A stretch of 39,201 nt of DNA from a virus, in IMG/VR virus record IMGVR_UViG_3300047494_000030, positions 1 through 39,201 of that record, one strand, 5' to 3'. The notes beneath the pieces are model-generated. The model was not told the DNA's origin and did no database searches. It saw nothing but the letters and a program-made list of their open reading frames with translations. The stretch's first letter is position 1. Every line of letters begins with the position of its first letter. Shown in pieces: positions 1 to 39,201 of this stretch. A program made the translations under genes and the position numbers.

Positions 1-127
1 CTAATGAAGACTGAACTAGAGGCCGTTCGCACTTGGGCGAAGGAAAAGATCGCGTCGGGGGCAGAACCCCCATGGGCGTGGTATCAATACATGAAGCTGA
101 TTGAGACTACGGACGCGATTTTAAGCG
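1..127. repeat. Terminal overlap copy 1, identical to 39075-39201; implies a circular or circularly permuted unit genome of 39,074 bp
   Basis: Base-by-base comparison of the two window ends. Position 1 aligns with 39075 and position 127 with 39201. Confidence 0.97.
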
Positions 128-270
128 GAATGGACTATGTCACTGCCACGGAGAGTTCACAGCAATCGGACGCACATCTGGATGCACGTCTCCGTGTAGT
201 GGATTCCAAGTATCTGCAAGATACCGCTCAACCCCATCAAGCTGGTATTCATGTACAGATGCCCATGTGA
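4..270 (+). CDS. Hypothetical protein, 88 aa; part of the early-right operon after wrap-around (same gene restarts at 39078)
   Basis: ATG ORF on the same strand as the upstream early genes. A GGGGGA SD-like run lies about 6 nt upstream of the ATG (seen at 39065-39070). No recognisable domain. Confidence 0.55.
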   Translation: MKTELEAVRTWAKEKIASGAEPPWAWYQYMKLIETTDAILSGMDYVTATESSQQSDAHLDARLRVVDSKYLQDTAQPHQAGIHVQMPM

Positions 271-446
271 CGTACAAGTCGCCGTACCGAGAATGCTTTC
301 GGCAGTCTTACCCGCTGCAGGCTAAGCGTAGCGATGAACTCGACCGACGGGCAGGACGCCACTAGGCTGGCCCATCCGTTGCTTAGTAAGTCTAGGCGTA
401 TGGTTGAAAGCGACCATTTAAGTCTCTCCTAAGGTAAAATCCCGCG

Positions 447-809
447 ATGCGCCACACTCACACCTGCAGCAACTGTGGTTCCGTCGAGGAAATCGACATT
501 CTCTCTCTCATCGAGGACATCATGACAGCAATCTCAGATCTGCAAGCAGCTGTAGCGAACGACCAGACCGTCGAGCAGTCGGCAATCACGCTGATTCAGG
601 GCCTCGCTGCGCAATTGAACACGATTTCTCAGGAACTGGCCGCAAGCGGCGCTGATACCACTGCGCTGGAAACGGTTGTCGGTCAGCTCAACAGCAATGC
701 CAGTGCGCTGGCTCAAGCCGTGACCGCCAATACCGTTTCGGCTCCTGTGGCCGGTTCGCCGCCGGCACCTACGCCAGCACCAGCACCGATCAATACAAGC
801 GGCACGTAA
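447..809 (+). CDS. Hypothetical protein with Ala/Gln-rich helical segment and Pro-rich C-terminal tail; last gene of the early-right operon
   Basis: ORF of 120 aa. An internal ATG at 522 has a better SD (GAGGA, 4 nt spacer), so the true product may be 95 aa (522-809). A hairpin terminator follows. Confidence 0.55.
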   Translation: MRHTHTCSNCGSVEEIDILSLIEDIMTAISDLQAAVANDQTVEQSAITLIQGLAAQLNTISQELAASGADTTALETVVGQLNSNASALAQAVTANTVSAPVAGSPPAPTPAPAPINTSGT

Positions 810-836
810 CCCAGCAGTGTGCCAGGGCGGGAAGGG

Positions 837-863
837 AAGGGCGCTTCGGCGCCCTTTTCTATT
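837..863. terminator. Bidirectional intrinsic terminator between convergent operons
   Basis: Stem AAGGGCGC / GCGCCCTT with TTCG tetraloop, followed by TTTTCTATT on the plus strand. It sits between the stop of 447-809 (+) and the stop of the Rz gene (-). Confidence 0.75.
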
Positions 864-1371
864 GCGTTGCTCGGCAGGAGATGTAGGCGTCGTTTATTGC
901 GTCGGCTTCGCGGGTGAGCCGTTTGAGTAATTCAGTAAGCTGCTCTGAAAGTACCCCGCCGGCTTGGGCAGTGTCTGCTGAACTAGTTGTGGTACCGGCT
1001 TGGGCGCCGGGCAGTTGGCTACTACCGCTGCGCCTACATCCAGAGTTGGCGTTTGGGTCGCGCAAGCGCTTAGCAGCAAGCTGACTAGACAGATCATTGA
1101 CGGTAGCAGTGTTCGTTGCATCGGATGCCTCCTGGTGGGCGACTAAAATCTTGTTGGCGGCATCTAGAGCGGCGGTCTTGGCATTGGCGTCGGCCAGCTC
1201 CTGCGCGGCCTGCTGCTTGAGTTTATCGGTATCGAGCTGGTCGGCTTTGACTTGATCCTGCTGCCCTGCAGCATAACGGGTATTCCCGTAGTGGATCACA
1301 CCCCATACGGTACCGCCCAAGACGGCCGCCACCACCACCAAAATCAACACGCCTTTGACGATCGGATTCAT
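859..1371 (-). CDS. Rz: i-spanin (Rz-like)
   Basis: N-terminal TM helix (VLILVVVAAVLGGTVWGVI) and an Ala/Gln/Lys-rich coiled-coil periplasmic domain. It is the last gene of the lysis cassette, its start forms an ATGA overlap with the holin stop, and it contains an embedded lipoprotein ORF. Confidence 0.85.
   Translation of the reverse strand: MNPIVKGVLILVVVAAVLGGTVWGVIHYGNTRYAAGQQDQVKADQLDTDKLKQQAAQELADANAKTAALDAANKILVAHQEASDATNTATVNDLSSQLAAKRLRDPNANSGCRRSGSSQLPGAQAGTTTSSADTAQAGGVLSEQLTELLKRLTREADAINDAYISCRATQ
894..1121 (-). CDS. Rz1: o-spanin (Rz1-like outer-membrane lipoprotein), fully embedded in Rz in another frame
   Basis: 75-aa ORF with a signal peptide ending in lipobox LLSAC (Cys20) and a Pro-rich mature region (CPAPKPVPQ, LPKPAGY). 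This is the classic embedded spanin architecture. Confidence 0.85.
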   Translation of the reverse strand: MQRTLLPSMICLVSLLLSACATQTPTLDVGAAVVANCPAPKPVPQLVQQTLPKPAGYFQSSLLNYSNGSPAKPTQ

Positions 1372-1733
1372 TTTGACCCTAAGAGTTTGGCGACCACCGG
1401 CGCGACCACTACCGTGCCATAGCCGATGAACATGCCGTCAGTCATGGTATGAGCAAGCGCCGCGGCAATCAAGGCCCACGATAGAATCCCAACGCCGCCC
1501 CATGCCATTACCCGGACAAACGACATGCCGCCGTTTTCAGGATCTGTGATCAGGTCGAGCACGTTGAGCGAGTGGCTTCGGTCCTGAGAGACGCGGAGCA
1601 GGGAGCGCAGCACTAGGATGGCTAGAAGCGCCAGGATCAGCCCTAGCGCGATTTCCTGATGCCCGATGTGGATTGGGGCGGGCGGAGGCGTGGGAGCGGC
1701 CGTAGCGGTCGCTGTGACGGTCTCCGCAGCCAT
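1368..1733 (-). CDS. Holin candidate (three hydrophobic helices)
   Basis: 121 aa with three hydrophobic segments (IALGLILALLAILVL; VMAWGGVGILSWALIAAALA; MFIGYGTVVVAPVV). It lies between the endolysin candidate and the spanins, with overlapping start and stop codons. Confidence 0.7.
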   Translation of the reverse strand: MAAETVTATATAAPTPPPAPIHIGHQEIALGLILALLAILVLRSLLRVSQDRSHSLNVLDLITDPENGGMSFVRVMAWGGVGILSWALIAAALAHTMTDGMFIGYGTVVVAPVVAKLLGSK

Positions 1734-2161
1734 TACGGCGCTCCCGGCCCGTCAATGATGGTGATTGAGCAGCCTTCGGCGGCGGCTATGGCGGCTTGAA
1801 TCTTCGGGAACAGCTCGTTGAACGTGTCGATGCTGGCGCTGATGAAATCCTGATTCAGCGTGGCTCTGCCGACCAGGATGCAGCCGTCAGTCGCGGCGTC
1901 TGTATTGCCCCAATGGATACGCACCGCAGAGAAGTTTGGCACCGCGTCCAGCAGCGGCATGTCACGGTTGAAATGCGGTGAGAAGTCGATCTCGACCGGG
2001 TAGGTGCCCGCCGGGATCGCCGTTTTGTTTTGAACCTTCGGCGCGCCGGCCGGCCGTGCGAACGGCTCAAGCGTCACGCAGGTAAACGGATCGTTGTCGA
2101 GCGACAAGGCGCCCTCGGTTGCCTGAGTGCCATAGCTGGTGCGCTGCACGGTGATTTTCAT
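1733..2161 (-). CDS. DUF5675-like protein; probable non-canonical endolysin (YkuD/L,D-transpeptidase-like His...Gly-Cys motif)
   Basis: Motifs TAIPAGTYPV and IHWGNTDAATDGCILVG match the DUF5675 pattern I recognise. It occupies the endolysin slot directly upstream of holin and spanins. No other muralytic gene is visible. Confidence 0.55.
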   Translation of the reverse strand: MKITVQRTSYGTQATEGALSLDNDPFTCVTLEPFARPAGAPKVQNKTAIPAGTYPVEIDFSPHFNRDMPLLDAVPNFSAVRIHWGNTDAATDGCILVGRATLNQDFISASIDTFNELFPKIQAAIAAAEGCSITIIDGPGAP

Positions 2162-2475
2162 CGCTGCTCTCCTTTAATCGTCATGGTCAGTCGATCAACC
2201 TTCAGTCCGATGTCGTTGAGACCGCCACGAAAGGCGTGCTCCAATTTCTCGAACTTTATATCCAATTCGGTTTTTGAGTAGTGACTTCCCGCGATCAACA
2301 GGCGCAGGTTGAGCAAATCGCTTGTTGTTGTGTCGTGACGCTTGAAGAGCAGTTGGATCTGCTCCTGCTTCTTTTTGTCTTTGTCGACAAGCAGCCATGC
2401 GAACAGCCCCCATATGCTCGTAAGGATAAATCCGATGATGACAGCGATGATTTCAGCGATGATTTCAGGTGTCAT
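2158..2475 (-). CDS. Membrane-anchored coiled-coil protein at the head of the lysis cassette (antiholin, lysis regulator or exclusion candidate)
   Basis: Start taken at Met14 of the tracked ORF (MTPEIIAEII...), which makes a TAATG overlap with the tailspike stop. It has one N-terminal TM helix followed by a charged helical region. Confidence 0.55.
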   Translation of the reverse strand: MTPEIIAEIIAVIIGFILTSIWGLFAWLLVDKDKKKQEQIQLLFKRHDTTTSDLLNLRLLIAGSHYSKTELDIKFEKLEHAFRGGLNDIGLKVDRLTMTIKGEQR

Positions 2476-4520
2476 TAGATTGGGGGACCATGTGAGGTAA
2501 ATTCTGCCCGCCATTCTACGGGGACGGTCGTGCCGAGGGAACTGGTAATCGCAATGGCCGACGCGCCTGTGTTTGCCGTGACAGTGACAATGCCGTTTGT
2601 AAAGGCAAGCAATGTCCGGTCCACGCTAAAGGTGGTCGCGACAGCATTGCCATTGGCGTAGTTGTTTCGTGTCGGCGTGCATAGTGTGACGTTCAAGCCG
2701 CTGACACTTTTGACCACGTAATTGTCGGCGTTGTTAATGCGAATCACGGCACCCGCGCCGATCCCGACTTGAGAAACCGCAATCGGCACCACCATGGCGC
2801 CGCTTGCAAGTGCGCCCACCACCGTGGTACTGGAATTACGGCCCCCGAGCGTGACGAGGAACTCGCCCAAGTCCTGCGCACCGGTGTCCATTTCGCGCGC
2901 CCACACGCGTAACGTACCCTGCACCGGAAAGTAGAACAGGTCAGGGCTGATTGATCCAGACCAAACGATATAAGAAATGGTTTCGGTACCGGCAACGCCA
3001 GGCAGCTTGCCAGCAGCAAATATCCGGGGGAGCGTTGCGCCGTAGGCGTATTCCTTTTGTCGATGCGACGCACCAGCAAGGAAATAGACATAGTCGCCGC
3101 CTTGGCTCGCGACGGATGCTTGCCCTTTGCTTGGCAAATCCAAACCGCTGATCGAACTCAGCCATGCTTGATTTTCAGTCGAACCGATGTTGTTAGCAAG
3201 ACTGCTGGCGAAGAACTGCGGTGTCATTACCGTGCCGTAAAGGCTCGACGCGTGAAGCGTACCGAATCCGATACCGGTGCCAGTGAGCAGCACATTGACC
3301 GAACCGCCAGTGACGCCGCCAATCGCTGAATAGATCGCGTCAATGTTGTGGAGCTCGCCGTAGATTTCGATGGTGCTATCGGTCAGCGTGACCATCGTTT
3401 CAGTAGTTCCCGCAGCGTTGATTACAGGATCAAGAAAACACCCTTCGCCCACGATGGTATCAAGCTCAATCTGCACTGGCCGCGAGATGAAGCAACAGCC
3501 GCGCGCCGAGCCAAACATGATTATGTCTTTAATGCCGGTGTTAAACGTGGTGCGATTGTTCCGCTGCGGGATATAGACCAAGCGACTCGACGGCGAGCAG
3601 GCCGTGGGAGTTGCGGACAGCACATAGTTCCCGATGTTGCCGGTAATGACGATTGACGCCGTTGTCGGACGAAGTATGGCCGCTTGAAACCACGTATCAA
3701 AATTGGTGTTGGCCACGATGTACGGATTGGCTCGACGACCAGAAATTTTGATGTTGTCGGAGAAGTAATTGTCGTTGCCGGTGTACGCATTCCCCGCGGC
3801 AAAGCACGTCGCCGAGCCGATGTATCCGACATAACAATTGTTGATGATCGGATCAATAAAATTCCAGCTCTGTGCGCCTTGGTAGGACATGGCCATGCCG
3901 TCGCAATTGCTGAAATTGCAATTGACAATTTGCGGCTCATACCAAGCGAACGACTGCGACACCAGCCCCCAGCGGAAGCCCTGAAAGTCAAGCCCTTCCC
4001 AACGGACATAGTAGAGCGTGTTATTGCTCGGCGCGTCCGTGAAGCAAGCGCCGCCACACTGCCCTGCTACATCGTTCGCCGCTGGCACGACCGTCGCACC
4101 AGTGATGCGCGGGTAAGCGGTGATCGGTCCGATGAGTGAAGCACCGTAGCCAATCCACCCGACGTGGGCCGGTTGAATGATCGAGTTGGCAATGCGGTAC
4201 TTTCCTGGCGGAACGATGATATTGACATTTTGTCCAGCTGCAACAAACGCTAGTGCACCAGCGTAGTTGGCAGCTGCCTGAAAGGCAAAGCTGTCATCGG
4301 TGACACCATCCTTGTTTGGCGTGAAATCTCCGACGCTGACAATGTCGCTGAATTTTGCGTTGACGGTGCGCGCACCGCTGCCCGCGAAGGGCGGGTAGTA
4401 AAGCACCCCGAGCGCCGTAGGAAATGACAAAATCGGACTGGTGGTGCCGGGCGCATAGTAGCCGATGATGTTCCCGTTGTTGTCGAGAACCCAATTGATT
4501 TCGCGCTGGACGGCGGGCAC
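2475..4520 (-). CDS. Tailspike / depolymerase with pectate-lyase-like right-handed beta-helix
   Basis: 681 aa. The motif GDFTPNKDGVTDDSFAFQAAANYAG followed by IIVPPGKYRI is typical of pectate_lyase_3-type tailspikes. Asn/Gly/Cys-rich rung-like repeats (NCNFSNC, NNCYVGY) are present, and it is the last virion gene before lysis. Confidence 0.75.
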   Translation of the reverse strand: MPAVQREINWVLDNNGNIIGYYAPGTTSPILSFPTALGVLYYPPFAGSGARTVNAKFSDIVSVGDFTPNKDGVTDDSFAFQAAANYAGALAFVAAGQNVNIIVPPGKYRIANSIIQPAHVGWIGYGASLIGPITAYPRITGATVVPAANDVAGQCGGACFTDAPSNNTLYYVRWEGLDFQGFRWGLVSQSFAWYEPQIVNCNFSNCDGMAMSYQGAQSWNFIDPIINNCYVGYIGSATCFAAGNAYTGNDNYFSDNIKISGRRANPYIVANTNFDTWFQAAILRPTTASIVITGNIGNYVLSATPTACSPSSRLVYIPQRNNRTTFNTGIKDIIMFGSARGCCFISRPVQIELDTIVGEGCFLDPVINAAGTTETMVTLTDSTIEIYGELHNIDAIYSAIGGVTGGSVNVLLTGTGIGFGTLHASSLYGTVMTPQFFASSLANNIGSTENQAWLSSISGLDLPSKGQASVASQGGDYVYFLAGASHRQKEYAYGATLPRIFAAGKLPGVAGTETISYIVWSGSISPDLFYFPVQGTLRVWAREMDTGAQDLGEFLVTLGGRNSSTTVVGALASGAMVVPIAVSQVGIGAGAVIRINNADNYVVKSVSGLNVTLCTPTRNNYANGNAVATTFSVDRTLLAFTNGIVTVTANTGASAIAITSSLGTTVPVEWRAEFTSHGPPI

Positions 4521-6095
4521 TTAGTACGTGCTCCCGGTCACGGTCTGAAGCTGTGCTGCGGTGAGGGTCGAGTTGCCCGCTCGTAATTTACGGGTCCACC
4601 GAGCGCCGCCCCCATACAGTTGGAAGTTCGTCGTCGGCCCAAGGAAAGCATTTGCCGATGACGCGACCGTTCCTGCGTTGAGACAGACGGACTCCGTTGG
4701 TCCTGTGCCGTAGGTCATGGCCAGCTTGGTGACGGCAAGTGCAGTTGCGGCGTTCGCTGTAGACGTTGCAGTCGTGCCGTTGAATGTTCTCGCGTCCGAC
4801 AAAGCGTTAAAGCCAAGTGGTGTATCGCCAGCGTCCGAACCCCATACAGGGATATTCACGCCTTGCAGAAATGGCAGGATGACTTCGGCTTGGAACCACC
4901 CTTGTGTAGCCGAGTATCCGGGCACATTGGTTTTAGGTTCAATTAAAACATCCTGAGCACGAGTCGCTGATGCACCTGCGGTAATGATCGGCGAAGTTGG
5001 GAACCCGTTGGTGCTGTTTTCCACCTGCACAAACGTGACTGAGCCAGTGTCCGTACAAACGATGGTGCCCGCAGTCGTAATAACCAGAGTTACGAAGCTG
5101 TTGCTGGTGTACCAGTCAGTGCCAGAATTCGTCGCTGTGCCTGTACCAGTTCCTAAAGCAGTACCGAGAGACACGACTACTGACCCCGTGCCGTACATCC
5201 AGACGATGTAAGTTCCGATTCCCAAACTGATGGTCTGCGTTGACGGAGCCGTCGAATTAAGGAAATAATTGGTCGCCGCCAGTTCTTCGTTGATACCCTT
5301 CAGCGTCGTGGTGGGGTTGATCGCTGTGCCACTGGCAGGTACCACCACGTTGCTGACCACCGTATTGCCATTCAGGTAGCTGAAATACTGCACGCCATCA
5401 GCGAAGGCACCGTAGTAGGGGGACGAGAGGACGCCAGTGGAGACATTCTCGGATGGGTTCTGGTTGGTTTGGTTGGTGACATCCTCGTACTGAAACTGCG
5501 TCGCGTTGATGGTTCCTGCAAGTCCATCACCACCCAAACCAACCCGATTGTCAAACCCGAGTACTGCACCCGTGTTCATCGCCGTATAGAGAAAGCTGTA
5601 GCGGGTCGGAGTGGCAGACAGCGCGATCACCAATTTTGCACTTGCAGTTGCCGTGTCAATCATGACAACCGTACCAGTCTTGGTCCCGGCACTTACGGTG
5701 CATGTCACTCGATAAGTGTGACCTGACGTGATCGCCACAAGCTGCACGCGGTAGTCATTGCCTGCGCCCGTAAACGTAATGACGCTCGCCGTCGCTGAAC
5801 CGCTTGGAGGACCAAGGTTCCATGAAGCAGCCGCAAAGTTCTCCGAGTTCAGAATCAGATTCTGCACCCTCCGATACCCATCGAACCGCAGTTCGTTCGT
5901 CAGCACCGGATTCATCACGCCAGCAAAGTCGCGCTGCGTGCGGACGCCAGTAGAAGTTGCGTTCGTGAAGGTGAGGCCCGAGCCGAGAACGCCAGCTGAG
6001 CCGTTTGTCAAAAAATCTGTTAAGTATGACGGAAGGCCGCCAACCCCACTAAATCGGTGGTAGCGCCGCGATGGCGCGCCTGCTCGGATAACCAT
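4521..6095 (-). CDS. Tail fibre / receptor-binding protein
   Basis: 524 aa, Thr/Ser/Gly/Asn-rich and beta-rich. The segment RFDGYRRVQNLILNSENFAAASWN resembles the start of jelly-roll/lectin-type fibre domains. It lies directly upstream of the tailspike. Confidence 0.55.
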   Translation of the reverse strand: MVIRAGAPSRRYHRFSGVGGLPSYLTDFLTNGSAGVLGSGLTFTNATSTGVRTQRDFAGVMNPVLTNELRFDGYRRVQNLILNSENFAAASWNLGPPSGSATASVITFTGAGNDYRVQLVAITSGHTYRVTCTVSAGTKTGTVVMIDTATASAKLVIALSATPTRYSFLYTAMNTGAVLGFDNRVGLGGDGLAGTINATQFQYEDVTNQTNQNPSENVSTGVLSSPYYGAFADGVQYFSYLNGNTVVSNVVVPASGTAINPTTTLKGINEELAATNYFLNSTAPSTQTISLGIGTYIVWMYGTGSVVVSLGTALGTGTGTATNSGTDWYTSNSFVTLVITTAGTIVCTDTGSVTFVQVENSTNGFPTSPIITAGASATRAQDVLIEPKTNVPGYSATQGWFQAEVILPFLQGVNIPVWGSDAGDTPLGFNALSDARTFNGTTATSTANAATALAVTKLAMTYGTGPTESVCLNAGTVASSANAFLGPTTNFQLYGGGARWTRKLRAGNSTLTAAQLQTVTGSTY

Positions 6096-6134
6096 TAGAT
6101 GATGCTCACAATGTTGAGTACAGGCTGGCCGATG

Positions 6135-6458
6135 TTAGATGCCTTCTCCTGCCGTGACGGTCAACGTCGAGCCGGTTGCGGCTGCAATCACTGAAATCTG
6201 CGGGTTGGGTGGCAACGTGAAAGTTTCGACCGATCCAGGTTGAATCGGAATACCGTTTGAGGTTGTCGCAGGCGTCACAGCGTTGCCTTGTGCTGCAAAG
6301 GTGAAGTACACCACTTGGGTACCGACATTGGCAAAACGAAACGCCGTGCAGCGTCCTGACGAATCAACCGTAGCAAGATTTTGGGCGGTCACCGTAACGG
6401 CCAACACTGCCCCCGGGCTTGATGGTGGATATGGGGCAAAAGAAGAAAGTTGAGACAT
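6135..6458 (-). CDS. Small beta-rich virion-module protein, 107 aa
   Basis: ORF in the late operon with an SD-like GGTGG upstream. No recognisable domain. Confidence 0.5.
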   Translation of the reverse strand: MSQLSSFAPYPPSSPGAVLAVTVTAQNLATVDSSGRCTAFRFANVGTQVVYFTFAAQGNAVTPATTSNGIPIQPGSVETFTLPPNPQISVIAAATGSTLTVTAGEGI

Positions 6459-6461
6459 GGT

Positions 6462-6680
6462 CTACCACCCGCTTTTTGGTCGTGGCGTGATTTTTTCGCC
6501 GGCCAGCACTTCGTTCTCGTCCCCGAACTTGTTTTCACCAAAGCTCGCCAGAGACCCATTCGGCTTCTGGATCGGGCCTTTCGGTTGGCCTCGCCACGGC
6601 GAACGGTAGTTGCCCTGCTCGTTGAGCTCGAGCGGCTTGCTACGCGACTCCGGCATGATTGGATATTTGCGATCAACCAT
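6462..6680 (-). CDS. Hypothetical protein, 72 aa
   Basis: ORF in the late operon with an 8-nt overlap with the upstream gene. Confidence 0.45.
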   Translation of the reverse strand: MVDRKYPIMPESRSKPLELNEQGNYRSPWRGQPKGPIQKPNGSLASFGENKFGDENEVLAGEKITPRPKSGW

Positions 6681-6927
6681 CTTTGTGCTCCTGTGACGGA
6701 CGTAGGTGAATCAGGCACCAGCTCGCAACAGCGAACAGAGTGGCACCGACAATGCGAGGCCAGCTATCAGCGTACATGGCCCATGCGAAAATTGCGCCAT
6801 CAAGCAGGATCGCCAGCACCAGCAGCATCTTGTCGGACAGCAGACGAATGCCGAGCTCGACGATAGCGCCCATCATCTGAAGGCGCGCTTCGGTTGCAGC
6901 AACGTGCTTGGTGTCAGCTTCGTTCAT
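6673..6927 (-). CDS. Small membrane protein (2-3 TM helices)
   Basis: Hydrophobic segments MLLVLAILLDGAIFAWAM and IVGATLFAVASWCLI. The gene overlaps its neighbours. Confidence 0.5.
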   Translation of the reverse strand: MNEADTKHVAATEARLQMMGAIVELGIRLLSDKMLLVLAILLDGAIFAWAMYADSWPRIVGATLFAVASWCLIHLRPSQEHKDG

Positions 6928-7130
6928 AGGTTGCTCGGGTTGAAACCTTCATCGCCCTCAGCGATATGGTGCTTGACCTTTTCCCACTGGATCGCCTGAG
7001 CAATCACCTTGATTTCAATATCATCGGACATGACAGGATTTCCGTCCGTGTCCTTTTTGCCGATCTTCGCCAACTTGTCGTTGATGGCCTTGTCGATTTT
7101 GGTGTTTGGTGATTCTTCGGCATCGGTCAC
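6924..7130 (-). CDS. Hypothetical acidic protein, 68 aa
   Basis: ORF in the late operon with ATGA-type overlaps on both sides. Confidence 0.45.
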   Translation of the reverse strand: MTDAEESPNTKIDKAINDKLAKIGKKDTDGNPVMSDDIEIKVIAQAIQWEKVKHHIAEGDEGFNPSNL

Positions 7131-9166
7131 TGCCCTGCTCCTAGAGAAATTGCGAGTCCTGCTTCGGCGTCCTGAATCTCAGGATCGTTTGAATGCTTGG
7201 CGATTTCATACAACCGCGCCGCGTACTTGGCCTGATCGGCGACCGGGGCCTTGGTGCCGTCCGCCAGCCACTTCAAAAACGCCGGATCGTGCATCGCTTT
7301 GGCGAAATAATTGTTCGCTGCAGCATGAACACCAGCACCAAGCGCCAGCGCGGCGCCAGCGCCCGGGTGGCCGGTCATGGCTGCCGTCAGCGCTCCTGTC
7401 ACGGTACTGACAACCTCGGTGGCTGGCAAGCCTAATTTTGCGGTACCAGACGGATTGGCATAGAGATTGCCGGCCGCCTTGACGTCCCGAGCCGCTTTGA
7501 CGATGGTTTCCATGTCGCTGGCGGCGCTACCCTTCAGAATCGCCTTTTTCGTGTCGCTGTGCAGGTTATCCCAATCAGTGACGAATCGATCGAGCGAGAA
7601 GGGTGACTCCGCGTTGACGCGGCCCAAGCGGTCTACAAAGGCCGCTGAGACCGTGCCGCGATCTTTGACTGGCAAACTGTTCAGCAAGCGCGTGAGGCGC
7701 GTAGCGCCCTCTTTCGAGCCTTGGCGCGCCGCCGCGAAGATTTCCTCGGGAGAACCTTTGTCCGAGATCCGCTCAAGAACGTCACGCTGGCGATCGCTGC
7801 CGACGCGGTAGTGTGTCTGTGCCTGATCCCATGCCTTCTTGGCCGCGCCGCCCTTGGCACTGAAACCCTCTTCAAGATCGCGCGTCAGAGCGCCGTACAG
7901 GCCCTTCAGATCAGCTTTGGAGACATCCGGAAACAGGCTCGGATTGCCGATCGCGGCACCCACTTGAGTGCGCACCTTGCGCAGAGTCCCATAGGTGATG
8001 GTGTCCTTGGCGAGCGCCGCGCCGCCCTTTGAATTCGGAATTGTGTGCGACAGATCCTGGTCAAGCATCGACTTCCATTCGCGCAGACGCGCGCTACCCG
8101 TCGCGGTAGTGAGCGCCTCCTCACCCGGCTTGGTCTTGGTGGCTTCGTCGAGCATCTTGCGGGTGTTCGTGACCTTGAACGGATCATCCGGCTTCACGAA
8201 CGAATCGGCGCGCGCCTCGAGCTTCTCCTGCTTGTTGCCAAAACGCTCTTTGAATTTTTCGAGGCCGCGAGTCACGGCATTGCCAGCGCCGGTTGGCGAC
8301 GTACCGCCAGGTGACATTTTCTCGACCACGTCACCGACCTTGCCTTGAATGCCCTGCGTGCGCTTGGCGGCCGCCTCTTCAAAGGTGTTCTTCCCGCCGA
8401 GCGTCGCTGCGCTGATGCCCTCAGCACCCTGTAGCGTCCTGTTTCCCGTTACAAGACCAGCAGTCGGATTCTCCACGCCGCCCGCCGCGAGTTCCTTGGT
8501 GCGAGCTGGTATGTCAGTGTCACCGACAACGGCTTTGCGCGCCGCGTCGACGCCAGCGTGAACACCTGCGTGGGCCACACCTGGCAGCATGCCGGCGAGA
8601 ATTTGACCCTCGGTACCAGCACCAGCTTCTTTGGCACCTTGCGCTGTCGCACCGCTCGCTGTCGCACCGGCAATGTCACCAACCAGGGCACGCGCAGAGG
8701 TGGCTGGCTTGCCAAATAATGCGGAAGGTGATGCGCGCAGCGCCGCGGCCGTGATCCTCCCCGCGGGAGTGGTCGCCTCAACCGAACCGTTGACCATGCC
8801 GAGCTTGCGCATGATGTTTTCGTTCGATTCCGCAGTCCCGAGATATTGGGATCGATCAGAGGGTTCAAGAGCCATCGGGGCTGATTTGCCAGTCAATGCC
8901 TGGTAACCAGTACCAATTGCTGCCTTGCCAAGATCCCACACGTTGAGCACGGCGTCGACCGGCATACCCGCAAGATCAGCGACGCCTAGATTGAAGTTGC
9001 CAAAGCCAAAGCCCGCAGCCTTGCTAAGCGCAGACGGACCCTCGGATTTGGCGGGCGCATCGGGTGTTGCTGCTACAGGCGCCGCCATATCGCCAAAGTC
9101 GTATTTCTTAGCTGCTGGCGGAGCAGCGACCGGCGTGGCGAGCTCTCCGAAGTCGTAGCCAGCCAT
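7127..9166 (-). CDS. Large internal virion / ejection-type protein (T7 gp16 position)
   Basis: 679 aa, Ala/Gly-rich. It is the third of three consecutive large genes between the nozzle-like gene and the fibre genes. The call rests on synteny only; no lysozyme motif was seen. Confidence 0.45.
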   Translation of the reverse strand: MAGYDFGELATPVAAPPAAKKYDFGDMAAPVAATPDAPAKSEGPSALSKAAGFGFGNFNLGVADLAGMPVDAVLNVWDLGKAAIGTGYQALTGKSAPMALEPSDRSQYLGTAESNENIMRKLGMVNGSVEATTPAGRITAAALRASPSALFGKPATSARALVGDIAGATASGATAQGAKEAGAGTEGQILAGMLPGVAHAGVHAGVDAARKAVVGDTDIPARTKELAAGGVENPTAGLVTGNRTLQGAEGISAATLGGKNTFEEAAAKRTQGIQGKVGDVVEKMSPGGTSPTGAGNAVTRGLEKFKERFGNKQEKLEARADSFVKPDDPFKVTNTRKMLDEATKTKPGEEALTTATGSARLREWKSMLDQDLSHTIPNSKGGAALAKDTITYGTLRKVRTQVGAAIGNPSLFPDVSKADLKGLYGALTRDLEEGFSAKGGAAKKAWDQAQTHYRVGSDRQRDVLERISDKGSPEEIFAAARQGSKEGATRLTRLLNSLPVKDRGTVSAAFVDRLGRVNAESPFSLDRFVTDWDNLHSDTKKAILKGSAASDMETIVKAARDVKAAGNLYANPSGTAKLGLPATEVVSTVTGALTAAMTGHPGAGAALALGAGVHAAANNYFAKAMHDPAFLKWLADGTKAPVADQAKYAARLYEIAKHSNDPEIQDAEAGLAISLGAGQ

Positions 9167-10653
9167 CAGTTCACCACATGCGCGTTGCCATCTGGATCAT
9201 AGAAGATGTCACCCTTCTTGAGCTTGCCAGCGTCCATCTGTTGCTTGAGCTCGGTCTTGTTGCTGACTGTGATCTTGCCGCCGCGACCGGAAATCTTGTT
9301 CGACTCTTCCTTGACGATATTGTCGAGCACGCCTTTATTCTGCTGCGTGATTTCGCGCATCAAAGCGTAGTTTTCCTTGATCTGCTTGTAACTCATATTG
9401 CGGTTGAGCAAGGCCTCGCCAACCTGGCGCGCACCCTCGTGCATCTGAGCATTAGATCCCGGCATCGTCATCGCTTCGATGAACTGAGTCGCGGTCTCGC
9501 GCATGACGACATCGAGCTTTCCGACAGCAGGGTCTTGAAGTTGATCCTTCAAATCCTGAACAGACGTGTTCATGAACTTGGTGCCGAGCTTGGCCGTGCC
9601 CTCTTGCGCAACACGGTCCAAGATTGGACCCATCGCTTGAATCGAGTCGCCAAGACGGGCAACAGCAACAGCGCGCTGCTCACCTTGCGCCAGAGCCTTG
9701 GTCTCGCCTGCAGTCTCAGCTTGTTTGGCAACGATATCGGCACCGCTTTTACCGAGCGCCTTACCCTGCTCAAGAATCGCTGCATCGACCTTCATCCTGC
9801 CAGCCTTGTCATAGGCGCTAATGCCCTTGTACGGGTCTTTGCTACCCGCCCATGCCTGCTCTGCACGAAAGGCGGCATCGTCATCAGTGACATCGGTTTC
9901 TTTGGCTGAAGCGCGTGCGTCCTGCCGTGCATCAATCGTCACATGCAGATTCTCGGCGGCAGCATCGGCCTTGTGCAGCGCACTGCGATGCGCGTTGAGC
10001 TGCTCCCACATTTTGTCGATCGACTTTTCTTTGGCGGCAAAGCGCATGTCCTGGCGGTCATACTGAGCGCCGAGCACACTGATGCGCTGAATCTTCTCGT
10101 TGATGGTCAGCTTGCGATCTTCAAGCACGTCCTGAAACGCCTTGTTGGCCTGCTCTTCCTGCTCTTTGGCGGCCTCGAATTTGGTCTTGTAGTCCTTGTA
10201 CGCCTTTGCAGCCTCTTCCTCTTTGCCGTCAATGAAGCCCTGCATGGTGCCGTTCAGTGCGGATGACACGCCGAGCCAGTTACCATGCGACTTGGCACCG
10301 CCGATCATCGCCATCGCAAGCAGGCCCATGCCAAGACCTTCGAACTCCTGACCGCTGACGATCGGCTTTTTGTCGTCATAAACCGGCATGGTGACATGCT
10401 CTGGCCGCGTCGGCATCGGCTGGTCGAGCGACTTGGACAGGTCCGCCTCAAGCGGCTTCATGGCCTTGTCCTTGGTATCCAAGAACGCGGAATGCTCTTT
10501 GTCGAACTCGGCCTGCTTGGCTTGGACCGTGGCTTCTTCAGACGACAGATCCTGATTCCAATTGGCGAGTGCGGAAGAGCCGCTCGCAGGCCCAGCGCTC
10601 GCCGGTAGCGGGGGCGGTTGAACCACTTGGCCAGTGATGTCGGTATCAGCCAT
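9166..10653 (-). CDS. Internal virion / ejection-type protein, coiled-coil rich (T7 gp15 position)
   Basis: 495 aa, highly charged Lys/Glu/Ala/Gln helical composition with one hydrophobic patch (LGMGLLAMAMIGGA). Start and stop codons overlap the neighbouring genes. Confidence 0.45.
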   Translation of the reverse strand: MADTDITGQVVQPPPLPASAGPASGSSALANWNQDLSSEEATVQAKQAEFDKEHSAFLDTKDKAMKPLEADLSKSLDQPMPTRPEHVTMPVYDDKKPIVSGQEFEGLGMGLLAMAMIGGAKSHGNWLGVSSALNGTMQGFIDGKEEEAAKAYKDYKTKFEAAKEQEEQANKAFQDVLEDRKLTINEKIQRISVLGAQYDRQDMRFAAKEKSIDKMWEQLNAHRSALHKADAAAENLHVTIDARQDARASAKETDVTDDDAAFRAEQAWAGSKDPYKGISAYDKAGRMKVDAAILEQGKALGKSGADIVAKQAETAGETKALAQGEQRAVAVARLGDSIQAMGPILDRVAQEGTAKLGTKFMNTSVQDLKDQLQDPAVGKLDVVMRETATQFIEAMTMPGSNAQMHEGARQVGEALLNRNMSYKQIKENYALMREITQQNKGVLDNIVKEESNKISGRGGKITVSNKTELKQQMDAGKLKKGDIFYDPDGNAHVVN

Positions 10654-12191
10654 TATTGTTGCGTCGCAGTGGTGGGCGAGCTCGAGCTGCCCGTCAGTCC
10701 GTAGAGCTTGGCCGCGAGCGCCGCCATCTGCGCAGCCGCCTGTTTGGCCTCAGCAGACTGCTGGTATTGGAGCTGCGAGACACCGAGCAAGGTGCTGTTA
10801 GAACCGGTGTACTCCGCGATAGCGTCCTGGACGTTTTGCTGCAGCGCGGCTGCATAGAGCTGCTGCCGCTGAGTCTCAAGATTTTGCTTCAGCGCATTGA
10901 TCTGCTGCGACTGCACCATACCGGTCTGGCCGCTATTGGCTGCGTTCTGCTCAAGCGCCTCAGTCTGCTGCTGAATCTGCTGATTGATCGAAGCGTCGAT
11001 TGAGGCCTTCTGAGTAGCCCATCCTGGCGCCGAATAGCCGCCGCTGTTGATTACCCCTAGCGCGGACGAATTGAGCGCTGTGGCGTTCGTAGAAGCCGTC
11101 TGCGCGCCCGCTGGCAGCTTAGGCGTCGACGTGCCTTCAAGCACCGACGCCAAGCCGAGGCCGAGTGACAGATCATTCTTCGGGTTGCTAAAGAAATCAC
11201 CAGCCTTGCTGCCAAGGGTATCCAGAAAGCTGGAATCGCCCGGGCTGGTCGCGAGTGCGCCTGCAGCATAATTATCGGCAGCGCCGTAAACACCCGGAAT
11301 TGATGCGCCCGACCCGCCTGTTGCCGGAGCGCTGACGCCAAGGCTGGTCGCCGTATCTCCACTAATAGGAGCTAGGTCTGCAGCGCCGGTCGCGGGTAAA
11401 TAGCTCGAGCCGGCGTCAATTCCAAGACTGCTTGCCACTGAGGGGTCGAGCGCCGCGGCACCATAGGTCGCATTGGCCCCGTACAGCCCTGGAATACCAC
11501 CGCCAGCACTCGCATCGACGCCGCCCGCCGCCCCGGCTGTAGCCCCGGCAACGCTAGGATCTGCCGCTAGAGCACTTTCAGCATAGATTGAGTCCGCGCC
11601 ATAAGCGCCAGGAATACCGCCTGCAGCGCCGGCGCCGGCACCCGCCACACCAGTGGCGTCGACGCCCAACCCGCCACCGACCAGACCTTCAGCACCAAAT
11701 TCGCCGGCCGCATTCAGACCACCCAAAACCGGCAGAGCGGCGATAGCCGCCACCGTATCAAACTTCTGCCAGCTGTCATCTGCCGGGTTCGCGATTGGCG
11801 AGCTGATTGTCGATGCGCCGGTGGCCGGGTTGATATTGATCACCTGGCTGTCGGTTCCGACGCCCCCGGCGTTACCAATTTCGACGTTGTAATTGCCGTC
11901 GGGACTGTTGCCAAGAATCGCGCCGTAAGGGTCTTGCGCGTTGCCGGTATTGACGAGTGCGCCCTGAATGTCGCCAGGCATCGGGCTATCGCCCCCGCCG
12001 CCGGTGCCATTACTGACGAGAAGGCCAGAATCAAGCCCTTGAATTTCACCCGTAATGCCCGTCGTGTTGAAACTGGCGGTATTGGTGAAGTCAGGATTGC
12101 TCTGGTCACCGGAATCCGGCGTGTACGAGATCGGCAATGGTGCCGCAGCTCCCGATCCGGTACTTGACCCCGCCTTGACGATTGAAACCAA
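10653..12191 (-). CDS. Gly/Ala/Ser-rich internal virion-type protein with triple IPG-x-YGA repeat and Gln-rich coiled-coil C-terminus (T7 gp14 position)
   Basis: 512 aa. Three copies of G-IPG-x-YGA-x3-Y-x3-AL-x2-(D)PS occur at about aa 191-318. The position call rests on synteny. Confidence 0.45.
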   Translation of the reverse strand: MVSIVKAGSSTGSGAAAPLPISYTPDSGDQSNPDFTNTASFNTTGITGEIQGLDSGLLVSNGTGGGGDSPMPGDIQGALVNTGNAQDPYGAILGNSPDGNYNVEIGNAGGVGTDSQVININPATGASTISSPIANPADDSWQKFDTVAAIAALPVLGGLNAAGEFGAEGLVGGGLGVDATGVAGAGAGAAGGIPGAYGADSIYAESALAADPSVAGATAGAAGGVDASAGGGIPGLYGANATYGAAALDPSVASSLGIDAGSSYLPATGAADLAPISGDTATSLGVSAPATGGSGASIPGVYGAADNYAAGALATSPGDSSFLDTLGSKAGDFFSNPKNDLSLGLGLASVLEGTSTPKLPAGAQTASTNATALNSSALGVINSGGYSAPGWATQKASIDASINQQIQQQTEALEQNAANSGQTGMVQSQQINALKQNLETQRQQLYAAALQQNVQDAIAEYTGSNSTLLGVSQLQYQQSAEAKQAAAQMAALAAKLYGLTGSSSSPTTATQQ

Positions 12192-12226
12192 GATGATCCC
12201 CTAAGTGCTTGACATTATCGTCGTTC

Positions 12227-12625
12227 TCACGACAGCACGCCATCCTCAATGTCATGGAGCAGAATGTGATTGGACATCCAGTCGTTAAACTGGCCTTCAT
12301 CGCCAAAATCGACCGTTATCAGGTCCACCGGGGCGGCTGCCTGCGTCACGGTCAGCTCGGCGGTATGCAAATCGGCGTGGGCCTGAAGCCAGGACTTGAG
12401 GCGCGGCGTCATCTGGCCGGTTTTTTTGGCCGCCATGATGATGGCCCAATCGCGGGCCGCCTGCGGGTCAGTTAGATCAAAAAGCGGCGAATCCGAGCCG
12501 TACTTGTCTCTCAGGTTGGCGGCATAAACCGTGTGCGACTGAGCATGCGCCAGGAAGAAATCGTTGAGCCCGAGACGATCCCCAAAAGACATCTGCGCCA
12601 TGATGTCGAGCGCGCTCATTTCCAA
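12227..12625 (-). CDS. Hypothetical virion-module protein, 132 aa (T7 gp13 position)
   Basis: ORF with a 10-nt overlap with the upstream gene. No domain recognised. Confidence 0.45.
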   Translation of the reverse strand: MEMSALDIMAQMSFGDRLGLNDFFLAHAQSHTVYAANLRDKYGSDSPLFDLTDPQAARDWAIIMAAKKTGQMTPRLKSWLQAHADLHTAELTVTQAAAPVDLITVDFGDEGQFNDWMSNHILLHDIEDGVLS

Positions 12626-14622
12626 GGCGTCCCGGCCTTGTATTGCAAGGCGACAAACGAATAATAAAAGTCGGTCTGCTGAGCGATGCAGGTCACGCCC
12701 ATGTACTTGCCGCCATTGGTCTGGTTGATGCCGGCGAGGAAGTTGAAGCCGAGCGCCGGGCCAGTGATATTGACCACCTGGTTAGACACGTATTCGTTGT
12801 CGACTGTAAAGGTCAGGGCTGTGTTGACGACTGCATTGACATTCATTTCAAGACCGGCGCGCACACCATCCTTTTGAAGCAACGAATCGCCGCCATCCCA
12901 CAGCTTCGTTTGGAACATCGATTTGATAGTGGTGCTGGACTGGCTGAAGAGCGTGTAGAGCTTGGCACCGGTACCGGAAGAGAATCCGTATAGCGTCGCC
13001 AATCCATTTGTCGGAATCGACGTGAACGCCACAAAATCAAAGCCAGGGTAATAGAAAAACCACTTGCCATCGAGACGTGCCACTAGCAGGGTGCGCGTGA
13101 CGTTCGTGCCATAGAGCGTGGTGTAGACATCGATGATGCGTAGCAGCCAGCACGCCGCGAGCTTGCCATTGATGATCACCGTACCGCCTTGGCCGACGCT
13201 CACGAAGACATTGCTGGTGAACAGGCCATCAATCTTCTGGCTGATCTTGTCCGGGCTCGCCCCTGACAGCGCATAGAATCCGTAGCTGTTGCCAAACATC
13301 AACTGGCGGTAGTAGGTAAAGATCGACTTCGGCCATGTCGTGCCAATGGAGGTCGTGATGTTGGTGCGCGAGAAACTAGTCACGCCAGAGTTGATCTGCA
13401 CGTTTGAGAGTGCATCAATCGACGTGTCGCCGAAGATGTACAGGAACTGAAAGGCGCTATAGAGCGCCGTGATGTTATTGTGCAGATACGAGTCCGTGAT
13501 CGTCAGCTGCCCGCCAGCGCCGCCGAACGAGTTATAGCTGTTGATGTCGGTGTAACTTATCGATCTACCTGTCGCAATCCATACCCGGCCTGCATACGTC
13601 GCAATTGCGGTACCGACCAGAGCGCCACTGACTGTGGTGGTGCCAGTGATGTTTGTAGTCACATAACCTGCGCCCGCGTTTTGCTCAACCAGCAGCGTTG
13701 GCGCCGTGGTGTAACCACTGCCTGGCGAGAGAATGGTAAAGCCTGTAGGGATCAGTTGTGACGTTACCGTGGCCCCACTCCCGGACCCCCCTGCTAGCGG
13801 TGCATTCGCGGACGGCCCCGTAATAATGGGGGCGCCTTGTGTGCCGCCAGGATAATTGCCCGCGTTGGTAAACTGCAGCCCCGTGATCGCGCCACCCGCG
13901 CCGATGGTGGTGACAGTGAGCGACGCTGCGGTGGTGAACGTACCGGTGGTGATGGTGACTGAATCGCCGACCACATAATTGGTACCGCCTGCCGTCACGA
14001 CGATGTTATTGATCTGGAAGTTCGCGCGAACTTGCAAACCCGTGCCGCCACCGCCGCCCGTCGCTTGTACAGTGGTCAAGTGCCCTGACGAAATGGTGGG
14101 ATTGGCGGTCATGGTCGCTGTCGATACCGAATTACTTAACCCGGTCAGCGTGTTCGGAGCGGTCAAGCCATAGTCAAAATAGCCGTTCGTCGTGTCAATG
14201 ATCAGCAGTCCCGCCACGTCAGCCGGCGTGGTGTAGGGAATTGCCATCGTGGTCGTGAACTTGCCGGCAGCAGCGACCGAAACAGGCGACGTGAGCGCGC
14301 CGACAGCCACCTTGCTGGCAGAGCCGTCACTCAGGAAGGTGAAAATGTAGTCAGTGCCCCCGATATTGGCCGATACCTCGTTGAGTACCGAGAGGCTTGC
14401 ATAGGTCAGACCGCTATTAAGGGCCTGTTTCAGAGCCCTCAATTTGCCGGGCGACGAAGGGTCAAGATTTTCGAGCCAATAAAAGTCGCCATCGCCTATG
14501 GCTTGGCGCGGACTCGCATTGGACACCCCCCCCCATTTCTTGAAGACCAGGTCCGTCGCCTGAATTGGACCCTTGTGAGTCGGGTCTGGACGGACTTCGA
14601 GAGCGCCTTCCTCTTCAGCCAT
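12616..14622 (-). CDS. Tail tubular B / nozzle-like protein
   Basis: 668 aa, beta-rich. It lies directly after the 285-aa adaptor-like gene in a T7-like order and carries GxGY-type modules (AGGTNYVVGDSVTI, SPGSGYTTAPTLLV). Confidence 0.45.
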   Translation of the reverse strand: MAEEEGALEVRPDPTHKGPIQATDLVFKKWGGVSNASPRQAIGDGDFYWLENLDPSSPGKLRALKQALNSGLTYASLSVLNEVSANIGGTDYIFTFLSDGSASKVAVGALTSPVSVAAAGKFTTTMAIPYTTPADVAGLLIIDTTNGYFDYGLTAPNTLTGLSNSVSTATMTANPTISSGHLTTVQATGGGGGTGLQVRANFQINNIVVTAGGTNYVVGDSVTITTGTFTTAASLTVTTIGAGGAITGLQFTNAGNYPGGTQGAPIITGPSANAPLAGGSGSGATVTSQLIPTGFTILSPGSGYTTAPTLLVEQNAGAGYVTTNITGTTTVSGALVGTAIATYAGRVWIATGRSISYTDINSYNSFGGAGGQLTITDSYLHNNITALYSAFQFLYIFGDTSIDALSNVQINSGVTSFSRTNITTSIGTTWPKSIFTYYRQLMFGNSYGFYALSGASPDKISQKIDGLFTSNVFVSVGQGGTVIINGKLAACWLLRIIDVYTTLYGTNVTRTLLVARLDGKWFFYYPGFDFVAFTSIPTNGLATLYGFSSGTGAKLYTLFSQSSTTIKSMFQTKLWDGGDSLLQKDGVRAGLEMNVNAVVNTALTFTVDNEYVSNQVVNITGPALGFNFLAGINQTNGGKYMGVTCIAQQTDFYYSFVALQYKAGTPWK

Positions 14623-14628
14623 GACAAT

Positions 14629-15486
14629 TTACCCCGCTGAGAAGGCGTTCGGCAGCCGGCGCGTGTACGCGGCACTGACCTCGAGCATTTTCATGCGATA
14701 GAAGTTAAAGAACGTCTCAGCCTCGCCAAAATTCTGGTTGTTCTGTTTGGCAAGACCAGCTGCATAGAACTTGATCGGGTCTTGAGCCACCAGGGGAATG
14801 GCGTCGACCGTCACGTAGTCGCCGACGGCGTAGTTGTTCGGCAACACAACGGTATCGAACTCGACAGGGTAGGTCTGGTCTGGTGGTGGGCCGATGAACA
14901 CCGAGGTATGGCCGTAGCACGACCATGCGACAGGCTGGCGCTGGTACGTGGCAGCGGTCCACTGACGAAGCAGCGCCGAGAGGCGACTGAATGGCATCCA
15001 CTGCGCCTGGTAGCGCTGTGAGCCCCACTGCACGCTCACGCCAAGCACGTCAAAGGTGTTGTAGCTGATAACACCCAGCGAAATAGCGGCGCCGGTCCCT
15101 GTGGCATCGACGATGTTAGCAGTAGGGGCACTGGTGTAGCCGCTTCCAAAGCTCGTAAAAGTGATGGTGTTGACCGCACCGCCGCTTACTCCCAATGTGG
15201 CGGCTACGCCACTACCCCCACCACCTGTGAAGGTGACCGTCGGCGAGTTGCTGTAATTCGCGCCGGCGGCCGTGATGATCCCGCCCCCGACTTGCCCGAA
15301 GGTGTATTGCTCGATCGCCTGAGTGATGTAAGCCGGCTGCAAAGCGCGCAGGCAGCCCGTATCCATGACGAGCTTCCTGCGCGCCTCGTTGATGTAGCCA
15401 TCAAGCTGAGTCAGCGTCCAATTGGAGTGCGAAAGGTCGTGAAGCTGATCGGCTACCTGCGTTTCGTAGTCGGAAAGTAGCGTCAC
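14629..15486 (-). CDS. Tail tubular A / adaptor-like protein
   Basis: 285 aa in the T7 gp11 position. It contains two modules: AGANYSNSPTVTFTGGGGSGVAATL and FGSGYTSAPTANIVDATGTGAAISL. Confidence 0.4.
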   Translation of the reverse strand: MTLLSDYETQVADQLHDLSHSNWTLTQLDGYINEARRKLVMDTGCLRALQPAYITQAIEQYTFGQVGGGIITAAGANYSNSPTVTFTGGGGSGVAATLGVSGGAVNTITFTSFGSGYTSAPTANIVDATGTGAAISLGVISYNTFDVLGVSVQWGSQRYQAQWMPFSRLSALLRQWTAATYQRQPVAWSCYGHTSVFIGPPPDQTYPVEFDTVVLPNNYAVGDYVTVDAIPLVAQDPIKFYAAGLAKQNNQNFGEAETFFNFYRMKMLEVSAAYTRRLPNAFSAG

Positions 15487-15495
15487 TGGTCACGA

Positions 15496-15819
15496 TCAAG
15501 CAGCCGCAGGCTCTTTGCCGTTCGCATCAACCTGCTCTTCGACCATGACGGCGCGAGAGAAGACGAATTTGCTGAGGCGCTTGGCACCGTCCGGGTTGTC
15601 AACGAAGCCGCGCTGGCCATCGAACTTCATGGCCCAACCGAGGCGTACCAAAGTCTCGGTTTTGTCCTTCAGGTTGAAACCGAGCATATGCGTTGCTGCA
15701 TCGATCGGCACCGGAACCTTCTCGTTGACAGGAAAGCTGAATTCTTCGCCATCGAACATATCCGAGTGAAACTGTCCGGACTTGTTCGTGACAAAGATGA
15801 CATCGCTAGAACGTGGCAT
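15496..15819 (-). CDS. Hypothetical head/neck-module protein, 107 aa
   Basis: ORF in the late operon between the capsid-associated genes and the adaptor-like gene. Confidence 0.45.
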   Translation of the reverse strand: MPRSSDVIFVTNKSGQFHSDMFDGEEFSFPVNEKVPVPIDAATHMLGFNLKDKTETLVRLGWAMKFDGQRGFVDNPDGAKRLSKFVFSRAVMVEEQVDANGKEPAAA

Positions 15820-15844
15820 AGGTCAAATCTGCCTTTCTGAAAAG

Positions 15845-16300
15845 TTAGTCTTGCGGGAGATGCGTTTCGTCGACCGTTTCGCCTGGCTCTGGCACTGATC
15901 CGACAGGTGCTACAGACGGGATCGGCTCGCCTGCATTGGTGTCTGCGGCGACTTTGTCGGTAGCGGTCGTGTCGGTGTTTTTGGCGGCCTCGACGACTTC
16001 CTTTTTGGCAGGCCAGATAGCGGCCTTGAGCTCGGCCCACTTTTCGGTCGAGTAGGCAACGAGAGTGGATTCATCTTTGTGGATGTCCCGGCCAAGGTTG
16101 AGAAAAATCTCGTCGAGATGCGCGATGATGCCTGCCGTCGAGGAGCCCGCGACCGGTAGAGTCTTGGCCTCCTCGGTTGCGGACTTAATCTCGGCAGCAT
16201 CCCCGGCAGCGAACTGCACATGCGTGGCATCGCCAACAACCTTTTGTTGAGCGGTGCGGCCAAAGGCCTTTTCGAGAGCAGTGATCAGACGGATGGTCAT
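15845..16300 (-). CDS. Hypothetical acidic protein, 151 aa
   Basis: ORF in the late operon. No domain recognised. Confidence 0.45.
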   Translation of the reverse strand: MTIRLITALEKAFGRTAQQKVVGDATHVQFAAGDAAEIKSATEEAKTLPVAGSSTAGIIAHLDEIFLNLGRDIHKDESTLVAYSTEKWAELKAAIWPAKKEVVEAAKNTDTTATDKVAADTNAGEPIPSVAPVGSVPEPGETVDETHLPQD

Positions 16301-16309
16301 GTCGATTCC

Positions 16310-17488
16310 TTAGATTGGCATCAGCAGGCAAGTGTCGCTGGTACCGCCGACAGTTACCGTGGTGACAGCAGCGGTACCTGGTGCTGCACCGGATGAGTAC
16401 GAAGCGAAAGTCGGTACCGCCTGAATGTTCACGCCGGTAAAAACACCAGCCAGTGACGGCAAGCCCGTCGTCGCAGCCACAGTCACGGCCGGGAAAATCG
16501 GAATCGACAAGCCTTTGTCGAACAACGGATTCGCGTTCGCTGCGGTACCGGCAACATACCCGCCGAAGAAGGCACCACCTGCTCCCACGTAACCGACGCC
16601 TGGCGTTGACTGCGTGAAGCCGGTCACGGTGAAGTTCATGATCGCGGTCGCGGCAATCGTCGAGGCGGGTGCGAACGTAAACGTCGGCACAGCGGTGAGC
16701 GGGGTACCGTAAGGCTGCGGCTGAACCGTGCCGCCAGCGACTTGACCCGTCACCGTGGCACGTGGCCACATGGCGAGCAGAACACCGGACTGAGCAAGCG
16801 TTGCGTTCGGCGTCAGCACTGCGCCGCCACCGGTCAAATCGCCCGGTACCGGCACCACGGTCAATTGAGGCACAGCCACCAGACCAGCACCCACGTTCAG
16901 CACCGTCACGCCGGTAATCACGCCGGCCGTCAGCGTTGCAACTGCTGTCGGAAGGATGTACGGGGTCGATCCTTGGTTGTTCGGCGGCGCGAAGACGAGG
17001 ATCGGCGGCGCTTGGTAGAGCGTACCGCCTGCGGTGATCGTGATGGTGGTGTTGATCGCCCCACCCACCAGCGTGTTCCACGTGGAACCGCCGGCAGATG
17101 GAGTAACCACAACGGTATTGAAGCCGTTTGCCAGACCAGTACCCCCGTTCGTGATCAGCGCGCCAACCGGGCAACCCGTCGTGTTCGCCAGACGGAAGTT
17201 GGTACCGTCCGAAGAGAACGGGAACATCGCCATCGGCGAGACGTTGACATCGCGCCAGTACTGCAGGCCCGGGTCATAGGTCTGCAGCGACGAATACTGA
17301 CCGAGCTGCAGAGCATATTGGCCCGTCAGTTCGTTACCAGTGCCGAGCTGCGGCGAATTGATCGCGCCGAAGGTACCCAGGATGCCTTGACCAGCCGGCA
17401 GGATGAAGAGGCCGCCCGCAGGCAGTGAGATCGGGAGCGCTGCGCCTGGCAGTACAACCTGACCCGAGATTTTGTTGAAGCCTGGCAT
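16310..17488 (-). CDS. Virion structural protein with repeated beta modules (head decoration or fibre candidate)
   Basis: 392 aa directly downstream of the major capsid gene, Gly/Thr/Val/Ala/Pro-rich. Recurrent modules include ITNGGTGLANGF, ITAGGTLYQAPPILVF and TPGVGYVGAGG. Confidence 0.4.
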   Translation of the reverse strand: MPGFNKISGQVVLPGAALPISLPAGGLFILPAGQGILGTFGAINSPQLGTGNELTGQYALQLGQYSSLQTYDPGLQYWRDVNVSPMAMFPFSSDGTNFRLANTTGCPVGALITNGGTGLANGFNTVVVTPSAGGSTWNTLVGGAINTTITITAGGTLYQAPPILVFAPPNNQGSTPYILPTAVATLTAGVITGVTVLNVGAGLVAVPQLTVVPVPGDLTGGGAVLTPNATLAQSGVLLAMWPRATVTGQVAGGTVQPQPYGTPLTAVPTFTFAPASTIAATAIMNFTVTGFTQSTPGVGYVGAGGAFFGGYVAGTAANANPLFDKGLSIPIFPAVTVAATTGLPSLAGVFTGVNIQAVPTFASYSSGAAPGTAAVTTVTVGGTSDTCLLMPI

Positions 17489-17500
17489 GTCCTGATCCCC

Positions 17501-18508
17501 TTAAATGGTGACGAAGGTGAAGCCGGTCACAACCGTGCAGACCTTCGGCTTCGCCACAACCAGCTCGAGCAGACTGAGCACCGCGCCAATGTAGCCGATC
17601 TGGAAGTTCGACAGCGTCGACTCAAAGCCGGTGAACGCAAACGCGGCCCGCTCGTGAATATAGAACGCCAGATAGCCGGTGTTCAGCAGGTACATCGTGC
17701 CTTCCGGGCAGTACGGGTCCATGTAGATCGGCACACCGGAGACCATGAGCGCCCGGAACGCGGAGCGAGCGCCCCAAGGTTCGTCGTCAAAGCCCTTCTC
17801 CGGGGTGATCACATAGGATTCGTTCGGCAGGAAGTCGTTTTGCAGCGTCTGCCAGGTTGCTGGCCCCATGACGCCGAAAGTTGGCATCTCACCGCCGTAC
17901 TTGAAGCAACCCGTGATGTACTGCGCCACCAGAGCCCGCGTCGGGTTGGTCGCACCGGCGTTGTAGCGCTTCGATTTGAGCCACGGCTGCAGCGTGCGCG
18001 ACTGGCCGCCGTAGGTGACAAGGTTGGTGCCATCGTCGACCGCACCAGGCAGGCCCACCACCTGCTGCGTGTTCGAAATGTTGCTGTAGAGCGCCGTCGC
18101 AACGCCGTCGCAATACACGTTGCCGGCATCGTTCATGCGGGCAGCGAGCAGCGGGATAATTTCGTGGCTGTCTTGCAACAGACCTTCAAAGCCGAGGTAG
18201 GGAATCGGAATAACCGCGGCCTTGAGGTTGAATTCAAGGTTGAACACGCCTTGCTGGACCGCTGGCTGATTGAACGAGCCATCGTAGCCAACCCATTGCA
18301 TGTTCACGAACTGAGCGCCCTGCGCCGGGATGGTGACTGACGACACGCCGCCTGATGCTGGCTGCGAATTGGCGATCAACGCCGCCGTGAGTGGCGACGT
18401 GTTGTAGATCTGGACGACGAGCTTCTTGACGAAGGCCCGACGGACAACGTATTGAAGTTCGTTCCCAAGTGCGCCTGATGGGATTACGCCCTGACCTAGT
18501 TGCGGCAT
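17501..18508 (-). CDS. Major capsid protein (HK97-fold type)
   Basis: 335 aa immediately after the scaffold-like gene and preceded by a strong SD (GGGAGAGAGG). Size and composition fit podovirus coat proteins. The call rests on synteny. Confidence 0.7.
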   Translation of the reverse strand: MPQLGQGVIPSGALGNELQYVVRRAFVKKLVVQIYNTSPLTAALIANSQPASGGVSSVTIPAQGAQFVNMQWVGYDGSFNQPAVQQGVFNLEFNLKAAVIPIPYLGFEGLLQDSHEIIPLLAARMNDAGNVYCDGVATALYSNISNTQQVVGLPGAVDDGTNLVTYGGQSRTLQPWLKSKRYNAGATNPTRALVAQYITGCFKYGGEMPTFGVMGPATWQTLQNDFLPNESYVITPEKGFDDEPWGARSAFRALMVSGVPIYMDPYCPEGTMYLLNTGYLAFYIHERAAFAFTGFESTLSNFQIGYIGAVLSLLELVVAKPKVCTVVTGFTFVTI

Positions 18509-18574
18509 TTCCTCTCTCCCTAATTTTGCCGCCCGGGACGGTCAACCCCGAGAAGCAATAAAATTGCGATTCGC

Positions 18575-19150
18575 TTACGCGGCTACCTTACCCGATGTCA
18601 CGTCGTTCCATGCAGAAAACGCTTCGTTCAATGCAATCTTGTCGAGCGCCTGCTTGTTGCCGATGCCCTTACCCCACACGTCGGATTCTGGCATCTCGAA
18701 TGTCGGTGAAGACAGCGATGCCGGCGTTGGTGCGGCGTTTTGCTTGCTGGCGGCAAAGACACGCGCAGCAGAAATGTAGCCGGGAATGCGTTGATCAGGA
18801 TCGGCGTGCGTCATGAGTTTTTCAACCTCGAGCATTTCGTCATCGCTGAGGCGGAACTGCGCTTGCGCCGTGGCGCGCTGCTTTTCAAGACGCTGCGTGA
18901 TCTGACCTTCTAGGATGGTGTTCTGTAACTTCTCGATCTGCTCGTCGCGCGTCTTCAATTCTTCACGCACCAGATCGCGGGTCTCAAGCTCGGGTATGTG
19001 AGCATTCGGATTTTGCAGCTTGATCAGACGCTGCAACGATTCGCGCGTCTTTGGATCGCCGGACAGCGTAGCAACCAGCTTGTGTGAGCCCTCGAGCGCA
19101 CGAGCGTGCGCGAGGAGTTGGTCGGTTGTCAGATCTTCAAGTGATGGCAT
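18575..19150 (-). CDS. Scaffolding protein candidate
   Basis: 191 aa, highly charged and helical (Glu/Leu/Gln/Arg/Lys rich), directly upstream of the capsid gene. Confidence 0.6.
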   Translation of the reverse strand: MPSLEDLTTDQLLAHARALEGSHKLVATLSGDPKTRESLQRLIKLQNPNAHIPELETRDLVREELKTRDEQIEKLQNTILEGQITQRLEKQRATAQAQFRLSDDEMLEVEKLMTHADPDQRIPGYISAARVFAASKQNAAPTPASLSSPTFEMPESDVWGKGIGNKQALDKIALNEAFSAWNDVTSGKVAA

Positions 19151-19185
19151 AGTCGTGTGTCGGTCAAAGGGTCACGTCAATGGGA

Positions 19186-19368
19186 TCAGCCGCGTCCGCC
19201 GTTCGGCTTGCTGATATGCAAGGGATTCTTTTGCGCGATGCGCGACGGTTTGTCAAGACCACCATGCTCGGCATAGCGCGGCGGGTTGATGATTTGGCCA
19301 TTTTCCTTTTGCGGATCGGTCGGCTTGCGCAGTCCTTCGGTGGACGGTTCAAGAAAGCGGTTTGCCAT
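19186..19368 (-). CDS. Hypothetical Pro/Lys/Gly-rich protein, 60 aa
   Basis: Start taken at the internal Met (MANRFLEPS...). Its ATG at 19368 lies one base (19369) downstream of the stop (19370-19372) of the upstream gene. The competing overlapping frame (19164-19352) has an Arg-rich off-frame-like composition. Confidence 0.45.
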   Translation of the reverse strand: MANRFLEPSTEGLRKPTDPQKENGQIINPPRYAEHGGLDKPSRIAQKNPLHISKPNGGRG

Positions 19369-19369
19369 T

Positions 19370-19843
19370 CTAAGCTCCTGGTTGCGGTTGCTGAGGTTGT
19401 TGCGGCTGACCGCCACCACCACGCATCTGTTTCATGATCTGTCGCTGTACTTCGGTGCCGCCGCCCATCTGCGGCATGCTCCGCGCCATCTGCAAAACTT
19501 CGGCTGGCACAAGGTCGCCGGAGTCCCGCTTTGCCGCAAGAGTACCAAGACTTTGAAGCGCGCGCATTATTTTTTGCCCCTCTTTGCTTTCGGAGCCAAA
19601 AACAGGCAGCGCTTCCTCAAGCATGTTCATTGCGATATGGACGTTGACTTGAGCCGCGGCTTTCAGGCCCTCCTTTTGCTGAGGATCTGACATCGGTGAG
19701 GCGGACGGAGAAGCCATACCGCCGACACTTGCTGCGCCGGGTGGCGCGCCGGCTCCGGGTTGGGGCTGCGCGCCACCGGCCTGCGGCGGGGCTCCGCCAC
19801 CAGCACCCATCTGAGCCTTCAAGACTTCCGGGGGGACACTCAC
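19370..19843 (-). CDS. Low-complexity Gly/Pro/Gln/Ala-rich head-assembly-region protein, 157 aa
   Basis: GTG start forms a GTGA overlap with the stop of mini-ORF 7. The ends are low-complexity around a central helical segment. Confidence 0.55.
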   Translation of the reverse strand: MSVPPEVLKAQMGAGGGAPPQAGGAQPQPGAGAPPGAASVGGMASPSASPMSDPQQKEGLKAAAQVNVHIAMNMLEEALPVFGSESKEGQKIMRALQSLGTLAAKRDSGDLVPAEVLQMARSMPQMGGGTEVQRQIMKQMRGGGGQPQQPQQPQPGA

Positions 19844-19902
19844 TTGCGGCGACTCCGACGCTTATAGCCTTCGCGTGCTGGGTGGCCCGTCTCGTTGATC
19901 AT
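19840..19902 (-). CDS. Mini-ORF 7, 20 aa polybasic peptide MINETGHPAREGYKRRSRRK
   Basis: ATG with AGGTGA 4 nt upstream. The stop overlaps the GTG start of the next gene. Confidence 0.4.
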   Translation of the reverse strand: MINETGHPAREGYKRRSRRK

Positions 19903-19906
19903 GGTT

Positions 19907-19933
19907 TCACCTGTGCTTCTTGCGGTCACGCAT
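19907..19933 (-). CDS. Mini-ORF 6, 8 aa polybasic peptide MRDRKKHR
   Basis: ATG with GGAG 5 nt upstream. It is very short, so it is only supported as part of the array. Confidence 0.25.
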   Translation of the reverse strand: MRDRKKHR

Positions 19934-19959
19934 ACGTGCTCCGCGATGGCCGCTTTCGT

Positions 19960-20112
19960 TCATCTGTTGGTCAGCCTCATCGGCGCGCGAACGCCTGCGG
20001 TGCGATTCGGCATCCGAAACTGGCCGCCTGGCATGGCGGGCGCAGCAGCACGCGGCGCCACGGCACGACCAGGAGGTTTGAAACCCTGCATTGGGCTACC
20101 ACGAAGAGCCAT
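19960..20112 (-). CDS. Mini-ORF 5, 50 aa Arg/Pro/Ala-rich peptide MALRGSPMQGFKPPGRAVAPRAAAPAMPGGQFRMPNRTAGVRAPMRLTNR
   Basis: ATG with GGAGG 6 nt upstream. It has 8 Arg, 1 Lys and no acidic residues. Confidence 0.5.
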   Translation of the reverse strand: MALRGSPMQGFKPPGRAVAPRAAAPAMPGGQFRMPNRTAGVRAPMRLTNR

Positions 20113-20162
20113 GACCTACCTCCGCATAGGGAAGCGCTTGGTGCGCGACGATTTGATCTCGT

Positions 20163-20246
20163 TCATGCAGATCTCCGGCCTTTGTGTTTGGTCCGAGCGC
20201 CCTTCAACCGGGCGGGCCGACCTTGAATCTCGTTATCAAAACCCAT
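20163..20246 (-). CDS. Mini-ORF 4, 27 aa polybasic peptide MGFDNEIQGRPARLKGARTKHKGRRSA
   Basis: ATG with AAGGAA 6 nt upstream. It shares the GR(L)PARLKGxRxK motif with mini-ORF 3, using different synonymous codons. Confidence 0.5.
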   Translation of the reverse strand: MGFDNEIQGRPARLKGARTKHKGRRSA

Positions 20247-20256
20247 TTCGATTTCC

Positions 20257-20328
20257 TTAGCGCCGCTTGTTGCGTCCGCCTTTAAGGCGAGCCGGCAAAC
20301 GACCAGGGACAACAGAAGCAGCGGTCAT
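20257..20328 (-). CDS. Mini-ORF 3, 23 aa polybasic peptide MTAASVVPGRLPARLKGGRNKRR
   Basis: ATG with GGGAG 6 nt upstream. It is a paralogue of mini-ORF 4 at the peptide level. Confidence 0.5.
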   Translation of the reverse strand: MTAASVVPGRLPARLKGGRNKRR

Positions 20329-20345
20329 GGAAAACTCCCAAGAAT

Positions 20346-20383
20346 GGAAAAAGGGGTGAGCGCCTCGCGTGGTCACTCACCCC
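20346..20383 (-). terminator. Intrinsic-terminator-like hairpin inside the late operon
   Basis: On the minus strand: GGGGTGAG, a 15-nt loop, then CTCACCCC followed by TTTTTCC. It lies directly after the stop of mini-ORF 2. Confidence 0.6.
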
Positions 20384-20388
20384 GGGGA

Positions 20389-20424
20389 TTACTTACGGCT
20401 GTGCTTGCGGCGATGACGGGCCAT
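20389..20424 (-). CDS. Mini-ORF 2, 11 aa polybasic peptide MARHRRKHSRK
   Basis: ATG with a consensus AAGGAG SD 6 nt upstream, followed at once by the hairpin. Confidence 0.4.
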   Translation of the reverse strand: MARHRRKHSRK

Positions 20425-20489
20425 GATCTGCTCCTTTTACTAAGGCGGCCACCTAGTCCCGGTCAGGCAGCCACAACCGTGTCAAGAGA

Positions 20490-20633
20490 TCAGCCGCGAC
20501 TGGACTTCGATCGCGACATCTTCCCGCGCTTCATCCGGATATTAAACTTACCCGATGGATTGCGGTTGAAATTCTTTTTGTACGCGCCGCCAGGCGTGTC
20601 CTTGGTCCCGCGCTTCGTGCCTTCACCGGCCAT
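20490..20633 (-). CDS. Mini-ORF 1, 47 aa Lys/Arg/Gly-rich peptide MAGEGTKRGTKDTPGGAYKKNFNRNPSGKFNIRMKRGKMSRSKSSRG
   Basis: The ATG lies 2 nt after the portal stop, with AAGGGAAGGAAG upstream. It has 14 basic and 2 acidic residues. Confidence 0.5.
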   Translation of the reverse strand: MAGEGTKRGTKDTPGGAYKKNFNRNPSGKFNIRMKRGKMSRSKSSRG

Positions 20634-20635
20634 GA

Positions 20636-22336
20636 TCACTTCCTTCCCTTAGAGTGCGCGTCCGGGTGAGGCTGACCGGCCATCGCTGCTAGTTGCTTGT
20701 CCTTCTCTTCCTTCGCCTCGATTTCCTTCAGTTCTTCGAGCAGCTCTTGCACATGCGGTGGATCATAAGCTCTCAACAGTGCGGCACGGTTGATGGCATG
20801 CGCCTTGAACAGCTCATCGGCATCCTTTTTCCGGTCTTCAACGAAGATCGGGGACGACGAATGAGCATCAACCTTGACCTCATAGTCCTTTGTAAACTGC
20901 TCCGCGATAAATGTCAAAGGTTCCTTGGCGCCGGGCAGCATGACCTGAAAGCGCTGCGCACTCGATTCCTGGATGTTGCAGAGCATGAGCGATGCCACGT
21001 CTTCGGCCTGCTCCTCCACCACCGCAGCGCGCGCTTTGGGGCGCGACGATCCGAGACGAGCCATCAGATCGGCCTGGCCACGCGAGCGCACACCCGACTC
21101 GCCCTTGCCTTGAAGAATATGTCCGAGCCCTGCAACATCGTCGAACATGCTATCGATCTGGTCAAGATCCTTGAAGAGCGTCTCAGGCACGTCCGGCTTC
21201 TCGATGCTGACCTTCGACATTGTCGTCGGCGCCGACAGGCGACCGCCTGGCGTATAGAAGGCAAGGAATTTTTCATCGGCGATACCCCCCATGCCGGTAC
21301 CGACGGCTGGTGGATCTACCTGTAGCGCCATGAGCTTGCGAATCTGCATGACGCGCTCAGTGCGCCAATCCTGCAGCCACGCCAGTCGCGCCACGTAGGA
21401 CTCGCCCCAAAAGTAGTCGTAGAGATTGTTCTCTGGGCGGATCACGACGAAGTGCGGCCGGCCGGCGACGCCGACCCGCTTCTGCGGTCGATCAAAGATC
21501 GTCACGTCAGGAGAGGCGATGCTCGCCAGCTGGTAGTCCTTGGTCTCGTCGTCGAACACGTAGAGGTCGACCATGTCGACGAGTTCGGCCTGCACGCTAG
21601 GCTGATAGCTGTACTGGACCGTGCCTCGGCCAGCAACGCCACCCTCGATCGAGGAACTCCCACCTTGCAGTGCAACACTGCCACTGACGCCGTCGACCGG
21701 GCCGCCGATGATCAGGCGGTTGAGACCTTCCGCAAACGGCCTGGCACTCTCTGTCGAGCCGGCGCGCGCAACGCGCTTCATGATCTGCTCACGCCGCGGG
21801 TTGCCCTCGAGCTTGCCGTACAACTCGGTTTTGGTGATGGTGTAGCACATGCAGAAGGCTTCCTGATCCGAGAGGTCCGGAATGTCTTCGCGCAGCACGC
21901 CGAACTGATGCGGCTCGAGCAGGTATGACCTGATGGTCTTGGAGCGCTCGCTCCACTGCACCTTCATGAGCATGGAGCCGAACACCAGCGACCACTTCAG
22001 ACCCATACCGAAATTCAAATGCGTCTTGCTCATGCGCCACTGGTCAGTCACTTCGCGCGCCAGCGGCACCGACTTGTGAATATCGTCTTCGACAGACGTG
22101 GCGCCGCAGTAGATCGAGAAGCGAACAGCGTCAGGCGAATACAGGAACGAGGCCATCGTGTCGATGGTCGATCCGATCTTGTTGTAGGGAGCCCCTGCTG
22201 GGTCTTGGCCGCCGAACAGAAAGTAGTTCCGCAACATCGAGTACAAGGCAAAGCGGTTATTGCGCGATGCGAGGCACTGATCGATCAGCTCATCGTAGAA
22301 GGCCTGACGCAGTACCGGATCTGACGGAATGATCAC
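20636..22336 (-). CDS. Portal protein
   Basis: 566 aa, downstream of the large terminase in the packaging/head module. Size and the charged C-terminal helix (EELKEIEAKEEKDKQ) fit a portal. The call rests on synteny. Confidence 0.7.
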   Translation of the reverse strand: MIIPSDPVLRQAFYDELIDQCLASRNNRFALYSMLRNYFLFGGQDPAGAPYNKIGSTIDTMASFLYSPDAVRFSIYCGATSVEDDIHKSVPLAREVTDQWRMSKTHLNFGMGLKWSLVFGSMLMKVQWSERSKTIRSYLLEPHQFGVLREDIPDLSDQEAFCMCYTITKTELYGKLEGNPRREQIMKRVARAGSTESARPFAEGLNRLIIGGPVDGVSGSVALQGGSSSIEGGVAGRGTVQYSYQPSVQAELVDMVDLYVFDDETKDYQLASIASPDVTIFDRPQKRVGVAGRPHFVVIRPENNLYDYFWGESYVARLAWLQDWRTERVMQIRKLMALQVDPPAVGTGMGGIADEKFLAFYTPGGRLSAPTTMSKVSIEKPDVPETLFKDLDQIDSMFDDVAGLGHILQGKGESGVRSRGQADLMARLGSSRPKARAAVVEEQAEDVASLMLCNIQESSAQRFQVMLPGAKEPLTFIAEQFTKDYEVKVDAHSSSPIFVEDRKKDADELFKAHAINRAALLRAYDPPHVQELLEELKEIEAKEEKDKQLAAMAGQPHPDAHSKGRK

Positions 22337-22818
22337 GCAGCAACCTTGCCCTCAGCCGAGGCGTCCTGTCTGGCGACAGTGCGCTCGGTGCGCTTCATGG
22401 GCAAGACCTCCCTGGTAATACCGGTGCTTGCCGCCTGTCGCATCCCGTCTGGCACATGCTCGACGGTACCATCCTTGTGCCGGTAGTTGGCGCCCTGCGC
22501 CGCTTTCTGAGTGAGTGCGTTGAAGTTCATGCCGAGATTCTTTTCAGCTTCCTTGGTGCCCCACAGCAGTTGCTTGCCGGCGTCGCCACCATAGGCAGTG
22601 TCGCCTTCGCGCTGCGCCGAGCGGAAGTTGCTGATGCCCATGCTCTCAGCCGATTTGCGGATGCCGGCGTCAAAGCGCTTGGTCGCATCCGAGCGCGTGC
22701 CCGGCGCTTTCAGGTAGACCTTGATGACGTCTTCAGACTCGCAGCCAAGCTCGGGGCAAATCGGGTGAGATCCTTCGAACACTCCATGCAGGGAGCACTT
22801 GTAGTCGTTCAGGATCAT
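22333..22818 (-). CDS. Hypothetical protein with N-terminal Cys/His zinc-ribbon-like motif, 161 aa
   Basis: The sequence CSLHGVFEGSHPICPELGC lies at the N-terminus. The stop forms an ATGA overlap with the portal start. Confidence 0.5.
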   Translation of the reverse strand: MILNDYKCSLHGVFEGSHPICPELGCESEDVIKVYLKAPGTRSDATKRFDAGIRKSAESMGISNFRSAQREGDTAYGGDAGKQLLWGTKEAEKNLGMNFNALTQKAAQGANYRHKDGTVEHVPDGMRQAASTGITREVLPMKRTERTVARQDASAEGKVAA

Positions 22819-23186
22819 GGTTTTCTCAGCCTCGGGCCGCTTGCGGTGATGTCAATGCCAAAGCGCATGCCAGTCTGCGGCGCCGCCTCAGTCTTGGCAG
22901 GCTTGACTCGCTCGAGCTCGGCAATCTTCGTCGTTTTCACGAGAGCCAGCTCCCCACGGTCTACGGCCAAGAACATGCGCGAGAGCAGCAGCTGGTCGCG
23001 ATCGGTAAACTCGGCCTTGTCGGCCGCCAGATTCCGGATATGAACCTGGCTGCGCCCAATATACCGCGCAACATCGGCCAACCGCAACTGTTGTGGGCGA
23101 CCTTTGACGTGAGGGGCTTCGCCGGGCTCGAGCCGGCATGCAGCGAGCCTCCTTCGCAGTTCGGCGCGGGGCAGCGTGTTGATCAC
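22815..23186 (-). CDS. Hypothetical protein with HTH-like segment, 123 aa
   Basis: The segment LRLADVARYIGRSQVHIRNLA resembles a helix-turn-helix. The gene overlaps both the terminase stop and the next gene. Confidence 0.45.
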   Translation of the reverse strand: MINTLPRAELRRRLAACRLEPGEAPHVKGRPQQLRLADVARYIGRSQVHIRNLAADKAEFTDRDQLLLSRMFLAVDRGELALVKTTKIAELERVKPAKTEAAPQTGMRFGIDITASGPRLRKP

Positions 23187-24955
23187 TTGCCGATGCCGGG
23201 GAGGCGGATTCCGTTCTTGCCAAGGTACTTCATGACCGACTGCTCGGCGATCGAGAACTGCTTGGTCTCTTCCTTCGGGCGCGTCTCAAGCATGTAGGTC
23301 TTGTTATTGGCCTGCAGCTCGGGCATCAGATTGTCGTTCCATGCGGTGACGGCAATGCAGAGCGCCACGACGCGATCATCCTTGGCACGACCCTCGCCGC
23401 CAATCTGGTCGCCCTGCCGGTGGATGTTGCGGAATTGACCCAGGCATTCAGGCGAGTTGACCACCATCATTTCGCGTTCGAAGTAGCTGCGGGTAGTAGA
23501 GAACATGCGGATCTTCTCACGCGCATTGGTCTGCCACTGCAGTGCAAACGAGCCCGTCAGGCTGTCCTGCTTGCGCCACAGGTAGTCGCGGATGTTACCG
23601 ACAACTTCGTAGGGGCCCTTGCGTGGGTCTCCTTTTTTCATGCTGCCGACCATGCGACGCAGATTGTTGAGCTCGTTGAACACGGTGCCGCCCGGGCCCT
23701 GCATCTCGAGCGACAGGATCGTGTTGCCGTAGAAGCCGGCCAGATGCGCAATCACCCAGGCGTACTGCTGCTCGGTCCAGTCGGTGGTGCCAATCTCAAG
23801 CACCTGCTCGACGCGATCGGCGTAGCAGCGCAGCATGCAGCCAGCGAACTCGTCGGCCCATTCGCTCGAGCCATAGGCCGGATCGCAACCGAGAACGTAA
23901 TAGCCCTTTTCGTTGGGCTCTTCCCAAATCGAGACCTCGGCCATGCTTTCGTCGGTCTGGATGAATTCTGTGTCTTCGAAGTTGAGGCCGAACTTGTAGC
24001 GGAAGAAAAGCCGCGGCTTGGTGATGGCAACCTGGTAAGCCTTGTTGGTGCGTTCGCTTGAGAAGAACTTTGATCCCGACAACTGAAACGCGTAGTTCTC
24101 GGTCGGCGGCATTTCCTGCAATGCCATCTGCTCGTCGCCCTTCATCTGCTCGACCACGTACCAGCGCCACCAGGCAATCTGCTCAGCAGTAATGTTGACC
24201 TTGTAGAGCTCGTAAATCTCGGCGACCCACACAGCTTCGTCGGACGTGAGCTCGCCATCCCAATAGGTCTTGTAGTTGACGGACTCAGGTTCGCATTGAT
24301 AGAACTCGTTGAGCCACCATCCGGCAAAGATCGCCATCTGCGTCGGCGACTTCTTGGCGACTTCCCAAGCCTCGTAGAACATATTGTAGCCGCGGGCAGT
24401 CGACTCGTAAATGTAGAGCCGATTCTCGTGCAACTGGGCCAGCGAATTCATCAGCGACGCAAAGCCTTCTTCGTCGCCCCACGACGAGCACTCGGTCGCG
24501 TGCATGTAGTTGGCAGACTTCGCTCGCCCGAGGCCGCCTTGCTTCCGCGTACCGGCGACCATGTAGAGAAGTCGCGATTTGTTGGCGAGGATCAGCTGCG
24601 TCCTGTTATGACTTTCCTGCTTTGGTTTCAGTCGCTTGGGCAGAGACTCCATGTACTGAACCAGGTGCGATCGGAACACTTCACGGTTGTCGTCTGTGTC
24701 AGTGACAACTGCGCCTTGCAGTCCCTCGTACTTGAAGAGCCAGTAAAGATCAAGCGCCAGGGTGACAGTGGAGATGCCCATCTGCCGGCCTTTCAGGATC
24801 ACGAACGAGTGAATATCGTTGTGCAGGCCTTCGGCGATTTTCTCCATGACGTAGCGCTGGCCGCCAAGCCACTTGAAAGGGATCAGGCCTTTTTCCTTGG
24901 CGCTGATCTTGAGCTCGCCACAAAAAGCCTCGAACCGCTCAACCGAGAATTCCAT
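23183..24955 (-). CDS. terL: Terminase large subunit
   Basis: 590 aa. It has a Walker-A-like VILKGRQMGISTV, a downstream acidic Walker-B-like region and a nuclease-like C-terminal half, and it lies upstream of the portal. Confidence 0.85.
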   Translation of the reverse strand: MEFSVERFEAFCGELKISAKEKGLIPFKWLGGQRYVMEKIAEGLHNDIHSFVILKGRQMGISTVTLALDLYWLFKYEGLQGAVVTDTDDNREVFRSHLVQYMESLPKRLKPKQESHNRTQLILANKSRLLYMVAGTRKQGGLGRAKSANYMHATECSSWGDEEGFASLMNSLAQLHENRLYIYESTARGYNMFYEAWEVAKKSPTQMAIFAGWWLNEFYQCEPESVNYKTYWDGELTSDEAVWVAEIYELYKVNITAEQIAWWRWYVVEQMKGDEQMALQEMPPTENYAFQLSGSKFFSSERTNKAYQVAITKPRLFFRYKFGLNFEDTEFIQTDESMAEVSIWEEPNEKGYYVLGCDPAYGSSEWADEFAGCMLRCYADRVEQVLEIGTTDWTEQQYAWVIAHLAGFYGNTILSLEMQGPGGTVFNELNNLRRMVGSMKKGDPRKGPYEVVGNIRDYLWRKQDSLTGSFALQWQTNAREKIRMFSTTRSYFEREMMVVNSPECLGQFRNIHRQGDQIGGEGRAKDDRVVALCIAVTAWNDNLMPELQANNKTYMLETRPKEETKQFSIAEQSVMKYLGKNGIRLPGIGK

Positions 24956-24977
24956 TATTTGATGGCCGGATTATCCA

Positions 24978-25187
24978 CTACGGCCTCACCATCGTGTAGA
25001 CACCCAGAATTTCGTTGCGAAAGTATTCGTTGAGCGATGTCGAGTTGGTCAGCTCATGCCAGACATGCTTGGGCACCCCCTCATACTGGTAGACACCGCC
25101 ATGGTGAAACTCGATCTCAAGCAGACACAGCGACTCATCGTAGCCGATCTCCTTGATGTTCTCCGACGTAACGGGGTCTCGCTTCAA
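24978..25187 (-). CDS. KTSC-domain protein
   Basis: 69 aa. IKEIGYDESLCLLEIEFHHGGVYQYEGVPKHVWHELTNSTSLNEYFRNEI matches the KTSC (lysyl-tRNA synthetase C-terminal-like) domain pattern. Confidence 0.8.
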   Translation of the reverse strand: MKRDPVTSENIKEIGYDESLCLLEIEFHHGGVYQYEGVPKHVWHELTNSTSLNEYFRNEILGVYTMVRP

Positions 25188-25354
25188 ATCTTCGCTCGAT
25201 TCATCTGCTCGATTTTGACAATCTCAAGCACGCCGATGATTTCAACCAGCATGAGAGAGTCGAAACGCTCCTCGTCGATCAGGCTATGGATCGCTCCTAC
25301 CAGAGTATTCACATGAGACTTGATCTCATGTTGAATGACTTCACTACTCGACAT
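25184..25354 (-). CDS. Hypothetical protein, 56 aa (MSSSEVIQHEIK...)
   Basis: Only the C-terminal 56 codons of the tracked 160-aa ORF have protein-like composition. The upstream part overlaps two better ORFs and is Arg/Ser-rich. Confidence 0.4.
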   Translation of the reverse strand: MSSSEVIQHEIKSHVNTLVGAIHSLIDEERFDSLMLVEIIGVLEIVKIEQMNRAKI

Positions 25355-25547
25355 CGACGTCAGCCGTCGCGTCGACCACACCTTGCGGACCAAGCTCAAG
25401 GATCTGATCCTGGCTCGCGACCTCAGCCTTGAACTCATTGCGAACAATGTGATTGATGGCCTGCGACTGCGACTTGGCGCGCACCAGCTCGCGCTTCTTG
25501 TCGCCTTCGCGGGACACCACGTAGATTCTGCTTGGTGCCGCTGCCAT
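25344..25547 (-). CDS. Hypothetical small protein, 67 aa
   Basis: ORF with protein-like composition upstream of the terminase. No domain recognised. Confidence 0.5.
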   Translation of the reverse strand: MAAAPSRIYVVSREGDKKRELVRAKSQSQAINHIVRNEFKAEVASQDQILELGPQGVVDATADVDVE

Positions 25548-25559
25548 GCCGTTCTCCTG

Positions 25560-25937
25560 TTAACCGTTGAGCATACCCTTGACATGCTTGATGCGGGGCG
25601 CTTCCTCTTCCAAAATGCGCTGCCCATTGACTTGCTGAACCGCCTGAGCGCGCATGTTGCGTGCAATATGATCGCGCGTCGCGTTGTTCAGATCGTCGCC
25701 TTCGGGAATCTCGGTGATGTCGCCAGATGCCTGGCCCTGCTCGAGCAGCGAGCCAGCAATCGCCAGCGCAATCGTTGCAGCTTGCTCAGGGCCATTTGCG
25801 CCCAGACACGCCTGCAGCGCAAAACCTTCGAAGATCGGTGCTTTCAACAGCTCGAGCGCCATGCGAGCTTTCAGCGACATCAGCGCGCCGGTTTCGAAAG
25901 CCGACAATTGATTCGGGGGGAATTTCATTTCTGGCAT
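25560..25937 (-). CDS. Hypothetical protein, 125 aa (small-terminase position, unproven)
   Basis: ATG at 25937 with GGAAA about 8 nt upstream. The tracked TTG start at 25943 is less likely. No recognisable TerS motif. Confidence 0.45.
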   Translation of the reverse strand: MPEMKFPPNQLSAFETGALMSLKARMALELLKAPIFEGFALQACLGANGPEQAATIALAIAGSLLEQGQASGDITEIPEGDDLNNATRDHIARNMRAQAVQQVNGQRILEEEAPRIKHVKGMLNG

Positions 25938-26012
25938 GGTCAATTTTCCTTCGGGTTGAGCTACAGAAAGAGGGTCTTAAAATTGGTGAGAGAGTCGGGG
26001 CGCTACTCCCGA

Positions 26013-26055
26013 TGATGGCCGCCCGGACTCGAACCGAGAATCTCCCCTGCCGGGG
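26013..26055 (-). other. tRNA 3'-half-like element (T-arm plus acceptor 3' strand), not a complete tRNA
   Basis: The minus strand reads CCCCGGCAGGGGAGATT-CTCGG-TTCGAGT-CCGGG-CGGCCAT-CA. That gives a canonical GGTTCGAGTCC T-loop with a 5-bp stem and a 7-nt acceptor-like strand. No complementary 5' acceptor strand, D arm or anticodon arm is found upstream. Confidence 0.45.
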
Positions 26056-26152
26056 CATTTTCCCAAATTAAAATAAGGCCTGACTTGCGATCTTGGTTGC
26101 CGCCTCACGCAAGCCTTTCGTGTCTGCTTTCCACGTCGCTCTCTCATGAAAC

Positions 26153-26371
26153 CTAGTCCTTGGTGGCGGGCACTTCTTGAGCGAACCGGATGATGCGCCG
26201 CACTCGACTTAAGTGCTCGTGAGCCCTTTCAATGTTAGCGACAAATTCCGTCATGTCGGGCTTCCCAAATTGCTCATCGGCACGAATCATCGCACTCATG
26301 GCGATGCGGAAGTTGTCAGCTAACGAGCGTACTGGCGGCACAGAACTCACTTGATCCTCCAGACCCGACAC
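26153..26371 (-). CDS. Hypothetical protein, 72 aa
   Basis: Second gene of the late arm, overlapping the upstream ORF by 25 nt. Confidence 0.45.
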   Translation of the reverse strand: MSGLEDQVSSVPPVRSLADNFRIAMSAMIRADEQFGKPDMTEFVANIERAHEHLSRVRRIIRFAQEVPATKD

Positions 26372-26622
26372 GACTTGCCCTTCACCAGCGTGCGAACCTT
26401 GAACGCCTTGCCCTCAGCCTGCGGCTTCTTCATGTACCAGTCCAAAGCCTTCGATACCGCCTGGTAGGACCGATTCACAACCGCCGACTCGCGCGGGTGC
26501 ATCAGATCGAAAAGATACTGCGCCGCCCGACCAGAATTTCGCCCCGTCGGCGGCGCAATCACCCTCTTGTCGATCGTCATGTCAAACGCAGGCAATCCAC
26601 CTACCGATGCAGCTTTCTCCAT
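26347..26622 (-). CDS. Hypothetical protein, 91 aa, first gene of the late arm (ends ...KGKSCRVWRIK)
   Basis: The ORF starts at the edge of the 546-bp intergenic region. No domain could be named with confidence. Confidence 0.5.
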   Translation of the reverse strand: MEKAASVGGLPAFDMTIDKRVIAPPTGRNSGRAAQYLFDLMHPRESAVVNRSYQAVSKALDWYMKKPQAEGKAFKVRTLVKGKSCRVWRIK

Positions 26623-26782
26623 GTCGCTACCACTTTAACTAGTGACCACACTATAGATCACCACTACAACAATTGGAATACAACTTCTAAAATTCTTTTT
26701 TTGGGGGAAACGTGAGGGGCACTCGTTCTCGGTGATGCAAAACCCAAGGAATTCCTTACGCCCAGGGCAAAAACGCGGAGAT

Positions 26783-26811
26783 TTGACAGTCGAAAGTGGT
26801 TTACATAATAA
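26783..26811 (+). promoter_or_regulatory. Near-consensus sigma70 promoter facing right (TTGACA, 17-nt spacer, TAATAA)
   Basis: TTGACA lies at 26783-26788, followed by an exact 17-nt spacer and TAATAA at 26806-26811. It sits in an AT-richer non-coding region about 360 nt upstream of the next credible CDS. Confidence 0.6.
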
Positions 26812-26959
26812 AGGTTATGCGAATGTGCACTGCATCATACTAAACTAATCAACAGGTTAGGCCATCTGTCCGATTATCGAGTGAGCTGGCAGCATGTTAA
26901 ATCCGATGATGCGTCGCAACAATGGAAGGAATTACAAGCTCTCTGCCGAGCTGCAGTGC

Positions 26960-27004
26960 TGCTGGTCGATGCGGTCTGGTGCTGGTCGATGGCTCGCGGT
27001 CTGG
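26960..27004. repeat. Tandem direct repeat, unit TGCTGGTCGATG-(0 or 5 nt)-CGGTCTGG, two copies
   Basis: TGCTGGTCGATG occurs at 26960 and 26980. CGGTCTGG occurs at 26972 and 26997. Confidence 0.85.
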
Positions 27005-27168
27005 TATACGACATTTCGTATGGCGAGGGGCGCTGCGCTCGCCTCCCGCTTATACATCATAAAACGATCTTTCTATATAACGAATTGATCTAACGATTTT
27101 CCTTGTGTTGTTCTGGCGCTGTGCTAGTCTGTGGCTGTTCCTAACCATTTGGTTAAGACATTCTCACG

Positions 27169-27381
27169 GTGACGGTTCCAGATTACAAAACAGAGGACGG
27201 TCGCCGGTTCGGCAAGATCGCAGATGCTGCATCCTACATCGTCAAGGCTTGCAACGCTCACGATGAACTGGTGGCAGCGCTCAAGGAAGCGAAAGACGTG
27301 CTCCAAAACTGCCCTGCAACGGGCGACCTTGTTCGCGCTGTGTTCAAGGCCGATGCCGCACTCGCCAAGGTGGCCGCATGA
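27169..27381 (+). CDS. Hypothetical small protein, 70 aa (GTG start)
   Basis: First ORF of the plus-strand mini-cassette, with helical Ala/Lys/Asp-rich composition. It forms an ATGA overlap with the next ORF. The SD is weak. Confidence 0.45.
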   Translation: MTVPDYKTEDGRRFGKIADAASYIVKACNAHDELVAALKEAKDVLQNCPATGDLVRAVFKADAALAKVAA

Positions 27382-27524
27382 GCTACCTAGAACAGTTCAA
27401 CGCATTGTGCAAGGCAGCGGGACAGCCGCAGATCAAGCTGAATGCTGATGGTTCATTTGTGATTGTTTCTGTGCCGAAGATCGTTCGCGATACGCTGAAC
27501 GCTGCAGCGAAGGTGCGTAAATGA
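27378..27524 (+). CDS. Hypothetical small protein, 48 aa (MSYLEQFNALCKAAGQPQIKLNADGSFVIVSVPKIVRDTLNAAAKVRK)
   Basis: ATGA overlaps at both ends suggest translational coupling. Confidence 0.4.
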   Translation: MSYLEQFNALCKAAGQPQIKLNADGSFVIVSVPKIVRDTLNAAAKVRK

Positions 27525-27592
27525 GCGCTGATTTTGCGACGTTGGACGCTCTCTTAGAGGGCGTTCCTTTTTCCTACTTGGAGGTTCTATGA
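27521..27592 (+). CDS. Possible 23-aa ORF (MSADFATLDALLEGVPFSYLEVL)
   Basis: It bridges the two neighbouring ORFs with ATGA overlaps. It is very short. Confidence 0.25.
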   Translation: MSADFATLDALLEGVPFSYLEVL

Positions 27593-27735
27593 AACGTCTT
27601 GTCCTGCTGTTGCTGTTCCTGCCGCTCTATGCGTTTGCGCTCAATGGTCCTGCTCGCATGCCTGTAGGGCCGATGAAGCGGCCTGTGATCGTTCACTATC
27701 CGATCATGGGGCCTGTGATTAACGGCAGGCATTGA
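27589..27735 (+). CDS. Small secreted peptide, 48 aa, with cleavable signal peptide (MKRLVLLLLFLPLYAFA / LNGPARMPVGPMKRPVIVHYPIMGPVINGRH)
   Basis: GGAGG SD 5 nt upstream, a classic n-h-c signal peptide with an AFA cleavage motif, and a Pro-rich basic mature part. A terminator follows. Confidence 0.55.
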   Translation: MKRLVLLLLFLPLYAFALNGPARMPVGPMKRPVIVHYPIMGPVINGRH

Positions 27736-27737
27736 TC

Positions 27738-27770
27738 AAAAAAGCCGGCGTTTTGCCGGTTTTGATTTTT
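27738..27770. terminator. Bidirectional intrinsic terminator
   Basis: Stem AAAGCCGGC / GCCGGTTT with a 5-nt loop, flanked by an A-run upstream and TTTGATTTTT downstream. It lies between the plus mini-cassette and the end of the early-left operon. Confidence 0.75.
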
Positions 27771-27891
27771 AGGCCCTAGAATCGATTTGTTTGGTGTCAA
27801 GCTGGGTAGGTATTGACAGGTCGGTTTTCGTTGAACTGGCGTCGATCTGAGCGGGATTTGGGCTATTCGGCATGGGGTTTGTCTTTCCAGC

Positions 27892-28155
27892 TCATCGCTG
27901 CCCTTTTTCAAGGTCAAGCCAACCCGTCGGCAAACCGAGCCGCTGCTCGATGTCCCTGGCGGTTATTTCGGAGATCGTGCGAACCGGGTTCGGTCCACAA
28001 AGCTGGTGAATCCGGGCATCGCTCACGCCTGTGCGACGCGCAAGCTCGGCGAATGATCCGAGCATCTGCGCACACTCTCGCAGGTTCGCGACGCGGCGCT
28101 TGAGCAGCCCTTCGACCAGCGCCATGCGCTTGCGGCGTTCGGCCTGGCTAAGCAT
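27892..28155 (-). CDS. CI/Cro-family HTH DNA-binding protein without a peptidase domain
   Basis: Start taken at MLSQAERR (8-nt overlap with the VRR-NUC stop). FAELARRTGVSDARIHQLCG forms an HTH, and the C-terminal IEQRLGLPTGWLD is typical of phage repressor N-terminal domains. Confidence 0.65.
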   Translation of the reverse strand: MLSQAERRKRMALVEGLLKRRVANLRECAQMLGSFAELARRTGVSDARIHQLCGPNPVRTISEITARDIEQRLGLPTGWLDLEKGQR

Positions 28156-28432
28156 CGCCGGCTTTCGACATGAATTTGACTGTCGCTTCGACATCGGCGA
28201 TCGAGCGGTTCACGAACACCCGGCCGCGCCACGTCTGGTGGAATTCGGTCTGATGCGCTCGAGGATCTTCGCCCGGCATTTTGACCTCAACTAGCCAGGT
28301 GCGCAGGTTTTTGGCGACGATCAGGTCCGGGAAGCCGTTGCCGATCTGGCTCGCGTCCTGGGTGGTGCAGCCGAGCTGCTCGTAGGCTTTGACGATCTCG
28401 GCCTGGTTGCCGTCGGTGCGTTTGCGGATCAT
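28148..28432 (-). CDS. VRR-NUC domain nuclease (PD-(D/E)XK fold)
   Basis: The motif GFPDLIVAKNLRTWLVEVKMPGEDPRAHQ matches the VRR-NUC catalytic core (PD...EVK...Q). Confidence 0.75.
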   Translation of the reverse strand: MIRKRTDGNQAEIVKAYEQLGCTTQDASQIGNGFPDLIVAKNLRTWLVEVKMPGEDPRAHQTEFHQTWRGRVFVNRSIADVEATVKFMSKAGDA

Positions 28433-28644
28433 GCCGGCTTGATGCGCTTGGGCTGCTCGTCGGTGGTGAACGCGCTCCTCGCGAACCGCACCAGTTCACG
28501 GCGCGCCTGCTCGGCGACGTCGTCACCATGCTTGGCCCTCACGTCTCGGATGTACGGCGTTTCGTTTGATGCGACGCCCATGCGCTTGAGGTCGACGGCG
28601 TGTCGGAATTTGGCCCATGAGGCGCGCTGTTCTTCGATGCTCAT
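28429..28644 (-). CDS. Hypothetical protein, 71 aa
   Basis: Start taken at MSIEEQRASW, which forms an ATGA overlap with the DUF1376 stop. Confidence 0.45.
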   Translation of the reverse strand: MSIEEQRASWAKFRHAVDLKRMGVASNETPYIRDVRAKHGDDVAEQARRELVRFARSAFTTDEQPKRIKPA

Positions 28645-29264
28645 GCTGCTTTTCCTTTCGAAATCTGCTCGATCTTGGCGAAGCACTCCGCCTTGACCAT
28701 GTCGTAGGTCTTGCTGCCGATGTCAATTGCGAGTTCTTCGGCTTTCGCGACGATTCCAGCCTTCGTCATCCACCACTTCACCGGCGCTCGAGTTTTCGGC
28801 TTGGCCGAGTTATCCACAGCCCCTTGGCTTTGAAGCCTTACACCGCTATTGTTTTTATTGGGATTGGGATTGGGAGCATTGCCATCGCATATGCCTTCGC
28901 TGTGGATAAGTGGTGCGTTCGCATCCTCATTTATTGATGCGTTCGCATGCTTCCAGCGTGCGTTCGCAGATGCCTTCGCTTTGTTACTTTTTTGCTTGAA
29001 CTTGGCAATCTCCTCCTCACAGCGGTGCTGGACCCATCCGTTTTCGGTCTCGACAAAGAATTCCTCAAGCACACTCTTGACTGCTGTCTTTTCTGCTTTT
29101 GAGAAAGCGCGCACAAGTCGAAAAATTTCAGATAATTTTCTCGGAATCGCGACCTCTTTTCCGTAATAAACGTCGAGCAGCCGACGATATGCACAATCTT
29201 CGAGCCACGATAAATGGGCCGTCGAGGCGCTGTAATCACCGATGTTGTGAGCATAGAAATTCAA
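28641..29264 (-). CDS. DUF1376 (YdaU-like) phage replication-associated protein
   Basis: The N-terminus MNFYAHNIGDYSASTAHLSWLEDCAYRRLLDVYYGKEVAIP matches the DUF1376 pattern. The C-terminal part is a basic low-complexity region. Confidence 0.75.
   Translation of the reverse strand: MNFYAHNIGDYSASTAHLSWLEDCAYRRLLDVYYGKEVAIPRKLSEIFRLVRAFSKAEKTAVKSVLEEFFVETENGWVQHRCEEEIAKFKQKSNKAKASANARWKHANASINEDANAPLIHSEGICDGNAPNPNPNKNNSGVRLQSQGAVDNSAKPKTRAPVKWWMTKAGIVAKAEELAIDIGSKTYDMVKAECFAKIEQISKGKAA
28914..28968. repeat. Three exact copies of TGCGTTCGCA spaced 24 and 21 nt apart (iteron-like) inside the DUF1376 gene
   Basis: Copies lie at 28914-28923, 28938-28947 and 28959-28968. They are flanked by two ATGCCTTCGCT copies (28891, 28970), an ATTGGG x3 run (28857-28874) and an AT-rich tract (28981-29000). 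Confidence 0.85.
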
Positions 29265-29461
29265 AAGGATGCCTCCGCTTTGTCCAGCTCAATTTGCTCA
29301 AGCGCCCGATCATGAAAGTCCGGGTCGTTCCACCGGCGCTTGGTGCCGTCAGCGCGCGACCCGCCGCACGCACACTTCGGCGGCCGGAGGTAGTCGTCAG
29401 GGTGGCGCGATAAGACCCGCCGGCCGTCGCACTTGCGGCAACGCACATGGCAACGACTCAC
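29261..29461 (-). CDS. Small zinc-finger protein, 66 aa
   Basis: Cys clusters CHVRCRKC and CACG are present. Start and stop overlap the neighbouring genes. Confidence 0.5.
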   Translation of the reverse strand: MSRCHVRCRKCDGRRVLSRHPDDYLRPPKCACGGSRADGTKRRWNDPDFHDRALEQIELDKAEASF

Positions 29462-29640
29462 TCGGCGACCTTCAGGTGTTGCCCGCCGGTCTGCATGAAG
29501 CGAATCGTGCGCATCTCGATCAGCGCCTTTTCGAGCATCTCCATTGACGCACTGCGGTGCCCGGCACTCTCAGCATTGTCTGCTGCGATCATGAGCGCCT
29601 GCACGGTCCTGATGCGACCAAGAATTGAGTTATCAGCCAT
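29458..29640 (-). CDS. Hypothetical protein, 60 aa (MADNSILGRIRTVQALMIAADNAES...)
   Basis: Start taken at the internal Met, which overlaps the stop of the upstream 41-aa ORF. Confidence 0.45.
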   Translation of the reverse strand: MADNSILGRIRTVQALMIAADNAESAGHRSASMEMLEKALIEMRTIRFMQTGGQHLKVAE

Positions 29641-29761
29641 GTGGCCTCGGCGCTGCAAGAATGATCTGCATGTAATGGCGTATCCCGACGCGCCTGGCAA
29701 GTAGCGCAGCCTCGCTGGCAGTGAGCGCGCCGATACGGTACGCCGTGAGAATTTCAGACAT
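29636..29761 (-). CDS. Possible 41-aa ORF (MSEILTAYRIGALTASEAALLARRVGIRHYMQIILAAPRPHG)
   Basis: ATG with GGAG about 17 nt upstream (weak). It fills the gap between the Cro-like gene and the next ORF. Confidence 0.35.
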
Positions 29762-29782
29762 GGTCAATTGCACTGCAGCTCC

Positions 29783-29956
29783 TTACTTCGTGTCAGCTTT
29801 CAATCTTCCTCGAGTAAGACGCTCAATTTGGTATTGCCGCAGTATCGGTACTCGCTTTGCAATGAACCATTGAGCCACCGCCGACTGACCAACGCCAAGC
29901 GCTTCAGCGATGGCTGTCTGCGTCTTCCATTTTTTCTTGAGGTCTGAAGGTGTCAT
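29783..29956 (-). CDS. Cro/YdaS-like HTH protein, 57 aa, first gene of the early-left operon
   Basis: MTPSDLKKKWKTQTAIAEALGVGQSAVAQWFIAKRVPILRQYQIERLTRGRLKADTK. The pattern TQTAIAEALGVGQSAVAQW followed by VP and IE..T.G.LK is typical of YdaS/Cro-like regulators. The ORF is below the 60-aa track cutoff. Confidence 0.7.
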   Translation of the reverse strand: MTPSDLKKKWKTQTAIAEALGVGQSAVAQWFIAKRVPILRQYQIERLTRGRLKADTK

Positions 29957-29963
29957 GGACACG

Positions 29964-29992
29964 ATATTAGGACACTAATAATTATTTTGCAA
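29964..29992 (-). promoter_or_regulatory. Leftward sigma70 promoter (TTGCAA, 17-nt spacer, TAATAT) giving a leaderless or near-leaderless Cro-like mRNA
   Basis: On the minus strand, TTGCAA lies at 29992-29987, followed by a 17-nt spacer and TAATAT at 29969-29964. The ATG at 29956 begins 8 nt after the -10 hexamer (7 nt intervening) and has no SD. Confidence 0.6.
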
Positions 29993-30059
29993 GAACTGCT
30001 TGACAACTTATTAGTTGGGTAATAACCTTCTTTCTGACCGCACAACCGCAGGAGATGGA

Positions 30060-30302
30060 ATGCCACAGATCAGACGCTATGGACCGGACAGCGAGCCCAG
30101 GATTTCGCCGCCCGATGATCCGCCGCCGCACGAGCCGCCCGAGCGCGCTCTCGGCTTTTACCCGGAAGAGTGTATCTACCTGATCGAGTGCGTCAGGAAA
30201 CGCCCGCCGGGCTATCTCAATGCCACCGCGCTAATTTCAAAACTCGAGAACCTGCGCGACATCGCAGCCAGCACCGAAGATTACGAGGAAGACGACGAAT
30301 GA
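30060..30302 (+). CDS. Small acidic, Pro-rich protein, 80 aa; first gene of the early-right operon
   Basis: ATG at 30060 with GCAGGAG 5 nt upstream. There are 18 acidic against 9 basic residues, with an acidic tail TEDYEEDDE. Confidence 0.6.
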   Translation: MPQIRRYGPDSEPRISPPDDPPPHEPPERALGFYPEECIYLIECVRKRPPGYLNATALISKLENLRDIAASTEDYEEDDE

Positions 30303-30535
30303 ATCTCAAAACACTTTTTGCGACGGCTGGCTTCCTGTGCATCGTGAGTCTCGGCATTGTGTCCAGCCTCTGGTATGACACCAAGGGCGATCCCGATCAG
30401 GAACAGGCAACGCATGACAGCGTGACAGCGCTCGGCCGCGAGCAGAAAGAACTGCATCGCCAAGATCCCAACTATGGCAAGCCATACCGTGAATTCTGCG
30501 AATACGCCGGCAAGGACAAAGAAATATGCCGCTAA
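30299..30535 (+). CDS. Small membrane-anchored protein, 78 aa
   Basis: Start at MNLKTLFATAGFLCIVSLGIVSSLW forms an ATGA overlap and provides an N-terminal TM helix. The tracked longer ORF has an Arg-rich off-frame-like N-terminus. Confidence 0.55.
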   Translation: MNLKTLFATAGFLCIVSLGIVSSLWYDTKGDPDQEQATHDSVTALGREQKELHRQDPNYGKPYREFCEYAGKDKEICR

Positions 30536-30687
30536 GCCGCAATCAGCAGACCGCCAAAATACTCGACCAGATTCGGGAGCTGGCGAAGCAACCGCCGAAA
30601 CCCGAAACGTGCGAACGAATCGTTTTGCTGTGCACCATCGCCATCGTCGATCTTTGGGCCAGCGATGAACTGGAGAAATTAGGATGA
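30526..30687 (+). CDS. Hypothetical protein, 53 aa (MPLSRNQQTAKILDQIRELAKQ...)
   Basis: ATG ORF that fills the gap and forms an ATGA overlap with the nuclease gene. Confidence 0.4.
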   Translation: MPLSRNQQTAKILDQIRELAKQPPKPETCERIVLLCTIAIVDLWASDELEKLG

Positions 30688-31568
30688 AACCAGGCGCTTA
30701 CAAACTGTCGATGGTCGATTATTTGGCCGACCCCTGCCCCGAGCCGTCGCTGAGCAGCGGTGCCATCAAGACGCTCACCATTGCGTCCCCGCATCATTGC
30801 TGGTCGGAGCACCCACGCTTGAACCCTGACCATCAGCGCGCGTCTGCGGGCATCTTCGACATCGGCTCGGCAGCTCATGCGCTGTTGCTCGAGGGCGAGG
30901 ATTCAATTGCCGTCATCGATGCCGACGACTGGCGCACCAAGGCGGCCAAGGAGCAACGCGACGAAGCGCGGGAAGCGGGTAAGTTTCCCCTGCTGGCCAA
31001 GCACGATACGGACGTGCGCGCCATGGTCGAAGTCGCTCAGGCGGCAATTATGGCGAATCCCGAGATTCCCTCGCTTCACAGTGGTGCTGCCGAGGAAGTG
31101 GTGCTGTGGCAAGAGGAGAACGGCATCTGGTGCCGCATGCGGCCGGACTGGCGCTCGCACGACTGGGCGCTGATTCTGGACTACAAAACCACCGGCAGCA
31201 GCGTCAACCCTTACGCGCTCACGCGCATGTTCCAGTCGATGCAGTTTCCGATCCAGGCGCAGTTCTATCGACGCGGCGTGCAAGCGGTTTTCAAGAAGCG
31301 CCCGCAGTTCGTGTTTCTGGTGCAGGAGACCTCTTACCCTTACGCGTGCACATTCGCTTCGCTGGCGCCCGCATACGAGGGCTTGGCTGACGATCAGATC
31401 GCGGTTGCCATGGCGCTGTGGGAGTCCTGCCTGCGCAATGACGACTGGCCGGCCTACTCGACAGACGTTATCCATTACATCGAGCCGCCGGCTTGGGCGA
31501 TCAACGATTGGATGGACAAGACCGAAGGCGCACCGGAAAAGCCGGACGCGCGTTATCTGGGCGCCTAG
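30684..31568 (+). CDS. PD-(D/E)XK exonuclease (RecB/Cas4-like or DUF3799-type phage exonuclease)
   Basis: Motifs IFDIGSAAHALLLEG, LILDYKTTGSS and IQAQFYRRG match this nuclease superfamily. Confidence 0.7.
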   Translation: MKPGAYKLSMVDYLADPCPEPSLSSGAIKTLTIASPHHCWSEHPRLNPDHQRASAGIFDIGSAAHALLLEGEDSIAVIDADDWRTKAAKEQRDEAREAGKFPLLAKHDTDVRAMVEVAQAAIMANPEIPSLHSGAAEEVVLWQEENGIWCRMRPDWRSHDWALILDYKTTGSSVNPYALTRMFQSMQFPIQAQFYRRGVQAVFKKRPQFVFLVQETSYPYACTFASLAPAYEGLADDQIAVAMALWESCLRNDDWPAYSTDVIHYIEPPAWAINDWMDKTEGAPEKPDARYLGA

Positions 31569-31607
31569 CCCCTTCCCCACTGAGAAATTAACCACAAAGG
31601 AAACTGA

Positions 31608-32232
31608 AATGAACTTTAACGACTGGAATATCAAGCTTAAAAGTGGCTCTCATTCGAATCCTAAAGAGGGAAGCTGTTTGATGGAAACAGTAGCCTACAT
31701 TTCGGGTGAGGACGAGTACACAGATCATCCGGAGTGCGCATGTCCAGTGATCACGGTTTTTGCGATTTCGACCAACGATTGGATGAATGATGTAGAGCGC
31801 CAGCGGTTGCTGCCCTTTGTGCTTCGCATTGCGGGTTCGAAAGCATCGCGGGAGATTCAAGAGAAACGCGGCTATATGTGCGCCGATTATGCAGTGCGTG
31901 TGTTTGCACAGTTGTGGGTCGAGTTTCACAACGCATCGGACGCCGCCAAAATGCGCAAGTTGCCGAAGATTGTGGATAAGGCGAGCGCCCTGCAAGCCGA
32001 GAAGATTTGCTTAGAGGTGAAGAACGCCGCCAACGCCAACGCCCCCGCCGCCTACGCCGCCGCCAACGCCTCCTACGCCGCCGCCAACGCCTCCTACGCC
32101 AACGCCGCCAAAATCCGTGCCCAAATTGTTGAGGCCCGCATTCAGTTGATCGATGACATGTTGAAGCTCACCGATGACGTGCAGCCTGTGTTCAAGCGCA
32201 AGGTTGAGAATCTTGTCGAGCTGCAAGCCTAA
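31608..32232 (+). CDS. Hypothetical protein, 208 aa, with Cys/His N-terminal domain and Ala-rich tandem repeat
   Basis: Start at MNFNDWNIKLK with AAAGGAAAC upstream. The tracked N-terminal extension overlaps the nuclease gene. It contains GSCLMETVAYISGEDEYTDHPECACPVI and then NAANANAPAAYAAANASYAAANASYANAA. Confidence 0.6.
32053..32094 (+). repeat. Perfect 21-nt tandem repeat x2 (TACGCCGCCGCCAACGCCTCC) with degenerate flanking copies (about 32023-32110)
   Basis: Read directly from the sequence. It encodes YAAANAS twice. Confidence 0.9.
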
Positions 32233-32257
32233 CCCCTATCCAGCCTGAGAGAGAAGA

Positions 32258-33097
32258 ATGAGACCTGTGGCGATTGACCTGTTTTGCGGATTGGGCGGCT
32301 GGACTGACGGCTTGCTAGCCGAGGGCTATGACGTGTTCGGCTTCGACATTGAGCAGCACGTCTATGGCGAGCATCGGTATCCCGCGCAACTCATCGTGCA
32401 GGACGTTCTGACGCTGCACGGCTCGCAGTTCAAAGGAGTTGATCTGATCGTCGCCAGTCCTCCATGTCAGGAGTTTTCCTACATGGCGATGCCGTGGTCG
32501 CTTGCCAAGGAAAAGCAACGTGCGATCGAGGCTGACCCTGCCGAGCAGAAGCGACTGACGGCATTGTTTGATGCGTGCTTTCGGATTCAGAAAGAGGCGT
32601 GCGAAGCGGCCGGACACCACATTCCGATGGTGGTCGAGAACGTGCGCGGCGCGCAGAAGTGGGTCGGTCGCTCGCGCTGGAACTTCGGTTCCTTTCACCT
32701 TTGGGGTGACGTGCCGGCGCTGATGCCAATCGCGAAGGCTGTCAAGGTTGGCGGCTTGGACTGGAGCGCTCATGCGGACCCGGATTATAAGACAAGCGGT
32801 AAGGCTGGCTGCTTTCGGGATTCGGCTTTTAAGGTGCCGAGCATTGCAGGGCGGCGCACAGACATCGGCAATGGAGCGCGGTTTACCTCGCGTGAACAGT
32901 CAGGCGTAAAACAGGCAGGCATTTCTGGCGCTCGCGATAACGGCAAAGGCGATGCGTGGTTCCAAGACGGCGCCGCACGCCACGGATCAAAGAGCAAAGC
33001 CCGCAAAGCCCGCAAAGCTGCGAGCGCGATGATCGCCAAGATTCCGTTGCCGCTTTCGACTTACATCGCACAAGTGTTTAAACCGGAGGTCGCATGA
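32258..33097 (+). CDS. DNA (cytosine-5) methyltransferase, short form
   Basis: Motif I DLFCGLGGW, motif IV PPCQEFS (catalytic Cys) and motif VI VVENV are present. At 279 aa it is shorter than typical enzymes. Confidence 0.8.
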   Translation: MRPVAIDLFCGLGGWTDGLLAEGYDVFGFDIEQHVYGEHRYPAQLIVQDVLTLHGSQFKGVDLIVASPPCQEFSYMAMPWSLAKEKQRAIEADPAEQKRLTALFDACFRIQKEACEAAGHHIPMVVENVRGAQKWVGRSRWNFGSFHLWGDVPALMPIAKAVKVGGLDWSAHADPDYKTSGKAGCFRDSAFKVPSIAGRRTDIGNGARFTSREQSGVKQAGISGARDNGKGDAWFQDGAARHGSKSKARKARKAASAMIAKIPLPLSTYIAQVFKPEVA

Positions 33098-33420
33098 ACC
33101 GCACCGAAGCTAAAGAATTGCTGCCTGTGATTACGGCGTTTGCGAATGGGGAGCAGATCGAATTTCGAATTGCTGGTGAAGGATGGCGACTTGCAAGTGA
33201 GCCGATATTTTCTACTCACTACGAATACCGCATCGCACCGAAGCCTAAGACGTGCGAGCGTTGGTACTTTGCAGTTTTCTATCCAGATGGTGACAACGGG
33301 ATTTACGAATACGACCAAAGGGAGCACGCCGAGGAAGTGCTTATTCGGTTTAAAAATGACTACCGCGACGCCACCTTTAGCCGCATCGTGCGCGTGGAGT
33401 TTGTCGAGGACGTATCGTGA
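33094..33420 (+). CDS. Hypothetical protein, 108 aa
   Basis: ORF with ATGA/GTGA overlaps on both sides. No domain recognised. Confidence 0.5.
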   Translation: MNRTEAKELLPVITAFANGEQIEFRIAGEGWRLASEPIFSTHYEYRIAPKPKTCERWYFAVFYPDGDNGIYEYDQREHAEEVLIRFKNDYRDATFSRIVRVEFVEDVS

Positions 33421-33956
33421 GAGACGGAGATTCACCGCTGTGCTTTGGTCGATACTGGGCCATGCCTTCTGCCGACACGTTCAGCATTAAGCCAATCAAT
33501 GCTTTTGTGAGGAAGTATGCTGGAGAAATCGTGGTCGATCCGTTCGCCAGGAATTCAGAATTCGCCACACATAGCAATGACCTGAACCCTGGCACTAAAG
33601 CGACGCACCACATGCTGGCAACTGATTTTCTCAAGCAGCTCGCGGATGAAGGATTAAAAGCCGATACGGTTTTGCTCGATCCTCCTTATTCGCCGAGGCA
33701 GATTTCGGAGTGCTACAAGGCGCTTGGTCTAACTGTTTCAATGAAAGATACTCAGTCTAGCTTTTACTCTGAGATACGAGCACTGATTCGACCGCTCTGT
33801 AAGCGAGGAACTTTCGTTCTTAGTTTTGGCTGGAATAGCACCGGCATGGGGCATGGATTCGACATGCGCGAGATTCGATTGGTGGCTCACGGTGGGGCGC
33901 ATAACGACACAATTTGTATTGCCGAAGAATGTCTGTTCGAGGAGCATGCAGCATGA
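33417..33956 (+). CDS. DNA methyltransferase (N6-adenine or N4-cytosine class, DPPY motif)
   Basis: VVDPFARNS (AdoMet-binding-like) and LLDPPYSPRQ (catalytic DPPY) are present. The GTG start forms a GTGA overlap. Confidence 0.7.
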   Translation: MRDGDSPLCFGRYWAMPSADTFSIKPINAFVRKYAGEIVVDPFARNSEFATHSNDLNPGTKATHHMLATDFLKQLADEGLKADTVLLDPPYSPRQISECYKALGLTVSMKDTQSSFYSEIRALIRPLCKRGTFVLSFGWNSTGMGHGFDMREIRLVAHGGAHNDTICIAEECLFEEHAA

Positions 33957-34477
33957 AATCATTTCACAGTGATCCAGCAGTAAAAGAGAAGTATTTTAAG
34001 CGGAAGCGGAAAGCTGACTGGATTGCTTTGATGCTGATAACGAACAATCGAATTAAGGCCGACCACAACTCGGGGATTGTTACTAGTGGCCTGCGCGTGC
34101 TCGGTTGCGAGAATACTGCTGGGTATTTAGTTTCAACGCTTTACTTCGGAGGAGAGCGCGCCCAAGCCAAATTACACCGAGTTATCTGGCTCTCATGTTG
34201 GGGAGAAATTCCAGAGGGGTTCGTGATAGACCACATCAATGGAATCAAAAAGGATAACCGAATCTCCAATCTGCGATTAGCAACGCCTTTGCTCAATGCT
34301 AGAAATAGACGGAGTTACGCTGGGGAAGAAAACCCAGCAGCGAAAATAAACAATGCTTTGGCTGAATCGATTCGAAACCGCTATTCGGAATTAGCCTCCT
34401 ACCAAGCGGTGGCGACACAGTTTTTCGTAAGTAAGTCTTTGGTTGCGCAGATAGTTCGAGGCGAACTATGGAACTGA
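33953..34477 (+). CDS. HNH homing-type endonuclease (HNH_3 with C-terminal HTH-like tail)
   Basis: LHRVIWLSCWGEIPEGFVIDHINGIKKDNRISNLRLAT matches HNH_3. The start at MKSFHS forms an ATGA overlap. The local DNA is visibly AT-richer. Confidence 0.8.
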   Translation: MKSFHSDPAVKEKYFKRKRKADWIALMLITNNRIKADHNSGIVTSGLRVLGCENTAGYLVSTLYFGGERAQAKLHRVIWLSCWGEIPEGFVIDHINGIKKDNRISNLRLATPLLNARNRRSYAGEENPAAKINNALAESIRNRYSELASYQAVATQFFVSKSLVAQIVRGELWN

Positions 34478-34523
34478 TCGAAGAAGCTGACATGCTTATC
34501 AAGCTACTCAAGGGGATTAAGCC

Positions 34524-35048
34524 ATGACACGTTCAGAACAGATCGAAGCCGCCGATGCCCGTCCCGCCGATGCGGAGCCGGTGGCGTGGCGCGTTTGGTC
34601 TCGCCATCTTCAAGACTGGGTGATGTATACAAGCAGCGCTGCGGAAGCAAAAACTATGGGCGGCGTTGTCGAACCCCTATACGCCTCCCCTCCTGCTCCT
34701 GATCGCACACAAGGGGCAGCAGATAAGTTAGCCGCTCACGTTGTTTTCGCAGCTAGGCGCGTAGGCTTAATCAATGACGACACCGAGTCGTTTAGCGGAC
34801 CGCAATTGCTTATGATCATTGATGCTCTAGCCGATGGTCCCGCCCACGTCGCAGCGCAAGCGGATGCGCTCGCAGCGTTGAAAGAATTAGTTGCGTGCAA
34901 GGACATGCTGGATACGCCGGGACCGGTTATTGAGACGTTCAATCAGTTCAAGGCGAAACATATTGATTTGGGTGATCGAATAACCGCCGCATGGACCGAG
35001 GCACGCCGCGTGATCGCCGCTACGGGAGAAAAGCATGAGACTTACTGA
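34524..35048 (+). CDS. Hypothetical protein, 174 aa (N-terminal AEPVAW motif)
   Basis: ORF in the early operon. No domain recognised. Confidence 0.5.
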   Translation: MTRSEQIEAADARPADAEPVAWRVWSRHLQDWVMYTSSAAEAKTMGGVVEPLYASPPAPDRTQGAADKLAAHVVFAARRVGLINDDTESFSGPQLLMIIDALADGPAHVAAQADALAALKELVACKDMLDTPGPVIETFNQFKAKHIDLGDRITAAWTEARRVIAATGEKHETY

Positions 35049-35376
35049 CCTTAAACCGCGCTGGATTGGCGTACCTAATTGGTCGCTGCCGGGTAGACCG
35101 TATTACATTGGCGTCACGTTCCTTTGCCCGCATTGCGACCCGAATCTCCCTGAGCATGGCCCAAACCGGCGTCAGAGGCTTTCCGCTATGTTTTGGCCGC
35201 ACATTGACCCAACCGGCGTCAATGCAGAATTTCCAATGAATTTTCAGCGGAACGAAACGCAATGGGATAGGTGGCCGACAACTGACACATTCGAAACGTT
35301 GACCCTTACACCAAGTATTGACGTGTCAGCGCACGGTCACTGGCACGGCCACATCATAAACGGCGAAATCCGCTGA
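35035..35376 (+). CDS. Hypothetical Cys/His protein, 113 aa (tentatively DUF6527-like)
   Basis: The CPHC motif and the C-terminal HGHWHGHIINGEI are present. The family assignment is from memory only. Confidence 0.45.
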   Translation: MRLTDLKPRWIGVPNWSLPGRPYYIGVTFLCPHCDPNLPEHGPNRRQRLSAMFWPHIDPTGVNAEFPMNFQRNETQWDRWPTTDTFETLTLTPSIDVSAHGHWHGHIINGEIR

Positions 35377-35387
35377 GGGAGAAAAAC

Positions 35388-36422
35388 ATGAGTGACGCGA
35401 ACAGTTTATTGCCGTGCCCGTTTTGTGGTTGCGACGCTGAGGAAATGGGCGGCATGTTGCTGGCGCGCGTTGGCTGCGTTGCATGCGACGCCGCGATAGA
35501 CGCCAATACGCAGGAGCGAGCAAATCGGCGTTGGAACGCCCGCCAGTCTGCTCCTCCGCAGACTACTGCGCCACAAGGGGAGATGCCGCCGCTTGATAAT
35601 CCACTGCTGCAAGAACTGTTCAGTAGCACGATTTGCGGTGCAATGGCATTCGGCGAGCAAAACACCAATAAGCCACCGGAAGGCCACTGGCTGACTCAAT
35701 TTTGGAACTATGGGCGCATGGGGCAAACAGTCCCTGCCGTCACCCCACTCGGTACCCGACACGAATTAACGGGTCAGGAAGCTTATGCCGAATGGGAGCG
35801 GTTGCACGGAAAAGAGTTTAGAGAAGCGCTTAAAGAGTGCAACGCCCAAGAACAAGGTGCCCGACACGAAGCCGCCTCGCCAGTCTCTACGGCAACGAAT
35901 TCAGATCGCGGCGGCATAACAGTAGATGTATTCGAGGATTTACTTCTCGAATATCGGAGTGTGATGGATGCTGACGAGGAAGCCGAATGCCGAGAAGGTT
36001 TGGTGGCGGTATACAGAGCCACAAGAAATCAAATTCCGCGACCTGCTGCCAGTTGTGAAACGCCTTCTAGGTTCCATCTTGCCGCCTCGCCAGTCTCTAC
36101 CGGAGCGGATGCGAAGGATGCAGAATGCGATGACTACCCGATAGTCCGGGTGACAGTGCGAGAGAACGCGGTCGTCGAGTGGCACTGGTACACGCCTACG
36201 TTGCCAGACGGTGAATTCGATTTGTGCCTTGACCCTGCGATGGGTGTTGGCCGAGACACAAGAGACGCGGCGCGCTACAGATACTTGCGGTCAAGGGACC
36301 TCGACGCAATCCACACTGGCGGCGTATTCATCGGCGAGACACCGCAGAACTATGTCATCAATGGCGAGCATGCTGACGCCGCCATCGACGCCGCCATGTC
36401 TGACGAAGCGGGGAAGGTATGA
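35388..36422 (+). CDS. Lar-family (restriction alleviation) zinc-ribbon domain fused to a ~290-aa extension
   Basis: The N-terminus LLPCPFCGCDAEEMGG...VGCVACDAAIDANTQERANRRWNARQ matches the Lar pattern (CPFCG...C..C...WN.R). The remainder is unrecognised and carries an internal repeat, AASPVST, twice. Confidence 0.65.
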   Translation: MSDANSLLPCPFCGCDAEEMGGMLLARVGCVACDAAIDANTQERANRRWNARQSAPPQTTAPQGEMPPLDNPLLQELFSSTICGAMAFGEQNTNKPPEGHWLTQFWNYGRMGQTVPAVTPLGTRHELTGQEAYAEWERLHGKEFREALKECNAQEQGARHEAASPVSTATNSDRGGITVDVFEDLLLEYRSVMDADEEAECREGLVAVYRATRNQIPRPAASCETPSRFHLAASPVSTGADAKDAECDDYPIVRVTVRENAVVEWHWYTPTLPDGEFDLCLDPAMGVGRDTRDAARYRYLRSRDLDAIHTGGVFIGETPQNYVINGEHADAAIDAAMSDEAGKV

Positions 36423-36452
36423 GCGATCCGTTCCGCATCGAAGGGCCAAGGC

Positions 36453-37058
36453 ATGACTGAGCTGATGGAAGCCTATCCGCTGTACTGGCCAGAGGGTCGC
36501 CCTCGACTGCCACGGTACAGCCGCCAGAAAGCCAAGTTCGACACGAGCTTTGCACGCGCGCGCGACAACATCGTCCGCGAAGTGAAGTTGCTGACGAACT
36601 CCTATCGGGAACCAACCGTCATTATCTCGACCAATCTCCCGCTGCGCCATGATGGATTGCCACTGGCGAGTGCAAAGAAGGTCGACGATCCAGCTGTAGC
36701 CGTCTATTTCACGTACAAGGACCGCCAGCGCTGCTTCGCGTGCGACCGCTGGGACGCTATCGAAGACAACATGCAGGCGATCTGCAAGACGATCGAGGCG
36801 CTGCGTGGCATCGCCCGGTGGGGTACCGGGGACATGTTGGAAGCGGCGTTTACTGGTTTCACAGCGCTGCCTTCGAATAAAGCAAAGCGCTGGACCGATG
36901 TCCTCGGCTTCCCGCCAGATGTAACTGTCACCGCTGACCAGGTGCGCGCCAAGTATCGTGAACTGGTAGCCATCCACCACCCGGATCGCGGTGGCAGTCA
37001 CGCCAGAATGGCAGAGATCAACGCCGCGCGCGATGAAGCGCTCAGGGGTTTCGCGTGA
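36453..37058 (+). CDS. J-domain (DnaJ-like) protein with unrecognised N-terminal domain
   Basis: The C-terminal ADQVRAKYRELVAIHHPDRGGSHARMAEINAARDEA contains the HPD motif. Confidence 0.75.
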   Translation: MTELMEAYPLYWPEGRPRLPRYSRQKAKFDTSFARARDNIVREVKLLTNSYREPTVIISTNLPLRHDGLPLASAKKVDDPAVAVYFTYKDRQRCFACDRWDAIEDNMQAICKTIEALRGIARWGTGDMLEAAFTGFTALPSNKAKRWTDVLGFPPDVTVTADQVRAKYRELVAIHHPDRGGSHARMAEINAARDEALRGFA

Positions 37059-37210
37059 CGACAAACGCCGAACCGGTCGCTTGGATGGCTGTATTCGATG
37101 AAATCGTCAGGGTGACGACGGACCCAGCTAAAGCCGAGACTTATCGCAGGGAGCGGTGGAGCCTGAGAGAACATTTTGACCACGAAAGGATACGCCATGT
37201 TTCAATTTAG
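37055..37210 (+). CDS. Possible small protein, 51 aa (VTTNAEPVAWMAVFDEIVRV...)
   Basis: The GTG start forms a GTGA overlap with the J-domain stop. It fills an otherwise empty 138-nt gap and shares the AEPVAW motif with the 34524 product. Confidence 0.35.
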   Translation: MTTNAEPVAWMAVFDEIVRVTTDPAKAETYRRERWSLREHFDHERIRHVSI

Positions 37211-38177
37211 ACCCGCGAAACGCGAGAACGTCAACTTGCTTATAGGACTCGTTGCTGGTACCGGGGGTGGGAAAAGTTTCTCTGCAATGCGCTTGGCGTC
37301 TGGTATTTGCGGCGATCAGCCTTTCGCTGTGATCGACACCGAGGCTCGGCGCGCGCTCCACTATGCCGATCAATTCAAGTTTGATCATTGCGAGCTCAGC
37401 GCGCCATTCAGACCGCAGTCGTACCTCGACGCGATTCAAGCGGCCGACAAAGCGGGCTACAAAGCGATTGTGGTCGACTCAACTTCGCACATTTGGGCAG
37501 GTGATGGCGGCGTGCTCGACTGGCAGGAGGAAGAACTAGATCGCATGGCGGGAGACGATTGGAAAAAACGAGAGTCGGTCAAGATGGCCGCATGGATCAA
37601 GCCCAAGATGGCGCATAAGAAATTTGTGCAATCGCTGCTTCAGGTAAAGGCGCATCTGATCCTTTGCTTTCGCGCTGAACAGAAAATCGAAATGGTCAAG
37701 GAAAACGGCAAGATGGTGATTCGCGAGAAACAGTCGCTTACCGGGCTCGACGGCTGGCTTCCTGTGTGTGATAAAAACCTGCCGTTCGAGCTTACCTGTT
37801 CGTTTCTTCTGACCGCAGATCGGCCTGGCATTCCGCACTTCATCAAGCTGCAGGAACAGCACCGCGACATTTTTCCGGCTGGCAAACCCATTGACGAAGA
37901 AGCCGGCCGCCGTGTCGCCGCATGGGCGGCTGGTGGTGAGGCTAAGCCCGCAGTCGCTTCAACTGTCGATGCGCCGCATGCGGGACTCTCCGAATCCGAG
38001 CGCCTCTCGATCATCGACGGCATGGAGGCTTGTTCGACTCTCGAGGAGCTTGCCAAGTCGTTCACTGCGGCGGATGCTCGCGCTAAGGCGGTGAAGGACG
38101 TAGCGGCTCGTGAGGCGTTCGTCAAGGTCAAGGACCGTCGCAAGGCCATTCTCAGCGCGAAGGAGTTGATAGAGTGA
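37197..38177 (+). CDS. Sak4-like / AAA_24 P-loop ATPase (RecA-superfamily recombination protein)
   Basis: Walker A is LLIGLVAGTGGGKSFSA and the Walker-B-like motif is AIVVDSTSHIW. The start at MFQFRP has AAAGGA upstream. Confidence 0.7.
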   Translation: MFQFRPAKRENVNLLIGLVAGTGGGKSFSAMRLASGICGDQPFAVIDTEARRALHYADQFKFDHCELSAPFRPQSYLDAIQAADKAGYKAIVVDSTSHIWAGDGGVLDWQEEELDRMAGDDWKKRESVKMAAWIKPKMAHKKFVQSLLQVKAHLILCFRAEQKIEMVKENGKMVIREKQSLTGLDGWLPVCDKNLPFELTCSFLLTADRPGIPHFIKLQEQHRDIFPAGKPIDEEAGRRVAAWAAGGEAKPAVASTVDAPHAGLSESERLSIIDGMEACSTLEELAKSFTAADARAKAVKDVAAREAFVKVKDRRKAILSAKELIE

Positions 38178-38229
38178 AGTTCAGATTACCTTTTAAGTGG
38201 CCTTTTCGTTCAGGAGCGTGCCAGCGGTC

Positions 38230-39030
38230 ATGCTCCATGGGCATTCAATTGAACCGCCGGCCTTGGAAGAACCTGACGTGAGCGTCTACACGCCGTTAGC
38301 TGGTCCTGACAATATCGAGCGGATCTCGCGCTGCCCTGGCAGCTTGAGCATGGAGTCTCGCTTTCCGGAACCGGACGACATCTGGTCCGAATCCCGTCTG
38401 CTGGCTGCGATGATGCTGCTTAAGACCGCGCCGTCTGGTGACGATCGGCAAGCATTGCTGCTGCCTTACGTCGATTCGATCACTGCTCGCATGGAGCGCC
38501 TTAAAACCAGTGGCACGGTCACGATGCGCGTCAACGAGCGCTTGCCGATTTCGACCATGACTGGCGAGAAAAACGCGGTGATTGTGGCTGATGCCATCAT
38601 GTTGGCGCAGCAAGGCGACGAGACGCTGCTTGAAGTCGACGTCATCGACTTTGGCACCAGCTATGACGAGGTCGCGGCACGCGCCAAGCTGCGGATGTTC
38701 GGTCTCGCAGCCGCCATCAAGCACGAGTCGCTCAATACCTTCGGTAGCATCGTGCTGCGCCTGCACATGCCACGGCTAAAAGCGATGCGCATGGAGCCGG
38801 TCGAGTACACGGTGACGCTTGACTCGCTGATTTCATGGGGTATGGGCCTGTACGAGAGTGCCGAGATGGCTTTGCAGATCCTCGACGACGGTCCGGCAAC
38901 GGCGCTTAACCATCTGCAAGCCGGTGAGATTCAATGCGCAGGTTGCCGAGCTAAGGCGAGTTGCCCTGCTTTTAACAAGGAGAATAAAGGATATGTATCC
39001 CTTGACAGCAGGTATAACGGAAAGGATTGA
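38230..39030 (+). CDS. DUF2800-like PD-(D/E)XK nuclease with C-terminal Cys cluster
   Basis: ISRCPGSLSME lies near the N-terminus and CAGCRAKASCPAF at the C-terminus, and the gene partners the AAA_24 gene. The start is uncertain (GTG 38197 or ATG 38230). Confidence 0.55.
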   Translation: MLHGHSIEPPALEEPDVSVYTPLAGPDNIERISRCPGSLSMESRFPEPDDIWSESRLLAAMMLLKTAPSGDDRQALLLPYVDSITARMERLKTSGTVTMRVNERLPISTMTGEKNAVIVADAIMLAQQGDETLLEVDVIDFGTSYDEVAARAKLRMFGLAAAIKHESLNTFGSIVLRLHMPRLKAMRMEPVEYTVTLDSLISWGMGLYESAEMALQILDDGPATALNHLQAGEIQCAGCRAKASCPAFNKENKGYVSLDSRYNGKD

Positions 39031-39074
39031 TTTATGCATCTTTTTTCGACACTGTTAGTACATTCCGGGGGATT

Positions 39075-39201
39075 CTAATGAAGACTGAACTAGAGGCCGT
39101 TCGCACTTGGGCGAAGGAAAAGATCGCGTCGGGGGCAGAACCCCCATGGGCGTGGTATCAATACATGAAGCTGATTGAGACTACGGACGCGATTTTAAGC
39201 G
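39075..39201. repeat. Terminal overlap copy 2 (identical to 1-127); contains the 5' part of the 88-aa ORF from 39078
   Basis: Direct comparison of the window ends. Confidence 0.97.

Follow-up and report, generated by a model that had tools for sequence, protein, structure and literature searches.

A conserved cassette of predicted polybasic micro-protein genes and a candidate regulatory RNA pseudoknot between the portal-like and head genes of uncultured tailed phages

What does a tailed phage encode in a 0.8 kb stretch, set between its portal-like gene and its head genes, that is filled with nothing longer than tiny open reading frames? The question arises from the window analysed here, by which we mean the whole 39.2 kb (39,201 nucleotides) of viral DNA under study, in a region where every gene lies on the minus strand. 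The large terminase subunit (phrog_2) is encoded upstream of the portal-like gene that bounds this stretch (the cassette, minus strand, 19840-20633; Table 1). Sequence comparison with Pfam, PHROGs, NCBIfam and the PDB gave no match for the portal-like gene itself, and its 41%-identical relatives in GenBank carry the annotation 'portal protein'. Beyond the 157-aa gene at the other boundary come a 191-aa scaffold-like gene and then the major capsid gene, which matches phrog_9953 at 2e-27. A preliminary description of this DNA held that no ORF on the coding strand of the cassette reaches 60 aa, which is the case from the TGA of the portal-like gene to the GTG of the next gene, and it placed the start of the first mini-ORF 2 nt past the portal stop and the stop of the last one across the following start (TGA within GTGA), both of which were borne out. 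Its count of seven mini-ORFs needs revision: there are eight chained ATG ORFs with ribosome-binding sites (47, 11, 23, 27, 16, 50, 18 and 20 aa), the 16-aa ORF having been overlooked, and what had been taken for an ORF of 8 aa is more probably D1, of 18 aa, whose N-terminus (MNExGHxxAR) is common to its 20-aa paralogue D2. Start/stop overlaps chain the mini-ORFs to the portal-like gene on the upstream side and, in the ATGA/GTGA form, the downstream mini-ORFs to the 157-aa head gene.

The peptides specified by these ORFs are all strongly cationic, each with a pI of at least 11.5 (range 11.5-12) and with a net charge that sums to +55; the charge peaks at the C-termini (…RRKHSRK, …KRRSRRK), where the basic tails are as the preliminary description gave them. 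The cassette makes up 2% of the window yet holds 7 of the 11 SD-preceded polybasic ORFs of its strand. High expression is plausible judging from the start sites, which are all ATG and for which the duplex energy with the anti-SD sequence is -5.6 to -10.8 kcal/mol in seven mini-ORFs, compared with -8.9 for the capsid gene; the value for the 20-aa ORF is -4.3.

Table 1. Features of the cassette and its boundaries in the window, in the order of transcription
Feature	Coordinates	Strand	Remarks
Portal-like gene, 566 aa	20636..22336	-	ORF; upstream boundary of the cassette; TGA at 20638-20636
Mini-ORF A, 47 aa, net charge +12	20490..20633	-	Family A: PGxAYKRNFNxxPxGKFxxRMxRxxxSRSKSxRG
H-type RNA pseudoknot (predicted)	20443..20484	-	S1, 20479-20475 with 20464-20460; S2, 20472-20466 (GGCUGCC) with 20453-20447 (GGUGGCC)
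SD and mini-ORF B, 11 aa, MARHRRKHSRK	20389..20436	-	SD AAGGAG at 20436-20431; ORF at 20424-20389
GC-rich hairpin and U5 (putative terminator)	20348..20383	-	12-pair stem at 20383-20353, U5 at 20352-20348; intrinsic-terminator form
Mini-ORF C1, 23 aa, MTAASVVPGRLPARLKGGRNKRR	20257..20328	-	Paralogue of C2
Mini-ORF C2, 27 aa, MGFDNEIQGRPARLKGARTKHKGRRSA	20163..20246	-	Paralogue of C1
Mini-ORF of 16 aa, MNEIKSSRTKRFPMRR	20116..20166	-	Start overlaps the stop of C2 (ATGA); preceded at 6 nt by GGAG
Mini-ORF of 50 aa, Ala/Pro/Arg-rich, net charge +9	19960..20112	-	SD GGAGG
Mini-ORF D1, 18 aa, MNESGHRGARMRDRKKHR	19907..19963	-	ATGA overlap with the stop of the 50-aa ORF
Mini-ORF D2, 20 aa, MINETGHPAREGYKRRSRRK	19840..19902	-	Family D: ...GH..R(E/D)GYK(R/K)RxRRx; stop overlaps the start of the 157-aa gene
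157-aa gene (VSVPPEV...)	19370..19843	-	Downstream boundary; GTG start at 19843

A gap crowded with Arg-rich reading frames might also be a decayed pseudogene or a non-coding spacer, as GC-rich DNA commonly gives Arg-rich out-of-frame ORFs, and in the GenBank relatives it is spurious ORFs of the opposite strand that are annotated across the cassette. Relatives were found by way of the portal-like gene, at 40-99% identity and 41-66% GC, and over this whole range a gap of 110-790 nt is kept that contains the same peptide families. None of them has a single long gene here, those of 41-47% GC retain the peptides but use Lys where the others have Arg, and the reading frames are conserved as peptide families with synonymous variation in relatives down to 40% portal identity, as the earlier proposal of selection on the peptides would have it. 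The pattern of variation by codon position and the pN/pS ratios (0.38 in family A and 0.22 in family C) point to the mini-ORF frames rather than to the coding strand's other frames, in which pN/pS exceeds 1.2 (about 1.5 in the case of family A). Against a 97.5%-identical relative there are 10 synonymous and 4 non-synonymous changes within the ORF frames and no change at all over the first 330 nt (ORF A, pseudoknot, ORF B and hairpin), and the substitutions among close relatives fit the individual mini-ORF frames better than any single frame on either strand. Together with the strong enrichment of SD-preceded polybasic ORFs here relative to the rest of the genome, these comparative data refute the decayed-pseudogene reading and leave the idea of a pseudogene or spacer with a negligible likelihood. 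Given its conservation in relatives, the predicted array is real beyond doubt, and the comparative data indicate that the cassette consists of conserved, translated micro-protein genes.

The predicted cassette is conserved in hundreds of relatives of this uncultured phage and belongs to a large family of uncultured phages of ~35-41 kb. Among GenBank phages the relatives are two uncultured Manatee Spring genomes only, in the genome collection they are MAG contigs of mixed taxonomy only, and no cultured relative or host was found in either source. The number of mini-ORFs per cassette ranges from 2 to 8 and the tiny genes span 9 to 54 codons; their products comprise at least four families of disordered polycations, namely A (~40-54 aa), B (9-17 aa), and C and D (13-45 aa), and paralogues of C and D occur within single genomes. 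Across these families it is the positive charge and a few Gly, Tyr, His and Ser positions that selection keeps.

Family A has 115 homologues of 36-60 aa, all annotated as 'hypothetical' and none with a Pfam domain. A set of 1.84 billion proteins, clustered at 50% identity, contains it in 15 clusters, and in none of these is it fused to a portal. The possibility that portals or other proteins carry its motif as a C-terminal domain was rejected, 14 of the 15 cluster representatives being 41-54 aa in length; the sole long one is a 1617-aa repeat protein that matches over a stretch of 13 residues only. AlphaFold2 predicts no fold for the family (pLDDT 66, disordered, without secondary structure), and PDB sequence searches with family A, and likewise with the portal-like profile, returned nothing meaningful. 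A lead to T7 gp6.7 (Pfam T7-like_gp67) was also discarded: hhalign gives the pairing with family A a probability of 0.1%, and the profile's single match, below threshold at 12.6 bits (cut-off 25; E 0.2), was to an ORF of 54 aa from one distant relative.

In family C, the two paralogues of the window share the core GR(L)PARLKGxRxK by way of different synonymous codons, just as the preliminary description had reported from a direct reading of the sequence. C1 differs from its counterpart in the 97.5%-identical relative by three synonymous and no non-synonymous changes, and related ORFs ('PAGRRGAGG / PARTRGGGGRYA') are present in other loci, the pN/pS given above being that of the family core. 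The 16-aa mini-ORF shows three synonymous and one non-synonymous differences from relative L002, as does D1 in the close-relative comparison, and homologues of D2 that occupy the last-ORF position elsewhere include MHEAGHTQSRDYKRRGRRSK, MGILDHSTRGYKKPRRSRRMT and MFVGRHVGYRKPKRGSRK. The coding status of the 50-aa mini-ORF is the least certain of the eight; it has the strongest SD of the cassette (-10.8 kcal/mol), is found in near-identical relatives only, and differs among them by one synonymous and two non-synonymous changes.

A Pfam scan at E≤1 with the 47-, 50-, 23-, 27- and 20-aa peptides of the window and four peptides from relatives gave no match to Microvir_J. When the peptides and the neighbouring genes were compared with Pfam, PHROGs and NCBIfam, the sole matches were those of the large terminase subunit and of the major capsid protein. 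No tRNA or tmRNA was detected in a scan for them, and literature searches found no description of such a polybasic cassette. The earlier judgement that this is not a described phage module holds, given the lack of any Pfam, PHROG, NCBIfam, PDB or Rfam match.

The smallest family is also the one whose coding pattern is the most explicit. Over 11 distinct loci, the codon alignment of ORF B (family pattern MARRHRRxKRK) has fixed first and second positions and nearly random third positions in its GCN and CGN codons, so that ORF B is, to judge from its codons, under textbook codon-level purifying selection. All 43 variants of peptide B are 9-17 aa in length with a net charge of +6 to +9; their Arg/Lys ratio follows GC (r 0.77), Lys replacing Arg in AT-rich relatives with the charge kept, and Arg, Lys and His are interchangeable at the basic positions. 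Six nucleotides past the stop of ORF B begins a hairpin (a 61-nt segment folds here with MFE -27.3 kcal/mol, z -4.0) whose GC-rich stem-loop is followed immediately by a run of U, and which looks like a putative intrinsic (Rho-independent) terminator. In all of 55 distinct loci a hairpin starts no more than 12 nt from the stop of ORF B; the terminator form is not general in the family, the U-run being found in 10 of the 55 only.

Such an arrangement raises the possibility that translation itself is the function and the peptides are secondary, in that a ribosome at the ORF B stop would melt the hairpin or terminator and let transcription or translation proceed into the capsid genes (translation-coupled attenuation), while the chain of overlapping ORFs that leads to the 157-aa gene would relay ribosomes and protect a structured spacer against Rho or RNases, and polybasic nascent chains might slow ribosome release. 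The constant placement of the hairpin and, in the window, its U5 are consistent with this, and the pseudoknot described below, together with a CU-rich tract upstream of the ORF B SD that is a weak candidate for an anti-SD (SD-sequestering) element, could gate translation of ORF B. However, most of the hairpins lack the U-run, and the AT-rich relatives have an apparent promoter-like site of their own downstream of the hairpins, which would make read-through unneeded there. A pure spacer or leader would not need the motifs and net charge that survive synonymous saturation and Arg/Lys exchange, and a pure 'translational relay', one of the roles put forward earlier, does not explain why that exchange conserves charge. 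Nor is ORF B an amino-acid-sensing leader peptide, since its basic positions swap among Arg, His and Lys; the rarity of the U-run likewise does not fit an attenuator of that type. Leader peptides are selected for particular codons, whereas ORF B is selected for charge. The lambda bar minigenes share with ORF B, as leader peptides do, a tiny SD-preceded ORF beside a terminator-like hairpin (on a phage transcript in the case of bar), but the bar ORFs have two codons and act through peptidyl-tRNA drop-off. We consider translation as the function to be very doubtful.

The most conserved element of the region, overlooked in the preliminary description, lies between ORFs A and B. It is a compact H-type RNA pseudoknot with an A-rich third loop, located 2-35 nt 5' of the ORF B start and just 5' of the ribosome-binding site, with the SD outside it, and it occurs once in the window against 0 expected. 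Both of its predicted helices are backed by covariation: S2 is 97.4-97.5% paired with compensatory changes at five of its seven pairs (its closing pair is UA in 38 sequences, CG in 16, AU in 6, UG in 4 and unpaired in none) and has a covariation score that was reached by 0 of 500 shuffles, and S1 scores 4.13 with its own partner against 3.29±0.11 in crosses (0 of 2000 permutations). Conserved G·U pairs place it on the mRNA strand. A covariance model scores 34.8 bits (E 1.5e-7) at the site in the window and has exactly one match in each of 73 of the 94 related sequences that were searched. Its position never changes, and on this ground the pseudoknot is a candidate regulator; a polybasic ORF of 9-17 aa follows it in 72 of 72 cases. 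None of the Rfam 15 covariance models reached its gathering score anywhere in the window, and at E≤10 only chance-level matches appeared in 19750-20750, none of them at the pseudoknot. We regard the predicted pseudoknot as a new structured RNA that is well supported irrespective of what the peptides do. Two other readings of this site were set aside. A TTGAC box adjoins the pseudoknot in many GC-rich relatives and might suggest a sigma-70 promoter for ORF B; there is no acceptable -10, a promoter scan of the window found none for ORF B, and the covariation shows it to be part of a transcript. Stimulation of frameshifting or read-through is unlikely, there being no slippery site and the frame closing again after 8 codons.

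With a pseudoknot before its start and a stable hairpin at its stop, expression of the putative peptide B would be tied to RNA structure in cis, and the peptides might themselves be directed at RNA, as Arg/Lys-rich-motif binders of structures in their own transcript or of other phage or host RNAs, forming a small ribonucleoprotein switch. Peptide B might autoregulate its translation in the manner of the T4 gp32 and ribosomal-protein operators, or the peptides might control the read-through or stability of the capsid-gene mRNA. The obligate linkage of pseudoknot and ORF B speaks for this, as do the hairpins that abut stop codons, often with GNRA-type loops, and the motifs containing RGG and Tyr in families A, C and D, which are typical of RNA-binding disordered regions; the very strong, nearly invariant conservation of the pseudoknot loop and stem sequence suggests a trans-acting ligand. 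The known pseudoknot operators (T4 gene 32 mRNA, E. coli rpsO/S15, alpha-operon S4) and the preQ1-I type riboswitches are similarly compact, with an A-rich third loop 5' of the ribosome-binding site, and the operators likewise precede a gene for a nucleic-acid-binding product, as is predicted for the cassette; the cassette pseudoknot differs in leaving the SD outside and in lacking any Rfam match. The lambda and P22 N peptides beside boxB also recall ORF B, as Arg-rich peptides next to GNRA-type hairpins and a terminator-like structure, but N has ~100 aa, regions that bind NusA and RNA polymerase, and a place in an early operon, and boxB is specific and conserved in sequence. The cassette hairpins are conserved by position only and vary freely in sequence under an identical peptide (MARRHRRHKRK in L011, L032 and L044), which weakens the lambda-N-like idea, raised earlier, of a peptide that recognises the embedded hairpin, and peptide B, short in every variant and with no Pfam match, has no effector region for NusA or RNA polymerase. 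The pseudoknot, moreover, stays nearly invariant while peptide B shifts from Arg-rich to Lys-rich, the opposite of co-evolution, some subclades without the pseudoknot retain the peptides, and peptides of 9-13 aa have no effector domain. That the peptides act on RNA in this way seems to us possible, though unlikely.

The reading we favour, if only tentatively and at somewhat less than even chances, is that the peptides, as polycations translated directly from their own ORFs, bind nucleic acid in head assembly, with the RNA structures controlling their dosage. They would bind by non-specific electrostatics during head morphogenesis, most likely to the packaged dsDNA or to the interface between DNA and portal, and would be present in the particle as counter-ions or condensing agents; the variable number of ORFs would tune the dose, and the synthesis of a peptide that may be harmful when free would be restricted or timed by the pseudoknot, the hairpins and the weak anti-SD tract rich in C and U. 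This would be the job that is done by the J protein of phiX174, by mu and VII of adenovirus and by P6.9 of baculovirus; ordinary tailed phages leave it to the polyamines of the host. The DNA-condensing idea is the most economical reading, as we infer from position and composition: high charge density (seen in the pI values) and disorder are combined with a place in the late, structural module, from the portal-like gene to the scaffold and capsid genes, with coupled starts. The products of genes that tailed phages carry between portal and scaffold are usually components of the prohead or internal ones, such as SPP1 gp7 and Mu F-like proteins. Dose-like behaviour is supported by the range of copy number and by the C and D paralogues within a genome. 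The Ser/Arg/Gly/Tyr-rich composition of the peptides resembles that of protamines and P6.9.

Among the nearest known systems are the J proteins of phiX174 and other Microviridae (24-37 aa), which are also tiny, directly translated, highly basic, disordered and encoded in a morphogenetic module; the phiX174 gene lies between those for scaffold and capsid, and its product neutralises the charge of the genome within the capsid. It does so, however, in an ssDNA microvirus that has no terminase or portal motor and from one gene, not a multi-family array. J also has a hydrophobic C-terminal capsid anchor, whereas the cassette peptides are polybasic without a hydrophobic tail, and the two share no sequence similarity (no Pfam match at E≤1). 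Adenovirus mu (pX) and VII, baculovirus P6.9 and the protamines, of 19-60 aa, are likewise polycations rich in Arg, Ser, Gly and Tyr, and they condense dsDNA in a particle, as the phage peptides may; mu, VII and P6.9 belong to eukaryotic viruses, and the viral protease cuts mu out of a precursor, whereas each phage peptide has an SD, an ATG and a stop of its own. The T4 internal proteins IPI-III and SPP1 gp7 are basic and made with the head genes, as the cassette peptides would be, and they enter the prohead, where they associate with the DNA that they later accompany on injection; these proteins differ in being much larger (8-21 kDa), folded and equipped with a cleavable capsid-targeting sequence. 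Neither such a sequence nor a prohead protease is visible here.

Several observations bear on this reading from the other side. We know of no need for protein counter-ions in tailed dsDNA phages, and, against such a role, the genome is of normal size for a capsid protein of the T=7 size. Against packaging, the capsid is filled by a terminase motor, and a route by which peptides of 11-50 aa would enter and be retained is not evident. Against a role on DNA, the tight interleaving with conserved RNA structures would fit RNA targets equally well, and the subclades that keep the peptides without the pseudoknot speak against the regulatory part as a universal one. The polycations might instead be made late for the host, with ribosomes, nucleoid, polyphosphate or defence nucleic acids as targets in place of the virion. 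In size and composition they are like ribosomal micro-proteins (bL36, bL34, Thx and eL41 are of similar make-up), and no structural-protein homology was found in Pfam, PHROGs or NCBIfam. The lack of any match to these models also counts against a host-directed role. Host-takeover and anti-defence genes usually lie in variable early regions, and a fixed site with translational coupling in the head module, held over very deep divergence, would be atypical for them; we find a host target quite improbable.

Nothing comparable has been described in tailed phages. If the peptides are translated, they constitute a conserved gene class, including an 11-codon gene under clear peptide-level selection, that is invisible to standard phage annotation; gene callers pass over ORFs of fewer than 30 codons. 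The locus also raises a question that phage biology has treated as settled, whether host polyamines and cations always neutralise the packaged DNA of tailed phages, or whether some phages supply protein counter-ions, and its pseudoknot is a candidate translational operator or riboswitch-like element. An extension of the favoured reading, possible but on the whole improbable, is that this lineage of tailed dsDNA phages has its own 'protamine set' of micro-proteins, packaged with the genome or acting on it at the portal, and that a pseudoknot riboregulator of a new class, by sensing free polycation or some other late-infection signal, would gate their synthesis and so set the dose. With its 9-13 codons, one gene of such a set would be among the smallest known to be selected for their peptide. 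As short, natural and sequence-diverse polycations that putatively bind DNA or RNA, the peptides may also interest those who work on nucleic-acid delivery.

The window represents a complete phage genome of ~39.07 kb (about 39.1 kb), the ends of which overlap by 127 nt; because positions 1-127 are identical to positions 39075-39201, the genome is considered complete and either circularly assembled or terminally redundant. The late genes are listed in the table below, together with the features of the ~0.8 kb stretch, here called the cassette, that separates a 566-aa portal-like gene from a 157-aa 'SVPPE' gene. The only GenBank relatives of the 566-aa protein are two from uncultured 'Bacteriophage sp.' of Manatee Spring (41% identity); since both are annotated as portal protein we call the gene portal-like, an assignment that draws on the annotation of these relatives and on gene order. 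A search of the genome collection for the host returned only MAG contigs of mixed taxonomy.

Late genes and cassette features of the window, in order of transcription
Feature	Position	Strand	Size	Remarks
Large terminase subunit	24955-23183	minus		phrog_2
Two small genes	between large terminase and 566-aa genes	minus
Portal-like gene	22336-20636	minus	566 aa	no match of its own in profile searches
Mini-ORF stretch (cassette)	20633-19840, between 566-aa and 157-aa genes	minus	0.8 kb
ORF A	20633-20490	minus	47 aa	family A
Pseudoknot	20484-20443	minus		covariance-model match, 34.8 bits
ORF B	20424-20389	minus	11 aa	MARHRRKHSRK
Hairpin, then U5	20383-20353	minus		MFE -27.3 kcal/mol, z -4.0 for the folded 61-nt segment
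ORF C1	20328-20257	minus	23 aa
ORF C2	20246-20163	minus	27 aa
Unnamed ORF	20166-20116	minus	16 aa
Unnamed ORF	20112-19960	minus	50 aa	least certain
ORF D1	19963-19907	minus	18 aa
ORF D2	19902-19840	minus	20 aa
'SVPPE' gene	19843-19370	minus	157 aa
Scaffold-like gene	after 157-aa gene	minus	191 aa
Major capsid gene	after 191-aa gene	minus		phrog_9953, E 2e-27

Read on the minus strand, the cassette contains no long ORF, as the preliminary description had stated, and the junctions reported there (a first start codon 2 nt after the portal-like stop, a last stop overlapping the start of the next gene) are correct. The array of short ORFs behind Shine-Dalgarno (SD) sequences is also present as described, except that it consists of eight chained ATG ORFs and not seven, the 16-aa ORF having been overlooked, and that the supposed 8-aa ORF is probably only the last 8 codons of D1. 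Start/stop overlaps chain the cassette, which is embedded in the head module, to both flanking genes. All eight peptides have a pI of 11.5-12.0, and their net charges sum to +55. The start codon is ATG in 8/8 mini-ORFs and GTG in several large neighbours, and anti-SD duplex energies range from -5.6 to -10.8 kcal/mol in seven of them (-4.3 for the 20-aa ORF; -8.9 for the capsid gene). Seven of the 11 SD-preceded polybasic ORFs on the minus strand of the whole genome fall inside this 2% of its length. Support for the 50-aa ORF as a gene is weak.

When viral contigs were scanned with the portal-like protein, 20 related loci were obtained, and a profile scan gave more than 564 relatives, 80 of which were fetched; the relatives range from 40 to 99% identity and from 41 to 66% GC. 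In every locus with enough flanking sequence, the gap of 110-790 nt between the portal-like and 'SVPPE' genes lacks a long ORF and holds polybasic mini-ORFs of recognisable families, so that the single intact longer gene of which the stretch might have been a decayed remnant is not found; the comparative data refute both a pseudogene and a mere spacer. Family A (PGxAYKRNFNxxPxGKFxxRMxRxxxSRSKSxRG; 39-54 aa) is missing from the shortest gaps, and family B (MARRHRRxKRK, replaced by MRKGRKGRKSRK in AT-rich relatives; 9-17 aa) is nearly ubiquitous. Family C (...PAGRRGAGGxYARR..., ...LPARTRGGGGRYA... or ...PARLKGxR...) occurs in one to four copies, and family D (...GH..R(E/D)GYK(R/K)RxRRx) is mostly the last ORF, overlapping the start of the next gene. 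AT-rich relatives have an extra 13-aa ORF (MYRKxKRGRKTRR) 5' of the pseudoknot. In two loci that lack the pseudoknot, L016 (about 6205-6313; portal stop +237..+344) and L033 (+196), the ORF at the B position bears an N-terminal hydrophobic/amphipathic extension (MIMSEALMFDPLGEALHALQALLSMFRRHRRHRR and MATFAMFDPIAALVELFSSMFRRHHKRGRR, respectively) and may encode a membrane- or protein-anchored form of the polybasic tail.

The cassette is a set of deeply conserved, apparently translated micro-genes that have been selected for polycationic, disordered products. The frame comparison proposed in the preliminary description favours the mini-ORF frames, pN/pS in the cores of families A and C being 0.38 and 0.22, respectively, as against 1.2-3.1 for the same nucleotides in the other two frames, in sequences whose choice by peptide motif itself favours the true frame. 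In a codon alignment of ORF B from 11 distinct loci, positions 1 and 2 are nearly fixed and the third positions of four-fold GCN/CGN codons have an entropy of 1.3-2.0 bits. Against a relative whose flanking genes share 97.5% identity with those of the window, 0 substitutions fall within the initial 330 nt of the cassette (A, pseudoknot, B and hairpin), where about 8 are expected at the flanking rate, and the remainder shows 10 synonymous and 4 non-synonymous changes in the mini-ORF frames. In the GenBank relatives of 45% GC, and throughout the AT-rich clade, the peptides are kept with Lys instead of Arg; among 43 distinct B peptides the net charge is constant at +6 to +9 and Arg/(Arg+Lys) tracks GC content (r 0.77). 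Judged from such sequence comparisons, the mini-ORFs are not an artefact of GC content. In MW202753.1 (L021; 4740-5038) and MW202825.1 (L022; 5779-6039), the deposited genomes nearest to the window, the GenBank annotation places opposite-strand 'hypothetical protein' CDSs over the mini-ORFs and pseudoknot and omits the mini-ORFs themselves (a 13-aa MRKAYKKTRKTRR, MARAKRKGRKARK and others); given the coding evidence for the mini-ORF frames, these CDSs look like gene-caller artefacts.

The initial impression that this is not a described phage module is borne out: the peptides have no match in Pfam, PHROGs, NCBIfam or PDB, and full-text searches of the literature turned up no account of such a cassette. 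For family A, 5.8 billion clustered proteins include 115 homologues, all of 36-60 aa, all 'hypothetical' and none with a Pfam domain; when 1.84 billion representatives were searched exhaustively by HMM, only 15 clusters emerged, among which there is no fusion to a portal or other recognisable protein. AlphaFold2 predicts disorder for family A (86 sequences; pLDDT 66, pTM 0.18, no secondary structure). A weak Pfam match between T7 gp6.7 and an A-like ORF from a distant relative was ruled out by profile comparison. The exhaustive search also brought up P0117, a 1617-aa protein from outside the window; its 12 repeats align with nothing but positions 13-25 of the family A profile (the PGxAYKRNFN core), and it is probably a repeat protein of low complexity that is unrelated to the family.

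Charge is all that the peptides have in common, from which we infer non-specific nucleic-acid binding; the position of the cassette points to head morphogenesis, and the variable copy number to a bulk or dose function. For these three reasons we favour, tentatively, the possibility that the peptides are self-encoded counter-ions or condensing peptides, which would neutralise or condense the packaged genome or act at the portal/DNA interface, with the RNA structures restraining or timing their synthesis. The phiX174 J protein, adenovirus mu/VII, P6.9 and the T4 internal proteins are proposed as functional analogues. The peptides might instead be host-directed polycations, which we consider improbable.

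One member of the cassette, ORF B, is linked to two RNA structures, a pseudoknot and a stop-codon hairpin. In every one of the loci examined first, the motif TGGCTGCY-N8-20-GTGRCC lies just 5' of the ORF B ribosome-binding site; it is unique within the window (0 expected), is present a single time in each of 19 out of 22 loci, and folds as an H-type pseudoknot. Helix S1 has 3-8 bp, helix S2 joins GGCUGCY (S2a, within the S1 loop) to RGUGGCC (S2b), and the loops are of 2-3 nt (L1, UAU), 0-2 nt (L2) and A-rich (L3). An unbiased MAFFT alignment (50 sequences) shows S2 to be 97.4% paired, with compensatory changes in 5 of its 7 pairs and a covariation score reached by 0 of 500 shuffles; the closing pair in 64 distinct model-aligned sequences is UA (38), CG (16), AU (6) or UG (4) and never unpaired, and whole-helix swaps are seen (e.g., GGUUUCU/AGAAACC). 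The S1 arms covary as well (GAAGG/CCUUC, CGUGG/CCACG, CGCAG/CUGCG, AGAG/CUCU and others), forming 4.13 bp with their own partners versus 3.29±0.11 bp when arms are exchanged among sequences (0 of 2000 permutations as high). The shuffles ignore phylogeny; slid-partner controls and the number of independent pair types make chance an unlikely source of the covariation. The conserved G·U pairs assign the pseudoknot to the mRNA strand. A covariance model finds exactly one match in 73 of 94 sequences, always on the coding strand just 3' of the portal-like gene, and a polybasic ORF of 9-17 aa follows within 50 nt in all 72 matches with room downstream. The family is absent from Rfam, and we regard it as a new RNA element. 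S2 has two internal mismatches in one subclade, and several subclades keep the peptides with the pseudoknot missing. S2a of the window (20466-20472) reads GGCUGCC. The nearly invariant S2a sequence of the pseudoknot loci, GGCUGCU, is a perfect complement of AGCAGCC in the 530 loop of 16S rRNA (universal 515F primer region, GUGCCAGCAGCCGCGGUAA), which S2b (AGUGGCC) resembles with two wobble substitutions; the 7-nt complementarity of S2a may well be due to chance.

In all 55 distinct loci a stable hairpin begins no more than 12 nt from the stop codon of ORF B, and it frequently takes in the stop codon (UAAUCC-GUAA-GGAUU). Its sequence varies even where the peptide is identical, which speaks against the lambda N-like peptide-hairpin pair suggested in the preliminary description; that the peptides have RNA targets of some kind, their own transcript included, is unlikely, if somewhat less so than a host-directed action. 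The comparative data also argue against an amino-acid-sensing leader peptide. A U-run follows the hairpin in only 10 of 55 loci; in the window, hairpin and U5 look like a canonical intrinsic terminator, a candidate by sequence, and the SD of the next ORF comes directly after. Translation of the ORFs, and not the peptides, might be what matters, for example by ribosome-dependent melting of the terminator, the least probable of these three alternatives. Immediately 3' of S2 is a CU-rich tract (GCCUU, CUCU, CCUC; window 20443-20424) that in 31 of 49 sequences can form a weak pairing with the SD of ORF B (mean SD pairing probability 0.54; a lead only) and apparently varies along with the SD variant (AAGG, AGGAG, GAGG, AGGG).

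Among the AT-rich relatives as a clade, a sigma-70-like promoter comes between the hairpins that follow ORF B and the 'MSVPP' head gene, which suggests an operon boundary before that gene; in the clade of the window, C/D mini-ORFs fill the corresponding space and the promoter is absent. In L021 such a promoter (TTGACA-16-GACAAT, 10/12 matches) was observed at 4991-5018, just 5' of the 'MSVPP' gene, and a similar CCTATTGACAA follows the second hairpin in L048, L056, L059, L069, L081, L083 and L091. In the window, TTGACA occupies 20485-20490 (minus strand), where TTGAC(A/C/T) adjoins the 5' arm of the pseudoknot. The box is found at the equivalent place in L003, L004, L012, L013, L026, L027, L031, L036 and L038. 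Most GC-rich relatives have it and AT-rich relatives lack it. No convincing -10 box follows it in any of them or in the window, and it could belong to the RNA motif or be a promoter that is vestigial or atypical.

Two other regions of the genome may be mentioned. The large terminase and portal-like genes have between them a gene (22815-23186, minus strand) whose 123-aa product is likewise strongly basic (net +10, pI 10.8) and matches no family. A stretch of ~1.8 kb (26070-27890) separates the leftward late genes from the rightward ones; neither strand has an ORF of at least 100 aa there, and the GC content is lower (0.48-0.49 around 26.5-27.2 kb). It probably holds small genes of an early or regulatory region.
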